Assembly: GCA_037446635.1 (NCBI GenBank)
Contig: JBBIIG010000092.1
Coordinates: 1-11,918, forward strand
From: a bacterium
GTDB taxonomy: Bacteria; Zhuqueibacterota; Zhuqueibacteria; Oceanimicrobiales; Oceanimicrobiaceae
Length of the DNA: 11,918 nucleotides
Direction: 5' to 3'
Below the pieces are notes generated by a model, which was not told the DNA's origin, did not search any database, and saw only the letters and a program-made list of their open reading frames with translations. Each line of letters starts with the position of its first letter. Positions within the stretch are counted from its first letter, which is position 1. Both the position numbers and the translations under genes were made by a program. Shown one piece after another: positions 1 to 11,918 of the stretch.

Positions 1-1799
1 TCCAGAACCAAATTTTCGAAATCGAAAAGGGAGGTATTGCGAAAACGCGCTTCGTCAAACACCTCGTCGCGGAAGCTGTCGTGCCAGCCGCCGGTGAGTC
101 CGCTGTGAAAAATCAGCGCCGGACTTTCCGGCAAATGTTCGGCGATTTGATAGATGCTGTTGTTGTATTCCTGCGCAATGCGGTTGCTCCAGCCAAGAAT
201 ACCTCGATTCGGCTCGCCAATATTCCAGCCAATGCCCTGAGTGAAATCGTAGCGGAAGCCATCAACGCGGTAGATATCGATCCACATTTTGAGGGATTCG
301 TGAACTATTTCCTGGGTTTCGTCCGTCCAGTGATCCAGGTCGCGGAAAAAGAAAAGCGCGTCTTCGTTGGGCCGCAGCAGACTTTGCGATTTGAAATAGG
401 GATTGGGGCCTTCATCCGGCAGCATCTGCCACAGCGGCGCGGTTTCGTTCAAATGATTGAAGACGACATCGACGATCACCGCGATGCCGCGCGCGTGCGC
501 CGAGTCCACCAGCGCTTTGAACTCGCGCGGTGTGCCGTAACTGGGTTCGAGCGCGAAATAGGAATTGAGATCGTATCCCCACGAGTGTCCGGAAGCGCCG
601 ACGTTGCCAAAGTCGTTGATGGGCATCAGCTCAATCGCGTTGACGCCGAGGGAATCCAAATAGGGCAGCAGGGTGGTCAGTTCGGCGAAGCCGGCTTGTC
701 CGCCCGGCAGCCCGTAAAATCCGCCGCCAAATTCGCCCACGTTCAACTCGTAGATGATCAAGCGATTGAGCGGCGGGCGGACGTAATCGTTCGATTGCCA
801 CTGGTAATCATCGGCGGTCAATCCCTCCGGGCCAACAGTGAAGCGGCTGCCGTGCTCGCCATTCCAGCGGCCCCAGGGATCGTAAATCAACGCGCGGTCC
901 GTTTGATAAAGATACTCGTACGTTCCCGGATCCAATTTCAGGTTAATCCACCAGTCGCTGCTGCTGAAATTTTTGTACATCAAAAAGGCGTCGCCGGTGG
1001 CGGGATTTTCCCCCAGCGGCGCGATGCGCAAAACCACGAAATTGGTTTGCGGCAAACGCAAACGAAAGGTGGTGGAATCGTTGGAAACGGCGCTGGGCAG
1101 GGTGACGCCGTGGCGGGCGTACGAGGGCAGCGCCCGCAATTGCACCTGCTGCGACTGCACCACGAAGCTCACGGTGTCGGCGTTGGCGCCGGCGCGCAGA
1201 ATGGCGGTGTGGCCGCCGTCTTCCAAATCAAACGTGGTTGGAAAAACAAATTGCTGGGTGTCGAAATCATAATAGCTACCGAGGTGAGTGAGGGTGGTGT
1301 CGTCAATGGTGAGCGTGATGCTGGCGGTGTCAACCGCGGTTCCTACTTTCGGATACAAATACGCCGAAATCGTTGGGCGGCGGGTTTCCACAAAACCCGT
1401 GCGCTGGTTCGGGAGGAAGTGGTAAATCACCGGGTCTTTCAAATAGAGAAAGGAGTTGTCGTTGTCGCGCGGATTCACGTGATGATTGAGCGGGTCGTTG
1501 GGCCAGGTGGTAACGCCGGTGTACCAGAATTTGTACTGCCACGCGCCGGGCACGCCCACCGCGGGTGGATTGGGGTTGCCGCCGAGGCGCAGCCGTTCGG
1601 TGCGCGTCCATAGATCGCTGCCCTGATATTGCATCGGCGCCGCGGCCGGCGTCCAGTTGTTGAATTCGCCCGGCAGCGAGACGTTGCTTCGGCCGGCGAT
1701 GCGATAACGGAACACCACATCGACGCTGTCCTGCGCTAGAACGGAGCCGCAGAACAGGATCAAAAAAAGGATGCTCGTAAATTTACTTTTTGGTTTCAC
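1..1799 (-). CDS. Secreted GH13 alpha-amylase-family glycoside hydrolase with N-terminal CBM48/Ig-like domains (3' end outside window)
   Basis: Manual translation, absent from the ORF track because the stop lies outside the window. GTG at 1799 follows SD AGGAGAG (1805-1811). Signal-peptide-like MKPKSKFTSILFLILFCGSVLAQD; CBM48-like 'VSLPGEFNNW'; GH13 motifs 'IIYELNV', 'LGVNAIELMPI', 'SWGYD', 'DVVFNH', 'VDGFRYDFTQGI' (nucleophile Asp), 'IAEHL' (acid/base Glu). The frame is open to base 1. Confidence 0.92.
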   Translation of the reverse strand, partial: MKPKSKFTSILFLILFCGSVLAQDSVDVVFRYRIAGRSNVSLPGEFNNWTPAAAPMQYQGSDLWTRTERLRLGGNPNPPAVGVPGAWQYKFWYTGVTTWPNDPLNHHVNPRDNDNSFLYLKDPVIYHFLPNQRTGFVETRRPTISAYLYPKVGTAVDTASITLTIDDTTLTHLGSYYDFDTQQFVFPTTFDLEDGGHTAILRAGANADTVSFVVQSQQVQLRALPSYARHGVTLPSAVSNDSTTFRLRLPQTNFVVLRIAPLGENPATGDAFLMYKNFSSSDWWINLKLDPGTYEYLYQTDRALIYDPWGRWNGEHGSRFTVGPEGLTADDYQWQSNDYVRPPLNRLIIYELNVGEFGGGFYGLPGGQAGFAELTTLLPYLDSLGVNAIELMPINDFGNVGASGHSWGYDLNSYFALEPSYGTPREFKALVDSAHARGIAVIVDVVFNHLNETAPLWQMLPDEGPNPYFKSQSLLRPNEDALFFFRDLDHWTDETQEIVHESLKMWIDIYRVDGFRYDFTQGIGWNIGEPNRGILGWSNRIAQEYNNSIYQIAEHLPESPALIFHSGLTGGWHDSFRDEVFDEARFRNTSLFDFENLVL

Positions 1800-1804
1800 G
1801 ACAA

Positions 1805-1811
1805 CTCTCCT
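1805..1811 (-). promoter_or_regulatory. Shine-Dalgarno site of the GH13 gene
   Basis: AGGAGAG on the minus strand, 5 nt upstream of GTG 1799. Confidence 0.7.
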
Positions 1812-1839
1812 ACTTTGAATTTTCAATTTTGGCTTAGAC

Positions 1840-1912
1840 ATGGATTAATGGAATAGCGCAGATATTGGATCGATGAAACTCAATCCAATTATCCCGCAAT
1901 TCAGCAAGCCAT
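1840..1912. repeat. Degenerate intergenic inverted repeat
   Basis: Core ATTGGAT (1864-1870) / ATCCAAT (1883-1889), with imperfect outer arms ATGGATTAATGGAATAGCG... versus ...CGCAATTCAGCAAGCCAT. Confidence 0.4.
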
Positions 1913-1926
1913 CGTAATTGTTCAAG

Positions 1927-2085
1927 CTAAAATAACGTATAGATGAACGGCGCAAGGGCCGAACCTTGAGTGAGGACGATCAGCAGACTCAGCATCAGCA
2001 GGATTACGATGATGGGCGTGAGCCACCACTTTTTGCGCACTTTCAAAAATTGCCAAAATTCAGCTAAGATGGATAACCGGCTCAT
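1927..2085 (-). CDS. DUF5989 (SxtK-like) small membrane protein, 52 aa
   Basis: MSRLSILAEFWQFLKVRKKWWLTPIIVILLMLSLLIVLTQGSALAPFIYTLF*. The RKKWWLxP...SAxAPFIYTLF signature is characteristic of the family. Strong SD AAGGAG at 2092-2097. Below the ORF-track length cutoff. Confidence 0.9.
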   Translation of the reverse strand: MSRLSILAEFWQFLKVRKKWWLTPIIVILLMLSLLIVLTQGSALAPFIYTLF

Positions 2086-2224
2086 TGCAGACTCCTTTTT
2101 GAAACGTTAAACTTAACGCAGGAAAGTAAAACCTTAAGACGGAAAATTCAATGAAGAACTTCAAAAACTCTCTTCAAATCGGCTTTTGATCACTGGCGTC
2201 GTTTTTTTTGGTAAGGGAAGGGAA

Positions 2225-2372
2225 TGTCATTCAGGAGGAAACTTTTTAGCTACGTGATAAATCTACTCTTCTTCGCCATGTGTCATTTCGAGCTTGCCGC
2301 GCCAGATTTCTCACCTCGACGAAAAACGTCGAGGTTCGAAATGACAATTCAATGTTTGCAACTGTCATTTCG
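2225..2372. repeat. TGTCATTTCGA...TCGAAATGACA-type REP-like nested palindrome
   Basis: TGTCATTTCGA (2281-2291) / TCGAAATGACA (2336-2346). Perfect inner hairpin ACCTCGACG-AAAAA-CGTCGAGGT (2313-2335). GTGATAAATCT (2254-2264) / AGATTTCTCAC (2304-2314) match 10/11. Extra arms at 2225-2232 and 2363-2372. Confidence 0.75.
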
Positions 2373-2382
2373 CGCAATAATT

Positions 2383-4842
2383 TCAAAATTCCACCTTCAC
2401 ATTCTGCTGCGCCCCCTCGTCCGCAAATTGGATGACGAGAATGCGTTTCGCAGCGTCGTAAAAAAATCCGGGGTTCGTTTGATTGGGTTTGATTTTGGAG
2501 AGCGTGGTTTTCCCCAGCGCGATTTTGCCTTTGGGTTCCGAAACCGTATGCAGCCGAATATGCAGCATCCGCGCCGGTGGTTGATAATTATCATGGCGGC
2601 GGGTTTTGGTGATCTCCCATTCATTCGTTTTCGGAGAAATCACAAAATCGGTCAGGCGATACTTGCCGGTGGTGTAGTCAAAGGTCGCGCCATCGTCTTC
2701 ATAAAATGAAAAAGCGGCGCGCACCGCTGGGAAGACATCGAGAATGAGTTTGGCGGCCGGCTTTTCGCCGACGAACTGCATCGCTTCCTGCGAAGGCAGC
2801 ACACCGCCGGCGCCCAAAAACATCGGCAGGCGATCCAGCGGGGCATCGACGACGATCGATTGACCGCCTTCGTAAACCGTTTCGGTATTGAGATCCAGCC
2901 ACTGGCCGGCGGGAAGATACACTTTCTTCAAATTGTGACCGATTTTCGTGACCGGCGCCACCAACAAATTTTCGCCAACTAAAAACTGCTCTTGCCAGGC
3001 GCCGTCGTAAACCTGCGGATCGGTTTGATGATGCCAGAACAGCGGCCGCAAAATCGGCGCGCCGGTTTGATGGGCTTCCCAGAAAAGACTGTAAAGATAA
3101 GGCAGAATCTCATAGCGCAGGGTGATGAATTTCTTGGAAATTTCTTCGACGGTCTCGCCGAAGGACCACGGCTCCTGGTCGCTGCTGCCATAGTGCGTGT
3201 GCGCGCGGAAGAACGGCGCAAACACCGCCGATTGCAGCCAGCGCGCGAACAACTCCGGCGAGGGCGTGCCGCCAAAGCCGCCGACGTCTGTTCCCACGAA
3301 CGGCACGCCGGAAATTCCCAGTCCCTGCAACATGCGGAGGCCCATTTCGAGGTGCTGCTCGGTGGCCTGGTTGTCGCCAGTCCACACGGAGGTGAAGCGC
3401 TGCTCGCCGGCAAACCCGGCGCGGGTGATCACAAATGGCCGCTCGTTGGGACGCAGTTTTTTCACGCCGTCGTAGCAGGCCTGCGCCATCAAGAAGCCGT
3501 AGAGGTTGTGCATTTTCTTCTGGCTGGAAATTCTTCCTTCATCGTGAAAAAGGACTTCTTCCGGAAACGCGCGGCCCCAAACCGCCGGCTCGTTCATGTC
3601 ATTCCAAAATCCGGCCACGCCGGCGTCCAGCAAATCGCCAAACAAATTGCCCCACCAGTCGCGGGTTTCCTCGCGGCTGAAATCCGGAAAGTAGGACGGC
3701 CCCGGCCACACTTCGCCAACATAAATTTCGCCGTCGGGGTATTTCACAAAATGATCTTTCTCTAAACCTTCTTTAGCCACTTTGTACTCCGGATCAACTT
3801 TGACGCCAGGATCAATAATCACCACCACTTTAAATCCCATCTCCTCGAGTTGTTTGATGAGCCCGGCCGGATCCGGAAACCGCTCGGGGTGCCAGGTGAA
3901 GACGCGGTAGCCGTCCATGTAATGGATGTCTAAATAGATCACGTCGGCGGGGATTTGTTTTTCGCGGAAGGTTTGCGCGATGCGCAGAACTTCTTTGTCC
4001 GGGTAGTAACTCCAGCGGCACTGCTGGTAACCCAGCGCCCATTTCGGCGGCATGGGCGTGCGGCCGGTCAGTTCGGTGTAGGTTTCGACGACCCGGCTCA
4101 CTTGCGGCCCGTAAATGAAAAAGTAATCGAGGGTGCCGGCGTCGGCGGCAAAAGAAAAGTAGCGCAAATTGCCGGCGCCGAAGTTGAATTTGCTGCGGTA
4201 GCTGTTGTTGAAGTAGATGCCGTAGGCCTGATAATTTCTCATGCCAATAAAAAATGGAATGGACTGATAAAGCGGGTCGCTGTTGTTGTCGTGATGGGGA
4301 TTGTCGGTGTTCCACATCACCCACTCGCTGCCGCGCTTGTTGAGATTGCCGGTTTTTTCGCCGAGGCCGAAAAATTTTTCGTCGCGGCTGATGGTTTTCC
4401 AGCAGCGCACTTCGTCGGCATCCCAGCCCATGCCCATGCCGGGATCGTCCTGATTGATGACGTTGCCGGCTTTGTCTTTCACGGTCAGCCGGCAGGGGGA
4501 TTTTTGTACAACGAGATTTATCTCGTCCGTCTTCAGCAGCAGTTGCGACTCCGTTTCCTCGAAATCAAATGGCACGGCCGGCCACTCGGTTTTGGCAAGG
4601 GGATAGTCCAGCAGTGGTTCAGCGAAGCCGGGACGAATCAGCGTCACTCGAAACATATTGGATTTCAGGAAGTCGATCTGCAGCCGATAATCATCTGCGC
4701 AAAACAGCTCGATTCCCGAATCGCGGCGCTCAAATTTTTCGACATCGCTCAAAAAGGAGTAGTTAGCCATGGCGTCTCCAAACCGACCGAATAAAATGAA
4801 CAGGGAAAAAACGATTTGTAAGAAAAATTTGTTTTTCGGCAT
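2383..4842 (-). CDS. GH31 alpha-glucosidase, probably secreted (819 aa)
   Basis: GH31 motifs 'FFGLGEK', 'LYQSIPFF', 'PPKWALGYQQCRWSY', 'IYLDIHYMD', 'GFWNDMNEP' (nucleophile), 'WTGDN' (acid/base), 'FFRAH', 'YEDDG'. Start moved from the track's GTG 4884, which lies inside a REP repeat, to ATG 4842, which has SD-like AGAAAGG (4851-4857) and a signal-peptide-like N-terminus MPKNKFFLQIVFSLFILF. Confidence 0.95.
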   Translation of the reverse strand: MPKNKFFLQIVFSLFILFGRFGDAMANYSFLSDVEKFERRDSGIELFCADDYRLQIDFLKSNMFRVTLIRPGFAEPLLDYPLAKTEWPAVPFDFEETESQLLLKTDEINLVVQKSPCRLTVKDKAGNVINQDDPGMGMGWDADEVRCWKTISRDEKFFGLGEKTGNLNKRGSEWVMWNTDNPHHDNNSDPLYQSIPFFIGMRNYQAYGIYFNNSYRSKFNFGAGNLRYFSFAADAGTLDYFFIYGPQVSRVVETYTELTGRTPMPPKWALGYQQCRWSYYPDKEVLRIAQTFREKQIPADVIYLDIHYMDGYRVFTWHPERFPDPAGLIKQLEEMGFKVVVIIDPGVKVDPEYKVAKEGLEKDHFVKYPDGEIYVGEVWPGPSYFPDFSREETRDWWGNLFGDLLDAGVAGFWNDMNEPAVWGRAFPEEVLFHDEGRISSQKKMHNLYGFLMAQACYDGVKKLRPNERPFVITRAGFAGEQRFTSVWTGDNQATEQHLEMGLRMLQGLGISGVPFVGTDVGGFGGTPSPELFARWLQSAVFAPFFRAHTHYGSSDQEPWSFGETVEEISKKFITLRYEILPYLYSLFWEAHQTGAPILRPLFWHHQTDPQVYDGAWQEQFLVGENLLVAPVTKIGHNLKKVYLPAGQWLDLNTETVYEGGQSIVVDAPLDRLPMFLGAGGVLPSQEAMQFVGEKPAAKLILDVFPAVRAAFSFYEDDGATFDYTTGKYRLTDFVISPKTNEWEITKTRRHDNYQPPARMLHIRLHTVSEPKGKIALGKTTLSKIKPNQTNPGFFYDAAKRILVIQFADEGAQQNVKVEF

Positions 4843-4852
4843 CAGTTTTACC

Positions 4853-4992
4853 TTTCTCGTTTCCACGCTCTTTCTCGTTCCCACGCTCTCAGAGTGTGTT
4901 AAAACTCAAAATCGCGATCATAAATATTGAGCTTAAGTTAAGAAAAATGTCCCAAAATCGACTTTTCACACACTCTGTCTGCGTGGGAACGA
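4853..4992. repeat. REP-type palindrome CTCGTTCCCACGC-TCT-GCGTGGGAACGA, split by a MITE, with a tandemly duplicated left arm
   Basis: The left arm ends at 4886 and the right arm is 4981-4992; an intact copy is at 11865-11891. 18-bp tandem copies at 4853-4870 and 4871-4888 differ by 1 base. Confidence 0.85.
4890..4977. mobile_element. 88-bp MITE (non-autonomous IS derivative)
   Basis: TIRs CAGAGTGTGTTAAAACTC versus CAGAGTGTGTGAAAAGTC (reverse complement of the right end) match 16/18. TCT direct repeats flank it (4887-4889, 4978-4980). Removing the element plus one TCT restores the intact REP. Confidence 0.85.
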
Positions 4993-5061
4993 AAGCCCAC
5001 ACGTCGGACTGCAATCGATTTCAATTTATGAAGACACCATTTGCGCCGTCCGCAGTTGCTC

Positions 5062-5110
5062 GACGCTGAGCGTCCTGCACTAACGCTCCCACGCAGAGCG
5101 TGGGAGCGAG
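5062..5110. repeat. REP-type palindrome, inverted partner of the 4874-4992 copy (REP doublet)
   Basis: GACGC-TGA-GCGTC (5062-5074) followed by CGCTCCCACGC-AGA-GCGTGGGAGCG (5084-5108). The loop AGA is the reverse complement of TCT. Confidence 0.85.
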
Positions 5111-5154
5111 AAGGGATGGAGGGATGGCGTCTCCAAACGGGCTCAAAAAGAAAC

Positions 5155-6699
5155 TCAGGCAGAATACATCAGCGCCAGAATGGTCATGTCATCGTTTTGC
5201 GGCGCGCCGGCCACGAATTTTTTGACCTCGTCCACCACGCCGGAAATCGTTTCTGCGAGCGTCAAACCGCTGCGTCGTCTCAGGCAATCTTCCAGGCGGC
5301 TTTCCGTGAACTCGTTGTTCTCGCTATCCATCGCTTCGGTGATGCCGTCGGTGTAGAGGAAAAGCCCGTCGCCGTTTCCCAGTGTGATTTGTTTAGCCTG
5401 ATACGTTGCTTTGCCGAACACGCCCAACACTAACCCGCCGGTCATTTCGGTGGCCTCGACGCGGCCGTCGCGGCGCAAAATGTAAGGGGGATTGTGGCCG
5501 CCGTTGCAGTAGGCCACTTCGCCGGTGCGGGTGTTGAGAATTCCATAAAAAACGGTGACAAACATGTTGCTGACCCCTTCGGCTGCCAACATGCCATTGA
5601 TTTGTTCGAGACACACCTGCGGCGGCAAACCTCGTAACGCGGTGGATTTGATTAACGTTCGGCACACCGCCATATACAGGGCGGCCGGTACGCCCTTGCC
5701 GGAAACGTCGCCAATCACGAAGCCCAGTTGTTCTTCATCGATCAAAAAGAAGTCGTAAAAATCGCCGCCGACCTCTTTGGCTGGCGTCATCGTGGCCAGG
5801 ATTTCAAACTCGTCCCGTTGCGGGAAAGGCGGGAATTTGCGCGGCACCATCGATTTTTGAATTCGGCTGGCGACGTCCAATTCTTTGGTGAGAGACAGCA
5901 ACTGCTCGCGATCTTTGGCGGCCTGCACGGTTTTTTCAAACAGCAAAGCGTTTTCCAGCGCGGTGGCGGTTTGCAGCGCCAGCGTGGTGAGCAGCTTCAA
6001 ATCGCCGGCCGTGTAATTGACCGGCGTGGCGCTGACCAGCACAATCACCCCGTTCACCCGCTCATTGACTTTTAGCGGCGCGCAGGCCAAAGAAACGATG
6101 CCTTCGTATTCACTGACGTACTGCGAATGCGACGGCAGGTAGTTGATGATTTCGGCGTTGCCGCTAGCCGCGATGCCGCCAACGATGCCTTCGCCCAATT
6201 TGATTCCAGCCGCGGCCTTTAATGGCTGGCCAAAATCCGCGATGACGTTCAGCGTTTGCGTGGCGTCCTCGAGAAGCATCACGGAGCCGCCGCTGGCTTT
6301 GATGAGCTGGCTGGCCAGTTCGAGCGAGGTTTTTGCGACAGTGGTGAGATCGAGCAGCGCCGCCAGCTTCTCCGAAAAATTATAAATCAGGTTGACCTCG
6401 CGATAGAGATGGAGCACCTCATTGCCAAGGGTTTTTTTCTCCGCTTCTTTGGCGGCGAGGTGGGAGATTAACTCCGCCACCGCTTCCGCTGCTTTATTGC
6501 CGGAAACCCAGCCGATGGTTTCGCCTTCGTGCAGGATGGGGAATTTGGCGGCGGGATTTTCAACGGCGCTGCCGGACAGCACCTGCCCGTTTTCGCCTTC
6601 GATGCAAATGTTGGCGCCCAGCGCGTTGATGAGGTTAGCGATCATCAGTGCGGTGTCCTTTTTTCTACCAATCAGGTTTTGTAGAGTTACGTGTGTCAT
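5155..6699 (-). CDS. GAF-domain PP2C/SpoIIE-family (RsbU-like) serine phosphatase
   Basis: GAF region ('GEGIVGGIA', 'SLACAPL...GVIVL', 'ALENALL'); SpoIIE motifs 'VGGDFYD', 'IGDVSGKGVPAAL', 'NGGHNPP', 'YTDGITEA', 'DDMT'. ATG 6699 is better spaced from GAAGG than the track's ATG 6705. Confidence 0.93.
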   Translation of the reverse strand: MTHVTLQNLIGRKKDTALMIANLINALGANICIEGENGQVLSGSAVENPAAKFPILHEGETIGWVSGNKAAEAVAELISHLAAKEAEKKTLGNEVLHLYREVNLIYNFSEKLAALLDLTTVAKTSLELASQLIKASGGSVMLLEDATQTLNVIADFGQPLKAAAGIKLGEGIVGGIAASGNAEIINYLPSHSQYVSEYEGIVSLACAPLKVNERVNGVIVLVSATPVNYTAGDLKLLTTLALQTATALENALLFEKTVQAAKDREQLLSLTKELDVASRIQKSMVPRKFPPFPQRDEFEILATMTPAKEVGGDFYDFFLIDEEQLGFVIGDVSGKGVPAALYMAVCRTLIKSTALRGLPPQVCLEQINGMLAAEGVSNMFVTVFYGILNTRTGEVAYCNGGHNPPYILRRDGRVEATEMTGGLVLGVFGKATYQAKQITLGNGDGLFLYTDGITEAMDSENNEFTESRLEDCLRRRSGLTLAETISGVVDEVKKFVAGAPQNDDMTILALMYSA

Positions 6700-6716
6700 T
6701 TTCATACCTTCACTTT

Positions 6717-6777
6717 ATAGAACACGGATTTAACGGATTACGGATTTTTGACGGATCCGTCCAAACTGTGTCCCTAT
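6717..6777. repeat. Gene-less copy of the GxxExxY-associated palindromic repeat
   Basis: Left arm ATAGAACACGGATTTAACGGATTA (6717-6740) is 22/24 identical to 6780-6803. Right arm ATCCGTCCAAACTGTGTCCCTAT (6755-6777) is a degenerate reverse complement. Confidence 0.7.
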
Positions 6778-6780
6778 TGA

Positions 6781-7291
6781 TAGAACACGGATTGGACGGA
6801 TTAGGCTGATTTTGACAGATTTTGATGACCTTGCTTAAGATGATTTTGAAAGATCTTTCGCTTGAATTCCGGTTCTTTGCCAAAATTTAAAAGAAGGCCA
6901 ACTTCAATGGTAGTGGCTTTTAAATAGTTTGTGAGTTGTGCCTCATGTTCTTCACATATTGATTTAGCCGCCTTTAACTCAACGATAACAAGATTCTCAA
7001 CAAACAAGTCGGCGTAATAATCCCCTACTTCTTCTAATTCGTAGAAAACCTTAATATTTTTTTGCTGGCTGACTTTAAGCCCAACTTTTTCTAGCTCGAT
7101 GGCCATGGCATTTTCGTACACCTTTTCCAAAAAGCCATAGCCGAGAGTGTTGTAAACTTTATAAAATGACCCGATAATCTTTTCAGTAATTTGTTCGTGT
7201 AACATTCCCGTCCTCCCATTTAGATTTCTAACACAAAAATAGAAAAGACAAATCCGTTTCAATCAGTTCGATCCGTTTAATCCGTGTTCCA
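6781..7291. mobile_element. Putative inverted-repeat-bounded GxxExxY cassette
   Basis: 6781-6822 and the reverse complement of 7250-7291 match at 31/42 positions without gaps. The enclosed gene is AT-rich (21/60 GC in both 6841-6900 and 6901-6960, versus 34/60 at 8221-8280). Mobility is inferred, not shown. Confidence 0.55.
6801..7205 (-). CDS. GxxExxY protein (PD-(D/E)XK nuclease-like family), 134 aa
   Basis: 'LGYGFLEKVYENAM' (GxxExxY), 'YYADLFVENLVIVELKA' (D...ExK), 'HEAQLTNYLKAT', 'GLLLNFG'. ATG 7205 has SD GGAGG at 7212-7216; the track's TTG start at 7262 lies inside the repeat. Confidence 0.93.
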   Translation of the reverse strand: MLHEQITEKIIGSFYKVYNTLGYGFLEKVYENAMAIELEKVGLKVSQQKNIKVFYELEEVGDYYADLFVENLVIVELKAAKSICEEHEAQLTNYLKATTIEVGLLLNFGKEPEFKRKIFQNHLKQGHQNLSKSA

Positions 7292-7298
7292 TTTGCTG

Positions 7299-7676
7299 TT
7301 AGATTTGTAATACTTCTTTTGCTTTAGCCAGCAGCGCATCCGGGTCGAACGGCTTGGTGAGGTACAAATCTGCGCCCACCTCCTGGCCTTTTTGCTTATC
7401 GTATTCCTGCCCCTTGGCTGTTAAAAGGATGATGTAAACATCCTGCAAGCCATACACGTGCTTGACGGTGTTGCAAACATCAAAGCCATTTTTCTTGGGC
7501 ATCATGACGTCAAGAAAAACCAGGTTTGGCTTTTCAGCTTGAATCATTTCCAGCGCCTCTTCGCCGTTGCTGGCGGTGAGGAGCTCGACGCCTTCGTCTT
7601 CCAACTCCTCCAACGCCTGCGAGATCAGCATGCGCAGGTGGGCTTCGTCGTCAACAATCAGAATTTTCGGATTCAT
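7299..7676 (-). CDS. Single-domain response regulator (CheY-like receiver)
   Basis: 'KILIVDDE', phospho-acceptor 'FLDVMMP', 'LLTAKG', 'TKPFD'. No output domain. SD AAGGAG at 7682-7687. Confidence 0.95.
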   Translation of the reverse strand: MNPKILIVDDEAHLRMLISQALEELEDEGVELLTASNGEEALEMIQAEKPNLVFLDVMMPKKNGFDVCNTVKHVYGLQDVYIILLTAKGQEYDKQKGQEVGADLYLTKPFDPDALLAKAKEVLQI

Positions 7677-7715
7677 TTGTTCTCCTTATCGTGATGATTT
7701 ATTCTACTTTTACTG

Positions 7716-7763
7716 GACGCGGAGCGTCTCCAATTTCGCTCCCACGCTGAACGTGGGAGCGAG
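7716..7763. repeat. REP-type palindrome, same family as 5062-5110
   Basis: GACGC-GGA-GCGTC (7716-7728) followed by TCGCTCCCACG-CTGAA-CGTGGGAGCGA (7736-7762). Confidence 0.85.
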
Positions 7764-7776
7764 AAAATTTACCAAG

Positions 7777-10700
7777 TTATTTCACCGGCAGCGCGAACGA
7801 AAACGTGCTGCCTTTGCCGATTTCGCTCTCCACCCAAATCCGCCCGCCGTGATGCTCGACGATTTCTTTGCAAATCGTCAGGCCGAGGCCGGTGCCTTTG
7901 GGCTTGTCGGTCAGCGTGTCGCCCACCTGCTTGAATTTTTCGAACACCTTCGGGCGGTCTTCCGCGGCAATGCCGACGCCGGTATCGCTGACGCTGATTA
8001 CGATCTCGTTGTCTTTTCGTTCGGCGCGGCAGGTCACCGAGCCTCTCTCCGTAAACTTGACCGCGTTGGAAATGAGATTGACCACCACTTGAATGAGCTT
8101 GTCGCGATCGCCAATGATCTGCGGCAGCTCGCCATCGAGGTCTTTGACAAACCTCAGCCCTGTCTTTTCGAAAAGCGACGTGGTCGCTGCCGCCGCGCCT
8201 TCGATGATTTCCGGCACAGCAACCGTAGTCATGCCCCACGCAACCTTGCCGGCTTCGATTTTGGCGAGATCGAGCACGTTGTCGATCAGCGCAGTCAGCC
8301 GCTCGCCTTCGGCGACGACGACGTTGAGATTTTCCTTCACCTGCTCGACGAGGCGCTGGGTTTTGGGGTCATCGTTGTGCAGCAGCGGAAACAACTTCTC
8401 CTCCAGCCGGTTCTTGATAATTTTGCTGAAACCGAGCACCGAAGTGAGCGGTGTGCGCAGCTCGTGACTGACATTGGAAAGAAAGTCGCTCTTGGCCTGA
8501 CTGGCAGCTTCGGCGGCGGCGCGCGCCCGCTGCATCTCTTCGAACAAGCGCGCGTTTTCGAGCGCCACCGTCGTATAAGCCGCGAGATTTTGCAACAGGC
8601 TGAGATGATAGTCGGTGTAGGCGTTTTTCTTAAAACTCTGGATGGTGATGACGCCCAGGACTCGGTCCTGCGAGATCAGCGGTAGATAGATAATCGAAAG
8701 CGGCTCCTCTGGGAGCGTGCCATCTTCGAGTGCTGTACCGGCAACGTTGGCCGTCTTGAAGTGGCTGATATAGCGGCTGTATTCTTGCGTCACGTCATTG
8801 ATAAAAACCGGCTGGCGGTGGTCGATGCACCACACCGGAAATTGATTTTTATCGTGGGTGTCGCGCGTGTAAGGCTCGTAGCGCTTGCCCTTTTCCATGG
8901 CGAATTTGTACTCGATCTGATTCTTTTCCGAATGGTAAATCCCGACGCCGAAGATTGTCGCATCGACCAGCGCGTTGATGTGTTCGTAGAGCCGGTGAAA
9001 GATCGTCTCGAAATCCAGCGAGGCGGTGATCTCCTTGCCGATGTCGCTCAACCGCTCGATGTTTTTGCGGCGCTCGTTCTCGGCGTCCGCACGCAGTTGT
9101 GCTTCCCGCAGGGTCGCCCGCTGCCGCTCGTGCCGGCGCACGCGGCCGCGCTGGACTCGATCCACCGCGAAAATCAAGCCTGCCAGCAAAATCCCATAAA
9201 GTACATACGCCCACCAACTCCGCCACCACGGCGGCGTGATGGTGATGCGCAACGCTGCGCCCTCCTCGTTCCAAACGCCGTCGTTGTTCGAGCCTTTGAC
9301 GCGGAAAACATATTCTCCCGGATCGAGGTTGGTGTAGGTGGCAAACCGCCGGTCGCCGCAATAGGTCCAATCCGCGTCGAAGCCGTCCATTTTATAAGCA
9401 AAGCGATTTTTTTTGGGCGCCACATAGTCGAGCGCCGCGAATTTAAAGGAGAACACACTTTCTTTGTAGGAGAGCGTGAGGTGATCGAGCTCCATGACGT
9501 GGCGGGGTAGCGAAAATCGTTCTGCTGTTCTCGCGGTATCGATCTTCACCGCTTCGTTGAAGACGTGAAAATCGGTGATGACGATGGGCGGCGCGTGCGA
9601 ATTTTCTTTGATGCTGTCCGGATGGAAAACGTTCAAGCCATTGATGCCGCCGAAATACATTTTGCCGTCCCGCCCCTTGTAGTACGCCCGATGGTTGAAT
9701 TGCCGGCTCTGCAGGCCGTCATCGACGCTGTAGTTTTTGATCCCGCCCGAGCGGGATTTCGGGTCGAATCGGCACAAGCCGTTACTGGTGCTGATCCAGA
9801 GACGACCGTGGCCATCCTCGAGAATGCCGTGAATCTCATTGCTCGGCAGACCCTCTGATTCCCGATAGGCCGTGAAGGTTTCCGTCGCCGGATCGAATTT
9901 GTTGAGGCCGTTGTACGTGCCGACCCAGAGCTCGCCGTTCGAGGTTTCGTGGATGACGAGCCTCACATTGTTGGTCAGACTTTCAGAGTTATCCGGATGA
10001 TGCGGATAAAGTTTGAGACGAAACACCCCCAGGCTTTCCACACTGAGCAATCGTTCTTCTTTACTTTGTTGGGACTGCGCAGGGATTGAATTCGCTGGCG
10101 CCGAATGCGGAACCGCGGCCAGCCGGTAGAGCCCCTCGCTATCGGTGCCGAACCACAACACGCCCGGCTGCCGCGGCGATTCAAAAAGTGATTCCACGGC
10201 CTCATGGCTGGGGTCATCGGGTTGCTTGCCATTGTGCGGAAGATAGATGAATTTTTTGGCTTTCCAATCAAAGCGATTGAGTCCGCCGCCGTCGGTGCCG
10301 ACCCAGAGAATGCCCGGCTCGCTCAGGGATTCGTGCAGCGAGGTGATGCGGTTGTTGGTCAGGGTGCCGGGATGGTCGGGATCGTGTTGATAGCGCGTGA
10401 AGACGCCGGTTTTGCTGTCGAAACGATTGAGCCCGCCATTAAATGTGGCGATCCAAAACACGCCCGGCAGTTGCCGCGATTCGCGGATGACAGTCACATA
10501 ATTATTGCTCAGGCTGTTGGGGTTCCTGGGGTTATTTTGAAAATGTCTAAAAACCGGCGCCCTGCCGCCGTCCCAGCTTATTTGCGTGATGCCGGCATCC
10601 TGCGTTCCCACCCAAACTCTGCCGAGATGATCCGCACAGACAGCCGTAACAAAATTGGCGATCAAGCTGTTCGGGTTATCCGGCTCGTGGCGATAATGCG

Positions 10701-11823
10701 CGAACTTGTCTTTGCGCAGCTTGCTCAAGCCGCCGCCAAACGTGCCTACCCACATCGTGCCGGCGTTGTCTTCGTAAATCTCTCGAATAATATTGTTGCT
10801 CAAGCTCAAGGGATCGCTGGGATTGTGGCGGTAATGCGTGAATGTTTGTGTTTCCCGATTGAAGCGATTGAGCCCGCCGCCGTAGGTGCCGATCCAGAGA
10901 TCGCCGTCGCGATCTTCGTAAATCGGCCGCACCGAGTTATTGCTTAAGCTTTGTGGATCATCGGGATCGTACTGAAAATGTGTGAACGTTTCGGATTCGC
11001 GGTCGAAAAGATTGAGCCCACCTTCATCGGTGCCAACCCAGAATGCGCCGTCGCGATCTTCGAGGATCGACGTCACCACCCCGGCGCTCAGGCTTTTGGG
11101 ATTCTGGGGATGATGCCGGTAAATCGTGAAGGCCATGGCCATTTGATTGCCAGCAGTACGCCTCTGCGCGCGATTCATGACCGCCAGGCCGCCATAAGTT
11201 CCAAGCCAAAGGTTGCCGGCCTCGTCCTCGTACATACACCAGATTTGATCATTCGGCAGGCTGTGGGAATCGTTGGCGTCATGCCGGTAATGAGTGAAAC
11301 TTTCTGTTTTTGTGTCAAAGCGATTCAAGCCGCCGCCGTAAGTCGCAATCCAAAGAACGCCCGGCTCGTCGGAAAATTCATAAATCGCGCGCACGTGGTC
11401 GTCGCTCAGACTGTTCTGGTTTTGCGGATCGTGCCGGTAGTACATAAAAGTCTGCGTGGCGCGATCAAACTTGTTCAGCCCGCCGCCAAAGGTGCCGATC
11501 CACAATGTGCCGGCGCGGTCTTCATAGACCGCCCAAATATCATTGTGGCTCACGGTGCCCGGTCCCTGATGCCGAAAGTTCGTGAATTCATAGCCATCGT
11601 AGCGGCTCAGCCCGTCGCGCGTGGCAAACCAGAGGAACCCCCGGCTGTCTTGCAGAATGCGCCAGACGAAATTGCTGGCAAGCCCGTCCTCGATGGTCAG
11701 ACGCTCAAATTTTAGTGGGCCGAGTTGGGCAGAGAGATGCCCCGGCCCCGGAATGGTGAGAAAAAGAATTAACTTTACTAAACTTCTAAAGTTTAGTAAA
11801 GTTATGGTAGTTGTCTTATTCAC
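7777..11823 (-). CDS. Sensor histidine kinase: two-component regulator beta-propeller repeats + Y_Y_Y + TM + GAF + HisKA + HATPase_c
   Basis: Repeated 'SLS.N.V..IYED..G.LWIGT.GGGLN.F' blades; Y_Y_Y 'ATYTNLDPGEYVFRVKGSNNDGVWN'; TM after 'PPWWRSWWAY'; GAF 'IIYLPL...VLGVITIQS'; H-box 'SHELRTPL', N-box 'NLISNAVKFT', 'DTGVGI', 'GTGLGL'. The GTG start lacks a clear SD and the frame stays open to the window edge, so the start is somewhat uncertain. Confidence 0.95.
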   Translation of the reverse strand: MNKTTTITLLNFRSLVKLILFLTIPGPGHLSAQLGPLKFERLTIEDGLASNFVWRILQDSRGFLWFATRDGLSRYDGYEFTNFRHQGPGTVSHNDIWAVYEDRAGTLWIGTFGGGLNKFDRATQTFMYYRHDPQNQNSLSDDHVRAIYEFSDEPGVLWIATYGGGLNRFDTKTESFTHYRHDANDSHSLPNDQIWCMYEDEAGNLWLGTYGGLAVMNRAQRRTAGNQMAMAFTIYRHHPQNPKSLSAGVVTSILEDRDGAFWVGTDEGGLNLFDRESETFTHFQYDPDDPQSLSNNSVRPIYEDRDGDLWIGTYGGGLNRFNRETQTFTHYRHNPSDPLSLSNNIIREIYEDNAGTMWVGTFGGGLSKLRKDKFAHYRHEPDNPNSLIANFVTAVCADHLGRVWVGTQDAGITQISWDGGRAPVFRHFQNNPRNPNSLSNNYVTVIRESRQLPGVFWIATFNGGLNRFDSKTGVFTRYQHDPDHPGTLTNNRITSLHESLSEPGILWVGTDGGGLNRFDWKAKKFIYLPHNGKQPDDPSHEAVESLFESPRQPGVLWFGTDSEGLYRLAAVPHSAPANSIPAQSQQSKEERLLSVESLGVFRLKLYPHHPDNSESLTNNVRLVIHETSNGELWVGTYNGLNKFDPATETFTAYRESEGLPSNEIHGILEDGHGRLWISTSNGLCRFDPKSRSGGIKNYSVDDGLQSRQFNHRAYYKGRDGKMYFGGINGLNVFHPDSIKENSHAPPIVITDFHVFNEAVKIDTARTAERFSLPRHVMELDHLTLSYKESVFSFKFAALDYVAPKKNRFAYKMDGFDADWTYCGDRRFATYTNLDPGEYVFRVKGSNNDGVWNEEGAALRITITPPWWRSWWAYVLYGILLAGLIFAVDRVQRGRVRRHERQRATLREAQLRADAENERRKNIERLSDIGKEITASLDFETIFHRLYEHINALVDATIFGVGIYHSEKNQIEYKFAMEKGKRYEPYTRDTHDKNQFPVWCIDHRQPVFINDVTQEYSRYISHFKTANVAGTALEDGTLPEEPLSIIYLPLISQDRVLGVITIQSFKKNAYTDYHLSLLQNLAAYTTVALENARLFEEMQRARAAAEAASQAKSDFLSNVSHELRTPLTSVLGFSKIIKNRLEEKLFPLLHNDDPKTQRLVEQVKENLNVVVAEGERLTALIDNVLDLAKIEAGKVAWGMTTVAVPEIIEGAAAATTSLFEKTGLRFVKDLDGELPQIIGDRDKLIQVVVNLISNAVKFTERGSVTCRAERKDNEIVISVSDTGVGIAAEDRPKVFEKFKQVGDTLTDKPKGTGLGLTICKEIVEHHGGRIWVESEIGKGSTFSFALPVK
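11770..11804. repeat. Perfect 16-bp inverted repeat inside the kinase 5' coding region
   Basis: TAACTTTACTAAACTT-CTA-AAGTTTAGTAAAGTTA. Confidence 0.85.
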
Positions 11824-11864
11824 CGAACAGAAAATTTTTGAATATGAATAAAGGTTAAGAATCT

Positions 11865-11891
11865 CTCGTTCCCACGCTCTGCGTGGGAACG
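11865..11891. repeat. Intact REP-type palindrome upstream of the kinase
   Basis: CTCGTTCCCACGC-TCT-GCGTGGGAACG. Confidence 0.88.
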
Positions 11892-11918
11892 GATACCCTA
11901 CGTGTGCGCTCTCTACTT

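What the first reader, a model, noticed from the sequence alone, without database searches (positions are those of the whole stretch)
6781..7291. GxxExxY nuclease-like gene enclosed by a 42-bp periodic inverted repeat: candidate palindrome-bounded mobile cassette
Seen: TAGAACACGGATTGGACGGATTAGGCTGATTTTGACAGATTT (6781-6822) and the reverse complement of 7250-7291 (TGGAACACGGATTAAACGGATCGAACTGATTGAAACGGATTT) align without gaps at 31/42. The conserved blocks are four ACGGAT-like units spaced 9-10 nt apart, with most mismatches in the linkers. The gene between them is about 35% GC in two sampled 60-mers versus 57% in a kinase 60-mer. It interrupts an otherwise coherent kinase-receiver-phosphatase operon, and its stop codon lies within the left arm. 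Known: GxxExxY proteins are a PD-(D/E)XK-like family of unknown function and sporadic distribution. Inference: this is a small transposase-free element, analogous to RAYT/REP systems, in which the protein recognises its own repeats, or the repeats fold the transcript into a stem that loops out the gene.
Basis: partly seen in the sequence, partly recalled or inferred. Interest (0 to 1): 0.8.

Follow-up and report, generated by a model that had tools for sequence, protein, structure and literature searches.

The report
Repeat-armed mini-nuclease cassette in operon
A 593-base insert holding one small nuclease-family gene between mirror-image runs of a 9-base repeat sits between two signalling genes that overlap in a sister species; it belongs to a widespread gene-plus-repeat family that we could not find described and that likely spreads as a selfish element without a transposase.

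Summary
The inverted repeat is real (31/42; 0 of 2000 shuffles), but the element is larger than reported: four arms, 6717-7292, inside a 593-bp insert. The gene is GxxExxY/PF13366 with an intact predicted RecB/Cas4-type active site. In a same-genus genome the receiver stop overlaps the phosphatase start, with no insert. Of 11 other orthologous junctions, 8 are empty and none holds the gene. Such arms flank 128 of 184 GxxExxY loci (control 2 of 160). Arm type follows the protein tree, neighbours are mostly unrelated, dN/dS is 0.09, and gene-less arm pairs are common (30 in this genome). Against self-driven mobility: no target duplication, and no recent copies except three carried by a MITE. Arms persist in genomes without the gene. 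Four-helix-bundle genes have the same layout and fill the same junction as GxxExxY in sister species. No strand bias supports an RNA stem. It is not a RAYT/REP, MITE or rRNA intervening sequence by the tests run. Best reading (0.5): a slow selfish cassette whose nuclease recognises its arms. The scan's own notes found this family before on other DNA; seven literature searches found no description.

The parts
6706..7298 (.). whole insert between receiver stop and phosphatase start (593 bp, 38% GC); absent in the same-genus genome G001
7250..7292 (-). arm A, upstream (left) arm: four ACGGAT-like units at 9-10 nt period, starting a few nt (6-10) after the receiver stop codon
7212..7217 (-). Shine-Dalgarno-like GGGAGG, 6 nt before the ATG (function inferred)
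6801..7205 (-). GxxExxY / PDDEXK_3 gene, 134 aa; predicted catalytic E27, D66, E76-x-K78, Q90-xxx-Y94 intact
6780..6822 (+). arm B, inner right arm, overlaps the gene's last codons and stop
6755..6777 (-). arm C, short extra left-type arm (two units); predicted hairpin with arm B
6717..6756 (+). arm D, outer right arm; best partner of arm A (20/22); ends 11 nt before the phosphatase ATG
   Evidence: (I15)
7299..7676 (-). host gene: single-domain response regulator (upstream neighbour)
5155..6705 (-). host gene: GAF-SpoIIE phosphatase (downstream neighbour)

Best explanation
The insert is a gene-plus-arms cassette that came into the receiver-phosphatase junction, and it is likely a slow selfish element whose predicted nuclease would recognise and cut at its own repeat arms, with host repair completing each move. 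Shown: insertion at an otherwise empty junction; arms at most GxxExxY genes; arm type tied to protein clade rather than host; many unrelated sites; gene-less arm pairs gained or lost between sister species; protein under purifying selection with its catalytic motif kept. Inferred: the gene is read from the host operon transcript (own ribosome site, no promoter hit on its strand). The protein binds the 9-10-bp-periodic units, perhaps one subunit per unit, and cuts near the conserved outer end (ATAGAAC in this clade). Cassette or gene-less arm pairs are then re-integrated by host recombination or end joining, often beside or inside older arms, which gives the nested arms seen here. Copies survive at junctions of co-directional genes because they bring no promoter or terminator.
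For: Empty site in G001; 8 of 11 other junctions empty, none with the gene. Arms at 4 of 4 paralogs here, each with its own unit, and at 128 of 184 loci against 2 of 160 offset controls. Arm labels need 46 changes on the protein tree against 97 shuffled. 178 upstream flanks fall into 140 unrelated groups, 172 downstream into 139. Six pairs share 79-85% DNA over gene plus arms only. 30 gene-less arm pairs in G000; three G001 arm pairs sit at junctions empty in G000. Arm density 14/Mb in 83 genomes with a canonical gene, 1.8 in 20 with only a weak match, 3.8 in 10 with none (kin not independent). D66 134/136, E76 131, K78 135, Q90 133, Y94 136. Fold matches Cas4 4ic1 and lambda-type exonucleases. 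dN/dS 0.09 over 36 pairs. 14 of 150 listed copies carry stops, i.e. gain and decay.
Against: No target-site duplication visible at this site. The three other paralogs in this genome are 39-70% identical to this protein. The only near-identical copies (98.5-99%, G050) lie inside a separate 584-bp MITE with its own ends and 8-bp duplications. The cassette is inherited in place in relatives. 5 of 10 genomes without the gene still have 5 or more arms per Mb, and arm density does not follow gene copy number (rho 0.14). Four-helix-bundle genes, which are not known nucleases, have the same inverted-array layout at 7 of 7 loci shown and fill the same junction as GxxExxY in sister species, so the layout does not need a nuclease cargo. 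The protein has no strand-transfer or separate DNA-binding domain. No hit in 50,697 phages; 8 hits among 72,556 plasmid records.
Confidence: 0.5

Rival explanations
1. The arms are a generic wrapper, as in rRNA intervening sequences but in mRNA. They pair in the transcript, loop out or allow cutting out of whatever small gene lies between, and so make the insert harmless. Host recombination or an unknown trans factor moves the cassettes, and GxxExxY is one of several passengers.
For: Predicted A-D stem encloses the whole insert (z -7.8). Arms sit tight against host genes: stop-to-arm within 30 nt in 73 of 99, arm-to-ATG within 40 nt in 56 of 95 (no control run). 76 of 97 loci are co-directional on both sides. 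The known IVS cargo (TIGR02436) has the same layout and alternates with GxxExxY at one junction. Own arm pairs match better than permuted pairs (26.8 against 22.1 of 41).
Against: No G.U bias toward the sense strand (155 against 134, p 0.24, 101 loci). Against the nearest protein neighbour the own-pair excess is small (23.2 against 22.1 of 33, p 0.08), and one-arm changes (289) outnumber compensated ones (66). Several linker positions are unpaired as often as in random pairs. No rRNA next to 20 tested loci. It does not explain why arm type follows the nuclease clade.
Confidence: 0.3
2. A domesticated host function. The nuclease serves the cell (repair or anti-phage defence), the arms are its binding or autoregulatory sites spread through the genome, and mobility is incidental.
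For: 103 of 113 genomes of the phylum carry a family match; dN/dS 0.09; vertical inheritance at some sites; RAYTs are described as domesticated (PMC5581495, abstract).
Against: 0-11 copies per genome at unrelated sites, frequent decay, only weak PADLOC hits in a minority of members (best family 10 of 136).
Confidence: 0.15
3. Chance repeat next to a sporadically acquired gene.
For: The arms are only 74% complementary and A/T-rich.
Against: 0 of 2000 shuffles; 128 of 184 against 2 of 160; conserved terminal motif across phyla.
Confidence: 0.01

Closest known systems
REP/REPIN elements with RAYT (TnpA-REP) genes (PMC2817692, passages read; PMC5581495, abstract and outline)
   Same: Gene flanked by inverted repeats that also occur many times gene-less in the genome; repeat type co-varies with protein clade; stacked repeats in alternating orientation; slow, largely vertical persistence.
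   Different: The protein has a PD-(D/E)XK RecB/Cas4-type fold, not an IS200-like tyrosine transposase. Each arm is a tandem run of 8-10-nt units, not a self-palindrome with a GT(A/G)G head. Several divergent genes per genome, at unrelated sites.
ORF-bearing 23S rRNA intervening sequences (Coxiella, Leptospira; S23p four-helix bundle) (PMC4990558, abstract and Introduction read)
   Same: Small ORF between complementary ends that can form a stem; sporadic; the IVS protein family has the same arm layout in this genome and shares a junction with GxxExxY.
   Different: Sits between protein genes, not in rRNA; different cargo; RNase III excision untested; no strand bias in the stem.
Prokaryotic MITEs / insertion sequences
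   Same: Small, bounded by inverted repeats, with gene-less derivatives and empty sites in relatives.
   Different: No transposase-family match, no target duplication seen, imperfect periodic arms, no young self-bounded copies.
Cas4 (SSO0001, PDB 4ic1) and RecB/lambda-type exonucleases; PF13366 listed as 'Unknown' in PMC3424549 (table passage read)
   Same: Predicted fold and D...ExK...QxxxY motif (Foldseek E 1.5e-4, TM about 0.5; VIA Z 8.0).
   Different: Minimal 134-aa domain; no four-cysteine cluster motif among the conserved columns; no Cas gene in the window; Z about 8 is middling and shows no function.

Membership tests
GxxExxY / PDDEXK_3 (TIGR04256, PF13366) | score above the curated cut-off | tested here: met
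   137 bits against 35; 143 against 22
PD-(D/E)XK nuclease, RecB/Cas4 type | restriction-endonuclease-like fold with acidic and ExK residues and QxxxY helix | tested here: met
   model pLDDT 92; Cas4 and exonuclease matches; residues conserved
PD-(D/E)XK nuclease, RecB/Cas4 type | nuclease activity | not testable with these tools
   needs biochemistry
REP/RAYT | gene is an IS200-like tyrosine transposase | tested here: not met
   only PF13366/TIGR04256 hit and a PD-(D/E)XK-type fold
REP/RAYT | gene flanked by inverted repeats that are abundant genome-wide | tested here: met
REP/RAYT | each repeat a short palindrome with a GT(A/G)G head | tested here: not met
   arms are non-palindromic tandem units starting ATAGAAC
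REP/RAYT | repeat type co-varies with protein phylogeny | tested here: met
   46 against 97 changes; shows co-inheritance, not recognition
23S rRNA intervening sequence | lies inside an rRNA gene | tested here: not met
   between protein genes; no rRNA match in the window or in 20 of the 31 loci that lack a long ORF on at least one side
23S rRNA intervening sequence | complementary ends forming a stem | tested here: met
   predicted only, z -7.8
23S rRNA intervening sequence | excised from RNA by RNase III | not testable with these tools
   no RNA run listed
MITE / IS | target-site duplication | tested here: inconclusive
   none visible, but the empty allele is only about 80% identical
MITE / IS | transposase gene, or near-identical copies bounded by the element's own ends | tested here: not met
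   (the young copies belong to an enclosing MITE)
Known anti-phage defence system (PADLOC) | strong match to a defence model | tested here: inconclusive
   weak hits only: PDC-M36A E 5e-4 for this protein; best family in 10 of 136 members

The most novel reading that the evidence does not exclude
GxxExxY proteins are the mobilising enzymes of an undescribed class of transposase-free elements. Each clade reads its own 8-10-bp-periodic inverted arms and spreads both the gene cassette and thousands of gene-less arm pairs across many phyla. This would be a PD-(D/E)XK counterpart of RAYT/REP that competes with four-helix-bundle cassettes for the same operon junctions.
Probability: 0.4. Interest if true: 0.88.

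Novelty: categorically new. Interest (0 to 1): 0.72.

Why it matters
It gives a large protein family listed as 'unknown' a concrete, testable substrate, its own flanking arms, and reveals an abundant repeat family (9,224 pattern matches against 1,084 control matches in 113 genomes) that shapes operon junctions in under-studied phyla. If the 134-aa nuclease moves these units, it is a new way for DNA to spread without a transposase, and a compact enzyme with clade-specific sites. If the arms are instead an mRNA wrapper, it extends the long-unexplained rRNA intervening sequences to protein-coding operons. 'Categorically new' follows the best explanation (0.5); under the first rival it would be a new variant of the intervening-sequence kind.

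Tried and rejected
Rfam on the window: only two chance-level hits. PDB by sequence: nothing significant. Homodimer prediction: no verdict. No RNA holder listed. Contigs of 4 DNA runs gave no listed joint that links receiver to phosphatase; 26 joints were not shown, and a 6822-7270 joint in X4 has a 24-base side and is treated as another organism's repeat. Viral contigs with paralog L001: no relative. Recognition code: only 3 independent pairs, and the top C-terminal columns are an artefact of my clipped sequences. The MAFFT alignment of filled and empty allele misplaced the gap, so the junction was read. My first tblastn used the wrong frame (redone in 12). ESM Atlas returned only PF13366 clusters. 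Promoter/terminator scan: chance level, no promoter on the gene's strand. Rejected: fixed operon member; chance; recent self-driven burst; integron-cassette and type III toxin-antitoxin resemblances (recalled from memory, not tested).

Full report
OBSERVATION. The repeat is as described: 31 of 42 ungapped matches, reached by 0 of 2000 shuffles of the two intergenic spaces, and the longest inverted repeat of the window. The enclosed gene is 7205..6801 on the minus strand, 134 aa, TIGR04256 and PF13366, 36% GC against 50-56% for its neighbours. In transcript order the layout is A - gene - B - C - D. A matches D at 20 of 22. The predicted RNA fold pairs A with D and B with C (z -7.8 against 20 shuffles); the B-C hairpin is also predicted as DNA. 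The element therefore spans 6717-7292.

IT IS AN INSERTION. In the same-genus genome G001 the receiver's stop overlaps the phosphatase's start, with nothing between; the window has 593 extra bases there. I examined 12 loci (L006, L025 and 10 metagenome loci); one lacked the gene start. Of the other 11, 8 are empty or nearly abutting, 1 has a 50-bp spacer, 2 carry other hairpin inserts (one includes a gene-less arm pair of this family), and none carries GxxExxY (some of these loci are close kin). No target duplication is visible, but the alleles are only about 80% identical. It is not a fresh jump: DNA contigs show the cassette at the same place in a close strain (10 differences and 3 gaps in 499 bases; runs X1 and X2, possibly one data set) and in a relative about 87-95% alike (X4 record 28).

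THE FAMILY. All 4 GxxExxY genes of this genome are bracketed by inverted periodic arms, each with its own unit; the three others are 39-70% identical to this protein. A scan for arm pairs found 34, of which 30 enclose no GxxExxY gene. Of 80 closest relatives from GTDB, 77 had full flanks and 51 scored 30 or more for an inverted match, against 0 of 64 offset controls. The wider set had 210 loci; 209 gave a strong hit, 10 duplicates were removed, and 184 were full-length with full flanks. Of these, 128 scored 28 or more, against 2 of 160 offset controls. In this clade the arm begins ATAGAAC[AG]C[AG]GAT and repeats at about 9 nt, in Bacteroidota, Ignavibacteriota, KSB1, Nitrospinota and others. 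My motif labels for arm type need 46 changes on a quick protein tree against 97 when shuffled, and paralogs of one genome fall in different clades. This shows that gene and arms are inherited together; recognition is not shown, since only 3 independent pairs exist. Neighbours are mostly unrelated: 178 upstream flanks form 140 groups, 172 downstream flanks form 139, and only the window has this receiver and phosphatase. Eleven pairs share 78% or more DNA only over gene plus arms. Three of them are copies inside a MITE, one pair shares its upstream gene, one shares longer repeated flanks, and six (79-85%) remain. In 76 of 97 loci with both neighbours called (of 161) the gene is co-directional on both sides. 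Both arms were detected in 107 of 161 loci, 51 of them with extra arms as here; arms lie close to the host stop (73 of 99 within 30 nt) and start (56 of 95 within 40 nt), with no control run. In the phylum 103 of 113 genomes have a family match, and 14 of the 150 listed copies carry stops. Excess arm density is 14/Mb in 83 genomes with a canonical match, 1.8 in 20 with only a weak one and 3.8 in 10 with none (5 of those 10 have 5 or more). It does not follow copy number among the 83 (rho 0.14, p 0.22). The cut-off was chosen after seeing the data, kin are not independent, and the pattern misses some arm types. Among the first 30 of 97 G001 arm matches, six places had both flanks collinear in G000: three empty, one with another insert, one with part of an arm, and one with the same outer arms but a different filling.

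THE PROTEIN. The AlphaFold model (pLDDT 92) matches Cas4 SSO0001, lambda/LHK exonucleases, Hjc and restriction-endonuclease-like folds (Foldseek best E 1.5e-4; VIA best Z 8.0-8.4, middling). E27, D66, E76, K78, Q90 and Y94 are kept in 131-136 of 136 sequences; reading these as the RecB-type active site rests on my own knowledge of the family. Median dN/dS is 0.09 over 36 close pairs (none involved the window's gene). There is no strand-transfer or separate DNA-binding domain. No match in 50,697 phage records, 8 in 72,556 plasmid records.

A SECOND CARGO. At another junction (G000 contig C38) this genome carries a four-helix-bundle gene (TIGR02436) between inverted heptamer runs, while G001 carries GxxExxY with CACAGAG-type arms between the same two genes (the G001 side is two contigs that overlap by 14 bases, a join I infer). 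Of 29 loci read at this junction, G008 has a decayed four-helix-bundle cassette, G018 a decayed GxxExxY cassette and G009 an arm at a contig end; the rest show neither, or are cut off or rearranged. All 7 four-helix-bundle loci that I printed (of 12 found in G000 and G001) have inverted tandem arms. That family is the known cargo of 23S rRNA intervening sequences (PMC4990558, Introduction). So the layout is shared by two unrelated proteins, which argues that it need not depend on a nuclease.

DNA SITES OR RNA STEM? Mismatches show no bias toward G.U on the transcribed strand (155 against 134, p 0.24, 101 loci). Own arm pairs match better than random pairs of the class (26.8 against 22.1 of 41, 45 loci), but barely better than pairs swapped with the nearest protein neighbour (23.2 against 22.1 of 33, p 0.08; 66 compensated against 289 one-arm changes). 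The units are conserved and the linkers much less, which fits arrays of binding sites somewhat better than a selected stem, without excluding one.

MECHANISM. I commit at 0.5 to a slow selfish cassette: expressed from the host operon, its nuclease binds and cuts at its own arms, and host repair re-inserts the cassette or gene-less arms, often into older arms. Insertion, co-inheritance, spread over unrelated sites, gene-less derivatives and conserved catalytic residues are shown; binding, cutting and causing movement are inferred. Rivals: an intervening-sequence-like RNA wrapper moved by something else (0.3), a domesticated host nuclease (0.15), chance (0.01).

WHAT IS KNOWN. The layout works like REP/RAYT (PMC2817692, passages; PMC5581495, abstract and outline) but fails membership on enzyme and repeat form; it also fails MITE/IS and rRNA IVS tests. 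Seven paper searches found no description. 'GxxExxY' occurs in 3 papers (2 listed), as passing annotations (10.1101/2021.01.26.428298 and PMC12085832, passages read). PMC3424549 lists PF13366 as 'Unknown' with multiple transfers (table passage). PMC10910872 does not concern it (passages). Subscription papers and supplements were not searched. The scan's own unchecked notes report the same family in at least 21 other genomes; they are leads, not support.

VERDICT. Real feature, larger than reported; a member of a widespread, apparently undescribed nuclease-plus-repeat cassette family with untested mechanism. Interest 0.72.

Noticed in passing
G000:C38:17535-18115 (L248) against G001 C529/C324 (L113, L110), L293, L294, L309: One operon junction holds a four-helix-bundle cassette with heptamer arms in some genomes and a GxxExxY cassette with nonamer arms in others, even within one genus; decayed forms of both occur in other genera.
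   Followed up: yes
window 4875-4992, 5075-5116, 7728-7765, 11858-11895: REP-like palindromes (CGCTCCCACGC...GTGGGAGCG type) in three intergenic spaces (D9, I2-I4); they resemble the Pseudomonas REPs tabulated in PMC2817692. No RAYT gene was sought.
   Followed up: no
L006 3310-3531: G001 has a 73-aa gene that looks HicB-like (recalled, not scanned) between phosphatase and glycosidase, where the window has REP-like repeats.
   Followed up: no
window 7677-7780 against L006 40-1050: The window's kinase ends at the ATPase domain; the kinase before the receiver in G001 and several metagenome loci carries extra C-terminal receiver domains.
   Followed up: no
L222, L226, L231 (G050): Three 98.5-99% identical 584-bp elements with GTAA...TTAC ends carry a GxxExxY cassette as passenger; two show clear 8-bp target duplications.
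   Followed up: partly
L111, L112 (G001:C365): A 264-aa frame with two tandem, divergent GxxExxY-like matches; genomes with only weak family matches have few arms, possibly a separate arm-less subfamily.
   Followed up: no
L025 and L119, at the receiver gene: A different hairpin repeat (CCAACGGAT...AACCCCAACTGATAAA...TCCGTTGGGTTCTTC type) lies after the receiver in L025 and before it in L119.
   Followed up: no
window 1836-1860 and 2224-2372: A short GGATTAAT/GGATCGAT-type repeat remnant, and a GTCATTCAGGAGG/GTCATTTCG...CGAAATGAC hairpin family also seen inside arm pairs elsewhere in G000.
   Followed up: no
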